The notes under the pieces were generated by a model that ran no database searches, had not been told where the DNA came from, and worked only from the letters and a program-made list of their open reading frames with translations. Of a stretch of 64,000 nucleotides of DNA, positions 1 to 64,000 are shown piece after piece; the stretch's first letter is position 1, and each line of letters begins with the position of its first letter. The translations under genes were made by a program, and so were the position numbers. The DNA is taken from assembly GCA_951406725.2 (NCBI GenBank), contig OX597816.1, forward strand, positions 95,604,001 to 95,668,000. The letters are read 5' to 3'. The stretch comes from Octopus vulgaris. Lineage: Eukaryota.

Positions 1-304
1 GGGTCATTCGGAGCCTTCAATCTTCAGTTGAGTACAATATTGTCTTTGCAGTTACGGCCGGTTACTCTCGAGAGTAATCGGCCGAAACTGCAAAGACTAT
101 CTTGTACTCGGCTGAAGACTGAAAGCTCCGAATGACCCGTCCCAGAGTAACCGGCCGAAACTGCAAAGACGATCTGGTATCGATTGAAGATTGGAAGCTC
201 CGAATGACCCATTCCTGTTTTTTCCTGTCCTTTTATGTATCGTCTATCTGTCCTAATGTTTTGTCGTCGCCTGTTACGCTCTTGTTCCAAATTTGGTTTT
301 GTTT

Positions 305-305
<1 letters not shown>
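1..305. repeat. Palindromic/tandem ~68-bp repeat unit, probably a Penelope-like terminal repeat remnant
   Basis: 1-69 is the imperfect reverse complement of 70-138 (centre GTTACTCTC|GAGAGTAAT). A third direct unit lies at ~144-210, followed by a T-rich tail. Units contain GAAAC and CTGAAGA. Confidence 0.55.
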
Positions 306-346
<41 letters not shown>

Positions 347-609
347 CTTATTGCAGTATAGAATATGGATTGGATTCATAGTATGGTGTGGCTATCAGAG
401 AAAGTTCCTCTAAGGGACTCGGTTACCAGACCACATGGTAATCCTGTACAGAGAAGTGTAATGTAGAGTGTCCAAGCAGGTGAAATTCAGAAAAGCTTTT
501 CAATGAAAGCATTTCACTCACACACACACACATACACACAATAATAATAATAATCATAACAACAACAACAACAATAATAATAAAAACAACAACAATAATA
601 ATTAAATAG

Positions 610-1115
610 TGCCCTGGTGGCTTTTGATCTTAATTGATTGGAAGTGTTATCATGTACATGTTTTATCTTGGTATAGAAGATGGGCTACAACAAATATTCT
701 GCTCAATACCATAGATCTACTCGTCAGTTGCTTGACCATAACCAGTTGAGTATGCTCTTTACTGACCTCTGATTACGAGCAGAAGTAAGTGGGAAGCATC
801 ATAGCCACGTGTTGAGAGAAATTCTTTAGGGTTTGAATAATTCACCTCGGGCAACATCTGTGTTTCGTTCAGCAACTTTAAACAACTATTAATCAGGGTC
901 ATTTTGAGCGGGGTAGGCTACACAACCAGAAGCAATTTCCAACAGGGGCCCACCTGCAAGGTTATGTGTTGTTTATCTTCATATGAGATCACCATGTCGC
1001 ACATATATAGTTGTGATGTTTGTGCCTGGTTTACACTTAGACGCGTAGTCATGATGGGTATATTGGGCATTGTATGTTTGTAAGCCAGTATCGCTTTGAT
1101 GGCATGCGCTGCTCT
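610..1115. mobile_element. ~500-bp non-coding interspersed element, copy 1 (more diverged), flanked by (AAT)n
   Basis: Colinear with 1238-1790 (GATCTTAA.TGATTGGAAGTGTTATCAT ... GGGCCC(C)ACCTGCAAGG ... TTTGATGGCATG). Confidence 0.75.
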
Positions 1116-1125
1116 TAATAATAAG

Positions 1126-1197
<72 letters not shown>

Positions 1198-1200
1198 GTA

Positions 1201-1237
<37 letters not shown>

Positions 1238-1239
<2 letters not shown>

Positions 1240-1790
1240 GCCCTGATGCAGTACCAGGCAGTGGCTCTCATGGCTTCTGATCTTAACTGATTGGAAGTGT
1301 TATCATATATGTTTCACCTTGGTATAGAAGATGGGCTACAGCAAATATTCTGCTCAATATCACAGATTTGCTTGTCAGTTGTTTGACCTTAACCAGTTGA
1401 GCATGTCCCTTAGTGGCTGACGATATGTGCATCTCTGATCACGAGCAGAAGTAGTGGGGGAGTATCATAGCCATGTGTTGAGAGGGATTCTTTGGGGTTT
1501 GAATAATTCACCTCTGGAAACATGGGTGGTTCTTTCAACATCCTTAACCAACACTTATTCAGAGACCTTTTGAGCGGGATGGGCTACTCAACCTGAAGAA
1601 AATTCTAACTGGGCCCCACCTGCAAGGTCATGTGCTGTTTATCTTGATATGAGATCACCATGTCGCGCACATATGGTTGTGATGCATGTGCCTGGTGTAC
1701 CCTTATCAGACGGGTAGTCATGATGGGTATATTGGGCTTCGTATATTTTACCCCAGTGTCACTTTGATGGCATGAACTGCTCTCTCACTC
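1238..1790. mobile_element. ~550-bp non-coding interspersed element, copy 2, flanked by (AAT)n
   Basis: Direct repeat of 610-1115 with long (AAT)n tracts on both sides (1116-1237, 1791-1893). Confidence 0.75.
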
Positions 1791-2233
<443 letters not shown>

Positions 2234-2236
2234 AAT

Positions 2237-2458
2237 ATGGGGACAGTATCAGAAGGCATCAAGAGGAATATAAAAGGAATTGGAATAGAGTGCCCAATAG
2301 AACTGTTACCAAGGTTTTGTCTCCTTGGCACGCCCAGAATAATCAGGAAAGATTATTATTAGGCGGGTCTTAAGCGCTTGAAATTACAGGTAATAACCCT
2401 CTACCCACATAAATTCTATCAGGAATTAGAACGAGCATGAGCCATATCAATAATAATA
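2237..2458 (+). mobile_element. 3' end of a second R4/Dong-clade family
   Basis: Translates MGTVSEGIKRNIKGIGIECPIELLPRFCLLGTPRIIRK (cf. QKxxLLGTARIIRK), with a different 3' UTR and a short AAT tail. Confidence 0.65.
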
Positions 2459-2459
2459 G

Positions 2460-2652
2460 TAGTTTCAAATTTTGATACAAGGTCAGCAATTTCAAGGGAG
2501 GGGATAAGTCGATTACATCGACTCCATTGCTCAACTGGTACATTGTTTTATCAACCCCGAAAGGATGATAGGCAATTCTGACCTTGGTGGAATTTGAACT
2601 CAGAGCGTAATGATCGACGAAATGCAACTAAGCATTTTGCCAGACGTCCTAA
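2460..2652 (-). mobile_element. tRNA-derived SINE, family B
   Basis: Minus strand has a B-box-like GAGTTCAAATTCC and the central block GCCT.TCATCCTTTCGGGGT.GATAAA shared with copies at 8.0, 21.6, 35.8 and 58.3 kb. Confidence 0.7.
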
Positions 2653-2726
2653 TACATACATACACACGCACACACTTAGATACACACACACATATACAAG
2701 AAACTTACATTTTTCTAAGATTTGCT

Positions 2727-3087
2727 AGGCGCAGGAGTGGTTTTGTGGTAAGTAGCTTGCTTACCAACCACATGGTTCCGGGTTCAGTCCCACTGCGTGG
2801 CACCTTGGGCAAGTGTCTTCTACTATAGCCTCGGGCCGACCAAAGCCTTATAAGTGGATTTGGTTGACGGAAACTGAAAGAAGCTCGTCGTATATATGTA
2901 TATGTATATTTTTTTCTCTGTGTTTGTCCTCCCAACATCGCTTGACATCCGATGCTGGTGTGTTTACGTCCACATAACTTAGTGGTTCGGCAAAAGAGAC
3001 CGATAGAATCAGTACTAGGCTTACAAATAATAAGTTCTGGGGTCGATTTGCTCGACTAAATGACTGAAACAAGTAAAAGAGTAAAGA
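2727..3087 (+). mobile_element. tRNA-derived SINE, family A (near full length, internal TA/TG microsatellite)
   Basis: Head AGGCGCAGGAGTGG...GGTTCAGTCCC, CORE-like ACCTTGGGCAAGTG, tail GTAAAAGA repeats. Further copies at 24.5, 31.9, 51.1, 52.0 and 61.6 kb. Confidence 0.85.
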
Positions 3088-3764
3088 TAGTATGCTCTTG
3101 CATGCACAAAAATATATTCACGCAAAGTCTATTGTTTCATATCATTAGTGCACTTCTCACTTCCCATTCAAGATATCTATTAATTATTTGAGGTTTGCAG
3201 AGGTAGAATTATTTAGCAATATGTTTGTTACTATTTAATCAAAATAGCTATTATTCAATTAGTTACTCAACTACAGTAAAAAAAAGCTATTAGAAACACC
3301 TTCTGCACGAATAAGTAAATCGGAAACGGTTTCTACATGGAATACAAATTATAAACAATAATTCAGTTAACATATTGAATGCAGAGATTATCGAAAAACT
3401 TAATTGAGAATATTCATGTGTTGGTGGAAAACCAATACTAGTCCGTGTTTAATATTTATAATTTTTCCAGTAATAAAGAGAAAAATGTTATGGCATGTTT
3501 TGATTTCATTTTGACCTTATTCACCATACAGGAGTAGAGATAGAAAAATCACTCAGTGTATGTACACGAATGTAGATTGATTGACGTTTGAAAATGAAAC
3601 TGTTTACAGAATAAATAACTGGCAGATAAGTTAGTGTATACAATATTTAATGCTAGGGAGTATTAAGAATATTATATTTCGGGACGGTCATTTTTAATAG
3701 TTTTGCCAAATAAACACAGGCATGTATATATTCGGTCTTCACTTCTGCTTTTTAGTGTCCTCTC

Positions 3765-3806
3765 GCTGAAATCTTTCGTTACACATCCTGCGATCTCTTC
3801 AGCAAC
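3765..3806 (-). ncRNA. Degenerate minimal type I hammerhead ribozyme motif (Penelope-type)
   Basis: Minus strand reads GTTG-CTGAAGA-GATCGCAGGATGTGTAAC-GAAA-GATTT-CAGC. Stem I is GTTG/CAGC; stem II is decayed. Confidence 0.45.
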
Positions 3807-4239
3807 TCTCCATTCCACGTGTCTCCCCCTGTTCTGTTTAGCCCACCATGTCTTTCAATGATGTGTATCCTTATTCGCGCATGTGTTTGCGACTGTATCT
3901 GTGTGTGTTTGCGCGCACGCGTGTCTATGTCTTTTATATGTATATTTTGTGTGTATATGGATTTGCTTATTAAGAACCTAATTAGAAATTACTATACAGT
4001 AAGTATAAAGTAAAATCAGTGTCTAATTCTTCTCCCATTTAACACCAACTTACATATCTTTTCACTTGACAATGGTTTGTCGGAATTAATCGTTTCTAAT
4101 TAGTATAAGAATGATACCATGTTTAATTTACTCAAGAATAATATTATAATAAAATTGAAGATATGGATATCTTTCCTAGATTCCTATGCTACGTACTCTT
4201 TATCCTATCTTGAATTAAATATGTTAATACTTACTCAAC

Positions 4240-4329
4240 TGTGTAACTGTGAGTTAACACGTCACATTTCGTAAGGTATATAGTTGTGTAACTGTGAGTT
4301 AGCACGTCACATTTCGTAAGATGTATAGT
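4240..4329. repeat. 45-bp tandem duplication
   Basis: TGTGTAACTGTGAGTTA.CACGTCACATTTCGTAAG.T.TATAGT occurs twice head to tail. Confidence 0.9.
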
Positions 4330-4789
4330 TTGTTTTATATTTTAAGCAAAAGTTATTCAAACAGTACACACGCACACAAACACACAAACACATATATATA
4401 AGTATGTATGTATGTATGTATGTATGTCTATTTACAATCAAACCAGAGATTAAAATCTTAATTCTTATGGAGGATAGGATAAATGCTGCATAGCGAACCA
4501 GAACTGGATTGACACTTTTATATATTACAGTATATAATCATTAGAGTTTCTAGACGAAAGCAAAAAAAAAAAGTATTCAATACCTGATGTAGAGTTTAAC
4601 ACTTTCTGTGTTGTATACACGGGGACGCACATACACACATATACTCACACATGCGTTTTAATTGTTTTTGGTTACCATAATTTCATTTGAAATATGTCGC
4701 CATATGTTGCAAGTTTTTACCGGTTGTTCAGTGTCTCCCATTAAATTTAGGGACTCGGCTTAATCTTGTTAATTAATTCTAGCCATAAT

Positions 4790-5290
<501 letters not shown>

Positions 5291-6952
5291 GCTGATTGCT
5301 TCTGGTAATAATGTATCCAGGAAAATACTTCGAGGTAAGACCTGAGTATTCACCTTCTGGTCCTTCCAGCCGATGCTGTTTCGTCGAAAAGAAAACTGTT
5401 CTATGTGCAATTCTCTACACATTTCACTCACTATAATTGATTCTTGAGGCGATGGGAAATGGTGGAACATAAAGCGTCATCCATTAGGAAGGATGTAAAT
5501 TGAAAACCTGCTGGTATGTGGCTTGGAATATTTGTCTCTTCTTTCCCCAATGATACGATTAAGGTATTAGGCATTACCTCTCATGATTGAGTAACCTTTT
5601 CCAAGGGTAATACTTTTCCTCTCTTAATACGAACGGACTTAGATTAGGTGGTACAAACATTATTCGCCTAATTCTGGAATTGCAAACTTGTGGTTGGTGT
5701 TTCTCCACTTTTACAACATTCTAAGAAGTTTTAGTATTTAACCACAATTTGAGTTCCACTATACATGTAGTATTAAGTTGGTTTAATAATGTTTTTTCAA
5801 TTCGCTGCAGAAACACGACATCTGGGTCCGTTTTCACTATGTGGAATTTTGGGAAAGTGTCTTATCGAGTCTTCAATGAAATTGGGTTGACAGAAACTCT
5901 GCAGAGTCTCATCGGATCATTTGTAATTGTAACTTATCAATTCAGTTTCATAATACACTGCCGCGCTAATACTGACAGAGGATTACGTTGAACTCACCTT
6001 AACATACAATACACAGTTGACAGGCCATCTTTATGGTCGGTAAATATAAGATGGCTCCACCGAGATGAATTGAAGAGAGCTGCTATCAAGAGAAACAGGA
6101 TTTCGTATGACTGCCATGTGTTTTTAGGAGTTCCAGAGTAATGACATTTATTTTCATCGACTTAAATCTGTCCGTAAGAAATATGGGAATATTGAACCAT
6201 TGAAATTATATTTTCTGTAACGTTAAGTTGAACATTTGCTTATGCATCTTGGAGAGTAAGGGCAACTTGAAGGTAATTTGATAGAGGGAGAAATACTATC
6301 ACAGAATAATTTTAGGTTTCGATCTGCTAGAAATAGCTGCCAAAATTCCTTAAAACTGATACACTGAATAACATTATCTTAGATACACAAACTTTGAAAT
6401 TGCGAATGGAATAATCATTGTTCGAATGTTTTTTTATTTTTTTTTTATTAAATATCTATTCGATCTAGACTGAAAAAGAAATAATCAAAAACAATGACGT
6501 GGATTTGCATCTCATTCATATATTATGATTTGACTCACAAATAAGGGGGCACTCCCAACGACAGGAAAGCTATCCTTATTACTTAGTTTTAAATGTGTAT
6601 CATGATAAGCAGATCGACAAAAGGTTTACAAAGTTCACTAGCAACAGCTTAAGTCGACATGAATAAACAAATTGACACAACATTTCAGACGAGTTCAATG
6701 CGATAGATATTTACACTGCATTGAAACCTCAGGCTTGATTTCGGCCTTAAATAAGTAATTGGATTAGAGGAACAACCCGATATCTGAAACTTCATACAGG
6801 ATTTTCTATCCAATATCAAATATAGTATCGAGGATGTTTGTTTTTAGATTTCCTTGATTTGATGTTCTAATAACTATAATAATGTCAATAAAAATATTAT
6901 AGCCGAGAAAATTTTAAAAGGAAAAAAAGCACCTAAGGTTAGAATTAGGAAC

Positions 6953-7185
<233 letters not shown>

Positions 7186-7189
7186 GGCA

Positions 7190-7580
7190 AAACCCCCAGG
7201 AAAAATATAATAAGCAGAATATATGAAAAACTTGAAGAAAATGTGGATATTGGGAATAAGCAATTAAACCAAATACAGACTTTGAGATACTGTGAAATTA
7301 ATGAATCAGACAGACATTATGTGCACATAAAGGCAAATGTTAGGAACGATTATTATAGACGCTTTATAATAATACTTAAAACAGAGCTAAATGTAAGAAA
7401 TCGGGGTAATAGGCATTAATACTTTAGCTATCTCAGAAATATGTTATAATTATATTCTCAAATGGGCGCTAAATAAATTAACTGGGTTAGACATGAAAAA
7501 TCAAGCAAAATAACGACTGTATTTAGAATATGGCAGACCAAATCTGACACGCAAAGATTATATTTACCGGGAATACCGCA
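7190..7580 (+). mobile_element. Decayed R4/Dong-clade RT C-terminal fragment
   Basis: HIKANVRNDYYRRFIIILKTELNVRN, then after frameshifts INTLAI and SDTQRLYLP, matching R4/Dong EYxxRxRxILKxELNxxNxxxAIN ... RLYLPR. Confidence 0.65.
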
Positions 7581-8011
7581 AAAAATATTATAAAATATAT
7601 TTACCAAGAATGCGTAAAATATATAAAATATTCACGCTTGAATCATAAAAATATTGGTAAGAAAAATGGAAAAGTAATAGACATAACAGCAAAATGAAAA
7701 TAACAAAAACAAAAAAAGACACTGTCTTTTACCTTCTAAAAACTAAAAACATACAAAACAAAGGTTGAAATAATAGATATGTCCGAAGAGAAATGAAGTG
7801 GGATACAAATTGTAAAAGGAAAAAAAAAAAGAAAAATGAAAAATAGAATAGAAAAATAGCTAAGTTGATGTTTTGAATTATGAAGCTAAAATGAAGAGTT
7901 ACAAACGTTCCTTATTGACCAATCATAAAGTAAATGAAGCGCAGAGGGCATAAGTTTGACTGAATAACAGATCAAATCCTTTCTACAAGAAACTACCAAT
8001 AATACATAAGC

Positions 8012-8225
8012 TTTTCTACGGTAGACACAAGACCTGAAATTTGGGGTCAAGGGACTAGTCGATTACATCGACCGCAGTATTCAACAGCTGCTCATTTCAT
8101 CAACCCCCAAAGAATGAAAGGCGAAACCGACCTCGTCGGATTTTGAGCTCAGAACATAAAGACGGACGAAATACCGCTGAGCCTTTTGTCCAGCGTGTTG
8201 ACGATTGTAGCATTTCATCGCCTTC
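8012..8225 (-). mobile_element. SINE family B
   Basis: Colinear with 2460-2652 (GTCGATTACATCGAC, GAAAGGCGAAACCGACCTCG, GACGGACGAAATACCGCT). Confidence 0.7.
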
Positions 8226-8406
8226 ACCAATGGTATATAATACAGTAACATAGATAGGATGAATCTCGATCAGAATTTCCGAACATGAATGTACAGTTTT
8301 GCGATCAACTGAACAACCAGGCTCATTATATTAGCGTGCAAATTGTTAACTATTCTAGAGACACATGTACTTATAGTATAATTATCAAATTGAATTACAT
8401 GGCACG

Positions 8407-8596
8407 TGTGACATAGACTTCTATAGTTTCTGTGGAACCAATTTTATTAACATCGAATGATGTCTTTTATCGCGTCTTAAGGTGAGTTCAATGTAATAAT
8501 GATAACTTCAGCAAGTATCATTTTCTGTGGCTTCAGGTTGACCCATTCGATGTTAATTAAATTGGTTCCACAGAAACTATAGAAGTCCATGTCACA
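8407..8596. repeat. 53-bp inverted repeat with 84-bp spacer
   Basis: TGTGACATAGACTTCTATAGTTTCTGTGGAACCAATTTTATTAACATCGAATG (8407-8459) vs its near-perfect reverse complement at 8544-8596. Confidence 0.9.
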
Positions 8597-8679
8597 GTTC
8601 CGCTTCATTAAGCGGATACGAAACCTAGATTTCAAAGCAAACCTTTTTAACTAATTGGCCATACTGCACCTGAAGTAGT

Positions 8680-8796
8680 GTGCACAGCACCTAGGTTTCC
8701 CAGGTGGTCACTCATCTAAGTACTAATCTGGTTCGACGTTGGTAAACTTCTGTAACCGAATGACAACCAGAATGTTCAACTGATATGGATGTAAGC
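8680..8796 (-). pseudogene. 5S rRNA pseudogene (full length, decayed)
   Basis: Minus strand GCTTACATCCATATCAGTTGAAC...GAAGTTTACCAACGTCGAACCAGATTAGTACTTAGATGAGTGACCACCTGGGAAACCTAGGTGCTGT is colinear with metazoan 5S rRNA. Many differences are transitions consistent with CpG decay; box A and box C are mutated. Confidence 0.85.
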
Positions 8797-9499
8797 GAAG
8801 CAGAGTAGATTAAGGACCAGCATAATATGGGGAAATTCAGAAGAAACAATTGATCACCATGTCTCTGCATGCTCAAGAAAGAATTCGTCTATTGGTGCGA
8901 TCGAGTTGGAACATAAACTTCATTTTATATAAGTAATATGAAATTGTGACAAGAAAAAGGCGGTAGAAAGATAAACTACAAAAGATCTTGGGAATGTTAA
9001 TGTAATCTTACTATAAGATATATCAATACACATAGACAAAGAAGATCAAGTCTTATGAACAGAATGGTATCAAGAGCAATCCTGAAAGAATGTATTACCT
9101 GGCTGAAGTATGAATCCACTCAGCTATGGATACATTACTCAAGAATAAAAATTTAGAAATAAAGATAGCTAGAAAATGAAGATTGGAAAGAAAACCATCT
9201 ATAGTAATCAAGTGTTGGGAAATGTGAAAAAGATTTGCACACAAATACATTAACCAAACTCTAGGGCATAAAAATATGCAAATCACTATTAAACATTCCA
9301 TAGAAATTATGTAGATTACTTTAATAGAATAGAGTATAGAAACCCAATAAAAAAAATATAAAGGGAAACACTGCACATTCAATTAGTATACAGATATACA
9401 CGAAAGAAAATGCTGCATATTCCCTTAGTATACAGCGTATCCTTTCTGTTCGAATACACATCCACTCACTTCTGCATACTCTACATGCCCGATATTTTC

Positions 9500-10420
9500 A
9501 AATAAACGTGCTTACTAATTCCTGCTGCGTTTCGTGAAATTTGGTAAGGTTACTACTAATGTAGCCATTCGTATTTGGTGCCTCAAACAGTACATGAAAT
9601 TCATTTGCGTTTCCGATCCGGAAACCACTCCCAGTAGATTAACACACCAAATATCTTTGGAAATACAGCAAAATGTCCGTCGAAAAATGTGTGCATCGTC
9701 ATCGTCCCGTAAAACATTCTCAACATATTGCCGCTCATAACCACCATTAATGCCTTATAGAATGCAAGGCTGCAATGGTTGATACGGGATGTAAGCGTCT
9801 AGCACAATTTCAGTCGTTATGTCAAATGTCTATTTTCAGCGTACGCTTCATACAGAACTGCAGCTCAGTCAAACTGACAAGTTAGGGAAATACGTGACTT
9901 AAACGTGACAACCAGACCTGCTCATCGTCGCAACTACTATATGCATGGGATCTATGGAAAGGCTATTAGAGACCGGAATCCTAACGACTTGGAATCAACC
10001 ACTTTCAAAGACTCGTAAGTGATGATGCTCCTGTCTGACAAGATGTTCTTTGCGGTAAAGCACAATGTCAGTCGGTACTACTTCAGCAAATCACATGAGA
10101 TATTCGCTACATCTGCTCAACATTTCACAGATAGATTCCTTTCAGCTGTTTCTGTGACATTTGCTACACCACTAGTAATGATTAATATGATTTTCCTCTC
10201 CTGCGAGTACTAATCATATATCGCATATTTTAACGGGACACCCAAAATCCAAAGACAAACGCCAACCAGAAAGTTCTGAGTCGCAAGCCCGCCGATTAAC
10301 GGCGAGTGTTATCACCAAATATTCCACACTTGGTGTGAAACCCTCCGATTCCCAGCGGGATCAAATCCATGATGGTGCGGTCGACAATGCATTCAGACAC
10401 TCTTCTTGCTGCATCCTAAA
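9500..10420 (-). mobile_element. Very old CR1/L2-like LINE RT remnant
   Basis: Fragmentary minus-strand translation (ESLKVVDS..LG, then an FYKA-type C-terminal segment) with many stops; recognition is by eye only. Confidence 0.35.
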
Positions 10421-11131
10421 CACAGCTGAACTACCCACAAAATAGCCACTTCCCAAAGCAAAACCCAGGAACAAATTAATAATTAAAACTCTGCAGATAG
10501 TTTTAGAAGTATAAAACGTAAAGTCGAATTAAGTGTGATGGAAAGTACAGGGGCTACAAAATCGTCTGAAACTTATTTTGTCTGACACTCTACTGCTTCT
10601 TTTATTACTCTAATGCTAACGATAAAAGTAGAAATATATGTTTATCCTATATTCAAACGCACTATAGTCAATTAATTAATCTTTCCTCACAGCAGGTAAA
10701 AGTCAATTTAATGCAAACTAAGATTAATAAATCATCGTTACACTTGGCTGACCTTAGAAGTCACATTGATCTAATTTTATAAATACTTTTTCATAACGTG
10801 AAACACGGATTATGGCGACAAAGAAACGTATTACATTCCTCAACAATGGCTTCATATTATCTTGCAGTTTTGCAACAGAACTATATATGTGAATCTGTTA
10901 TAATACCTCAACTGATTCACATGTAAATTCCGTGCTGTCCCTTTTGCCCTGAAGATATTTCTCTCAAAACCTTAAAAATGCAAAATTGTGTCATTTTATA
11001 TATTTTGTAATTTGTATTGAGTGTAAATTGAAACGATTGTAGGTAATGTTAGTTAATTAAAAATTAATTTATATCTACTATATCTCTCAATAATAAATCT
11101 TAGAGCGAGTTATAAACAGTAGCTGCAACAC

Positions 11132-11359
11132 ATCGTGACGTATATTTGCCATTTCAATATGGCTAACCCCTAAGGGTGGATGCTACTGTAGTTTGTAGCC
11201 CCAGGAGGACACCTCCTCCAGCTGGCTTTAGACACACTTTCTGTGCCCTATCAGTGTGTCTAAAGCCACCTGGAGGAGGTGTCCTCCTGGGGCTATAAAC
11301 TACAGTAGCATCCACCCTTAGGGGTTAGCCATATTTAAATGGCAAATATACGTCACGAT
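11132..11359. repeat. Near-perfect 107-bp-arm palindrome (fold-back)
   Basis: Arms 11132-11238 and 11253-11359, 14-nt loop, 3 mismatches counted by eye. Confidence 0.95.
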
Positions 11360-12825
11360 ATTATATCTCTATTTTCTTACTTAATGATATTACACACACA
11401 CACACACAAACATACACACACATATAAGTCTGTATGTATATCATTTAATAAACATAGGATTTAAATGTCACCTACTAGAAATGTTGTGCTAGGCTAGTAT
11501 AGTAATCGTACGAACTTGTATTTGCGTGTCGTGTATTATCTTGCAACACCTTAAACTCAAAATGAATATGGCTGATGGTTTGCTGAAAAATTAAACAGCA
11601 CTGTATAGATACTCCTCCGATTATTGTAATATGAAAGCGTTAAAATTATAGTAGCTCACATTTAAATCCTGTGTTTATTAAATTATATTTATCACTTGCT
11701 GGATGGAGAACTCTTTTGTTGGTTCGACCAACATATAACCTAGATCTAGGTTCAAACGCATTCTAGTCATTACTCAATCGATATTCCTAAGAGTTCGCTA
11801 TCTAAATCGCCTGACTCTTTTCAAAATAGAAGTGTGTAATTTGTGGGATTTTGATAGCTATTCTTACCAGACCTGGTAAACACGAGGTGGATTTCCTACG
11901 GCAGTTCTTTCAAAGTGAGCGGTAAGTGGATTGTAAGATCGTAATACAAGAAAGAAATGGCAATGTGCCAACTAAATGGCTACGTGTCAAGACTGGTGGC
12001 AGATTATCTCTTCAGTTAAATAACATTCGCTGACCAATATATGTAAATGTTTACATACCTATGTGTGCATGTGTAACAAATTTTCGCGTTAAATTTCTGT
12101 TAAAATATGATTCTATCTCAGGCACAATTTAGATTTATGAAATAGAAATGAGAAAAATGGTAATAGAGAAAGGAAATTAATTATCCAATGAACATGCGTA
12201 AATAGTCACATATTTTCCACCTAGTTCTTATCTCTATTCTGTAGTCTATATCACAAAATAATACATACATGTTCTATAGTTAGGCATACAGCCAGGTTTG
12301 TGCTGGAAAGAACTATAGTCGCTTAATTTTACTGGTTCTTGTTCTATTGATTTCGGAGCAAGGGTAATTAAGCTTAGCACTTGCGATATTTCGACTCAAA
12401 CTTAATAGGTTGAAAATATACACTGGAACGAAATTTGTTCTCAATTACCTCCGCTAGCCCAATTTATGCACCTATATTCATAGACTTTTTATATATTCTC
12501 TAACTATTGTAAGAGGCAATACTGCATATTCTTGGGATAAGAGTTTGATATAATTGATGGACGGAAATTGCAATTAGAGAATTGCTTGTAATAGTTTTTC
12601 GCAGACATGAAAAGAATTCATTAATACAGAACCATAACAAATTGAGACATGGTATCAGTCATATCTTTCTGAAAATTATAACAGTTAGTGGTCCAAATGC
12701 ATGCAAAAATTGATGCCTTCTTTCACATTCAATTTTCAGAGAGGAAATCAATCTGAAAATTTAAAGCATCAATCGCATCCAAATAGAACTACTGTGACGT
12801 AATGTGAAATACTCCAAGACCTAAC

Positions 12826-12935
12826 CCACACACACACACTCGCATGCACACACACACTCGCATGCACACACACACTCGCATGCACACACACACTCGCATG
12901 CACACACACACACACACATACACATACGCACGCAC
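12826..12935. repeat. 18-bp minisatellite (CACACACACACTCGCATG)x4 grown from a CA repeat
   Basis: Directly visible. Confidence 0.9.
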
Positions 12936-14576
12936 ACATTGCATTGGCCTTCTGACAAATTTTTGAAAGCTTTATAAATATTTGTGCATTAAGTATAAAA
13001 TTGTGTATTTACACATACTTTTTGCATATACATATGGATAATTTATATATGGTTTATATAAATGCACATTATTTGATATATTTAATATTAAAATACATAA
13101 ATTCATATAAATTTACCAAGTGCTTACTCACAAAGCATTTGATTATTTGCTCAGAATGCTAATTTGTTTTAACTTGTAGTGCGCCCTTTGTAATCCTCCT
13201 AAATAGCTTACGCATTATTTTTAATAAATGCCATCACTGAATACTCATTAAAGGAAATGATTTACAACAAAATATTTGATGCCATTCAGTGCAATTCGCT
13301 AATAAACTGACATTAAGCAGTAATAGTGTGACTGTAGAACAATTATATGGAAGAACTTTGTTGCGGATTTCTTTAGATTTCTTGTTCATAGTCAAGCATA
13401 TACAGAAGTTTTATGCAGCCATTTTACCTGCTGGAAACTATATATACCTTGTCTACTCATCTCTTGCAGGGTATTTGAAAAATAATGCTTTGCATATTAT
13501 ATGTTGTAATTATAATATGTTTTTCATTCCTGCACACATATATTATTTACTTTAATTTAGTGATTGACACTAATTTTCGTAGTACTTATAATTTTTATAA
13601 GATCTCAGAGTTGTTTCTCTTACTTAACAGTATCAGATAGATATAAATTCAGTCATTGAGCTAATGTTTACATTTCCTTACTTTTTCCCAGCCAATGAAA
13701 TAGATGATGACCTTAACAAAATCAGTACCACCTTTCACATTTCTTATATAATTAGGCAATGTTGATATATTAATCGTTACTGCATGCCCCAAAGTGGAAG
13801 TACGATTGAAGCAACTTAATATTTAAATTTGTCTTATGCTATACGGATATCATTTATTGACAAGATTCGGCTTGAGAAAGGTAACTTCTTCAAATATGAT
13901 CTGCCACTGCGTTACAACTCTTTATAAGAGAGAAGTATTTATGATCCTGTATATGCAGTGAGCCTCAGTTAATTTTGTTGGTTTACGTGTTATATCATTT
14001 TTCATGTTGGGAATATTGCTTGAATTCAGATTTATTAAACAGTATTTGTTCTTTATTCCCCACGTCAGCAGAGATTAAGGAGAACTATGATCAAAGCATT
14101 GCAGCTGTAACCTTCCCTTCTTTCTGGGATTATATCTAGAACTACATTATCAAATAGTTTATGTCTTATTTAAGACGGCGGGTGTGTGATTTGAGTGAGA
14201 GCGAAGTTTCAGACGGCTTCAGTTCAATAAAAGCAATCGGTATCGATTTGGTTGAAGAGAATTCTGCTCCATATATGTTCACTTATCTATTCATTTTATT
14301 CTTTCAATTAGGCAGGGATGATGGATAATATGTAAAGTGACGCTGGAGAGTCATCTACCACAAACCCATTTTTCATTTTAACATTTACTCTAAAGTTTCT
14401 AGCCCTAACAGATAAGTAATTATCCACTCTACCACAATGAAAGCTATTCAATATGAACAAAGGAGAAGGGAATTAGTGCCGTACTCCAAATACAAAAGTT
14501 CTGCAATATATAAGGCAAAACATGTAACTTTGGTTAATCCCATATGCAGAAAATAAATTGTATGCATGTATGTTTG

Positions 14577-17400
14577 TAATTATTCAGCTTATTTCAAAAT
14601 TTCTTGCCTATAGAGAAAGAACCGGTTTCTAACTTAGATCCAAAGTTCCTTCATTGGAATTTCAACATCAACAACAAGGTATGTATGTATGTATGTATGT
14701 ATGTATGTATGTATTTATGAATATATGTGCATATTCATATGTTTTATGTATGTATTCTCATGTATATATTTACATATCTAAACATGCTCAGATATATTTA
14801 AGTGATAAACTTCTCGGAAGTTTTACAGACTTTTACAGTTCCAGTGATGGATTGGATCTGTACTCTGCAAATTAACGTTTTCCTTTCTGGTTTTGAGAAG
14901 CCTAATTTCTCAAGATTAGAATTTAAGCAGTGTGTTGCATATCCCAGGACCCCAATAATTATAGGAATAAACCTGAACTTGTAATATTGATAGTGTAACT
15001 GAAGATTTCTCAATAGTTCAGCATAGGTGTTCTCTTTTTCACTGATCTTCAGCTTTATACTAACATCCGCTGGGCAGCTAATTTCCACAACTCTGCACAG
15101 TTTCTTTTCTCAATCCAAAATCATTATATCAGATCTGTTGTGCTTACATTTTATTGAGGTCTTCACTAGTAATTTCCACCAGCATTCCCTTTTATCCTTC
15201 CCATATTGTGGCTATTTATTTCTTTGTTCTCGGGATTATCCTCCCGCCGGATTTCATTATAGAGTGTGCTAGCTACAACGTCATGTCTCATCGGTAGATG
15301 ACATTTTCGGACAACTGCTTATGTGCGTGATATCTTCAGTGGGAATTCCACAAAGTCTGCATCGGTTGTCACATTTTACGGCTTTTCCTGCATCTCTATC
15401 CCTTTTGTGCATCAGGTACTTGGTTGATATTTCCTGTTCCCGGATTGCAAAGTGGGAGGTAGTAATCTGGCTGTTGCTCCATTATAAACTTCTTTGATGA
15501 TCTATGTTACTTTTATCACGGAGCTTTCTACTAACATATCCATGCCTAGTCTACTTCTCATATAGGCTCATCCTTTCATCTGCTGATATGTTGCAGTAGA
15601 GTCGTGCGACTTCTTTGGGTATGTATTCTAGGTTATGAGACAAAGAGTGTTACTCAAGGAGCTGCATTTCAAGTCTTATGATACTATCAACCTCATGTAT
15701 GCACACTTGGTCAAGAGATACACTTCGACGCTTGTTGGTTAAAAGATGTTGCCGAAGGGTTATGATGCGACGTTCAAAGGCATCGATGTAAAACCTCTTC
15801 CGCCTTGTTTACGTTTTAGCTAGAGACTGTCTACGTTGCTGTTTATGTGGAAATTATGTGTGCTTGTTAGTATTTTTCAGGTTTTCACATCAATGGTTCG
15901 GATTTCATCAAGCACCTAATCAAGCAGCCCAAATACTGGTATAAGTACTGGAACTATTGTGGGCCACTGTTTTATTGAATACAGAGAGTTCTAAGGTTCA
16001 AATTTTCTTTATTCGATGTAATATTCTTTAGTGACACGTGTTTTGTTACAGGTATCATTGTAAGATATATTTTCATCCACCCCTAGATACCTGTAACATT
16101 CCTCGTCAGATACAGGGAAAACAGTCAAGTCATTGATGGAGATGTTACTAGTCTGGTTGATAGTTTTCCCCCTTTTCACAACCATATAACAACATTTATC
16201 CTAACCAAACTCCAACCTACATCCCTTGAGAATGTTTGTAACTACGTCAAGGCTCTTTTTCATCTCATGCATATCCTCTGCATAAAGTTTTAAGTCATCC
16301 ACAAAGAAACAGCCTGTAATTTTGGTATTTCTGTTTCCTTGTGAACCAGTGAGAATACTTTCAGACTTCCTTAACATGAATGACAAGGGGTTTACAGAAA
16401 GTATAAACAACCTCACAGAAAGGCTCCATCCTTGGAATATACCTTTGCGATATTGCATTCTATCGGTGATAATAGTCATTCTGTGTGTTTAATTTTAAGA
16501 TAGTGGCCTACGATGAAGTCAGGTCAGCTATGGCTTTGACTATTCTCACTGGAACTTCAGCAGGTTGGATGACTTCTTGCAGCCATGAGTGAGGATTTCT
16601 TGTAATCTAGCGACATTGAAACTAAGTTCCTCTTATGCTGTTGCACCTCTGACATCACAGTTTTGTTGATTAACAATTGCTCGGCACACTCCCAGACTCC
16701 ATTCTTCCCAGCTGCTTGTTCTCCTGGTTTCACAATGGTCTTGAGGGAAGAAGTTTAAACATGCTGTGTATCGTATACATTAAGATCTGGCATGCAACTG
16801 GCCGGTAGTTTTTTACCATGTGATTCTGCATTAGGGGATCAATTTTGCCTCTGCCAGAGCTAACCAGTGTAGTATGCTATAATGAAAGCTTGCTGGTACA
16901 GATTGATAAGATATGGTCGGTAGAATGTTAACTTCTTGTACCATTATCCAACAATTAACTCTCTCCCAGGTGCCTTTCCATCCTGGAGTTTGTGGATCAC
17001 AGTTGCAAGTTTCACCATCAATGTTGCATGTCTTGGATGCAACAGAGGTGCAATAACTATTTCGGATTTCTTCCAGCCACAGAGCATCTCGGTTAAATTC
17101 ATTCTCTTCACTCTAGATTTTCCTCCAGAAGGAATCTATGTCTTCTCGTGAAGGAGCTTCCGTGATAATTATTGCTCCACCTCTCATGTCTCTGGCTGAC
17201 TGCGTTTAAATTTTTCGTGTATGGTTCTTCTCTCGTGTATTCTCTTCTGATATCGGAGTTTTTCACTGAGAGCTCTTAACTCCTGCTTCAAGGTGATCAG
17301 TTTGCAAGTGAATGTCCCGTTTTGCTGTCTCCAAATATAATTCCTATCTCCTTCTTTACTTTCTGTTGGTGGGACGTATAGTGATTTGCTTGTTTGTATG
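14577..17400 (-). mobile_element. Decayed R4/Dong-clade RLE non-LTR retrotransposon (RT + CCHC + restriction-like endonuclease)
   Basis: ORF 16201-16479 has RKGIFQGWSLS...NPLS...FFVDDLKLY (RT motifs B and C). 15300-15400 encodes a C..C...H....C knuckle. ORF 14798-15088 has EISCPAD...EKENTY...IPIIIGVLG (RLE). Multiple frameshifts. Confidence 0.85.
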
Positions 17401-17470
17401 CAATATGCATCATTACATGACTGATGGTCTTCCGTAAATCATGTATGTATGTATTTATGCATGTATCTCT

Positions 17471-17514
<44 letters not shown>

Positions 17515-18407
17515 ACTATATATATGCATGTGTTTGTGTGTGTATACATACTCCCTCGAATAAGCATACTACACGATACAGACACGCTCACGCGCACACA
17601 CAAAACACATACACATAGTTCGTAAATAATTATATACACATAATACTCGATAATATAAATGAAGAATATTCCTTATACATCGAATACATAAGTTTCTAAC
17701 ATCTGTCGTACCCTCGTCAACGAGCAAATTGATATAACCTATAGAGCAAGTCTATTAATATATGCACCTTGGCTTGTTCCGTGATGTCGATAAAAAATGG
17801 GCGATATATCACATTCAGAGACTATTCCTATTCATCGGCGAATAATTTATAAGTGAAGAAGCTCGAATATGTCATATATGGGCAATAATCATGAAAGTCC
17901 TTTCCTGATACCTCACCTAATATACGTTTACTTTGCTCAATCCGTTAAAAGAAGGTTCTCATAAATAAAAAGGTAGCGTAGTTCGAATATTTTTAAAACA
18001 AGTCTTTTCCTAGCCATTAGTGACGTAGAACAGCAAAATCCGTGCATAGACTAAGTTGCTTTCCCTCACTGGTGAAAATATTCCAGCTGTCATATACATA
18101 AGCTTTTGTAGCAAAATTGTTTTATATTTTAACATTCGCGTGTTAATAAACTGCATTATTATTGTTATCATGACTTCTCTTCATTCAGGTATATACTTAT
18201 TATAATGTGATTATATTAGGAGAAATATTGAGAAATACGTATACTCATGTAGAAAGACAGATGGGATATGAAAGTGGAGAGAATGTATTGGCTTTTTAGA
18301 TTACCACTTATATATACCTGTGCGTTTGCCTGCATGGGCATGAGACTATATGCCCATTTAATATTTTTTTTTTATGTATATGCATAAAAAATATATCTAT
18401 GTATGTC

Positions 18408-18500
18408 ATTATTCAGTTTTATTTCAAAATTTCTTGCCAATAAATAAAGAGCCGGTTTCTAACCTAGATCCTTTGGAATTTTAACATCAACAAGGTATTT
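18408..18500 (-). mobile_element. Solo 3' UTR fragment of the R4-clade element at 14.6 kb
   Basis: TTATTCAG.TT(T)ATTTCAAAATTTCTTGCC...CCGGTTTCTAAC.TAGATCC...TTGGAATTT.AACATCAACAA matches 14580-14680. Confidence 0.8.
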
Positions 18501-20297
18501 TTGTATATATATATATATAATATATATATGTATATATGAAGATTTATGTTTTGTTTTATGTATGTATTTTCATGCATATAGTTTCATATATATGTTTGTA
18601 TGTATGTATTTATGCATGCATGTATGTATGCATGTATGTGTGTATGTATGTTTCTGTGTATATATATATTATATAGGAGTGTATGTGTATGAGAGTGTAT
18701 ATATATGTGTGTATGTTTGAATGTACGGAGGTATTCATACTTTTATTTTCTATACGAGGACAACTGTATATTATTAAATCTACAAGACTTCTATTGAGAT
18801 ATCATACACAAACATACGCATATACATATATAATGTCTCATTTATGCTGTGTGTGTGTATGTGTGTGTGTGTCTGTGTGTGCATATAAATATATACACAC
18901 TGACAAAGACAGAGACAGAAAGGGGGATGAGACAGATTGATAGAAATAGATAGATATTGGATTTTATTAATTTGTCATAAATCGCAACTCACTGGACCAT
19001 ATTTCATTTAATCTCTTAAATAAATTAATATAATAAACATGTGGCTTATTAATCTTTTTATGTTAAAATGTCATGGTAAACTGTGCATCTGCAGAACATT
19101 TGATTCGAATGTTTTCTTGTATCTCCGTTGAATACTTGCTATTTTAATGTCGTTTTATTGAACATATAACCCATGCATATTAGCTTTAGTTCAATGTTCC
19201 ATCGTTCTCGACGATGAATATTGCAGTTCTTATTTAATGGAAATAGCTCTTTCTTGGATTACAATGTTTTAAGCGCCTGGCTATTCCACAAACACTGGAC
19301 GAAATTTTCAGAATCATTCTGTGTGACACTGTTGAGGTTGATCCTTTATTCTGTTGTCACCGTTTAGCCCCAATGCAGCTCTAATTGATCAAAGATATGA
19401 AGTGCTTCCTATATTCTTTTCTCAGCAATGTTGTATTTAAAGACGGCACCTCGTGTGTACTTTTTAAGATGGCTGAGTATAGTTTGAAGGAAATTTTGGT
19501 TGCTATTTCTAGCAGATTGCGTGACCACATTGATACTCCCAGTTAGGCAAAGCTCTGCCTTTGAATTAGAAGAAAAGTATGTCATACAGGCTGCTACATA
19601 ATTTTCACCTTTTCAAATTCAACCATAAACCTTGCATTGACTGAATGCTGTCATGGAAGGCACTTACCAAAGAGCGGCATGGTGGGAGACAACCAAAGGC
19701 ATTATCATAGTAAGCGAAATTCTTATCTCCTTATCAAATATACATGTGTGTATATATGCATGCATACATTAGGCAAATATGCTTAGACAGCACACACTAA
19801 AGTTTATCGTTCTATATTAGCAGAGGTTAGAGGGCTTAACAGTTTAGAAACTGAACAATTAACAAATACTGCTGAGTCAAATCTAGCTGCGACAGACATC
19901 GCTAATTATAATTATTAAAAAGACCTTAATATTCATTCTATATACTGGAGTACTAGAATTGCTTTTGTAATCATTTGTCTAAATTTATTTGTTTAATATT
20001 TACTTATGCTTTTAAAAAGAACATTTAAATATCATTATTGCAACAACGGAAATGGTGATTCGAATACACTTATACACATTTATTACAAAAACATTTGTAA
20101 TTAAAAATCCAGGTTTTTCTTTTGTTTTATCGTCACGTCTCGCGTATAAAAACGTTTACCAGAATATATCGTAGACAAGTGTCAACTGTTTTTATTGACT
20201 CTTATATTAGATTTCGCTTAGAGGATAATCTTTAATTGCCAGTGCAATTAATTTAATATCTAAAGAGAAGCAAACGTAAAAAGCGAACAATGATAAC

Positions 20298-20340
<43 letters not shown>

Positions 20341-20399
20341 AAGATTCGTGGATGAGGTTCTGTAATCTAGTATCAAGTTGAAAGTAAATATTTGCTAGA

Positions 20400-20780
20400 C
20401 ACTAATGGTGCTTACCTTTCCTGGAGTTTGTGGAGAGGAAACATCTTAAGAAATTAGAAATAACTCTGAGATCTGTTAGGTAAAGCCTGTTAGTAAAATA
20501 AATACAAGTATCATCCGCGTTACGGAGGTATTGCATTACTGAATATCTTGCCATGATGAAGAATTCCGTAATTGAAAACACCTTCTTCCCACGGCTTCCG
20601 TGTTTATTGACTATCATGTAACAAGGCAGTCAATAGGAAAAGGTTTCATTTTGCCGAATTCCAAATACTGGTAACATATTTACGAATGTAACGCTTTCAT
20701 AACGTGAGGTCATCCTGTTTGATCAATATTGACTTAGATGCTGGGTTGTTCATTCTGATTTACTTCGGCAGATACGCTGA
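20400..20780 (-). mobile_element. Old L2/CR1-like RT remnant
   Basis: ORF 20402-20617 contains NADDTCIYF (YADD-type motif C); upstream is a decayed ..FGIR.. segment. Confidence 0.45.
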
Positions 20781-21431
20781 ATATTATGTTTCGGTGTGGA
20801 GATCAGAAGAGAGAACGTAAAAAGTTTGTAGTTACCTTCTATACCTGTCGAAATATCGAAAATAATATTAGTTAAAAGAAAAACATTGATTTTCCTCCCT
20901 CATCACATATTTATTTTCAGTTAGCTCTCTAATGGTACATACGTTGAATATGTTAACACTAACTGAACTCTGTGTAAATCTCGGTTGACTATCTATTTTT
21001 CAGATGGACGGTTCATATTCCGTAGAGTGTGACGCGTGAAGTAGACCCCATTGCCAATATTACCATAGGAAATATATAGTTTACCAGTGTAAGCCACTGG
21101 TGTCATATATATACATACATATATATATGTATGTGTGTGTGTGTTCGTGCATGTTTGTGTATGTAGGTGAAAAATACGATATGGATTCAGAGAAGCGTGC
21201 AGCAGTTGCCAGAAAGCCCCTTCTGCAGATTAGGTTATCAATCTATATAGAAATCAATTACAAAGCAGTGTTATGCAACATTTCCACGTTGCTGTACATC
21301 CCCAAAATTCGAGCGATGAAATTATTAGCACAAATTCAAGAGGTATGAGGGGTGCACGATTAAGGAAATCCATATACACCTCCCATATCCCCTGACTTTA
21401 TGTCATATAAATATATATATATGTAATATAT

Positions 21432-21463
<32 letters not shown>

Positions 21464-21516
21464 TTATTTATTTATTTATATATACATATACATATATAAA
21501 TACATGTATGTATTCC

Positions 21517-21726
21517 CCGGTGGAATTTGAACTCAGAAGGTAGATACAGACGAAATGCATGTAAGTATTACGACTTTCTTTACTTTTTGAGTTCAAATTT
21601 CGCCGATGTCGACTTCGCCTTTCATCCTTTCGGGGTCGATAAATTAAGTTCCATTGCGTAATGGGGCCGATTTAATCGATTGGCCCCCTCCCGCAAAATT
21701 TAGGGTCTTGTTTCTAGTGTAGAAAG
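21517..21726 (+). mobile_element. SINE family B with inverted 5' portion
   Basis: GAGTTCAAATTTCGCCG...GCCTTTCATCCTTTCGGGGTCGATAAA on plus, preceded by inverted head CGGTGGAATTTGAACTCAGAA. Confidence 0.7.
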
Positions 21727-23157
21727 TAATAAATATATTTATATTTTTCCTTTACGGTTTAATATTGCAACAAGCTGATTTTCATTAATTTGTGTGTGTG
21801 TGTGTGTGTGTGTGCATATATATATAATTATATATATATATAGACACACGCAAACATTAATAAAAATCCTCTCCTTGTTATTTAACAGAGTGACTAAGAA
21901 TATAGGAGAAGAGTAGATAAAACATTATGACGATCTTATACTTTTCAAGGACATTAACAGTGAAAATGAACTTTAAACAGGAAACAAAGCAAGTCAGATT
22001 TATTCCGCTGGCAGCTTCTATGCTAAAGAAAAACGGGATTATCGGGGAATTATATTGATTATAGATATGCTAAACTACTACTACTACTCATGACCAACAC
22101 TACCCACAACCACCTCCGGCGCACAAAATACTGTTGAAATTGTTCCAAAGAGATCAGTGAAGGAGTTATTGTTTTAAACATTGAATAAGTAACTCCACAA
22201 CATCACGATACCTTCTGATTCTTTTATTTTGCAGTTCTCTCTGACATGATGGTCATTGAATCAAATGTAGAGCCGTGATCTTTATACTTATATCATACCC
22301 GAGGTACACAGGAAGGATGCAAACTCAACACCGAGAGATATTGAAACACACGTCAACTTTATAGTACTGCTTCTGATTATATCGGTAAGTTATATTTTCT
22401 ACTTTGTGGCACTTGCTTAAAACTAGATAGAGTAGGTTAAATGTCTTAACCACAGATAGAGTACAAGTATTACTGCGGGGAACAGGATATGAACTGTTGT
22501 TCTTTCTGCTTGCTATACGATATCCTTTCATCTTGATCATCTTCAAGTTTATCGTTCTTAAAGAAGGTAAATATTTTGCTAATTATCTATGAAGATACCA
22601 GCATTTTCTTTTTTTCATTATTCTGCATATGCTCTCGCAATACATTCGATCATTAGATACTGCAAGTTAAACGCTCATACGTTATATACTGCTCAATTTG
22701 AGTATTCTGACTCACTCGTTTCTTTGCCTTTTCATCTCCTTTCGCCAACCATACTGTATCCAGTATACGGCCACTCGTCTCTCCACCCATACCTTCCTTG
22801 CAAAAATGTCTAACATCTTGAATTTCTTCTCTGCATATATGTGTTTCTCTGTGCAACCGTCGGTTTACAGTTTATCCAAGAGAAACAACCATGACGATAC
22901 TATTGATCTCGGGGTATTTCGAGGGTGATGGGTAATGGGCACCGCCCGTTTTGTAGCATGCATCCAATGAGAAATCCATAAATTAGAGATAGAAACTGAA
23001 TTTTGGCATGGAGCCATTCTTCCATCATATTCTAGTAACTATTGAGAGAAAAATGTTTTTGTTAGCCTCAAAACATTGTAACCGTTGACAGAACTTCAAC
23101 GCTACGTTGGCTCTCTAACTCATTTATCCAGTCCGAACCGAGCACGTATACTTCTAT

Positions 23158-23205
<48 letters not shown>

Positions 23206-23936
23206 AAACTTCCATATATATGTGTACGTATTTACATAAGCATACATATACATACATACACGTATACATATATGTTCGAATGACACTGTTGCTACTACTA
23301 CTACTACTACTACTACTACATCTACTACTACTGCTGCTGCTACAGTTACTGCTTCTGCTTCTACTGCTGCGGCTGCTGCACTACCAACAACACCAGCACC
23401 AACATAAGTGTTCCACTTTGTCATCAACACTGTATGTCACCGGCATCATCTCCTCAATACCGTTTATATAGCAACAACCTATATCGTAATATTAAATACA
23501 ATACTCACCGTAATCATTATACATCTAGTGTCATAATTACAACCAAAGCTACATGCATATATAACAAATATAACACATGAAATATGATTATTCTAATCGG
23601 AATAAAGACATATCGACATATGTCCACATAGCTTGATATTACACGCTGGTCAGTTGGTCACAGATGCTGGATTATGACTAATCTATTGCACTCTACATAC
23701 GTGAAACACTATTCCATACATTTTCATATTTTGGACTGACCTGCTTATATACATACACACATACACACATTTATACACGCATTCGTATAGAAATAGTATA
23801 TGCATATACGTTTGCGTGTGTGTGTTTATATATATATGTACTCATATATGTGTATATAAATATATGTACCAAGATAGATAGGTAAATAGATAGATAGACA
23901 GATAATTAGATAGAGAGATAGATAGATAGATAGATA

Positions 23937-24452
23937 AGTTTCTTTATTGGCCGCACAGGGGCACACAGATGGGACAAATTACAAGGTAGAGCTTTTCTTT
24001 TGGGGGATGAAAAAAACAAAAAACAAAAAACAAAACAAAAAAAAGTGGCGTAGGTTTTCGATCAAAAGGGATCGTAAAAGGGAAAAAAAGAAAAAAAAAA
24101 AGAAAAAAGGAAAGGGAACAAAAGAAAAGAAAAATGAAAAAAGAAGAAAAAAGAGGAAAAAAAGGGGAAGAGGAAAAAACGATCAATAGGTATCGTGTAT
24201 CACAGTGTCATGATGTATTGTGTAAAGGGGAAAGCAGATAAGGTGTATCCGTGGGAAGAAAAGCCTACGAAAAAGACCACGGTAACCTCGGTCAATATTG
24301 TTATATGTTACCACATTTGTTTGCTTGTGGGTAACCCTCTGTTTTCAGTTTCTGGGTTCATAGGATTATGCTCAAGGTGGCTTCGTCATTCATACGTGCC
24401 ATCCTTGCTACATTCACCCATCTTTTTTTAAAGCATTCGCTAGACAAAACTT
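23937..24452 (-). mobile_element. 3' end of a LINE (probably Tx1/L1 clade) inserted in (GATA)n
   Basis: Minus strand ends an ORF (VLSSECFKKRWVNVARMARMNDEATLSIIL*), followed by a T-rich 3' UTR, AATAAA and (TATC)n. Confidence 0.55.
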
Positions 24453-24489
24453 GAAAGATAGATAGATAATTAGACAGATAAATGAAGAG

Positions 24490-24888
<399 letters not shown>

Positions 24889-24931
24889 TGTATATATGTG
24901 TGTACACTATATATGTATATACATATATATA

Positions 24932-25035
24932 TAGTTGGAGTTTACAAAAAAAAAAAAAAAAAAAGAAAAATGAAGACGGGTGTGTAAACAACAAACAGAT
25001 GTATTTATTTAACACTCGGGAAGTGAGAAACTTTG
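24932..25035 (-). repeat. Short dispersed repeat, probable Penelope-type terminal tail (copy on plus at 32380-32487)
   Basis: Reverse complement of 32395-32487 (CACTTCCCGAG.GT.A.A.TAATACATCT.TTTGTTGT...GTCTTC...TTTTGTAAA). Confidence 0.6.
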
Positions 25036-25047
25036 TATGTATGTATG

Positions 25048-25123
<76 letters not shown>

Positions 25124-25129
25124 CGTACA

Positions 25130-25163
<34 letters not shown>

Positions 25164-25238
25164 CATATCTTGCAAACAACTTGCACATGCAAGTGCTACA
25201 AGTTAAAAGCTCCGTTTATCGGAAGCTAGGAAGTGTAT

Positions 25239-25328
25239 GGGGTCATCAGGGGAAAATGCGCGTCGTTTCGGGGCCTACCTCTCGACGGCATCAATGCGCA
25301 CCGGCCCCCCTCACTGATATGAAGCCCC
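25239..25328 (-). ncRNA. Candidate permuted/pseudoknotted hammerhead ribozyme in HERO 3' UTR, copy 1
   Basis: Minus: GGGG-CTTCA TATCAG TGAGG-GGGGCC-GGTGCGC-ATTGAT-GCCG-TC-GAGAG-GTA-GGCCCC-GAAA-CGAC-GCGCATT-TTCCC-CTGATGA-CCCC. Core intact; single mismatches in stems I, III and the inserted hairpin. Confidence 0.55.
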
Positions 25329-27096
25329 GCTTGCTAGATCAGCTGGTTATGAAGAACTCAATATACTTCTAGCCATCGCTCATCGTCTCTTTTTAACCAA
25401 ATCCAGTGGCTAGCCTTCTCCACTGTAGATTGGATATCAGTCATGGTGGTATTGACTTTACGATGAGTTAGGCCTAACGTCGTCTTACGCTGTGTCCTAC
25501 AAACCCTCTACATCCGACTTCGATAGGAAAATGTTCCGCTTTCCAGCCTGCGTCTTCACATTCCTCGAGGAGGTTTTCATAACGGTTTAATTTTCGAGCT
25601 CGAGCGGCGTCCATATTAACTTCGTGAGGAGCCGTTATCTCGACTATATTTACAACTTTCTTTCTTTCACACCACATCAAAATATCAGTTTTTCCGAAAC
25701 TAGGATGGGAAAGAAAACCTGGCACCCAGGTAAATCTGCAGTTACCTCCCAATAGCCGTTCCACTTTTCATTTTTCTCAGGAAGTTTCTTGGTCTTCTTC
25801 TTGAAACGGATCTGCTGACCTGGTCGCACGAAGGTAATGAACTCTCTTGATGGTACTTTTAACGATTTTTTCTGTGTTGTTGAGATGAATTTGGTTCTTT
25901 ATAGCATTGAAGATAACCTTAAGGACCGAGTTGTGCCTCCATGTGTACCTGTTCAATGCTAATGAACAGTTGGAAATAATATGTTTTAGTGTACCGACCT
26001 TTCCACATTTGAAGCTGTCATTCTCTAAGACGTTCCATCTTACTAGATTCGTAGGTGATGGCAAAACATCATAAGATGAACGAATCAGGAAACTCAGCCG
26101 AGATGTCGTCCACTTCCACATCTCATCCCAACTTATCTTCCTCTCCTCTCAACAACATGTTTTTCCCATCTCGTCATCTGACCTTGATGAACACATCGGA
26201 TCAAATGAAGCTCTTTTCTCTCTGCTTCTCTTGTTTTGACGCTGTTGCTAACAACAGATCTGCGTTCACACGGCATCATGCTTGCAAACGGTCTGAACTG
26301 ATCTGCGCCCGAACCAAATTCTTTCCGATGGTTCTGCGTTGCTCCCACCATATCTCTGTGTATAAGAGAAGACAAGATGTTGTCAGTTTCTGCTTCTGCT
26401 TTCCATTTCCTGGCTGTTTTCACCTCTGGTGGGTTACGCCTGATTTCCATATCCTTCGATTCTCTCAGCATCATGACCGTCCGTATCTTTCCCAACTTAT
26501 ATATTTCGACTATTGATGCTATTGGTAACTGCAACGAACCTCTTTTACGATAAAGAGCTGAGCTGTTCAACATACGAGGTAGACCTAGCCACTTTCTAAT
26601 GAACACATTACATTTTTGTTCAATCTTTTCAACTCGTGACAATGCTACTTCGTATATTAAAAGTGGCCATGCAAGTCGCGGGTACAAGCCGAACTGCAAG
26701 CACCAAATTTTATATTTACCTGGTAACTTCGAAACATCAATCGCTGATAACCCAGCCTCGGCCTGTTTCATCATTTCAATCCCACGACTTCTGTCTGACA
26801 ATGTTCCAGCGTGTACTCGTCCCAAGCTCTTGACGGGCTCTTCCTTGACTGTTGGAATGCTTTCTTCAGATATTCGAAATTTAAATTCTTTCTGCACTCC
26901 CTTAACAAATGTCAGACTACGCGACTTTTTTGCTCTAAATCGCATCCTTGACCACCTTACAATCTCAAAAGGGCATTCTGCATGATTTGTTTATCTGTAG
27001 CTAGAAGTGTCACGTCATCCATGAAGGCTTTCTTAGGCGATTGTACATGGGCGATTTGTTCCGAAAAATCTACACCTTTCAAAATCAACTCCATGA

Positions 27097-29262
27097 CTAA
27101 GATAAACCACGTGACAGATATTGTATAATAATGTTCGTCCTTCGGTTCGAAGATGACCAACTGACATCATCTGATGGAACTGGCACCATGAGACCGGAGG
27201 TGGCTGGTGAGGCCAATCCGGGCAAGGAAGCCCCTCCCACAGGTGGGGCAGAAGTGGGTAGGGGCCGTGCTACTGGTGCAGGCGGCTCTGGCTTTACGCA
27301 TCTGACGTTTCTGATCCGCTGACCGAATCCGTCCCTCCTCGGCTGTCCCTGCTCCCACGTCTCTGTTCTGATGGAGAAGTCTTTGAGAGAGACCTTGAGA
27401 CTATCCTTGTAGCGCTTCTTCTGCCCTCCGACTTTGCGCCTGCCCTGGCCGAGTTCACCGTAGAAGACCTGTTTTGGGATGCGAGTGTCGGACATGCGGG
27501 AGACGTGGCCCGCCCATCTCAGCTGGGCCTTGCGCATGATTGTGATGGTGCTAGGGAGATCTGCCTGCTTCAGAACTTCCGTGTCTGGGACTTTGTCCTG
27601 CCAGCGGATGTGAAGGAGGTTCCGAAGACACCTGAGATGGAAGTGGTTTATCTGGCGCTCGTGCCTTCGGTAAGCAGTCCACGTCTCGCAGCCGTATAGT
27701 AGGGTGGTAAGCACGACTGCCCGGTAGACTTTCAGCTTGGTGTTGAGGCTGATTCCTCTCCGCTCCCAGACTTTCTTTCGCAGTCTCCCAAACGCGCTGC
27801 TTGCCTTGGAGATTCTGTTGATGGTTTCAGCATCTATGTTGGCATTGCAGGAGAGAGTGCTACCCAGGTAGGTGAAGTTTTCCACCACTCGTAGGATCCG
27901 TCCGTTCACCCTTATCTGAGGCTCATGGTATTGTTTGCCGGGGGCTGGCTGAAACATCACTTCGGTTTTCTTGGCACTGATGGTGAGACCGAAGTTGTCA
28001 CAGGCTGATGAGAACCTGTCCATCTCGAGCTGCATCATCTGCTCATCGATTGTACAGCCAGCAGCAATGCCAACCTCCAATCGGTGCCAATTTGTTGTAA
28101 AATTTCCAGTTGTAAACCTCATTTCGAAACTGTCATAGTACATCCTCATTATTTTGATCACTTTGTCAGGAATGTGGAAGTGGTCCATGGCTGTTATTAG
28201 TAATTTGTGTGGCACTGAACCATACGCGTTAGCTAGGTCGAGCCATACCACGTTCAGACTTTTCTTGTTCTGTTTGGCATCCTGGATCGCTTTCCAAATC
28301 GAAAAACAGTGTTCAACGCATCCAGGGATCCCGGGGATTCCGGCCTTTTGAACAGATTCATCAACATATCCGTTACTCCGTAAATATGCCACTGTTCTCC
28401 TCGACAGAATTCCCATAAAGATCTTGCCTTCCACATTCAATAAGGATATCGGCCTAAACTGTTTTATGGTCTTTGCATTGGCCTCTTTCGGCAGGTATAT
28501 ACCTTCTGCCTTACACCAATCCTCTACTATAGTCTCCTCGCGCCACAGTTGTCGGATTAGGACGAAAAGCTTCTTTCGCAGACGATTGCAGTACTTGTAG
28601 ACTTTATATGAGACGCCATCACCTCCTGGGGCACTCTTTGTTCTAGCTTTTCTTACGAAGTCATTCACCTCTCTCTCCCTGATGTCCCCTATCTGGAATT
28701 CGATATCAGGTTCTGAGAGATGATTTAACCCATGTAGAGGTGGCAGCGGCTGGTTACGGTGCGGATCGCTGTAGGTTTCCTTGATATGAGCATCCAATTC
28801 TTCTTTAGTGCACGATAAAGTACCACTCTTCGGTTCAGTGAACAGATTCTTAGTAAACCCGTACGGGTCCTTCAGAAACTGCCCCCGAGTCCTTTTACTT
28901 TCTTTTCGACGCTCATATCGGCGGATATGTCGTTGCACATAACGACATTTCCTCTTCAAATCGTTATACAGCAACGCAAGGCCACGTTTCTCATCTAGTG
29001 CAGCACATGTCCATCGCTTTTTTAAGTTTGACTTTTCCTTCCTCAACTGCTGCATTTTTCTGATCCTCCTGCTTGGTCCACACTTTCCTTTCTCTAGTCG
29101 GATATTCTCTTTTATAACGAATAAATCTTTTCCTATATCGTATATTGAGCTTGATAATTTTCCCAGTTTCTCCACTGTAGAGCCTGTCATTTTATAAAGA
29201 GCCCGACAAACCTTGTTTTCAAACTCTTTATATTTCACTTTCTCATTAGCAGCAGGCCACAA
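27097..29262 (-). pseudogene. Chimeric 721-aa ORF: HERO N-terminus/RT motifs up to B fused in frame to RTE RT C-terminus; lacks the catalytic YxDD
   Basis: HERO sequence ends at ...LEVGIAAGCTI and continues as DEQMMQLEMDRFSSACDNFGLTIS...FTYLGS...LRWAGHV...RIPKQVFYGEL (RTE). Confidence 0.85.
27126..28048 (-). mobile_element. 5'-truncated RTE-clade LINE, 923 bp, 6-bp TSD ATTGTA
   Basis: ATTGTA at 27120-27125 and 28049-28054; removing the insert restores HERO AGCTISVTW. RTE thumb motifs, C-terminal CPTCGRGFLARIGLTSHLRSH, 3' end GTCATCTTCGAACCGAAGGACGAAC plus ATT tail. Confidence 0.92.
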
Positions 29263-29687
29263 AACCCTCGGTTTCCTCTGAGTATTATCCGATGCACCAG
29301 TTTCATGACTTGTAGTTTCATCACGTGAAGAGTTCTCTGCTTTAGCATTTATCGATCCGCTGTGGTTTGAGTCCGGAGATGATTTGCCACGTGTTTTACG
29401 ATCTGACGATCCACACTGCTCTGTCCTCTCTCACAAGTCTTTCCCTGATGTATCTTCAAGCCTCTCTCAGTTGCAAAGGTTCTATAGCACAGCTTGCATC
29501 CAAAGTTGTTTGCATTTCGTTCGCTGTTCGAATTAATAATCATGTTCGTTTCCAAGGTCATTCCCGTGCAGACTGGGTTTGATTGATTCTCGACTTTCCC
29601 CTCTCGGCCAATCGTGGGGCTGTCATTTCCTGTTATTTCTGTTACAATAAAATACAGAGGCGAGGATCGTAAGTCCGCAGCCTCCGC

Positions 29688-29802
29688 CAGTCTTTCCTGT
29701 TGTCGATAGTCTTTCCTATTGTCCGCTGGTCTTTCCGAGCAGTCCTCTTGTCTTTCCAAGATGCCTAACCGTCTTTCCGGTTTGTCAGTGGTTACCTACC
29801 AC
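29688..29802 (-). promoter_or_regulatory. Array of five GAAAGA-loop hairpins (plus a sixth unrelated hairpin) in the HERO 5' region
   Basis: Minus strand: AACCG-GAAAGA-CGGTT, TCTTG-GAAAGA-CAAGA, GCTCG-GAAAGA-CCAGC, ATAG-GAAAGA-CTAT, CAG-GAAAGA-CTG at ~20-nt spacing; GTGGT-AGGTA-ACCAC upstream. Confidence 0.75.
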
Positions 29803-29815
29803 AAGGTCTTAGATG

Positions 29816-30713
29816 TCTTGCAAACAACTTGCACATGCAAGTGCTACCAGTTAAAAGCTCCGTTTATCGGAAGCTAGGAAGTGTATGGGGTCATCAGGAG
29901 AGAATGCGCGCCGTTTCGGTGCCTACCTCTCGACGGCATCAATGCGCACCGGCCCCCCTCACTGATATGAGGCCCCGCTTGCTAGATCAGCTGGTTATGA
30001 AGAACTCAATATACTTCTAACCATCGCTCATCGTCTCTTTTTAACCAAATCCAGTGGCTAGCCTTCTCCACTGTAGATTGGATATCAGCCATGGTGGTAT
30101 TGACTTTACGATGAGTTAGGCCTAACGATAACAACAGTCGTCTCACGCTGTGTCCTACAAACCCTCTACATCCTACTTCGATAGGAAAATGTTCCGCTTT
30201 CCAGCCTGCGTCTTCACATTCCTCGAGGAGGTTTTCATAACGGTTTAATTTTCGAGCTCGAGCGGCGTCCATATTAACTTCGTGAGGAACCGTTAGCTCG
30301 ATTATATTTACAACTTTCTTTCTTTCACACCACATCAAAATATCTGGTTTTCCGAAAGTGGGATGGGAAAGAAAACCTGGCACCAGGTAAATCTGCTGTT
30401 ACCTCCCAATAGCCGTTCCACTTTTCATTTTTCTCAGGAAGTTTCTTGGTCTTCTTCTTGAAACGGATCTGCTGACCTGGTCGCACGAAGGTAATGAACT
30501 CTCTTGATGGTACTTTTAACGATTTTTTCTCAGTGTTGTTGAGATGAATTTGGTTCTTTATAGCATTGAAGATAACCTTAAGGACCAAGTTGTGCCTCCA
30601 TGTGTACCTGTTCAATGCTAATGAACAGTTGGAAAGAATATGTTTTAGTGTACCGACCTTTCCACATTTGCAGCTGTCATTCTCTAAGATGTTCCATCTT
30701 ACTAGATTCGTAG
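29816..30713 (-). mobile_element. Second HERO 3' end (knuckle + RLE + 3' UTR) fused head-to-tail to the 5' end of the full copy
   Basis: Direct repeat of 25168-26054 with scattered substitutions and a ~12-bp indel. ORF 30006-30383 KPDILMW...IELTVPHE...EVGCRGF...HWIWLKR. Confidence 0.92.
29887..29976 (-). ncRNA. Candidate permuted/pseudoknotted hammerhead ribozyme in HERO 3' UTR, copy 2
   Basis: Minus: GGGG-CCTCA TATCAG TGAGG-GGGGCC-GGTGCGC-ATTGAT-GCCG-TC-GAGAG-GTA-GGCACC-GAAA-CGGC-GCGCATT-CTCTC-CTGATGA-CCCC. Predicted cut after GUC (29932|29931); one mismatch in stem II. Confidence 0.6.
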
Positions 30714-30739
30714 TATATATACAGACATACATCACACAC

Positions 30740-31024
30740 ATCGTATACGACAGATGACGACAGATGACGCTTCCGCAATTTCTTTCTGAACAAACAAGAC
30801 AGATAATTTGTTTACATTAGTCAAAACATTTGTGCTGTTCATTCCTTCCATAAAATCGGCATTACCTGTACAGGTGCATCTGATGCCATGCATCTGTGCC
30901 ATGCATCTGATATCGAAGTGAGCGCAGAGCAACTGAAGAAAATGCAGTCTCCGACCCGCGAATCGAAACTGCGATCTTGCAATCCTATGTGCAACATACG
31001 AATCACTAGGTCACGCATCCTCAC
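30740..31024 (-). mobile_element. Decayed tRNA-derived SINE
   Basis: Minus head GTGAGGATGCGTGACCTAGTGATT...GTTTCGATTCGCGGG with A/B-box-like spacing; similar head to 33653, 42213 and 57093. Confidence 0.55.
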
Positions 31025-31923
31025 TAATACATACATTCACACACATACACAAATACATACACACATACATACATACAGACATAGATACACATACATACGT
31101 ACATATACCATATACACACATATATTTATACGTGTATGTATTGTATCAAAGAAACAATGAATATTCTATTCAGTTTCTTTCACATACCCCAGCTACCTAT
31201 CATCTCCGTCCACTGCTGTCACCAAACTGGCTCTACAATTTGTTATTTTCTTCTTTGCTCTTCTAATCCTTTCTGTAAGTGCGTGTGCATCAAACGTAGC
31301 CACTTCATCCATAGTTCCTCCTTCCGACAGCCCGTCCACCTGATCGGGTACCCTACAAGCTTTTATGCACTTGCATACTCAACAATAAAACCTTCCGGCT
31401 TGCTCTTGCCATTGAATGTGTTTCATTAATACCCGTATTTCTACACCCACGCTCTCAGTTTCTCCTATACGGTTGTTCACACTAAACACGTAACGATTAC
31501 TCGCACACACCAAGATCCCACATCAATAAACACCACCACTGTACTTCCTCATTTCCCCACGTCTGCACATAACATTTTAAAACATAAACTATGATACATA
31601 CAGCTACACACCCTCCTATTCTTCCTTTCTTAAACTCATTTTGTAGAACAGCATGCACATTTGATATTTAACACTACGATTCCCTCTTTTTCATATATAT
31701 ATATAATGACTATTTCTCTTTTATCACTCACGCTAATCTGTCTTTCATTTCTTCTGACGAGGAAACTTCGAAATGTATGACAGTTTCTTTTTCTATTGCA
31801 ATATTAAGCTAACACCAGTTTTATCAGATATCATTCTTCCCGGGTTATTTTTTCTAATGTTTATTGCATCTACCCCATGATTGTATATATTTGTGTATGT
31901 ATGTATATATATATATATATATA

Positions 31924-32288
31924 CTCTTTTACTCTTTTACTCTTTTACTTGTTTCAGTCATTTGACTGCGGCCATGCTGGAGCACCACCTTTTAGTACTT
32001 ATTCTATCGGTCTCTTTTTGCCAAACCGCTAAGTGACGGGGACGTAAACACACCAGCATCGATTGTCAAGCAATGCTAGGGGGACAAACACAGACACACA
32101 AACACACACACATATACATATATATACATATATACGACAGGCTTCTTTCAGTTTCCGTCTACCAAATCCACTCACAAGGCATTGGTCGGCCCGGGGCTAT
32201 AGCAGAAGACACTTGCCCAAGATGCCACGCAGTGGGACTGAACCCGCAACCGTGTGGTTGGTTAGCAAGCTACTTACCACACAGCCAT
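31924..32288 (-). mobile_element. SINE family A
   Basis: Reverse complement of 2727-3087, with (CTCTTTTA)n tail. Confidence 0.85.
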
Positions 32289-32302
32289 ACAAGCTACATA
32301 CA

Positions 32303-32364
<62 letters not shown>

Positions 32365-32379
32365 TATATATATGCAGGC

Positions 32380-32486
32380 ATTCGAAACGTTAAAGACTTT
32401 TTCACTTCCCGAGCGTAATACTAATACATCTATTTGTTGTCTACATCACCTGTCTTCGCCTTTTGTTTTTTTTTTGTAAATTCTCC

Positions 32487-32487
<1 letters not shown>
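32380..32487 (+). repeat. Probable Penelope-type terminal tail beginning at a hammerhead half-core (CGAAACGTTA)
   Basis: Same family as 24932-25035. Starts with C-GAAA-CG-TT, the palindromic stem III seen in minimal hammerheads; the CUGANGA half is missing. Confidence 0.5.
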
Positions 32488-32522
<35 letters not shown>

Positions 32523-33342
32523 AGAGAGAGAGAGAGAAAGAGAGGTGATAGTGTTGATGATGATGATGATGATAGTATTAGTAACGAACTACACAAAATG
32601 TACCCAAGATGCTATGTAGAATATCATTATATACATTCAGCTAATGCCTTCTGCTGTTACTTCAAATTTCACGAATGTTTGATCAAACTATGTTTGTCTA
32701 CAACGAAAAGTTGCTAATCATTATAAACCAACACAGACGTTTGACTGATAGCACATTTATTAAACTTAATTTAACGGTAGAAAGCATCGCACGAATACAC
32801 ACATACACACACTTTTACTTACATATAATAGTAGTGCTAGAAATGAATAATTCGTCGGTATAACAAAGAATATTATGTCATTAGAAAGACTCAATTAAAC
32901 AGAAAATATTTTAAATTATAGACAGTTTTACTTATCTTATATATAAATTTCCATTAGATATGACTTCACATCTACTGAAATGATATGCAGTATATGTGTG
33001 TTTCTTTTAATGTACAAGCCCGAAAGTATTTTCCTCTATGTAATTCAGTTTTTAAATAAATTATCTATATTTACATCCACTAAAACACAAGCGCGCGTGC
33101 ACACACGCACACACACACACACACATACACACACACACACTCACACACACATAAACATGCAGGCTGATTTGTCATTTCGATATTGTACCTTCTTCATTAC
33201 AACGAGGCATCACATTGTATTAGGGCTGTTCAAGAAACGAACTGTCCCAGTATAATTTTATACAAAACTAAGGCTAAATTGAAATAAAATAAGAAATTTC
33301 ATTAGTTGTGTTGTTTCATGGACGGACGTATTTACACACGAC

Positions 33343-33653
33343 TGTCCGTCGGTTACGACGACCAGGGTTCCAGGTGACCCAATCAATGGAACAGTTTTCT
33401 CGTGAAATTAAAGTGCAAGTGGCTGAGCACTCCACAACACGTGTACCATTAACGTAGTTCTCAGGGAGATTCAACGTGACGCAGAATGTGATACGGATGG
33501 CTCCTTTGAAATAGAGGTACTAATAACTTTTACCAGCTGAGTAGACTGAAGAAACGTGAAATAAAGTGTTTTGCTCAAGGGTACAATTCCGCCAGGAATC
33601 GAACTCACGATTGTGAGCTGAATACCCTAACCACTAAGCCGCGCATCTTCACA
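33343..33653 (-). mobile_element. tRNA-derived SINE, family C (degenerate copy at ~35260-35560)
   Basis: Minus head GTGAAGATGCGCGGCTTAGTGGTTAGGG...GAGTTCGATTCCTGG, then CTTGAGCAAAACACTTTATTTCAC. Confidence 0.75.
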
Positions 33654-34216
33654 AATATAAATTCACATACTCATATATATAAATTGATAAAGGCATATGC
33701 ATAAAGAATCTGTACCAGGTAAATGACTCAATATTCTCTTTAAAATCTTTAAGCTGAGAAGTCCTACGAGAATTATGCATTTGAAGGTATATAATCGAAA
33801 AGTAAGTATTGTGAAGTGTGTCTGTCACGTTTCAACATCTCAGATCTTTTGCTTAAAATACATATATCTTAAAGCACAATATAGCTTTTTGCCTTCAGCG
33901 TTATTTGCTGTACAAATGTGTCCGTAGACTGTGAGAATAAAGACACCCGCAAACAACATGACTAGCAGCTGAAAGCGAGTATCGTGCGATTGATTTCACT
34001 TTCTTAAGATCGTTAGGCATTGCTTGCTTCAACTCTGACAAAAATAAGAAAAGCTATGTTCTTTTAAAGAAAGCAAAGGCTATAACATACAGAGAATTAC
34101 GCGTACTTAGTCAGGAGAGAGGTAGTGTAAGTAATCTCAGACGATAATGAAGATAAGCGAAACTAAACAAGCGATGCTTCCAGTTGCCGAATCACTTCTG
34201 ATTTATCCATAACACA

Positions 34217-34287
<71 letters not shown>

Positions 34288-35719
34288 ACATACACACACA
34301 CACACACAAACAAGCACGCATGCGCACACGCACACATACACGCACACACATATCCACGCACCCAGGCATACACACACATACATACATACATACATACATA
34401 CATACATACATACATACAAGCATACATACACGCATAAAGTACGAATATTTAGACATGACACGTTTTCTTTCTTACCTGCACAACTCATGAACATAAACAT
34501 ATTCAATATTGAAAACATTATGACTTGTAAATGATTTAGTTCACATGCAAATAACATCTAAATTCATTTGCAAGAGTGAATTATGCCCATTCTAAGTTGT
34601 CCTAACATATTACGAGTTTTAGACTACAAAGATAAATAAATGCGTAAATAGTAATAATATGAAGAGTAATGCGACAAACAGTACATTTCTAACTAAAAAT
34701 GAAAAGCACACATTACATTTGAAAGGAAACTAAATCAAGTGCTGGGTTTATACTGTTCTATAATTATCTCTGGTAGAGCAAAGGAGAAAGAAAAAATATT
34801 GAACAATACCAATAGCCGAAAAAAGTCGCCTCATTATACATTGGCATGAAGTTACCATAATAAATATACAACCGCAGTAGAAACTCGAGAAAATTTAGGA
34901 GGGGCTGCATATATTTCTCACTAAACCTGTAATCTGTAAGCTTTTTGCAGACTTCAGCATAACATATCTGCTTTTATTAAAAAAATGTTTATATATATCA
35001 CACAAGAGGCTTGTAAATTGTAGATAAGAGCTTAATTTGTATTTTAAACAATGTTTAAGCATACTTATGAATACAACATATTTTTAATGCATTGACATTA
35101 ACGCATTTAATAGAATGTATAGAAAATCGAAGAATGGCAGGTGACGTTAATCTTCAACAAACACTACAATGTGTCTGTTAACCTTTGATAAAAATTTTCA
35201 GGTTTCAATCTATATAAATAAAATATATACTCGTAATTTATAAAAGTAAATTGATAATTCGTCGGTTTCAGCGATGGTTACTCCATGCGTTGGGTCAACT
35301 GAAGTGCCCACTCATTGCTTTATTGTGTAAGTGGCCGAATGTTCCACAGATACCTGTACCATTAGTGTAATGTTTCATCAGGAACAACATGAAACTGTCT
35401 GTGATTTACAAGTTCAATCCAGCCGATGGGCTTCAACACAATTTCCCAAAGTTTTCGTCTGTTAAAGGTTACAGGGAAAAACAAATACCAAGATCTCATA
35501 TCCTGCGATCGAACTCGCAAACACATGAGTGTGATTTGAAGTTTTTAACCATTCGGCCTTGCTGTAATATACTAACAACATATCTTGTATTTCATCAGAA
35601 TAATTTATGTGTCTATAAATTATGGAAATAAGAGATGGAAATAAGAGAAATGTCTATAAATTATGGAAATAAGAGAAATGTCTCTCACGACATCGGTCTT
35701 GTAAGAGCGTTACATCGGC

Positions 35720-35915
35720 AAAAGCCGTGAATGCCTTGGAGTATTTGGTTACGCTCATTAACATTTTGAGTTCCAAGTCAGTCCAAGGCCTTCTTTGCCT
35801 TTCATCTTTCCGGATTGATAAAATAGTACCACTAAATTACTCCGGGTTGTCTTTTTAATCCAAACTACTCTCCTTCCCCACAAAATTGGAGATCTTGTGT
35901 TTTTACCCAAAAGCC
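35720..35915 (+). mobile_element. Decayed SINE family B
   Basis: TTTGAGTTCCAAGTC...TTTGCCTTTCATCTTTCCGGATTGATAAAATAGTACC. Confidence 0.55.
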
Positions 35916-38900
35916 GATATCAATTCTTCTCTGTTGAGATATTTCTGCCTGCTAATTTGCAGTTACTACCATATTTAAAGAGATCTTCAATGATCAGATA
36001 AACAAGACACTGCACAACCAGCAGTTCATATATTTACTGTTGATACGTTACACTGTAATAAATACACTTTACGCACACGGTCCATTTCAGCTAGGTACCA
36101 TAGGGTGGTATAGCACAGAACTGTAAGCAGTTAGCAGTTATTGTACAGCAGAACAGTTACGCGGTTTCATCTTTACAATGTTTCATCCTTACAACAATTT
36201 CTAATTAAAAAGTTATATATGATATTTAGTTTTATTTAGTAAGAGATTCGTCCTTTTATCCAATTCACTCGAAAATACCAAAATAATCACAAACCAAATT
36301 TATCTCTAAGCGATATCCGTAATGAGACAGAATATCGCCATAACTAGCTATTAAAACATAAATGGTTAACGTTAAATATCGTGATAACATTGTGTTGAAC
36401 TCTTTCTACTCGTCCCAAGAACTGCTTCGTCTAGACCAAACGGAAGTATTTAGATTAGATAAGATCGATTTCAGTGTTATGAACGACAAAGGTAAAGGTC
36501 TACATCGCTGAATTTGAAGTGTTATGTCTACTCCGAAATTGACATTTAACAGTAGTTGATATATTGACACATTTCCAAGGGTCAGCTGCAACAGCTGAGA
36601 CAGGCAATCTATGACAAGATAAAACAGAGACAAATAACTACCAATTCTTAAGTAAATAAGGAAGACCATAGGAATCAGAATTCCTGAAGATCTTGAATAA
36701 TTTTGGTTTATGTTGTAGTATGGAACAAATTTTAACCACAATGCATTGTGACTACATACAGTCAATAATGGAAGCAGTATCAACATGAAAGGTTTAGTAA
36801 TTAGCAATTATCTTTGTTCATCCACTAAATCTTTTTTTGTAATTTGCATAAACACGGCAGTTAGATACTGATATATGGTGCCACTGGAAGCAACCAATAT
36901 ACATATTTAGGAGAACGTTGAAAAGTCAAATTGACTTCCTAAATTGGATTGCTATTAACCCAGACAAATATATAGGCAAAAATGAAAACCCTTAATTGAT
37001 AGTAAAATATAGGACTATTGTTTGTCAAAGCATTATGAATAAATTTTAAACCGGCTGTCTCAAAATAATTCTCCGAGACCATTGTAGTGAAACATAGTAG
37101 TGAATGATCCACTCGCAGATCGAAAGAAGGTTGTGTAATATGCTTCACAACTTTCGATACATAAAGCTACGTTGTCTTGAACTAAGGAAAGATCAGAAAA
37201 CATGTGACAATATGTCATGATAACAGAAAAGTTTTGGGCCTGTAGTTCATTTATAAATGAAGGAGACACTACATTTGCAAAGTCCCTGCTGGAAAAGTTT
37301 TGGAAAATAGGCAAGATCCTGATATCAATTGATAGCGTCAACAGAAATAGCGATACTGACCACGTACGGTTTAGGCGAGAAGAAGAGAAAAGAAACTTAA
37401 GATCAGTAAAATATGTGCTCAAAGCCACTGAGTTGTAATTCATAAACGTTGATTATGTTACATATCATTGAAAGATATACTTATGAAGCAACGGCTTAAA
37501 ATATTATTAGTATACTATTTTCCAATGTGAAGTGACCTTATAAACAATACTATAATACTACCTGAAAGAAAATCTAGAATAGATGCATCTGGATAAATAT
37601 AGGAAATATTACTAGTGGTGATTATATAAAGATTTCGTCCCAGCATGAGTGAAATTCAATGACAGAAACAAGAGAGGAGTTAAAAGAATACATATATATC
37701 GTCTCATGAATATTGTTGGAATATTTCTGCAGAAACATACGTCATCTGTTCTGCAGAAGTGAACATTCCTTTCAAAATCAATAACAAAATATTTATGGAC
37801 AAGTGCTTCGAAACTGCAACGTATCTATCTAGGCTACAAGTTTCCATTTGTACCTATAATTATTAGTACACTTGGCTACGTTAGTAAATAATTTCAAAAA
37901 TATGGAATTTTCATGCAAAACGAGATTCCACGCACTTTGCAGATAAGTCTTTAGTGTAACAATATAAGTTTGCAAGACGTTTCTATAGTTCAAGATTTCA
38001 GGTTGTGGCTTTTAACTGCTATTATCACAATTCAATTAATTTTACATTAAATATACAACATATGCACTGTAATCAAAGTATGTTATGAATCCTTCAATCC
38101 AGATATTATACAAATATTATTAGATCTTCCTCTTCTCCAGAAGGAACATTTGCTATACAGTTAATGTTGTCTTTTTTACATCGAATATGGGTGAGAGGTT
38201 CGTGAACAAAACAAAATCAGCATGTATCAAACAAGTGTAAAGGTTAACTGCAGTTGATGCTTTGTTGTTATTGTCATCTTGAAACTATTATCACAGTGTT
38301 CTCTGAAGAGTTATGGTGGTGAATCTCAGTACAATTTTAGTAAAATGTGTCATATGATGTATCTGCTGCATGGAGGAGCTTATTGTTTACTTTATGCACA
38401 ATAATAAGTGTCTTGCTGTTCGACTCTCTAGTTCAGGTTGTTAGATGTTTTCCTCTGGTATTGTTAATCTTCTTGTTGGATTATGATTGTTTGTTTCATT
38501 ATGACTCTGCATGTATCTGCTTGATACCGCTAATTTGCAGTGATAGTTTTATACAGAGAATTATTGATTTTTCAATATCATTTATCTAATATTTTCATAC
38601 TGTTTATAGCAATATCGTCAATAAATTTTATCAACACTTTTTTTGCCAGCTCTTACAACGGTCTATTTTCTATACATAACTTCGCAAATTTTAAAGTCTT
38701 CTTAAATTGTGTTAGAAATTGTTTTTCAGCTGTGTGCATTCAAACAGACGTCAATTTTAGATTGATTTTCACAGATATGAGTGTGAGGTGTTAATAGTGA
38801 TAGTGGCAATAACGACGGTCTATATTTTTTCATATTTTCATGGTTATCATTTGAGACGAAATGTTTTAATTCGATACAGGTATGTAGGATACCTTATTTC

Positions 38901-39434
38901 CACAACAAATAAATACACATGAATGTTACGATCATCTGCCCTATTCCACACTATGGGTGACATCAATATTTTAAGCATGTTAAATATTTGAATTTCCTGT
39001 TGTATCGGGATTAGTGCAACTATTTGTATACATAAGAGTGTAAGATAATGACCAGAGTAGTGCCATCTGGCTGCATGACAAATATTCAAATATTTCGACC
39101 AAAATCTGAAAAGTCAAAGGCAGTGCAACATATAATGCTATGAACGTACATCCTCTTGACATTATCACCGTGTCTCTAAAGTCTCATACAACCGTACGAG
39201 ACAACTTACCAATACTTTCCTCATTGCACTACAACACCCTGGCACAAAGCTTCTACAGTGTATGTACACATCTTTCAGTAGTACTTCTGCAAGTTATTTT
39301 AGGATAAAATTAGTATATTTACTACAACAGAACAAGATCTTCATGCGTGTTACTACATTTCAATAGAACACATTATATATATATATATATATATATATAA
39401 GAGATCAATATAGTAGTTGTCTTGAGAAGTAATA

Positions 39435-39540
39435 TTTGTAGCCAATTTAACACGGCTGTCTGTTCGAGCGGACTCTACTGCGATTTTTTAACTCCAAGAG
39501 GGCATCTCCTCTAGCTGGTTAACGATGCACAGCTGCATCC
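39435..39540 (+). repeat. Diverged single-arm relative of the 11.1-kb palindrome
   Basis: GCCAATTTAACACGGCT...CTACTGCGATTTTTAACTCCAAGAGGGCATCTCCTCTAGCTGG resembles GCCATTTCAATATGGCT...CTACTGTAGTTTGTAGCCCCAGGAGGACACCTCCTCCAGCTGG. Confidence 0.55.
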
Positions 39541-39651
39541 GATAAAATTGCGAGCAAGGTAGCCAACCCCTACCATCTCCCAGCGACGGGACCAGTAGAT
39601 CAGTTCTGGTTTCGGGCTATTTCTACCACTCTTCATTACTGTGTGTAATAC

Positions 39652-39721
<70 letters not shown>

Positions 39722-40026
39722 GTGTGAGTGAGTGAGTGTGTGTGTGTTTGTGTGTGAACTTTAGGTTAGTTAAAATATGTTTGTGACATACTTCCAGAAC
39801 TAAAAGCAAATTTACAGCAATTATCATGGAGAAAAATTCTCGCCTCTTGCTACGTGTCTTACTTTAGCAGATTCCCAGGCGCGTTTCTGTCACCTCAATC
39901 TTTTTCAGACAACTCTGGACAGATTCTAAAGGCGTAGCTTTATCTTAGAACAGTCGGCATCTGTGAATGATTGCGCTCGTGAACCGTCTGTCCATAAAAA
40001 AATGGTAGTATCAGTGGTAAGCAGTG

Positions 40027-41286
<1,260 letters not shown>

Positions 41287-41523
41287 AGTACTTTTTGATC
41301 CTGAGATGCCATAAAAAAGCATGTGTACGAAAAACAATAATGGAAGTTACAGAAGCGTAAATAAAACTAACATTATCACCTATAAAATATTGCTTATTAA
41401 TAATGTATATTCAGCCATTTGAAATTGCCCCTTATGTAATCAATTTAAACGATATCAATTACATATAAGGTTGCCCAAAATACTCCAGTATTACAGTTCT
41501 ATATTTAAGAGATGGGGAATTAT

Positions 41524-41734
41524 GTACATTATTTACATTATTTACATTTGACGCATTTTTGTCCTCATCTTGTTTGTTGTTAACACAACGTTCCGGCTGA
41601 TATACCTTCCAGCCTTCTTGGTGAAATTTCGAACCTGAAATGAGAACCCATATATATCAGCTGAAACGTGGTATTAACAACAAACAACAAAAGGACAAAT
41701 ATCCGTTAAATGTAAATAATGCAAAATAATGTAC
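41524..41734. repeat. Inverted pair of probable Penelope-type termini with hammerhead half-motif
   Basis: Arms 41524-41604 and 41653-41734. Minus strand of the left arm reads GGCTG-GAAGGTATAT-CAGCC-GGAAC-GTTG; right arm reads TCAGCT-GAAAC-GTGG. Confidence 0.65.
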
Positions 41735-42212
41735 TCAAGTATTAGTTTCGTGCAATTGACGCCAAAATTTAAAAAAGTATTCATTTTCAGTTTCCTCAAG
41801 AGTTCAGTCATCTGGTTTGAAAACCGTGAATTCAGAGTTTTATTTTTGTGGTCATGATAAAGTGATAGAGATACATACACTTAGTATGTATGTATGTATG
41901 TATGTATGTATGTATGTATGTATGTATGTATGTATGTATGTATGTATGTATGTATGTATGTATGCATGTATGTATGTATGTATGTATCGATGGATGGATG
42001 GATGAATGGATGGAAGGCATCAGGGTAGGTTAGTTGTTTGGGTGGATGAACAGGCAGTTAGATATCTGGATAGATGCAATTTCAGGCTGGTTGAAATCAA
42101 AACAAGCAGCGTGGAAATTTATAGAGTATCATTGAAATATATGTTGAAATATTTGAAACACACACACACACATTCGCACCCACCAGACACTCACACTCAT
42201 GAACACATATAA

Positions 42213-42530
42213 GTGAAGGCACATGCCTCAGTGGTTAGTGCTTCGAGTTTACGAATATGAGTTAGTGAGTTCGATTCCCGTCCCGAGCTGTGTGTTGTGC
42301 TTTTCAGCAAGACACTTTATTTTACGTTACTGCAGTTCATTCAATTTCAGAAGTGAGTTACAATGTCACACGTACCAAGCTGTATCGGCCGTTGTCGTTC
42401 CCTTGGACAACATCGGTGGTGTGAAGCGGGTGGGAGACTTGTTTTTATGGGTGACTGCTGGTCTTCCACAAAACAACCTTGCCCGGATTCCCATGGTTAT
42501 TCGCGGTCACCCCATGGTCATTCGTGGTCG
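42213..42530 (+). mobile_element. tRNA-derived SINE, family D
   Basis: GTGAAGGCACATGCCTCAGTGGTTAG...GAGTTCGATTCCC; body CCAAGCTGTATCGGCC...GACTGCTGGTCTTCCA shared with 57093-57410. Confidence 0.75.
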
Positions 42531-42537
42531 AAGGGCG

Positions 42538-42577
<40 letters not shown>

Positions 42578-42619
42578 TGTGTGTGTGTGTCCTAATTCTT
42601 ACTTGGTTGTATCTTATAT

Positions 42620-44649
42620 TCACGACAGTTGCATCTGTTCTTAGTTTCTTTAACTTTGTAATGCAAAGTATTTTCTCCCATCCACATACGCCATATAATT
42701 GTCAAAGATGGCAACATTATTTAGCGAACCAACCATCTATTACATTCATGAGTCATTTCAAGTGTACGATTAATAATCATCACCATCACTTTCAATATCA
42801 CTGTCCGATCCTACTCCTAATCCCTTTCACTAAGTTGAATGTCACTATCATGGTCAAGTTCTTCTTCCGAATATCCACTAACTGACTGGGCATCACTTCA
42901 CCCTCTGTCCACGTCGTCTTCGTGGTTCCAGCTTCCATTATCCGTCCATGTCCTTCGTCTGGTCTTGTCATTGAAAGCTTTGCAATGCTCGCGAGCTTCC
43001 ATATCCTGGCCAGGAAGTTGCTTCGCCGAACGGGTTGCTCGAATACGTTTCTACATGGGGTCAGTGAAGCGAGATCGGATTGCTTAGATTTTGTGAAATC
43101 ATCTTTCCTACCGTAGTTTGCTCGCAAGGTTGTGAATCACAATATATTCAGCTTTTTCTTCTTTTGTTACCATACAGCACACTCGTGAAACTCTCCATTT
43201 CATTCCTCACCTCCTCCTCGACTTCAAAAACTCTCCTAACGTGGAGAACGCTTTCTGGAATGATTCATCTGTTTCAACGACTTTCAGCCCCTTCACTTTC
43301 ACCTTCCCATTGATGGCACTGGTATTTTTGCACCCAGTGAAGGCGTGATAACTCAGCAATAAAGAAGAGAGAACAGGCATGGAAGATATAGCCAGCCTGG
43401 TTATATCGTTGCAGCGTTGCGTATTACCCTTTCAAATTTCAAACAGAATTTGCAGTCCTTCCAGGAATCTAGCGTGGTGAAGTAAGATGAAAAATATGTC
43501 TGAATCAGGACTCCTCGCGTGAACGGATTTGCATCCCCGTTCTTTTGCATACATACAATACAGGATCACACGAGTGTCAGATTCTTCATGTGGATATTTG
43601 AGAGTGTGTATTTCTTGACAGAATGTGTTATATTCATCCAATGTCAATTGGTGAGCTTTTTCCTTCACATATCAGTACCATCCCATGTCCAGTGAGAATG
43701 TCAGCAGACACCTCGCTCCTTCAAGCTGAGAGCAAAAGCTGAATGAACTGTGTTTTGTTCTCATCATTTGCAAGAAAAACTTTCCAGTCTTTCGGACGCT
43801 TTGTTTTCTCACCACTCAAGATGAGTTTGTCTCCAAAACCTCGTCTGTTTCGTTCCATCTATTTTACAGAGTCTTCCTTGTACATGTCATTGCTAAATAT
43901 GACAGGTAACAGGTGAAGAGCAGATCCAAACACCTTACGAGATATTTTCCGGAATTTGGCTCGTTCTTTACATGACTTTGTCCATCTTTGATAGGCACTG
44001 TAGTTTGTCTGCAGGCCGCTGATGCCCTCTCCAGTCGATCCACTTCCACCTTTTGATTTTGCATGTTTCATAAAAGTTTCTTCGATTGTCTTGTCAACAG
44101 CACACAAACTACCTGGAATAAAGGATCTCGCCACACTGATTGCACCTCTCTTTAATAGATCCTCTGCACCGGGATGAGAATGTTCAATGTTTCGTTCCCT
44201 GGCGGTAGTATGTTGCATCGTCTATGAAGTAATTGTTTTGTAGGATGAACTTAGGGATTCAATGACAAAAGTCTGGTTTATGCGGTCCGGGAGAATCCTA
44301 ACCAGAATTTTGTTGCCTCTATTCCGTAGTGATGTGAAATGTTAGTGTAGAAGTTGATGACATCGAAGGAGCCTAATAGTGCTTCACTCTCTAGACTCAT
44401 TCTTATTTTTCAAGCATCGAAAATAGCTAGACCCCTTTGTTACAAGAATTGATTACTTCATAATATCCCTTGAAAAGCTAATTTATATAGCAAAAACCAG
44501 TTGGATATCACATCAATAAAATATGTATATATTAAAAAAATCTCTTTATAAAAAGATATTAAACTATGTGAAACGAAAGCATGTTTTCCATATATTTTCA
44601 AAATTTGTCCCCGTGGCGTATACTGAATCTCCAGTATACTTGCTCCTTT

Positions 44650-44650
<1 letters not shown>
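42620..44650 (-). mobile_element. AcademX-like DNA transposon remnant (transposase C-terminus + XPG/FEN1-like nuclease), internally deleted
   Basis: IPGSLCAVDKTIEETFMKHAKSKGG...AYQRW (43859-44218); RPKDWKVFLANDENK; HEESDTRVILY...SPDSDIF (43432-43668); FTGC.NTSA; LTPCRNVFEQPVRRSNFLARIWK (42798-43127). Outer boundaries approximate. Confidence 0.65.
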
Positions 44651-45016
<366 letters not shown>

Positions 45017-45376
45017 GAACTATACACTTAGGACATGATTAAGAGACGAGAGATGGAAGTAAGTTTTTTCTAAATGCCATTTCAAAAGAAGACATTTGTA
45101 AACCTTGTCATATGTATATATGTGTAACACGAGTAAAAGGTGTAGATTTCTAACTACATCGTACGCCATTAAACCACGCAAAATGTCACACATTTATGTT
45201 TATTAAATATTAAAAAAAGAACAATTACAAAAAGAAACAGAATCAAACATTTACCTTGATACTTGTTTCTTCTCTCTGTATGCCTACCTGTCATTAATAT
45301 ATATTCATGCTTTTCGGCGTTTATTTCGAAAGCCTATTTAATGGTTGAAATTTTATGACTCTCTCTCTCTCTCTCT

Positions 45377-45421
<45 letters not shown>

Positions 45422-45832
45422 CTCTCTCTCTCACACACATACATATATCAACATATATTTATAAATGAGTGCATGTGTTTGTGTGTGTGTATTGAAAACT
45501 TGTGATTTGGAATGAGATATAATTATCGTTAACCTTTCGTAAGAACACCACGTAAATCTATGTGTCCAACATTCAAGCAGGTTTTAAACATAATTTGTAC
45601 TCAGAGTTTCGTTTGGTATTATATACATTTGAACATATTGCAGAGTGTGTACCCAGGAGAAGAATATAACTGGAGATTCCGTTACAAAACGTTATTTTAC
45701 TTTGGCATCATAAATTACATTATAGTTACAGGTGCTTCACTTTTACATACGGTTGCATGGTCATCTAAGAACACGAGATCATCAGAAAAAAGTTTTGAAT
45801 TGTAATCGACTCTCCTGTTTTACTCTGATCAG

Positions 45833-45911
<79 letters not shown>

Positions 45912-45980
45912 CGTAAATGTCGAACGATGAAAATGAGTGCTGAACACCGCATTGGTGGATATAATTTCTTTATTTGTTAA

Positions 45981-46887
45981 GGCTATCATTTGTTTCATGT
46001 TAAGAAAAGAAGGAAAATGTCCTAGTGTCTTAACAATTATACAAGCCGATCATATGGAAGAAAGTGTACGCGTCCACTTTGGAAAACATAGTTTCGTTTA
46101 GTTCGCGTAGATTCTCGTGAATTCTCGTGAAAATCTCGTGAATAAAACGATGAATCAAGAGACATTACTCTTGGATGGCATCGTTAGAATGTGTGTCTCC
46201 CTTGGTTTTGTCATTTGGCCAAACTGTTGTGTTATCAATTTGTTTGCATTATTTTATTTTTGGTTTTGGGTGTGGTGTTCTTATGCTTGTGTGCTGAGGT
46301 AGTTCTTAATTGGGGCATATTACTTCTGTGCGTGGAGTTTGTGTACGATGTGTTTTCAAACTTCGCGTTCAGGAAAGGGGCTTTCCTTGTGGGATTAACG
46401 TTGCAATGACGATTCTTCTTTGAAGTATTTGAGTGTAAATACTTCAAATACTTCAAAGAAGGGTCACCATTTGTAACGTTAATCCCACCAGGGTAGCCCC
46501 TTTCCTGAATGAGAAATTTGAAAACACATAGAACACAAACTCCACACACACAAAACAAATATGCCCCAATGACGAACTACCTCAGCACACAAGTATAAAA
46601 ACACCATACCCAGAGCAAAACTAAAATAATGCATAGAAATTGACCACACAACAGCTTGGTCAAAAGACAAATCCAAGAGAGACAAGCATTCTAAAGATGC
46701 CACCCAAGAGTAACGTCCTTTGATTCATCGTTTTATTTACGAGATTTCACGAGAATTTCCGCGAACTAAACGAAACTGTGTTTTCTAAAATAGAGGCGAA
46801 CAGCTTTCCGCCATGTAACCGGCTTGAATAATTTGTTAAACAGGAGGATATTTTCCTGCTTTTCTTAACATGAAACCAATGGTAACC
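45981..46887. mobile_element. 907-bp fold-back MITE with TTAA target duplication (Kolobok-like termini GG...CC)
   Basis: TTAA at 45977-45980 and 46888-46891. The whole element is an imperfect palindrome (e.g. AGTTTCGTTTAGTTCGCG / CGCGAACTAAACGAAACT; GTGGGATTAACGTT / AACGTTAATCCCAC), centre ~46435. Confidence 0.8.
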
Positions 46888-46893
46888 TTAATT

Positions 46894-46931
<38 letters not shown>

Positions 46932-48221
46932 CATATATACTGTATAGTATGGCTTCAACAGGTAGAATAACACTCGATTAGATTCGAGTATAAAGATAAT
47001 GTTATAATGAAATCCACGACACTTGTGAAATACACCTACTCAGGATTTCCTGGTCGAAGCATTAATGTATTTATCTATTTTTCAAGCTGATAAGAATAAA
47101 ACCGTTTGGAGTTGTTAAGAAAAAGACCGTCCGCTAGTTATTGATTAGCCGCCGCTGCATTGAACAATAAGGGGTGGCACACTTCGAATATCACACCACG
47201 GATACTCAAAAAGATGAAAAACTAAATGGCCTGAGAAATGATTTGAACGCAGAACATGCTACTTAGTTGAAGAATATATTGTATTCAATGGCCTATTATT
47301 TGACATGAACCGTTTGTTTTTTGCTATATATTTATTTAATCAGTTGAAGCATGCGTGTGAGGAAAACCATTACTGATTTAAGCAAAAGAACAAGATATCT
47401 ATTACACTTTATATGCAAGGAAAACAAAATACAATTACACTTTATATGCAAGGAAAATAAAAAGGAAAGACAAAGAACAACTAAAATGCTTCTGTTGTTA
47501 AATCTTTATGTAGATTCCATGTATTGGAGGATCTTATTTTATGGTTGGTAAATCCTTGGGAATGAACTATACCCCTTACTTTGTTAACCTTTTGAAGACC
47601 TATTTTTAAAATGTTCTCTCTGTGAAATTTTTCAACAGAACATATAGAGCCATAAAGTTTCAGGATAATCTCTACAAAGGCATAAAGATGATTTCATGCG
47701 AGCTGCTCGTGACAGAATATAGCCAACATTATCTATGTATCTTAATATTTTCCAGTATCTGATATGATGTATATGTTGCTGAATATGAGATACACACGAG
47801 AGAGAGAAAGAGAGAACGGAGGAAGGAGAGAAAGGGAGAGGAGAGGCTGGTGGAGACAGAAAAGAGAGTTTGACTGAATGGTTAAAAACTTTATGTACCC
47901 TTTGCAAGGTCCAAGTTTCAATCCTAGCGTTCGGCATCTTATGCGTGATTATTTGACTAGCTTTCCTGTAACCCAAGGTCTACGAAGTTAGGTATAGGGA
48001 AATTTTAGGAATTTTGTCGCTTGAATTGTACAGGTATATACAAAGGTCCAGTCTGGTAGCTCTGTATCATACTGATTTTACCTGAACATTATGGTAAGGG
48101 AGCATGTCTCTTTCGAATGCAGAACCATGTGTGTATTGGTGCATTGAGCTTGATCATTTGTTCGATTAAATTCTTGACAAGAATTCTGAAATAAATTTTT
48201 TTGCACACCTCTCCGTCTCCA

Positions 48222-48315
<94 letters not shown>

Positions 48316-48409
48316 CATACAGTTACACACATTATATTATATGTACAACAGACATCGATACCTGCACATTTTCTATCTACAAATACCACTCACAATATAT
48401 GGTTTAAAC

Positions 48410-48760
48410 CAATGGTTTTCAACCGGGGCCCATACGGCCCATGATGTTCTGTATACGATTTGTGGTGGGGTTTCACACAACAAAAAAGTAAATCAGTTAT
48501 CCAAAATAATATTTTAAGGGCTCTGAAAAGATTTGCATTTGACAAATGCATTGGTATGTATTGCAAGAAACAGCTACGTCTCTTTCTCTAGCATTTTACA
48601 TAGATTAACCTACACATGTTAATGTGTGAAAAACAAAGTAGGAATTTTGAAAGAAGTATCTATAAAACTAGTTCTTTAAACATGGGATAACTATGGGGAT
48701 TCTGCAGAACATAATAATTATCAAAGGGGTCCATAGATAACAAAAAATGGTTGAGAACCC
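48410..48760. mobile_element. hAT-type MITE
   Basis: CAATGGTTTTCAACC ... GGTTGAGAACCC termini (CAGTGGTTCTCAACC type); TTAAAC on both flanks. Confidence 0.65.
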
Positions 48761-50251
48761 TTAAACGAAGCTACAATAGTAGATACAAGTGCAACCATAT
48801 GGGCGAAAGCGAGCTAGTTAGTCACATGAATTGACCCATAAATCATAATTTGGGAGATTACACTGTGGCAGAAGTATAAGAATATCATAGTTTATTCTTT
48901 CTCAGTAACTGAAGGTGTGTGTTGAAGTAGTACGAGAAAGAGTTAAATTTTACTGATTTACGATGTACTTTCTAATTAGTGAGTAGATAAAAAACTTTTA
49001 TCAGTCCCAAACCAAAACAAAATGTATTTCTAAGAACATAATCACCATTTCATTTCATATGCTATTACTTTTATCATATCATATTACTGTTTTCTCGTAT
49101 CGTAGTCTGTAATAAAACTTATTAATTTCCATTTTCAACTCTATTCCCATTATGTCTCTCTCATGAAATTTGGTCACTATTATTTTTATTGATTGTGACA
49201 AAAATCTAAACAATATAAAGAAGACACACAAATACACAACAACATTAACGTATAAATCTCCTCTACGCGTACAAGATCACACGCATTAACTCTCGAATGC
49301 GCACAGGCACACACACTCACAATTCATTTTGTGTACATACATATATACGCAAATGTCTCTATGTCAGTCTATCTATCTAGATACACGCGTATATTTGAAG
49401 GTACATACTACATTTATGTGTCTATGAATGCATGTAAATATATACATACCTATATATGTTACATATATATATTTATTTATTTATACAATCAAAATAAGCA
49501 AGAGGATATCTAGTGATGAAACAGTACGACCGTTTCAAGCGCTCCATTTAATTGATCAATGCAATCATTACATCAATTTAAATGCAGGGCAATCCACAAC
49601 TGCATAAATAAATAAATAGAATTAATTTAATCAGTCGGACGCAGTTGTATAATTTTACTTAAATCCTCTAAGAGGGTAAGAAGACAGACAAAGTCCATGC
49701 TGTTTTCACATCAGCTTAGAAGTTTCTAAGACATGAGGAAGAAAAACGTGTTAGAGTCCTAGCTTGTCGCCGATTTTGGGGTCGGTTTTAATTTATAATC
49801 TTGTTTATCAAATCTTTGTATAACAAAATCTAAAATTTGAAACGTTTATATTAATTTAGCATTAGAATTCTTCAAGTTGTAAAAAAATAGTTATTGTCTG
49901 CATCATTCGAAAGAGAAATAAATTCTGCATAAGGTGTAAAAGATAAAAGTAATTTGTATGGTGTTAGTAACAAAATATTCTGTAACAAATAGAACCTTTA
50001 TCATCGGTCTTAAATTTATATTCGCTAGTGTACTTGTTTCTGGAAAGATTACGTCTTTTCTTTGGTAGTATATTTTTCCCGATATTGTAAACAAAAAATT
50101 ATGAGCATAGAAAGAAATTATACATTAATCCCTATTTTTGTAAGCAGTTGTATCCGTAAACATTTCATTTCAAGAGAGCAGAAGTTGAAAGAAGATAAGC
50201 GCAATGGACAGAGAAAGAAAGTGAAAGATGTATGTACGTCTATATGAAATG

Positions 50252-50312
<61 letters not shown>

Positions 50313-50799
50313 GTGTGTGTGCGTGCGTGCTAGCGCGTGTGTATGTGAGAGAGAAATGGGATGAGAAAGAGACATAGAATGAATGAGTGAAGGTGTGTGT
50401 CGTGATGATTGATGTCTTTTAAGGTACACACTCATATAGAAAATGTGGCGTAATAGTATAAATTTTTTACGATAGTTGATTTATGGAAAAGATTATATTA
50501 AACTTTTGAAATGCAAATATGTGAATGAAAATTAAGTCTAATTTGTAGCCAAAATAGTACTGAATCTTTTGATACCCCATACGTCAAAATCTGTAACTCG
50601 GTTTTGGAAAGCAAAAGGAATATATAATATCAATGAGGTAGACCTCTACATATTAGCGAGAAGTGGTAGAAATAGCTCTCTCAAAACACCCTACTGTCTT
50701 AATGCGACAATTCTGCCTATTAGGCAGTTTGAATGAGAAACTGTAACTAAAGATTAAGAGAAGAAAGAAAAGAGACAGCATAGCGACCGTTTTGGCTGA

Positions 50800-51065
50800 C
50801 TGTCATCCTGTACTCCCCTTGTTGCTAGCGAAATGGCATGAGCCGGCTGTCTGAACAACTGGTTGTTTTAATGGCGAAACAAACAGGACGTAAAGATTAC
50901 AAAAATAGCGATTCTCACTTTGAAACTAAGGATTTTGAAACTCTTTTTAGATTACGAAGCGCCCAGCTCTCTTATGTATCCATGTTTAAAATTCCAGCGC
51001 GATCGGCTGAACAATACTCGAGTTATAAGCGCACAAACAGACAGATGGAACGGATTTTATATACA
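50800..51065 (+). mobile_element. Possible non-autonomous Helitron-like element
   Basis: 3' block AAAATTCCAGCGCGATCGGCTGAACAATACTCGAGTTATAAGCGCACAAACAGACAGA...TTTTATATA resembles Lep1/HINE-type ends. Confidence 0.35.
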
Positions 51066-51069
51066 CTTT

Positions 51070-51285
51070 TACGCTTTTTACTGTTTTACTTGTTTCAGTC
51101 ATTTTACTGTGGTCATGCTGGAACACCGCCTTTAGTGGAGCAAATCGACCCCAGGACTTATACTTTGTAAGCCTAGTACGCATTCTATCGGTTTTTTGCC
51201 GAACCGCTATGTTACGGGGACGTAAACACACAAGTATCGGTTGTCAAGCGATGTTGGGGGGACAAACACAGACACAAACTTACAC
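51070..51285 (-). mobile_element. SINE family A, 3' half
   Basis: TTTTACTTGTTTCAGTCATTT...TCGACCCCAGGACTTA...GGGGGACAAACACAGACAC. Confidence 0.8.
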
Positions 51286-52039
51286 ACACATATATATATA
51301 TATATTATATACGCATACATATGTGCACACGTATGTATATATATATATTTGGCACATATTCATTGCATATACGCATATATACATATGCCCATACACCTGT
51401 GAATATATATGTATATACATATACGTGCGTGCAGGCAAGCACTCAGACACACAGAAACACGTATGCACACACATACGCACGCACACACACATACACACAG
51501 TTATATATAGGTATTAAATTTCAAAATATAAATCGAATGGAAACGAAAATGACTTCGTATATAAATCGCTTTAAAGTGCGAAAGAAACTAAAACGTAAAT
51601 ATAAAAAATAATTAATAATAAATAAATAATGAATAATATTTACTACATAGGAGTTCATATATACAAAGCAGGGTCGATAAATAATAAATGAATTGTGAAT
51701 AAAAAATAGTATATTCTACTAGCGGAAACACCTGGACTTTAGATGAAGATTGGCTTTACAAAAGGTAAGGGCAAAACGGAACCAGCTGAAGTAAATCTGT
51801 ACCCTTGTATTAAACGTTGGCATGTATCCATCTCATTGCATATAAAGCGTAGTGCAAAATTTATTCATTTAGAAGTAGATAAACTTCATACATCTATACC
51901 TACCTAAATACATACACACATACATACATGCATACATGCATACATATATACATACATACATACATACATGCATGCATACATACATACTGATATTGTACAT
52001 GTACATATCTATATATATTTAATTATATACATATATTTA

Positions 52040-52221
52040 TTTGTTTCAGTCATTTGCCTGCGGCCATGCTGGAACACCGCCTTTAGTCGAGCAAATCGAC
52101 TGATCCTTTGTAAGCCTGTACTTACTCTATCGGTCTTTTTTGCCGAATCGCTATGTTACGAGGGTGTAAACACACCAGCATCGGTTGTCAAGCGATGTTC
52201 GGGGGACAAACACAGACACAT

Positions 52222-52267
<46 letters not shown>

Positions 52268-52393
52268 GGACGACGGCCTTCTTTCAGTTTCCGTCTGCCA
52301 AATCCACTCACAAGGCTGTGGTCGGCCACGCAGTGGTACTTGAACCCGGAACCATGTGGTCGGTAAGCAAGCTACTTACCACACAGCCACTCC
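52040..52393 (-). mobile_element. SINE family A with internal deletion
   Basis: Ends CTACTTACCACACAGCCACTCCT; same blocks as 31924-32288. Confidence 0.8.
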
Positions 52394-52570
52394 TCGTTTT
52401 GTTTTTCTGTTTTCTCCCGTTCTTACACGAAGTTGGGGAAACAAGTGTTAACATGACCTTTGTGAAAAACCAATTAGCCCATACATTCCACCAGCCAACG
52501 TTATACAGTACCGGCCCATAATATAAGACAGCGATTATAAGGAACTTGTCCTCTTAGAATTCTTTCAACC

Positions 52571-52644
<74 letters not shown>

Positions 52645-53695
52645 ATATATATATATGTCTAACTGTCCGTTTCTCTGTCTATCACTGTATATGTATGTGT
52701 GTGTATGTATGTATGTATGTATGTATGTATGTATGTATGTATGTATGTATGTATGTATGTATGTATGAATGTACGTATGTATGTGTGTAGGTATGAGCGT
52801 ATGTATATAAATGTGTGTATGTATGCATGTATGTATGTATGTATGTATTTATTTGTATGTATTGTGCTGTGTGCATGTATGTGCACTGTGTATATTCATG
52901 CGTGTATGTATACTCGAAAATACTGCAAGAGGAAACGCGTGTGATATAAATGCATCATATTTCACCCATTGCGAAATTTTGCGTGCCTGTGTGTGCGTGC
53001 GTGTGTGTGTGTGTGCGTGTGTGTTTGTGTGTGTGTTTGTGTGTGTGCCTGTGTGTGTATGCGTGTGTGCGGGTGTGGAAGTGTGCGTGTGTGTGCACAG
53101 TAGCTACCGAGGCCACCCACGTGTCTCCAAATGTGATCAGTCTCCCTCACAAGTGTCTTCAAAGAAATTTCTACTCAAGACATCGTTATCCATTTTCTAA
53201 TGAGCTTCGCTTGCTTCGTGTTGATTTTCATTATTACTTCGTTACAGCCTACTCTTTTTCTATATGGATAGTAAGAAGACTTCTGAGCAAGATTTTTCTC
53301 TCTTTTAAGTAGAAAAATAAAACAAAATATTAAGAACTAATTTCTTTCTTTGCAATTATTTTCCATACTGAATTTAATGTTCAGGGTTAGCATTTTTGGC
53401 TCCTCTGATTTGTAAAACTGTTCTTTCGTGTGGTCTTAAATTTAAACTGAAAAATGTACGAAATGTTGTAAACATCTCTTACGTTTGGAAAAAAATAAAT
53501 AAATGAAGCTGATATTAAATTGAATTTTGAAAATAACTACAGAAGATACGATATATATAAAAACATCACTAAGAAGAGAAAGAGTGTTTCGTAAGGTTTA
53601 TTCCTCTTGCAGAGGGAAAGGCAAAATCACAGTATCAGATCTTATGCAGACTTGTTTATAATAACAACAACAATAACAACAACAAAAACAACAAC

Positions 53696-53802
<107 letters not shown>

Positions 53803-53880
53803 GGCGCTTTAACAGTACATTAATATTAAGTTGGATATAAAGATTCCATCACTAAAATTTAATATGCATACATACATACT

Positions 53881-53947
<67 letters not shown>

Positions 53948-55697
53948 ATGTATGTATGCATGCATAAGTATATTGATATAAAAATGAGCAAAGAGAAACA
54001 TCTGAAAGTCGCCAGTGACATATATTTGAGCAATGCAGAAGAATCAGGAGATAATATATGCGTACGTAGGGGAAACAAACACACGCGTGCAGTTGCGAGC
54101 ATATGTATGTTCCTGTATGTGCAAGCAATTGTAAATTTTGACAAATGTACAAATACACACGCGTGCGTATCCCCTTACACACAGAAGCGCACACATACAT
54201 GAATCACTTATAAGGTATATATTTGCGCATTCTACTTCAGATTCTTTATGTTGTTATAGAAAGAGTTATAAAATTCCAGATTCATATTATTGATGTGTTC
54301 CAACCCATTGACCATTCTTGCAAAGTATTCATATCGTAACATTACTAAAGGAATGTAAGTAATTTTTTTATAACCTAGTTTGGTTTTGGCTCTTAAAGAT
54401 AAATATTGATGAGTAAAATAAGAATTAACGAAACTGTTCCCATGCTTTCATTTTGTAGTATAGTTTAGTGTCTTTGTATATTGAATGCTGGATTTTAGAT
54501 ATAAATTCAGATTGACAGATATCGTATTTTATGATAGAAATAACGATATAAAGCTGAATTGATAGTGAATATATTGGTTTTATCAAATCGAGTGGCCCAA
54601 TTAGCTTCTGTTTGCAGGTAAATAGAATCTGTAAGAAGGCGTGCGGTGCTAACTTGTCTAATTTAATGATTTTGTTTGTGAGATATATGAGATATATAAA
54701 TTCTATGATAATAAAAAAAGACATAAACCCCATTGACAGTTTATTCCCCATTGAGTCTATTAGACTTTCTAAAATATATTTTATCATTCTGTAATTGATA
54801 AGTAAAATAATATTAGCCGTAGGGAAACTCGCGATTTTTTAGACGAGTTCCTCTCGACTATATGTAACATACATCAAAGTCAATATTGACAGTTTTTTTT
54901 TTTACCTTCGGTTGTTATTGTTGGTTAAACGCAAATGAGACGTGATTGAGCAGAGCTACATTCAAAAGTGTCCCAGTCATGAGTACCCTTTTATATTAGA
55001 GTACGTCTAAAATAATCAATACGTCCTTCACTTTCTCCAAGAAAGTAGGGTGTGATTTGAGAGAAATATGCTTGCTAATTTCAGCACTTCAAGTGACCAA
55101 GTAGAGTCTCTTTACTCGATTATGATATTTTCTATTGTTTGTGATGGTAAATGTTTCCTTCTGAGATTTGTTTTCTCTTTTGTATAATATATTCAAAATT
55201 TTACCGTCGTCTCCTCTGCCAACTTCTACCTTCCTTACAGGTCATAACCAAAAATAATTATGTATATTCCATAGTAGAAACACAGAAGAAATCCTTTTAT
55301 ACTTATATATCAGGAAGATAAGCATGTTGATCTTGAATGATTATTAATATATTGTATGAAATTAATTGCAACTAATGGAACACATAAATTTCACTAAGCA
55401 TATAAAATATATGTATAAAAACCAACTTATACATTTATATTTATGTCACTGCTGTACATAAGGACATGGACGACATTCGCTTCCAGGGCCTTTACCTGAA
55501 GGAATATTTTAAGGGCAAACTTTATTAGCAAAACCACGTCACGCTGGGCACTAAATGACGTTCGCGAATTGACCGAGCGCACAATGTTCCTAAAGGTCAG
55601 CAATATTCTTCCTCGGTCACGAGTGCACGGCCATCATGTATATATGTATGCATTTTTTATTGTATGTATATATGTATGTTCATGTATAGGATTGCAA

Positions 55698-55744
<47 letters not shown>

Positions 55745-56956
55745 TCTTTTCCTCTATCTCTTAACATATCATATATACGTACATACATATACACACGTGT
55801 AAATATAATCCGAGATTTAGTTTTGTCTTTGCTCGACAAGAAGCCTAAATTATTGCTATAGTAATGAACTTATAACCATAATTTTTAATGTGTTGAAGGT
55901 GGAAATCTAATTATTTAATACTATTACAGTTGTTTATATTGTTTATCTCTGATTTTGGCCAGAACTGAGGATAACTCGAAACAAGCTTCTCTCATTTTAG
56001 ATCTCGTTAGCGAAGAATAGTTTGTTCATCACTGGCAAATTAATAAGACACTCTACCTTGTTATACAATAGCGTATAGGAATAAATGTCACAAGGCATCG
56101 TAATCATTGCCGGTATTATACAACGACGCAATCGATGCCAAAAATAGATCAAGTACTTCTTATGAAACTGAAGGTAGTCAGGAATAAAACTAATAAATAT
56201 AATACTTAATCGGTAAGGATAATTAAATGAATATTAGTTTAATGTTCAATGGCAGATGTTGATTTAATCTAATATCAGCCATTATGGCCGACAATTCCAG
56301 ACGTTTTTGTTATTATGAGACTTCTTCAGTGAAGCATAACCCTGTCCGTACTTTCTATGTTATTGATAAAAGAATCACTGTCTCACTATATCGGTGAATA
56401 ATGTACAGGATGCAGTATTAAAAACAACATACAATATATTCTTTTTAGCAACTGTATATCCTTTAGTTTGTTTTAGACAGCTCACTGTAGTGCAGTCTTT
56501 AAATGTGTTTCGTCAGAAATACAATTTTGAGATTAGCAAGTCTATGCAAGTACAATTACACTACACCCGCTTCATAAAACATGAAAGAATATAAAGAAGT
56601 TCAAACACATACAAAAGAATTATATGTGCGTGCACACAGTTGTTCACACGTATATAGTACGTATGAAGACATATATATCTGTACGAATATAACCACTTTT
56701 ACTAGCTAAACGGTTAACAGCGACTTCGATGTATCGTTGTATAGTGGCTTTCTCAGTCCTGGAATATTTTATGTATTATTTTACATATGAAGCCACACAT
56801 CAATATATTCATAAGCGAGTGTCTTTGAATATATATTTATAAATATTCATACAATCATATACACATATACTTATATACATATATATATATACAAATATAT
56901 ATATATATATGCATAGTTACATATATATACACATATACATGCATAGATACACACAC

Positions 56957-57041
<85 letters not shown>

Positions 57042-57092
57042 TGATAGGTAGATAGATAGATAGACAGACAGACAGATATAGATATATATAAT

Positions 57093-57409
57093 GTGAATGT
57101 GCATGGCTCATTGGCTAAGGAAATCAGGCTTACAATCATGAGGTAATGAGTTCGATTACCGGCCTCGGCCGTATGTTGTGTTCTTGAGCAAGACACTTTA
57201 TTTCACGCTGTTCCAGTTCACTTAGCTGTATAAATAAGTTGCGACGTCACTGGTGCCAAGCTGTATCGGCCTTTGCCTATCTCTTGGATAACATCAGCGG
57301 CGTGGAGAGGGGAGGCTGGTATGCATGCGCGACTGCTGGTCTTCCATAAACAACCCTGCCCGGATTTGTGCATCGGAGGGAAACTTTCTTGATGCAATCG
57401 CATCGTCAT

Positions 57410-57410
<1 letters not shown>
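57093..57410 (+). mobile_element. SINE family D
   Basis: Colinear with 42213-42530. Confidence 0.75.
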
Positions 57411-57452
<42 letters not shown>

Positions 57453-58219
57453 CATACATACATACATAAATACACATACATAAATACGCGCACACATGCA
57501 CACACAAGCACACATATATCACCGGATTCAATGTTAAATGACTTAATCAATGCACAGTAAAATGTAAATGTATATACACGTTATACACTGAGACTTCGTT
57601 CGGTCCTACGTGATATATGGCTATGTATGCGGATGTGATAGTAAATTTAGATAAAAACACGCATTTTGCAGCTTGCCTAATTAAATCCTGGTAATTAAAC
57701 CTTAATATAGAATAAAGCGTTCATATGGAAATATATTTATGGATGTCTTGCAGCAAGAAAGTCTAAAATGTAATTGGTTTCTAAACTAACGACAAATGCC
57801 AGCGCACCTTCTTTGGATAGCAACACAAGAGTTGCTTAGATACGACAATTACGTCATTTTAAAACTGGGACGAAATAGAAGATGGATTCATATGTGTCAG
57901 GTAACTTAATGAGTTTCCGTCGTGCTCTAATGAAAATATAATTGATAACTATATGTATAATTAACAGCTCGACTGTTTTGACTCATGCTTATGCGTTTGT
58001 CTGTTTGTCTCTGTCGACTGGTATGTTTGTGTGCGCGAGCACGTATGTGTGTGTATGTGTTAGAGAGAAAAAAATGTGGATCACAATATCTATTTTAACA
58101 AAAAAAATCAGTAGCAAGGATAAATACTATTATCTCACTGCATGATTTATTAAACACAATTCTAGCAGTCTATCTATGGTGTTTTATCAACTTGCAAATA
58201 TCTTCACAAACTATTATCT

Positions 58220-58405
58220 TGATCCTTTTGGTGCCGAGGTGGGATAGTCGGTTACATTGAATCTAGTGTTCAACTGGTACTATTTTATTGACCCCGAAAG
58301 TATGAAAGGCAAAGTCAGCATCGGCAGAATTTGAAGTTAGATTGTAAAGACAGACGAAATGCCGCTAAGCATTTTGTTTGGCATGGTAACGATTCTGCCA
58401 GCTCG
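58220..58405 (-). mobile_element. SINE family B
   Basis: CAACTGGTAC...GACCCCGAAAGTATGAAAGGCAAAGTC...GACGAAATGCCGCTAAGCATTT. Confidence 0.75.
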
Positions 58406-58427
58406 CTGTTTTATCTTGATGGTTTTT

Positions 58428-59675
58428 AATAGGTCGTCATGTATGAAATTTGTAGTAAGGTATATGGTAAACTGACAGCTGCTCATTTTCCGCCGTTATT
58501 ATATTTTGACAATATGTTTTGTTAAAAAGCTGACACATCTATTTCTTTACCTATCTCATTTTGTGCTTTATAAAGTATTTATACATCGTTTTGCGCTATT
58601 TTTGTTTAGAGTCGGAAATTCGTACACTTGTGAAATATGAGTTCTTTCTTGGAAATACAACATCACAGACATCCCGGAATATTAATGGAGTATTTCGTTC
58701 TAATGTTATTACACAGCAGGCAGTACTGGTTTGCAAAATTTCGTTCTGGTAACTTTGACCTCACAAATGAGCAGTGCGGTTGACCAGAAACAAAGGTGGA
58801 TAATGACGAACCGAAAACCACCGTCGAGTCAAATCCATCTCAAAGTGCTCGTGAAATATCGTTGTTGTTTGGTGTTAACAAGCAAACAATATTGACTCAC
58901 CTAGTACAAATCAGTAAAGTGAAAAGTTGGATAAGTGGATTCCACGTGTACTGAATGAAAATCAGAAACAGCAACGTTTGGAAGACTGCATTGTGCTACT
59001 TTCTCGTCATAAAAAGGAAGCATTTTTGAATCGAATTGTAGTTTGTGATGAGAAATGGATCCAATACAACAACTGTAAACGTTCAGCACAATGGTTGGAC
59101 AAAGACGAGCCACCAAAACACAGTCCAAAAAATCAAAATTCATCAAAAGAAGCTGATAGTGTGTGTTTGATGGTCTGGTGCAGGGGTGATCCATTATGAT
59201 TTCATAAAAGCTGGCTCATCAATCAAGGCCGAAGTATACTGCATCCAACTGGACTAAATGATGCACAAACTTATAAAAAACATAAAAAAGCAGCCTAGAT
59301 TTGTCAACAGATCCACTCCAATTTTATTGCAAGACAACGGCAGACAACACATCGCAAAACGGACATTGGCGAAACTACAGGAGTTGGATTTGGAAGTTCT
59401 CCATCATCCACCATACTCACCTGATCTTGATCCCGTTGACTACCACTTCTTCCAGAACTTGGATAACATTTTGATAGGAAAAAATTCCGACGATGCTGTA
59501 AAACAGGCCTTCCAAGATTTTATTGATTCTAGATTGTCAAACTTTTACAGTTCCGGGCTGGACAAGCTGCCGCTGCACTGGCAAAATTGTATTGACAATA
59601 TGGGTGCATACTTTGATGAATAAAACTATTCCTTGTATTTATGAAATATTAGCAAACTTTACTTTCTTTCCTATA
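58428..59675 (+). mobile_element. Near full-length mariner (DD34D) transposon, transposase pseudogene ~58600-59623
   Basis: HTH EIRTLVKYEF...; KWIPRVL (WVPHEL motif); IVVCDEKWIQYNN; LLQDNGRQH; HPPYSPDLDPVDYHFF. Stops and frameshifts; TIRs decayed. Confidence 0.9.
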
Positions 59676-59944
59676 ATATATAGATAATAGATGATTAGAG
59701 AACGAATAACATTTTCATTCGATGTAGGGTGAATATCATATATACTAACGTGTGCAGCGCCCTAAAATACATGAACACATACTTATCTCTTTAATTTTCT
59801 CTCTCTCACTCTCGTCTCTTTCCTATCTCTTTCTCTCTTCCTCACACACACTCTCTCTCCCCCTATTCCTGTACATACATATGCACACTTACAAACACAC
59901 ACGCACACACACACACATACACATAGTTTCATACATATTTGCAT

Positions 59945-60082
<138 letters not shown>

Positions 60083-61896
60083 CTGAGGTCGGAGAAGATG
60101 ACTAGCAGTTTCCACCTTATGACATTCAATAATTGATTAATTATATTTCAAGTTTTCTTGTTGTTGCTGTTTCTACTGTTTAGCCACAAGCCATCTTGAT
60201 GAAGCAAGCATACCAATGAGTAACAAAATTCCGCAGATAAACATTCCGTTACCTTTTCAGATGTAGCATATCGCGTGTCCATCATTTTTTTGTGGTGGTA
60301 TTATATGATTTGGTGATTATATTTAGCACATAGATGGTCCTCATTTGTGCACAGGACTACGAGTTAATGTTTATGCATTTCTATTTTAATTTATGACAAT
60401 TGACATCTCATTTGCAACCTTTATTTACATAATTTTGTGCGAGATTTGGCAAAACCTTTTGTTCAAAAATATGGCTGAAAAAATCAGAAATCGCAGCATT
60501 CAATAACAAACCAGTTTCTTATCTTGAGTCTTTCGATTAATAAGGTGACTTACCATGCTTTACTTCATTTGAGTAACACCAAATATTTGGATAGGATCTT
60601 TTACTGTATGTCCATCCTGCTTTCGATTTACACCATTTAATGTTCAATTTCATCCTACTGTATTTGATAACAGCGTATTACTACCAGCATTATACTGAGT
60701 TTTATTTGATCAAATTTAGTTCTATCTCTCACGTACAAAAGCTTTTATTTACTGGCAAAGCATCTTAACTTTACTGATTCTGTGCGATATTCACTTCTTT
60801 TTACTTAATCCACAGTCGTACGTGAGGAATGTGGGGATATCAGGAATTGAATTACCTTAACTTGTGAATTCGATTCCTCCTGCTTAAGTAAAGAAATTGC
60901 TTTACAGCTTTAGAAATATGCATCAGTCAACTTGACTTCAAACAATTAGATATGAAGTTCGTCTGGGTAGCAAGTTAGGTCACGTATTTTAGACAAAATA
61001 TCTAACTTTCATTGCACGAATGTTCATATTCTGTTAAGAACAAAAAGCAATAAACAAAAACATGTATATGCATTATTGTAACAAACATGAATTCGAAATA
61101 TCATATACTAGAGAAATACTTTCCCAAAAGAATACAAATTGATGAAATGTGTTATAATAATGTAGCTGGAAGCTTTCGCTTTTCAGTATAACGCTCGTTA
61201 CTACAGTTTTGAACCTCTAGCCATTTAGTAAAAGTATTCTATTCCTGGGTGTGTGGAAATCACATACAACAGCTATAGAATTGCACCTTTTTTATCGATA
61301 TTATATTTTATTCTATATTATCATTTGTAAAAGGTCTCTCAAGGCAACCAAATAATGGCTATATCAGAAGAACATAGCTACAATCCTATGCATTTACATA
61401 TTTTCACTTCAGCAAAAACAGTATAAATTGCATCAATAATAATGGTTTTTCTTGCTTACAACAGAGTGGCCATTGCTGGACAATGCGAAGCCGGAATATA
61501 GTTCGGAACTTTTACAAGTTAGTTACAAGAAATACATATACATGCAATAAAAGGAAAATACAAATTGCTATAGTTTATCCTTTGCTCCTGTCAGTCATCG
61601 AACTGTAACCATGCTGGGGTACTCCTTGAAGGTGTTTTTTAATCGAACAGATTGACTCCCGTACTGATTGTTAAGTCCGCTACTTACTATATGGCATTGT
61701 TTGTCGAACCGCTTGAATAAAGAAACATAAACAAACCAACACTTGTTCAGTGATGGAGAGGGAAAACATACACACAAAGGCAAGCACACACATACACACG
61801 CACGCACACGCAAACACACGCACGCACACGCAAACACACGCACATACACAGACGCACAAGCACTCACAGATATTATACATATATACAGATGTATAC

Positions 61897-61994
<98 letters not shown>

Positions 61995-62118
61995 GAGAGG
62001 TAATTAATAAATTATTATTTATTAATTGAATTGAAAAATTGACAAACATCCCTTAAGGATGTTTGTCAATTTATTAGACTTTTTTAATTAATAAATAATA
62101 ATTTATTAATTACCTCTC
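61995..62118. repeat. AT-rich palindrome centred on CCTTAAGG
   Basis: GAGAGGTAATTAATAAATTATT ... AATTGACAAACATCC|CTTAA|GGATGTTTGTCAATT ... AATAATTTATTAATTACCTCTC. Confidence 0.85.
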
Positions 62119-62252
62119 CATTTTCTCATATTAAAATAAATAAACATATACAAACCACGGTTTATATAGTTACCTTGCAGTTGAATATTGAATGTAATGT
62201 TCAATATTCTTTGAATAGGTATCTAACCTAGTACTTTCATAGGATGTTGTTA

Positions 62253-62693
62253 GGATCTTTACTGTGTGAACGGCAGTTTTCTAGCGGTGTCATATGAAAT
62301 TGTCACCCATAGTTATGACCCTAGTATCGAGCTATTGCTTTTCAATCTGTTTTAGGGTTAAGTATAGTTAGGGTTAGTTAGGGTTAGGGTTAGGGGTGGG
62401 GGGAAGGGTATCTTTTTTCTTCACAAATGTAAATAAACCCAATCTGTTTCTTAAACGAGGGACATATTCATACGTCACAGAATGTTTTTTTACCTCAATA
62501 GACGTCACTGATTGGTTGAAATTGCAGAAATTGAAGAAAAAAACAACAAATATCTTACAAACTATAGAATTTTCTCAATAAAGCCAAGAGAAAAAGATGT
62601 TTTATAAACACATTCTGCCAGTATACGAAGTTTAAAAGTGTTTAGTTACGTAGAAATTATTTTAGAAAACTGCCGTTCAAACCGAAAAGATCA
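62253..62693. mobile_element. MITE with ~27-bp TIRs and internal (TTAGGG)n
   Basis: GATCTTTACTGTGTGAACGGCAGTTTT ... AAAACTGCCGTTCAAACCGAAAAGATC; TTAGGG repeats at ~62351-62395. Confidence 0.75.
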
Positions 62694-63318
62694 TTTTGCA
62701 ATACCTTAATGAGGTTTGCAACTTTGAATTATGCTTATAAATATGTAGTGGCTTCATGCAGGCATAGCATGGATCCGATCATCGATCGCCAAATTTCACT
62801 TAACAGTACAACAGGACTTTTCTCACGGTAAAACAATAGGTTTTCTGTACGATGCCTTCACAAATCTGACTGTCTTTGCCACTTGACCCTTCTAACCTCT
62901 GCTAAGCCATAACAGACCCCCAGCGAAATTTATTGTTCTCAACAATGTCTCTCTTTCATCCCCACGCCACACACAACCTATGACACAATAAGATCCCCAT
63001 AAACTGATAATTATATGAAACTAATACAATACACAGATAAATAAATAGAATTAAATAATTATATATATAAACAAAATAAAATAGATTAAATTAAAGTAAA
63101 TTAAATAAACATCAATAATTTGGGGGATACTGATAATACAGGTATCATACACATTCCCATACACACACATACTAAACATAGACATACAGGGATATACGCA
63201 TGCGCAAATAAAGACACACAGGATTATACGCATGCGCAAATAAAGGCACATACAACAGGAATACAAAATTGCAGATCGTTGGTAAGAGAAGACACAAAAC
63301 AGAAAGAAGAAAGCAAAG

Positions 63319-63362
63319 GACCACTGATGAGGTCTTAGAAGTGTGACGAAAGTACTCTGGTC
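63319..63362 (+). ncRNA. Minimal type I hammerhead ribozyme (Penelope-type, palindromic stem III)
   Basis: GACCA-CTGATGA-G-GTC-TTAGAAGTGT-GAC-GAAA-GTAC-TC-TGGTC: stem I GACCA/TGGTC, stem II GTC/GAC, stem III palindrome AGTACT, predicted cut after 63357. Confidence 0.8.
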
Positions 63363-63464
63363 GAAATACAATTAAAATAATATAAAGCTGAAGTGAACAC
63401 TAAATATAATGTGCGTGTGTTTTCATTGGCTAAACTGGCAACATGACCATCCCCAAATACAACA

Positions 63465-63499
<35 letters not shown>

Positions 63500-63502
<3 letters not shown>

Positions 63503-64000
63503 TAGGTCTGATGAATAAGTATCCAGACTGTTGTCCCCATAGTAACGAAGCTAAAGCACGCAGAATCAAGCCGCTTGATACAGATTGACCTTGGAATCTG
63601 ATGTGCGTGCGCACTACGTTTTAACATTCTAGCTCACATCTACTGCTTATAGCAGTACATGGAAAGAACGTGTGTAGCATGTGATCGTCGCATTGACCAT
63701 GAAAAAGTTGCCATGGTGATACCTGCTCAGAGTTCTACAGAAAGTATATGGAGAGGAGTATATGAGCTGCACAAAAGTTTACGAGTGGTTCAGATGTTTC
63801 GAAGATGGTCGAAAATGTGACAAACGTTCTGGGAGACCAGTAACCGGCAGAACTGAGAAAAACATTGTAGTTGTGCGTGCAGCTCTGACGGAAATCGTCG
63901 AATAACCATCCATGAGTTATCAGAGGATGTGTAGATTAGTTACGGTTCAGTCCAGTTCATTGTCACTGAAGATTTAGGTATAAGCCATGTGTCCGCCAAG
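63500..64000 (+). mobile_element. 5' part of a second mariner-family element (runs off the window)
   Basis: TIR-like TACTAGGTCTGATGAATAAGTATCCAGACTG next to (TA)n; decayed HTH LQKVYGEEYMSCTKVYEWFRCFEDGR..KRSGRP...RITIHELSEDV.ISYGSVQFIVTEDLG. Confidence 0.8.

Follow-up and report, generated by a model that had tools for sequence, protein, structure and literature searches.

A 5.5-kb copy of a HERO element in Octopus vulgaris, lying within a window of 64,000 nt (contig OX597816.1, positions 95,604,001 to 95,668,000), carries direct terminal repeats, and it is on balance probable that such elements propagate by double self-cleavage of their RNA, ligation of the product to a 3.7-kb circle and internal target-primed reverse transcription for more than one lap. 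The copies are read directly from the DNA, and from these we infer the cleavage and the circle.

Organization of the locus and its ORF

The features of the locus, all within the window, are as follows.

25030..25167, no strand: flanking TA/TACA microsatellite, on the 3′ side of the insertion
25168..26054, minus strand: downstream (3′) terminal repeat, with the ORF C-terminus, 3′ UTR, ribozyme-like motif and 3′ end of the insertion
25226..25337, minus strand: downstream motif copy, predicted cut between 25284 and 25283; stems I and III decayed, not scored by the scan
25358..29546, minus strand: single ORF, disrupted here by the insert and by frameshifts
27126..28048, minus strand: later insert of another LINE, 5′-truncated (unit positions 1768-2690)
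29684..29783, minus strand: five short hairpins with GAAAGA loops, 5′ of the ORF
29803..29815, minus strand: priming zone r1-r13, in which the insertion ends of the family vary, often with target microhomology
29816..30713, minus strand: upstream repeat, 900 nt of the 3′ part of the element, its 5′ start within the ORF
29874..29985, minus strand: upstream motif copy, cut predicted between 29932 and 29931; stem II with a single decay substitution
30714..30740, no strand: TA/CA-rich flank at the 5′ end, with a 9-nt match to the other flank

The initial annotation had described 0.9-kb terminal direct repeats fused without a spacer, and this is borne out by their alignment, which shows 22 substitutions and 3 indels (10, 1 and 2 nt) over ~890 nt (95.9 % identity over 905 columns by blast); the upstream repeat begins in the zinc-knuckle region of the ORF and adjoins position 29815 directly. 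We read this repeat as a second lap of reverse transcription. The GCCGUC sites end at 29932 and 25284, a distance of 4648 nt, from which 929 nt are subtracted for the insert and its 6-nt duplication TACAAT (copies at 28049-28054 and 27120-27125) to give a unit of 3719 nt, so that the predicted cut sites do lie one unit apart as had been claimed. The insert is presumably an RTE element, as first labelled and as its C-terminal motif suggests. Both outer flanks are indeed TA/TACA-rich, and the 9-nt match between them, being in simple repeat, is only a weak candidate for a target-site duplication (TSD). The expected single TSD did not materialize, none that is convincing bracketing the 5.5-kb locus, and when 20 two-repeat loci were searched, no persuasive TSD emerged beyond simple repeats. 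GGARAGAC repeats resembling the GAAAGA hairpins sit 3′ of the putative ribozyme in relatives.

In young copies the ORF is open over 1112 codons and encodes an N-terminal zinc finger, a reverse transcriptase (RT), a CCHC knuckle and a PD..D/ExK-type endonuclease, all of these except the RT having been identified by eye. RVT_1 is the only Pfam match, the best solved relatives of the protein are R2 proteins, with L1 proteins also among the solved relatives, and the RT motifs agree by eye with the HERO-1_BF and HEROTn rows in the supplement of PMC7650587. The HERO clade (HERO-1_BF, HEROTn and HERO-1_SP) comprises non-LTR elements with a restriction-like endonuclease (RLE), some of which are inserted in microsatellites according to PMC4640811 and PMC3636483. 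The octopus element shares with this clade a single ORF, an RT preceding a restriction-like PD-(D/E)XK endonuclease and the lack of a strict target; 930 dispersed exact 3′ ends, and microsatellites at 14 of 90 sampled 3′ flanks, which are thus not the rule for the family, indicate mostly non-specific targeting. A search of the openly accessible literature on HERO returned no description of terminal repeats, a 3′-UTR ribozyme or a circular intermediate. Internally deleted derivatives of the element are also present in the genome.

A rearranged hammerhead-like motif

The motif within each repeat is predicted to adopt a rearranged hammerhead-like fold with the block order S-G-C, in an undescribed arrangement. 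The features by which a hammerhead is recognized (the core, an NUH triplet, G10.1-C11.1 and stems I to III) are all present, with the core letters CUGAnGA and GAAA demanded by the motif scan itself. Stem II has its 5′ strand upstream of the predicted cut, and two extra helices (X and Y) open the link from CUGAnGA to stem II, between A9 and G10.1, in a manner like that of a four-way junction. Among 43 3′ UTRs from relatives, 28 accommodate the motif and 15 do not, compared with none of 220 shuffles or of 44 reverse strands, and matches in 80 loci comprise 36 sense and 0 antisense. Sixteen of the 24 contigs with room 5′ of the ORF have no motif there, and none of eight diverged HERO-like copies of the same genome, which are too decayed, was scored. 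All six helices covary, with both sides changed in 28 of 36 pairs; among 30 motifs G10.1-C11.1 is present in 29, and the triplets are GUC (11), GUU (8), GUA (7), AUA (3) and CUA (1).

Type-SGC hammerheads (Eckert et al. 2023, PMC10085705) have the order site, GAAA, CUGAnGA and two pseudoknots, and their uninterrupted block C follows the rule, given in that paper, that CUGAnGA adjoins stem II. The HERO motif resembles them in its block order, its short linker between stems I and II and its two pseudoknots, but the insertion of helices X and Y and the upstream position of the stem II 5′ strand break this rule; judged by its predicted fold it works like SGC, yet is no member of the type as defined. 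The main text of PMC10085705 mentions neither HERO nor a reverse transcriptase. A canonical SGC pairing of the strand after CUGAnGA with that before GAAA was rejected, 4/4 pairs being formed in 0 of 30 motifs, and HDV-like, twister, pistol and hairpin readings were dropped by eye against their consensuses. An Rfam scan of 23000-33000 found no ribozyme, only microsatellite noise, and free-energy folding of the motif region, by a method that cannot model two pseudoknots, was no better than for shuffles (z −0.28).

The 5′ ends of copies provide a further view of the predicted cut. A first count gave 11 ends there against 7 and 7 at two control positions, which was unconvincing in raw form; on inspection only 3 and 3 of the controls had foreign flanks, and a one-window test was run. 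With 44 of 76 matches set aside for internal indels or decay, 32 5′ ends with foreign flanks remain in r3606-3648, and 7 of them coincide with the base immediately following the cut, the background being 0.6 per other position (P=3 × 10⁻⁶, the site having been fixed beforehand). Of the hammerhead originally proposed, the predicted cut is thus backed by covariation and by this pile-up, while the motif is not a classical hammerhead. The missing canonical pairing, the lack of an Rfam hammerhead and a position where LINE proteins usually bind would all suit a non-catalytic docking fold for the element's protein, with the tandem made by jumping or another route. We regard this as very unlikely, since the core letters and NUH triplets, like G10.1-C11.1, are kept at 28-55 % protein identity, the helices never use a base twice, and the predicted scissile bond is where 5′ ends accumulate, a point at which a structural stall would not be expected because the RT has already unwound every downstream partner. 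Docking and cleavage, moreover, need not exclude each other.

Passage from 3′ to 5′ sequence across the family

The passage from 3′ to 5′ sequence was mapped at 30 loci with 80 to 100 % identity, where the upstream 3′ sequence is 21-1971 nt long, and its 26-nt pattern has 22 exact matches, so that the junction noted initially is not peculiar to one locus. Fixed 5′ ends, or repeats drawn from two subfamilies, had been named as grounds for rejecting the circular reading, and neither is found. When 30 copies were selected through their 5′ region, 24 proved to cross the passage (one by just 3 nt) and the remaining six to begin at scattered points in r39-r81, and no more than 1 of the 30 begins at r1 as a full copy; both repeats belong to one lineage with common private variants. 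Free permutation of copy ends, on the other hand, does not hold: 3′ ends are fixed within ~13 nt, ~120 nt downstream of the cut. The boundary at 29815/29816 lacks a spacer here, as described, but fails as a true joint, since other copies stop 1-13 nt further, within CATCTAAGACCTT. Insertions therefore end inside the supposed 5′ start, and the template must be continuous there; 3′ ends reaching at least 6 nt into r1-r9 number 18 of 90 against 1.35 expected.

Insertion of a second, 5′-truncated copy where an older full copy begins could account for the similar lengths of upstream parts (median 272 nt, n=30) and solo copies (325 nt, n=90; P=0.27), and at L228 two elements of different families, only 68 % identical, stand head to tail; together with L391/L392, in which r3482 is joined to r1525, this locus indicates that jumps or second insertions do occur. 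As a general explanation this is largely refuted and scarcely credible, given the near absence of full copies beginning at r1, the private variants common to both repeats and a passage that is invariant whereas ordinary 3′ ends range over 13 nt.

The ten loci with the least divergence have 14 variants that occur in both repeats but in no other long copy, with at most 0.44 (summed) expected by chance, and these shared private variants point, at the sequence level, to one template read twice. Three of the four shared variants at the window locus, and all five of those tested at L036, are absent from the solo copies covering them, although both those of L041 are found again in solo copies. When all 21 loci are taken together, 20 private-shared variants are counted, compared with an upper bound of 10.8, and the signal is weak in old loci. 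The private variants are interleaved with later decay in both repeats. In one homopolymer the young siblings L034, L035 and L037 carry G5 in the upstream repeat and G6 in the downstream one, and L038 the opposite, which could mean that the two repeats were inherited separately; G5 also occurs in 8 of 37 solo copies, however, and slippage there is thus common.

Separate inheritance would fit templates that are uncut, linear read-through transcripts of 1.x-mer loci, some trimmed by a slow ribozyme, with gene conversion or rare regeneration keeping the repeats alike. Besides the asymmetry repeated in three siblings, this would suit the 80 of 90 copies that pass the cut and the slowness of type-SGC hammerheads (PMC10085705). 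We nevertheless consider it distinctly unlikely. Upstream repeats and 3′ tails could then only shrink, yet L033 has the longest upstream part (1971 nt) and L034 the longest full-copy tail (10 nt), with no mapped copy combining the two; a search for multimer arrays yielded none, the single cluster examined (23 kb of it) being a host duplication; and the interleaving of private variants with later decay also tells against it.

It is unlikely, too, that the monomer is cut by the ribozyme but stays linear and is never ligated, with the RT priming internally and jumping from the cut 5′ end to the 3′ end of that monomer or of a different one. Such jumps would account no less well for the continuity, the shared variants and the pile-up, R2 RT switches templates (PMC4117753), odd joins exist at L228 and L391/L392, and the finding that none of 25 second laps stops at the cut does not separate the two readings (P 0.5-0.7). 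In that source, however, R2 jumps add up to 5 untemplated bases, whereas an indel at the cut is found in only 1 of 74 read-through copies and the other 73 have none, and with 80 read-throughs against 1 run-off at the cut among the 90 copies ~99 % of passes would need successful jumps.

Four contig sets guessed to be RNA cover the unit in 27-30 of 30 bins and contain no ends or circles; a joint in them that 'goes back 3734' is the natural continuation of the permuted query stretch, and none of this is taken as evidence.

Proposed life cycle and its relatives

In the cycle that we favour, a locus with a whole ribozyme in its upstream repeat would be transcribed through both repeats, each of which very probably folds as the rearranged hammerhead and cuts after GUC, freeing a 3.7-kb RNA whose 5′-OH and cyclic-phosphate ends may, by analogy with retrozymes, be ligated. 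The RT-endonuclease would then nick the target and prime inside the RNA ~120 nt downstream of the seam, at the observed end positions, perhaps aided by short target-RNA pairing. Most cDNAs would stop early and about 1 %, made on unligated RNA, would end by run-off at the cut; a few per cent would complete the lap and go on by strand displacement, yielding the rebuilt 1.0-1.5-mers, often with two ribozymes, that are seen in the genome. The seam of such a circle equals the genomic sequence, and DNA therefore cannot display it directly.

Several known systems share parts of this scheme. Penelope-like elements (PMC8557442) have pseudo-LTRs in which a full copy follows a 5′-truncated copy, with a hammerhead in the repeat, and the HERO element resembles them in its partial tandem, its hammerhead-like motif within the repeat and its heavy 5′ truncation. 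They differ in having a telomerase-related RT and GIY-YIG endonuclease, where the HERO element has RVT_1 only and R2/L1 relatives, in their hammerhead type, and in the inverted 5′ copies and 30-40 bp tails that typify them but not the HERO element. For retrozymes (plant LTR and animal non-LTR), PMC7229834 reports double hammerhead cleavage and RtcB ligation in vitro, and proposes reverse transcription of circles into tandem copies; these are short and non-coding with type I/III hammerheads, whereas the HERO element is autonomous, 3.7 kb long and has an ORF. R2, also an RLE LINE, has genomic 5′ junctions shaped by its self-cleavage site (PMC3774820), as predicted here, but possesses one HDV-like ribozyme at its 5′ end, linear RNA, a specific site and no terminal repeats.

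LINEs are defined by the absence of terminal repeats and by a linear RNA copied from its 3′ end. A life cycle copied from a ring, known from Penelope elements and retrozymes, is unexpected among them, and priming inside a circle would let a LINE avoid loss of its 5′ end, a long-standing problem of non-LTR retrotransposition. An element with a single ORF and young intact copies would allow the circle model for Penelope pseudo-LTRs and retrozymes to be tested, and a transcript of ~110 nt the motif, which contradicts a stated assumption on possible hammerhead rearrangements. An R2-like enzyme able to use circular RNA would be of interest for RNA-only gene-insertion tools. It is about an even chance that LINEs which are autonomous and protein-coding make up much of the HERO clade and have a ribozyme-made RNA circle as their normal intermediate, translated independently of a cap and primed internally, their ribozyme being a further natural hammerhead topology in which a four-way junction replaces the A9-G10.1 link.

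Distribution of the two-repeat layout

Unit coordinates (r1-r3737) are those of one natural young copy (L037:4996-8732); r1 is the base next after GCAAGA and corresponds to window position 29815 on the minus strand.

r209-3547 of the unit: ORF
after r3621 of the unit: predicted cut
window 25168-26054 and 29816-30713, minus strand: terminal direct repeats

The window element is oriented on the minus strand and its upstream repeat starts within the ORF. The terminal repeats reported in the initial annotation are present, with 22 substitutions and three indels between them, and its spacing of predicted sites (4648 nt, against 3719 nt for the uninterrupted unit) is accounted for by a LINE that inserted later (923 nt, with a 6-nt duplication). 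The window also contains a short interspersed repeat in two inverted copies (89 % identical; 2738-2927 and 32098-32287) with a TA/TG microsatellite at its end, which from its appearance we take to be a tRNA-type SINE. A frame of 1112 codons is open in a young copy. A reverse transcriptase (RT) domain is detected in the window copy, the best solved relatives of the HERO protein are R2 proteins, and by eye the RT motifs agree with those of HERO-1_BF and HEROTn in a published alignment (PMC7650587 supplement).

The two-repeat layout occurs throughout the family. In the host genome (2.8 Gb) the 29-nt 3′ end is matched exactly 930 times; a 26-nt pattern spanning the passage, the continuation from upstream 3′ repeat to start of the full unit, is matched exactly 22 times. 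Of 31 loci retrieved for the passage, two drop out: a solo copy lacking a second repeat, with a tail of 13 nt, and a segmental duplicate. Together with the window the remaining 29 bring the total to 30 loci, which carry between 21 and 1971 nt of upstream 3′ sequence (identity 80-100 %), so the junction is not unique to the window. Since the passage query is biased toward two-repeat copies, a second search was made with only the 5′ region; of 104 candidates, 40 were scored and 30 retrieved. Twenty-four of these 30 copies carry on into the preceding unit (in one case for no more than 3 nt), and the other six begin at scattered positions (r39, 43, 46, 52, 63 and 81); the fixed 5′ end without upstream 3′ sequence that the initial annotation had named as contrary evidence does not exist in this family.

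Several departures from the standard copy were seen. The two-repeat copies L053, L058 and L362 begin at about r3716-3717, inside a palindromic hairpin near the 3′ end. Internally deleted derivatives with units of about 0.6-1.45 kb occur at L032, L046, L047, L050, L055, L058, L068 and L355, several of them fusing about r750 to about r3340; they retain the ribozyme region, most have the two-repeat layout too, and they resemble retrozyme-like passengers. A young copy (L391/L392) in which r2536-3482 is fused to r1525-3737 is a non-standard template switch, and the cluster of truncated copies with common start points at L393-L395 is a host tandem duplication.

Template of the two repeats

Across 21 two-repeat loci, 20 variants occur in both repeats and in no other long copy, where chance would give at most 10.8, a bound dominated by old loci; for the ten loci with the least divergence, the figures, summed by hand, are 14 and 0.44. 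This points to the copying of both repeats from one template read twice, and a second insertion, which would have brought in the two repeats separately, is most improbable given the variants that the two repeats have in common. When solo copies were consulted (15-98 per site), three of the window's four shared variants and all five tested at L036 remained unseen; both of those at L041 were present. The main sequence evidence against a single template read twice is a G5/G6 homopolymer, the one recurrent one-sided difference among eight young siblings, seen at three loci and reversed in a fourth.

In a sample of 90 copies, drawn by their order in the genome and leaving out a match that was itself a passage, 3′ ends extend 1-9 nt into the start sequence with a peak at 3, and run-ons of at least 6 nt number 18 versus 1.35 expected from flank composition. 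A target site duplication, where one can be seen, often overlaps the run-on bases (L066 and L067), and the template therefore continues beyond the priming point; priming seems to be helped by pairing of target and RNA. The annotated 3′-to-5′ junction thus recurs but is no true joint, since 3′ ends run on into the start sequence.

Copies whose match ends in r3606-3648 were collected in one search (76 matches), of which 44 reflect internal indels or decay and were set aside, leaving 32 with foreign flanks. The site tested had been set in advance by the GUC of the initial annotation, and seven of the 32 start exactly at the first base after it, r3622, whereas the other positions average 0.6 starts and never exceed 3 (P=3e-6). 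A further three starts, at r3620-3621, agree with this one. The pile-up is probably a trace of cutting at the predicted site. Run-off at the cut is rare (1/90 sampled copies, with read-through in 80/90), and 73 of 74 read-through copies examined have no indel there. No two-repeat locus (0/30) has its start at the cut, a count equally compatible with competing models.

If both motifs cut, the resulting unit RNA would have its ends some 120 nt upstream of the priming zone (r1-r13), and to copy cleanly past them the RT would have either to jump precisely or to find them ligated into a circle. We favour, with some reserve, the ligated circle as template; retrozyme monomers are described as being ligated by RtcB in vitro (PMC7229834). 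Precise jumping at the cut ends is unlikely, even though the R2 RT is described as jumping between templates, with up to five untemplated bases added, and as capable of strand displacement (PMC4117753). Uncut read-through RNA as template is a little less likely again.

The hammerhead-like motif

Metagenome contigs were scanned and yielded 457 relatives; the 80 that were kept gave 43 UTRs with at least 120 nt past the ORF. One architecture fits 28 of these (a few being near-duplicates) and the host's own copy; two of the other 15 are contigs ending within the motif, and the remainder are variants or lack it. Its order is X5′, hairpin Y, stem II 5′, Z, stem III, H and the cut, followed by stem I 5′, linker, stem II 3′, GAAA, stem III, Z, stem I 3′, CUGAnGA and X3′. 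It fits 0/220 shuffles and 0/44 reverse strands, and when whole loci were scanned, it matched 36 times in sense and never in antisense.

With near-duplicates removed, 30 motifs remain (median identity 49 %). The choice of X and stem II leaves hairpin Y no free parameter; it forms 4 bp or more in 23 of the motifs versus 6/240 slid controls (hand count), and G10.1-C11.1 is present in 29. Fourteen of the 30 motifs, chosen because their lengths are similar, were aligned by sequence only; in this alignment pairing holds in 93.6 % of cells (37-50 % when slid) and 28/36 pairs vary on both sides, and 0/500 shuffles came as high. All these controls lean in the structure's favour because it was derived from the same sequences. 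That the motif is a non-catalytic fold is improbable in view of the r3622 starts.

The internal loop that separates stem III from helix Z has an invariant GA on each of its sides (columns 54-55 and 92-93 of alignment A2), possibly forming tandem sheared pairs. A recurrent deletion of ~20 nt between short look-alike words removes the hairpin Y 3′ arm and the stem II 5′ strand (L270, L272, L276, L278, L288, L302, L304, L308, L312, L317 and L332), and reflects either a subfamily or repeated RT slippage. Older, unrelated HERO-like host copies (L363, L366 and L376) have, by eye, worn GAAAC or CUGAnGA words past the ORF.

The block order is that of the type SGC hammerhead, but pairing of CUGAnGA with stem II, from which Eckert et al. 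assume it to be inseparable in their description of the type (PMC10085705), fails in 30/30 motifs. Judged by sequence, the ribozyme-like motif is outside type SGC as defined. A9 runs into X and Y into G10.1, links that would let the core stack like a four-way junction. With block C split in this way, the helices are free of conflict with one another.

Relatives and comparable elements

Among the relatives, 24 contigs have 450 nt or more ahead of the ORF. The motif lies in this upstream part in eight of them, in seven of the eight immediately behind an ORF C-terminus, and is absent there from the other 16. A distant relative (L235:2968-9012, within a longer contig; about 32 % protein identity) has repeats of 1680 nt that are 99.9 % identical, and L228:190-7262 holds two HERO elements of different families, only 68 % identical, head to tail, with an intact motif in each. 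These layouts are supporting only, because repeats may be collapsed in metagenome contigs. Hairpins with GAAAGA-type loops recur between ribozyme and ORF in the window (29684-29783) and in distant relatives (L188, L193, L194, L218, L226, L228, L239, L255 and L265); protein binding and cap-independent translation are candidate roles.

A search of the openly searchable literature found no paper joining HERO, retrotransposon and hammerhead, and no title or abstract opening describing such a HERO element; Repbase reports, subscription journals and preprint supplements may already record HERO terminal repeats. HERO is absent from the main text of a 2026 preprint on animal retrozymes. The element works like the partial tandems described for Penelope (PMC8557442, PMC3846280) and like retrozymes, yet it is neither a Penelope element nor a retrozyme. 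At 22 of the 30 loci (hand count) the upstream repeat is long enough to hold the whole motif, and the proposed cycle of cutting and copying could therefore renew itself.

Follow-up and report, generated by a model that had tools for sequence, protein, structure and literature searches.

A tandem array of linker-hairpin units in the leader of Hero-type retrotransposons resembles the flavivirus GACR-sHP interlock

The window analysed here, a 64,000-nt stretch of Octopus vulgaris DNA, contains on its minus strand a Hero-type RLE non-LTR retrotransposon unit that is preceded by part of a second lap of the same element. The features referred to below are located as follows.

25165..29810, minus strand: Hero-type RLE non-LTR retrotransposon unit with C2H2 finger, RT and endonuclease
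25239..25328, minus strand: the other copy of the predicted hammerhead, within the 3' UTR; its stems I and III have decayed
27126..28048, minus strand: insertion inside the RT gene, ~920 nt, 3' part of another LINE, absent from other copies
29688..29704, minus strand: unit 5, GAC linker, stem CAG/CTG (CCAG/CTGG in most copies), loop GAAAGA
29706..29723, minus strand: unit 4, GAC linker, stem ATAG/CTAT, loop GAAAGA
29725..29744, minus strand: unit 3, GAC linker, stem GCTCG/CCAGC with one C-C mismatch, loop GAAAGA
29746..29765, minus strand: unit 2, GGC linker (29765-63), stem TCTTG/CAAGA, loop GAAAGA
29767..29786, minus strand: unit 1, GAC linker (29786-84), stem AACCG/CGGTT, loop GAAAGA (29777-72), from sequence and fold
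29788..29802, minus strand: head hairpin ("hairpin 0"), stem GTGGT/ACCAC, loop free to vary, adjoining the first linker
29806..29816, minus strand: position of the 3' ends of inserted copies (27 ends at +1 to +10), the putative start of reverse transcription
29811..30713, minus strand: partial second lap, repeating the 3' terminal part of the element (endonuclease end and 3' UTR) ahead of the unit
29887..29976, minus strand: predicted non-circularly permuted hammerhead, in the duplicated 5' part

The window copy of the unit is broken by frameshifts, stops and an insertion; the intact copy L035 comprises 3,738 nt with a single frame of 1,175 amino acids. Domain searches of the Hero ORF returned RVT_1 (E 2e-11) and a weak match to zf-C2H2, corresponding to an N-terminal finger, and the C-terminal region is presumably the endonuclease, as judged from its motifs. 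The LINE inserted in the RT gene, which we take to be RTE-like, is bordered on the minus strand by a 6-nt duplication. The RT itself matches HERO-1_BF and HEROTn motif for motif when compared by eye with a published supplementary alignment (PMC7650587). The second-lap duplicate ahead of the unit measures ~900 nt. In genome G000, a first search gave ~1,400–2,300 candidate matches to the element's 3' end versus ~100 to its 5' region, and most Hero copies there are 5'-truncated. No target-site duplication was seen by eye in the printed flanks of the G000 copies.

All five GAAAGA hairpins that the initial annotation had placed at 29688 to 29802 on the minus strand are present. The octamer GGAAAGAC starts and ends at 29778-71, 29757-50, 29736-29, 29716-09 and 29697-90, with a spacing of 21, 21, 20 and 19 nt, and occurs seven times in the window against 0.74 expected, a count reached in 0 of 100 shuffles. 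That description was incomplete in two respects. Each hairpin is preceded by a conserved linker, GAC in four of the five units and GGC in one, which had been overlooked and belongs to the functional unit; furthermore, the array opens with a sixth hairpin (29802-29788), whose loop differs from the others and whose stem is CTGG/CCAG in most relatives. When the array was folded alone (111 nt), all five hairpins were predicted (z −3.35, 0/200 shuffles), and in a 371-nt context the lowest-energy fold retained two of the five (z −0.89). The C-C mismatch of unit 3 lies beside the closing pair and is common to most young, closely similar copies, the same position being paired in several older ones. 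Hairpin 5 has lost one pair in the window copy, and single units may be lost or mismatched elsewhere (copies L015 and L426).

The open reading frame at 29349-29759 was said to read through the array. Among intact copies, the frame is open across the array in L035 and L036, but not in L038 and L039; as the frame is not conserved among copies, a coding role for the array was rejected. The first in-frame ATGs of the window copy are found at 29561 and 29543, about 125–145 nt beyond the end of the array. Simple tandem duplication, already considered insufficient in the initial annotation, was likewise rejected, since TRF detects only 2.5 copies and the stems covary. No Rfam family reached its gathering score for the window region or for the arrays of 18 loci. 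Elsewhere in the window, at 8679-8796 on the minus strand, Rfam recognized a degenerate 5S rRNA copy (43.7 bits), probably a pseudogene or the head of a SINE.

Relatives were collected with an alignment of 36 proteins as the query, and the best 80 of 338 metagenome loci, together with nine loci from two other collections, were retained. Leaders of at least 150 nt were available for 45 loci, which with the window formed 41 clusters. The initial annotation had proposed inspecting the 5' ends of HERO elements in other species, and this check succeeds: Hero-type relatives with ~33–58% protein identity carry the array in their leaders, and it is real and deeply conserved in these elements. Its consensus unit of ~20 nt is made up of a (U)GAC or GGC linker, a 3–5 bp stem whose sequence is free and the loop G-A-R-A-G-(A/U). 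The leaders (15,085 nt) contain 44 matches to the motif GGARAGWC, with none on the opposite strand, compared to 25 matches in ORF sequence totalling 199,703 nt; at least three further pairs surround the motif in 31 of the 44 leader matches versus one of the 25 ORF matches. Among 39 distinct arm pairs, 83% are paired over three positions, compared to 45 ± 4% after shuffling of the arms (0/10,000), in a test that takes no account of relatedness among these pairs. A strict loop match was obtained in only 21 of 40 relative leaders and at least two matches in 14; many of the leaders without one are truncated or carry 7-nt loops.

A search that ignored the loop sequence covered 26 array regions at 24 loci, which were chosen by head motifs tuned by eye. 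A G-N2-3-AG(A/U) loop was present in 50 of 80 such matches compared to 15 of 1,139 in ORFs. In the 53 hexaloops, chance hairpins included, the prevailing bases were G at position L1 (45), A at L2 (42), A (33) or G (16) at L3, A at L4 (43), G at L5 (47) and A at L6 (36), the last being U in nine. L5 is hence the most conserved position and L3 the most variable one. The closing pair is G-C in 43 of 53 hairpins, and the next pair shows all four Watson-Crick types. A GRC linker lies 3–6 nt ahead of the closing G in 46 of 49 hairpins outside ORFs versus four of 29 ORF matches. Of 50 linkers, 40 are GAC and ten GGC, and the fourth linker base is a purine in just 28. The loop had been called invariant, which holds within the window family but not across relatives, where it varies. 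Calling the stems fully covarying was likewise too strong: they compensate across relatives, but in the window copy hairpin 3 carries its mismatch and hairpin 5 lacks a pair. As the array, its loops and its compensating stems are kept across distant Hero-type elements, it is under selection as a single-stranded structure.

Predicted folding energies were less distinctive among the relatives: eight folds at other loci (seven Hero arrays, one viral) gave weaker z-scores than the window array, and the arrays of the six relatives among them reached only −0.05 to −1.9, with frequent pairing across units. A second conserved hairpin-like block, CCCC...CGAGAG...GGGG, was noticed downstream of the array and close to the ORF start in the leaders of L057, L062, L083, L102, L103 and L118. 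Hero-like ORFs were also encountered in bacterial MAG or isolate assemblies (L128-L133), mostly on short contigs, and are probably contaminating host DNA. A pattern search for derivatives in G000 gave 124 matches compared to six for the control. Nine unusual stretches among the 100 matches listed were inspected, and no non-autonomous derivative carrying the array was found among these nine; seven are older or decayed copies of the window Hero lineage, and two are without similarity to Hero. The literature searched does not describe the array in Hero, although a prior mention is possible in Fell et al. 2025, in Repbase or in the supplements of the interlock preprint cited below.

Rows of short hairpins with a fixed purine-rich loop are familiar from boxB/GNRA loops and from CsrB-type and MS2-type arrays, which, unlike Hero, are not known to carry an upstream docking trinucleotide. 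The boxB/GNRA-like fold first suggested for the loop is displaced by a closer known counterpart that includes the upstream GAC, namely the GACR-sHP interlock. This tertiary fold of mosquito-borne flaviviruses was described in 2026 on the basis of SHAPE mapping and is known from Zika, dengue and yellow fever viruses (bioRxiv 10.64898/2026.09.23.753880). According to that preprint, there is mutual protection between the upstream GACG and positions 5-6 of the loop, L3 is variable and G5 critical, and the interlock is suggested to form alone, without other structures. It lies in the 3' UTR, acts on replication, restrains long-range pairing and genome cyclization, and has a second function left unexplained there. 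A Zika primer, UUGAC-GCUG-GGAAAGAC-CAG, represents this flavivirus 3' small hairpin and contains the very octamer of the octopus array (PMC10470596). The octamer also occurs in the A2058 region of 23S rRNA (PMC12116650), which was treated as a coincidence.

The two structures have in common a GAC directly 5' of the hairpin, a stem of 4–5 bp with a G-C closing pair and free outer pairs, and a hexaloop with G1, A4, G5 and A6, of which G5 is the most conserved and L3 variable. Loops are longer in the JEV group (PMC7118588), and Hero likewise has 7-nt loops. The upstream GAC, the hexaloop with G at L5 and the stem with its G-C closing pair are all found in Hero, and the GAC probably makes the tertiary contact with the loop that defines the interlock fold. 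The purine of GACR is the point that argues against the match, given its frequency of 28 in 50 Hero units; in flaviviruses this fourth base is additionally constrained by pairing with the 5' cyclization sequence (bioRxiv 10.64898/2026.09.23.753880). Hero, in contrast to the flavivirus sHP, also permits GGC, U at L6 and other closing pairs. The contexts differ as well. The flavivirus hairpin is a single copy before the 3' stem-loop and overlaps the cyclization sequence, neither of which applies to Hero, where two to five tandem copies stand in the leader. The Hero unit works like a flavivirus sHP but is not one, and the array is a tandem variant of a motif so far known as a single flavivirus element.

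Units of the same kind were found outside retrotransposons. A two-loop pattern matched at least 120 viral loci, 98 of them distinct among the matches listed. Both hairpins were formed in 23 of these 98, and the linker, which the pattern did not request, was present in all 23 compared to 12 of the 75 loci without hairpins. A second viral pattern gave 72 loci, 13 with a hairpin, and no Hero-like RT was detected within 1.5 kb of these 72 matches. In phages, two-unit arrays lie directly 5' of tRNA genes on the same strand (L176, L229, L291 and L311), and a phage tmRNA (L177:1316-1657) has a pair of GAC-hairpin units in the part that follows its tag. Arrays of two to six units stand upstream of phrog_13908 genes (L232, L251, L258 and L289), at 6–20 nt before the gene start in L232, L258 and L289. 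Additionally, four RNA-virus-like contigs (L233, L209, L221 and L278) carry two to four units ending 17–38 nt before an AUG. L233 encodes a helicase (PF00910) and L209 a weakly matching capsid (PF12264), L221 and L278 are related to each other, and no RdRp was detected in the two virus records checked. Judged by their placement, these four arrays are candidates for part of an IRES. The main text of the interlock preprint does not mention phages, retrotransposons or picorna-like viruses (bioRxiv 10.64898/2026.09.23.753880).

The positions just before the AUG in RNA-virus-like contigs and before phrog_13908 genes would suit a role in cap-independent translation, in which the row would recruit ribosomes or initiation factors to an uncapped Hero RNA (5'-OH or circular); an RNA processed by a ribozyme is in fact expected to be uncapped. 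The distance of ~125–145 nt between the Hero array and the first ATG speaks against such a role, as do the copies that precede tRNA genes or lie within a tmRNA and the position of the flavivirus motif in a 3' UTR with an effect on replication (bioRxiv 10.64898/2026.09.23.753880). We consider this explanation unlikely for Hero.

The occurrence of one motif in phages, RNA viruses and retrotransposons could also reflect a host factor common to bacteria and animals, with EF-Tu/eEF1A as the candidate, for which the row would be a platform and which would act as a cofactor of reverse transcription, translation or stability. The phage copies beside tRNA genes and in a tmRNA are in line with this. On the other hand, recurrent RNA modules commonly do without a shared protein. 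A minor eEF1A site has been located in the West Nile sHP, where the loop G is needed (review PMC3917430), but the RNAs in those eEF1A assays did not include the GACR, and the main binding site lies in another place (bioRxiv 10.64898/2026.09.23.753880). A host factor is likewise unlikely on balance.

A protein-free function is conceivable too, with self-locking units acting as an insulator that keeps the ribozyme and the priming gap foldable and accessible, similar to the restraint of cyclization in flaviviruses. The reported ability of the interlock to form alone and to restrain long-range pairing (bioRxiv 10.64898/2026.09.23.753880), the tmRNA units behind the tag and the loss or mismatch of single units in L015 and L426 are compatible with it. 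Any stable hairpin would suffice for insulation, but most units have retained both loop and linker despite deep divergence, and the arrays are predicted to cross-pair and not to be especially stable, which renders this function quite improbable.

Lastly, DRACH, the m6A motif, is often matched both at the end of the loop (AGACH) and in the linker (UGACH), so that a cluster of methylation sites might be considered, or an operator repeat at the DNA level. The GGC linkers and the U at L6 remove the A in question in ten of 50 and nine of 53 cases, respectively, the phage copies are without such a reader, and complementary stems of free sequence do not suit a double-stranded DNA site. Both possibilities are highly improbable.

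The setting of the array in the element bears on its function. A hammerhead is predicted in the duplicated 5' part, with the cut between 29932 and 29931, GAAA at 29917-14, CUGAUGA at 29897-91 and a stem II partner upstream. The predicted cut lies 145 nt before the first linker in the window copy, compared to the ~150–240 nt by which the array had been placed downstream of it, and 103–152 nt before it in the ten loci showing both elements. Of 47 tails from relatives, counting near-duplicates, 34 have a recognizable hammerhead core in the order S-G-C; an upstream strand closes stem II in 31 of the 47, and the strand directly after CUGANGA does so in none. L097 and L109 kept the units, and no hammerhead core was found in them. 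The predicted fold carries two extra helices, and its stem II is completed from upstream. The type-SGC hammerhead HRIMA-1 (PMC10085705) shares the block order and the short linker between stems I and II, and differs in the strand closing stem II, which follows CUGANGA there. For type-SGC hammerheads, none was found in known genomes according to the same report (PMC10085705).

The 3' ends of insertions keep a narrow register to the array. In six Hero families they lie ~4–7 nt before the head hairpin. Five related families have them 13–15 nt before the first CAGUGAC, equivalent to 4–6 nt before the head hairpin, and one cross-family pair (81% identity) gave a distance of 23 nt to the first CAGUGAC. 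In the window family, where the head loop is longer, the distance to the first CAGUGAC is ~15–24 nt. In G000, the 27 3' ends at +1 to +10 have a median of ~7 nt before the head hairpin, and at tandem junctions the sequence at +1 to +10 continues unchanged into the array.

At the other end, 39 copies were evaluated (the 40 best matches holding the ORF start, one duplicate dropped). The unit boundary is passed by 19 of them, and 15 also pass the predicted cut, the longest extending more than 1.1 kb; none starts within 10 nt of either point; among 30 sampled copies, one (L452) starts exactly at the predicted cut. As these copies run past both boundary and cut, their template had no end at either point and was a circle, an uncut multimer or the result of repeated template jumps. 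The positions of the copy ends suggest that the template is a continuous RNA, circular or multimeric, and that reverse transcription likely begins within it, immediately 5' of the array. Starts inside the array were seen in nine of 39 copies versus 4.5 expected (P 0.04, post hoc). Of four such copies in G000 (L404, L408, L425 and L406), three independent ones have their first base exactly where the loop of unit 3 begins, and the fourth where the loop of unit 1 begins, a weak lead to a possible RT stop or cut within the loops.

A comparable geometry has been reported for the Penelope element PAc, whose RT starts internally, 85–92 nt past the hammerhead cut, and requires a further ~55–60 nt of RNA on the 3' side of that start; cleavage was dispensable in vitro (PMC11167929). 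Penelope shares with Hero the partial-tandem copies, the hammerhead, the start inside the RNA and the RNA 3' of it; it differs in its RT class and its GIY-YIG endonuclease, and the account given in PMC11167929 describes no hairpin array. R2 is, like Hero, an RLE non-LTR element in which structured RNA positions the RT, although its pseudoknot lies 5' of a priming point at the RNA 3' end (PMC12222951), whereas the Hero structure is 3' of a putative internal start. Because Hero matches the Penelope geometry with the array in the 3' position, the array can be read as a protein-bound device that sets the start.

Our favoured, still tentative model by analogy is that the row of interlocks serves as a platform for the Hero protein and sets the start of reverse transcription just upstream of the array. 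The initial annotation had proposed a protein-binding platform, and the fixed register to the insertion 3' ends supports this part as a candidate. In the model, a read-through transcript would be cut by the hammerhead and the resulting unit-length RNA circularized; alternatively, an uncut multimer would serve. The GAC would dock on positions 5-6 of its own loop, and the Hero protein would bind the resulting rigid row 3' of the start site. Target-primed reverse transcription would then be primed in the short gap ahead of the head hairpin; the RT would copy the whole unit, reach the array last and might continue into a variable part of the second lap. Several observations weigh against a platform for this protein. 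Phages and RNA viruses use the motif without it, so that a host ligand or a protein-free role would be equally natural, and the picorna-like units 17–38 nt before an AUG point to translation. Moreover, the element closest to the start site is the head hairpin and not the array, and this hairpin could be sufficient to set the register; the arrays of relatives fold with weak z-scores and cross-pair.

In a wider form of the model, which is doubtful as a whole, the interlock would be a recurrent RNA 3D module of retrotransposons, phages and picorna-like viruses with one ligand common to bacteria and animals, and in Hero it would fix an internal start of reverse transcription on a circle made by the ribozyme. 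The natural interlock variants outside flaviviruses, numbering in the hundreds, offer covariation data and harmless models for studying the structure and its ligand. The Hero array offers one specific candidate mechanism by which an R2-like RT might begin copying within a continuous RNA, a point of relevance to RLE-based tools for gene insertion. If true, the interlock would not be a flavivirus speciality, and an internal start on a ribozyme-made circle would be a replication route undescribed for R2-like LINEs.
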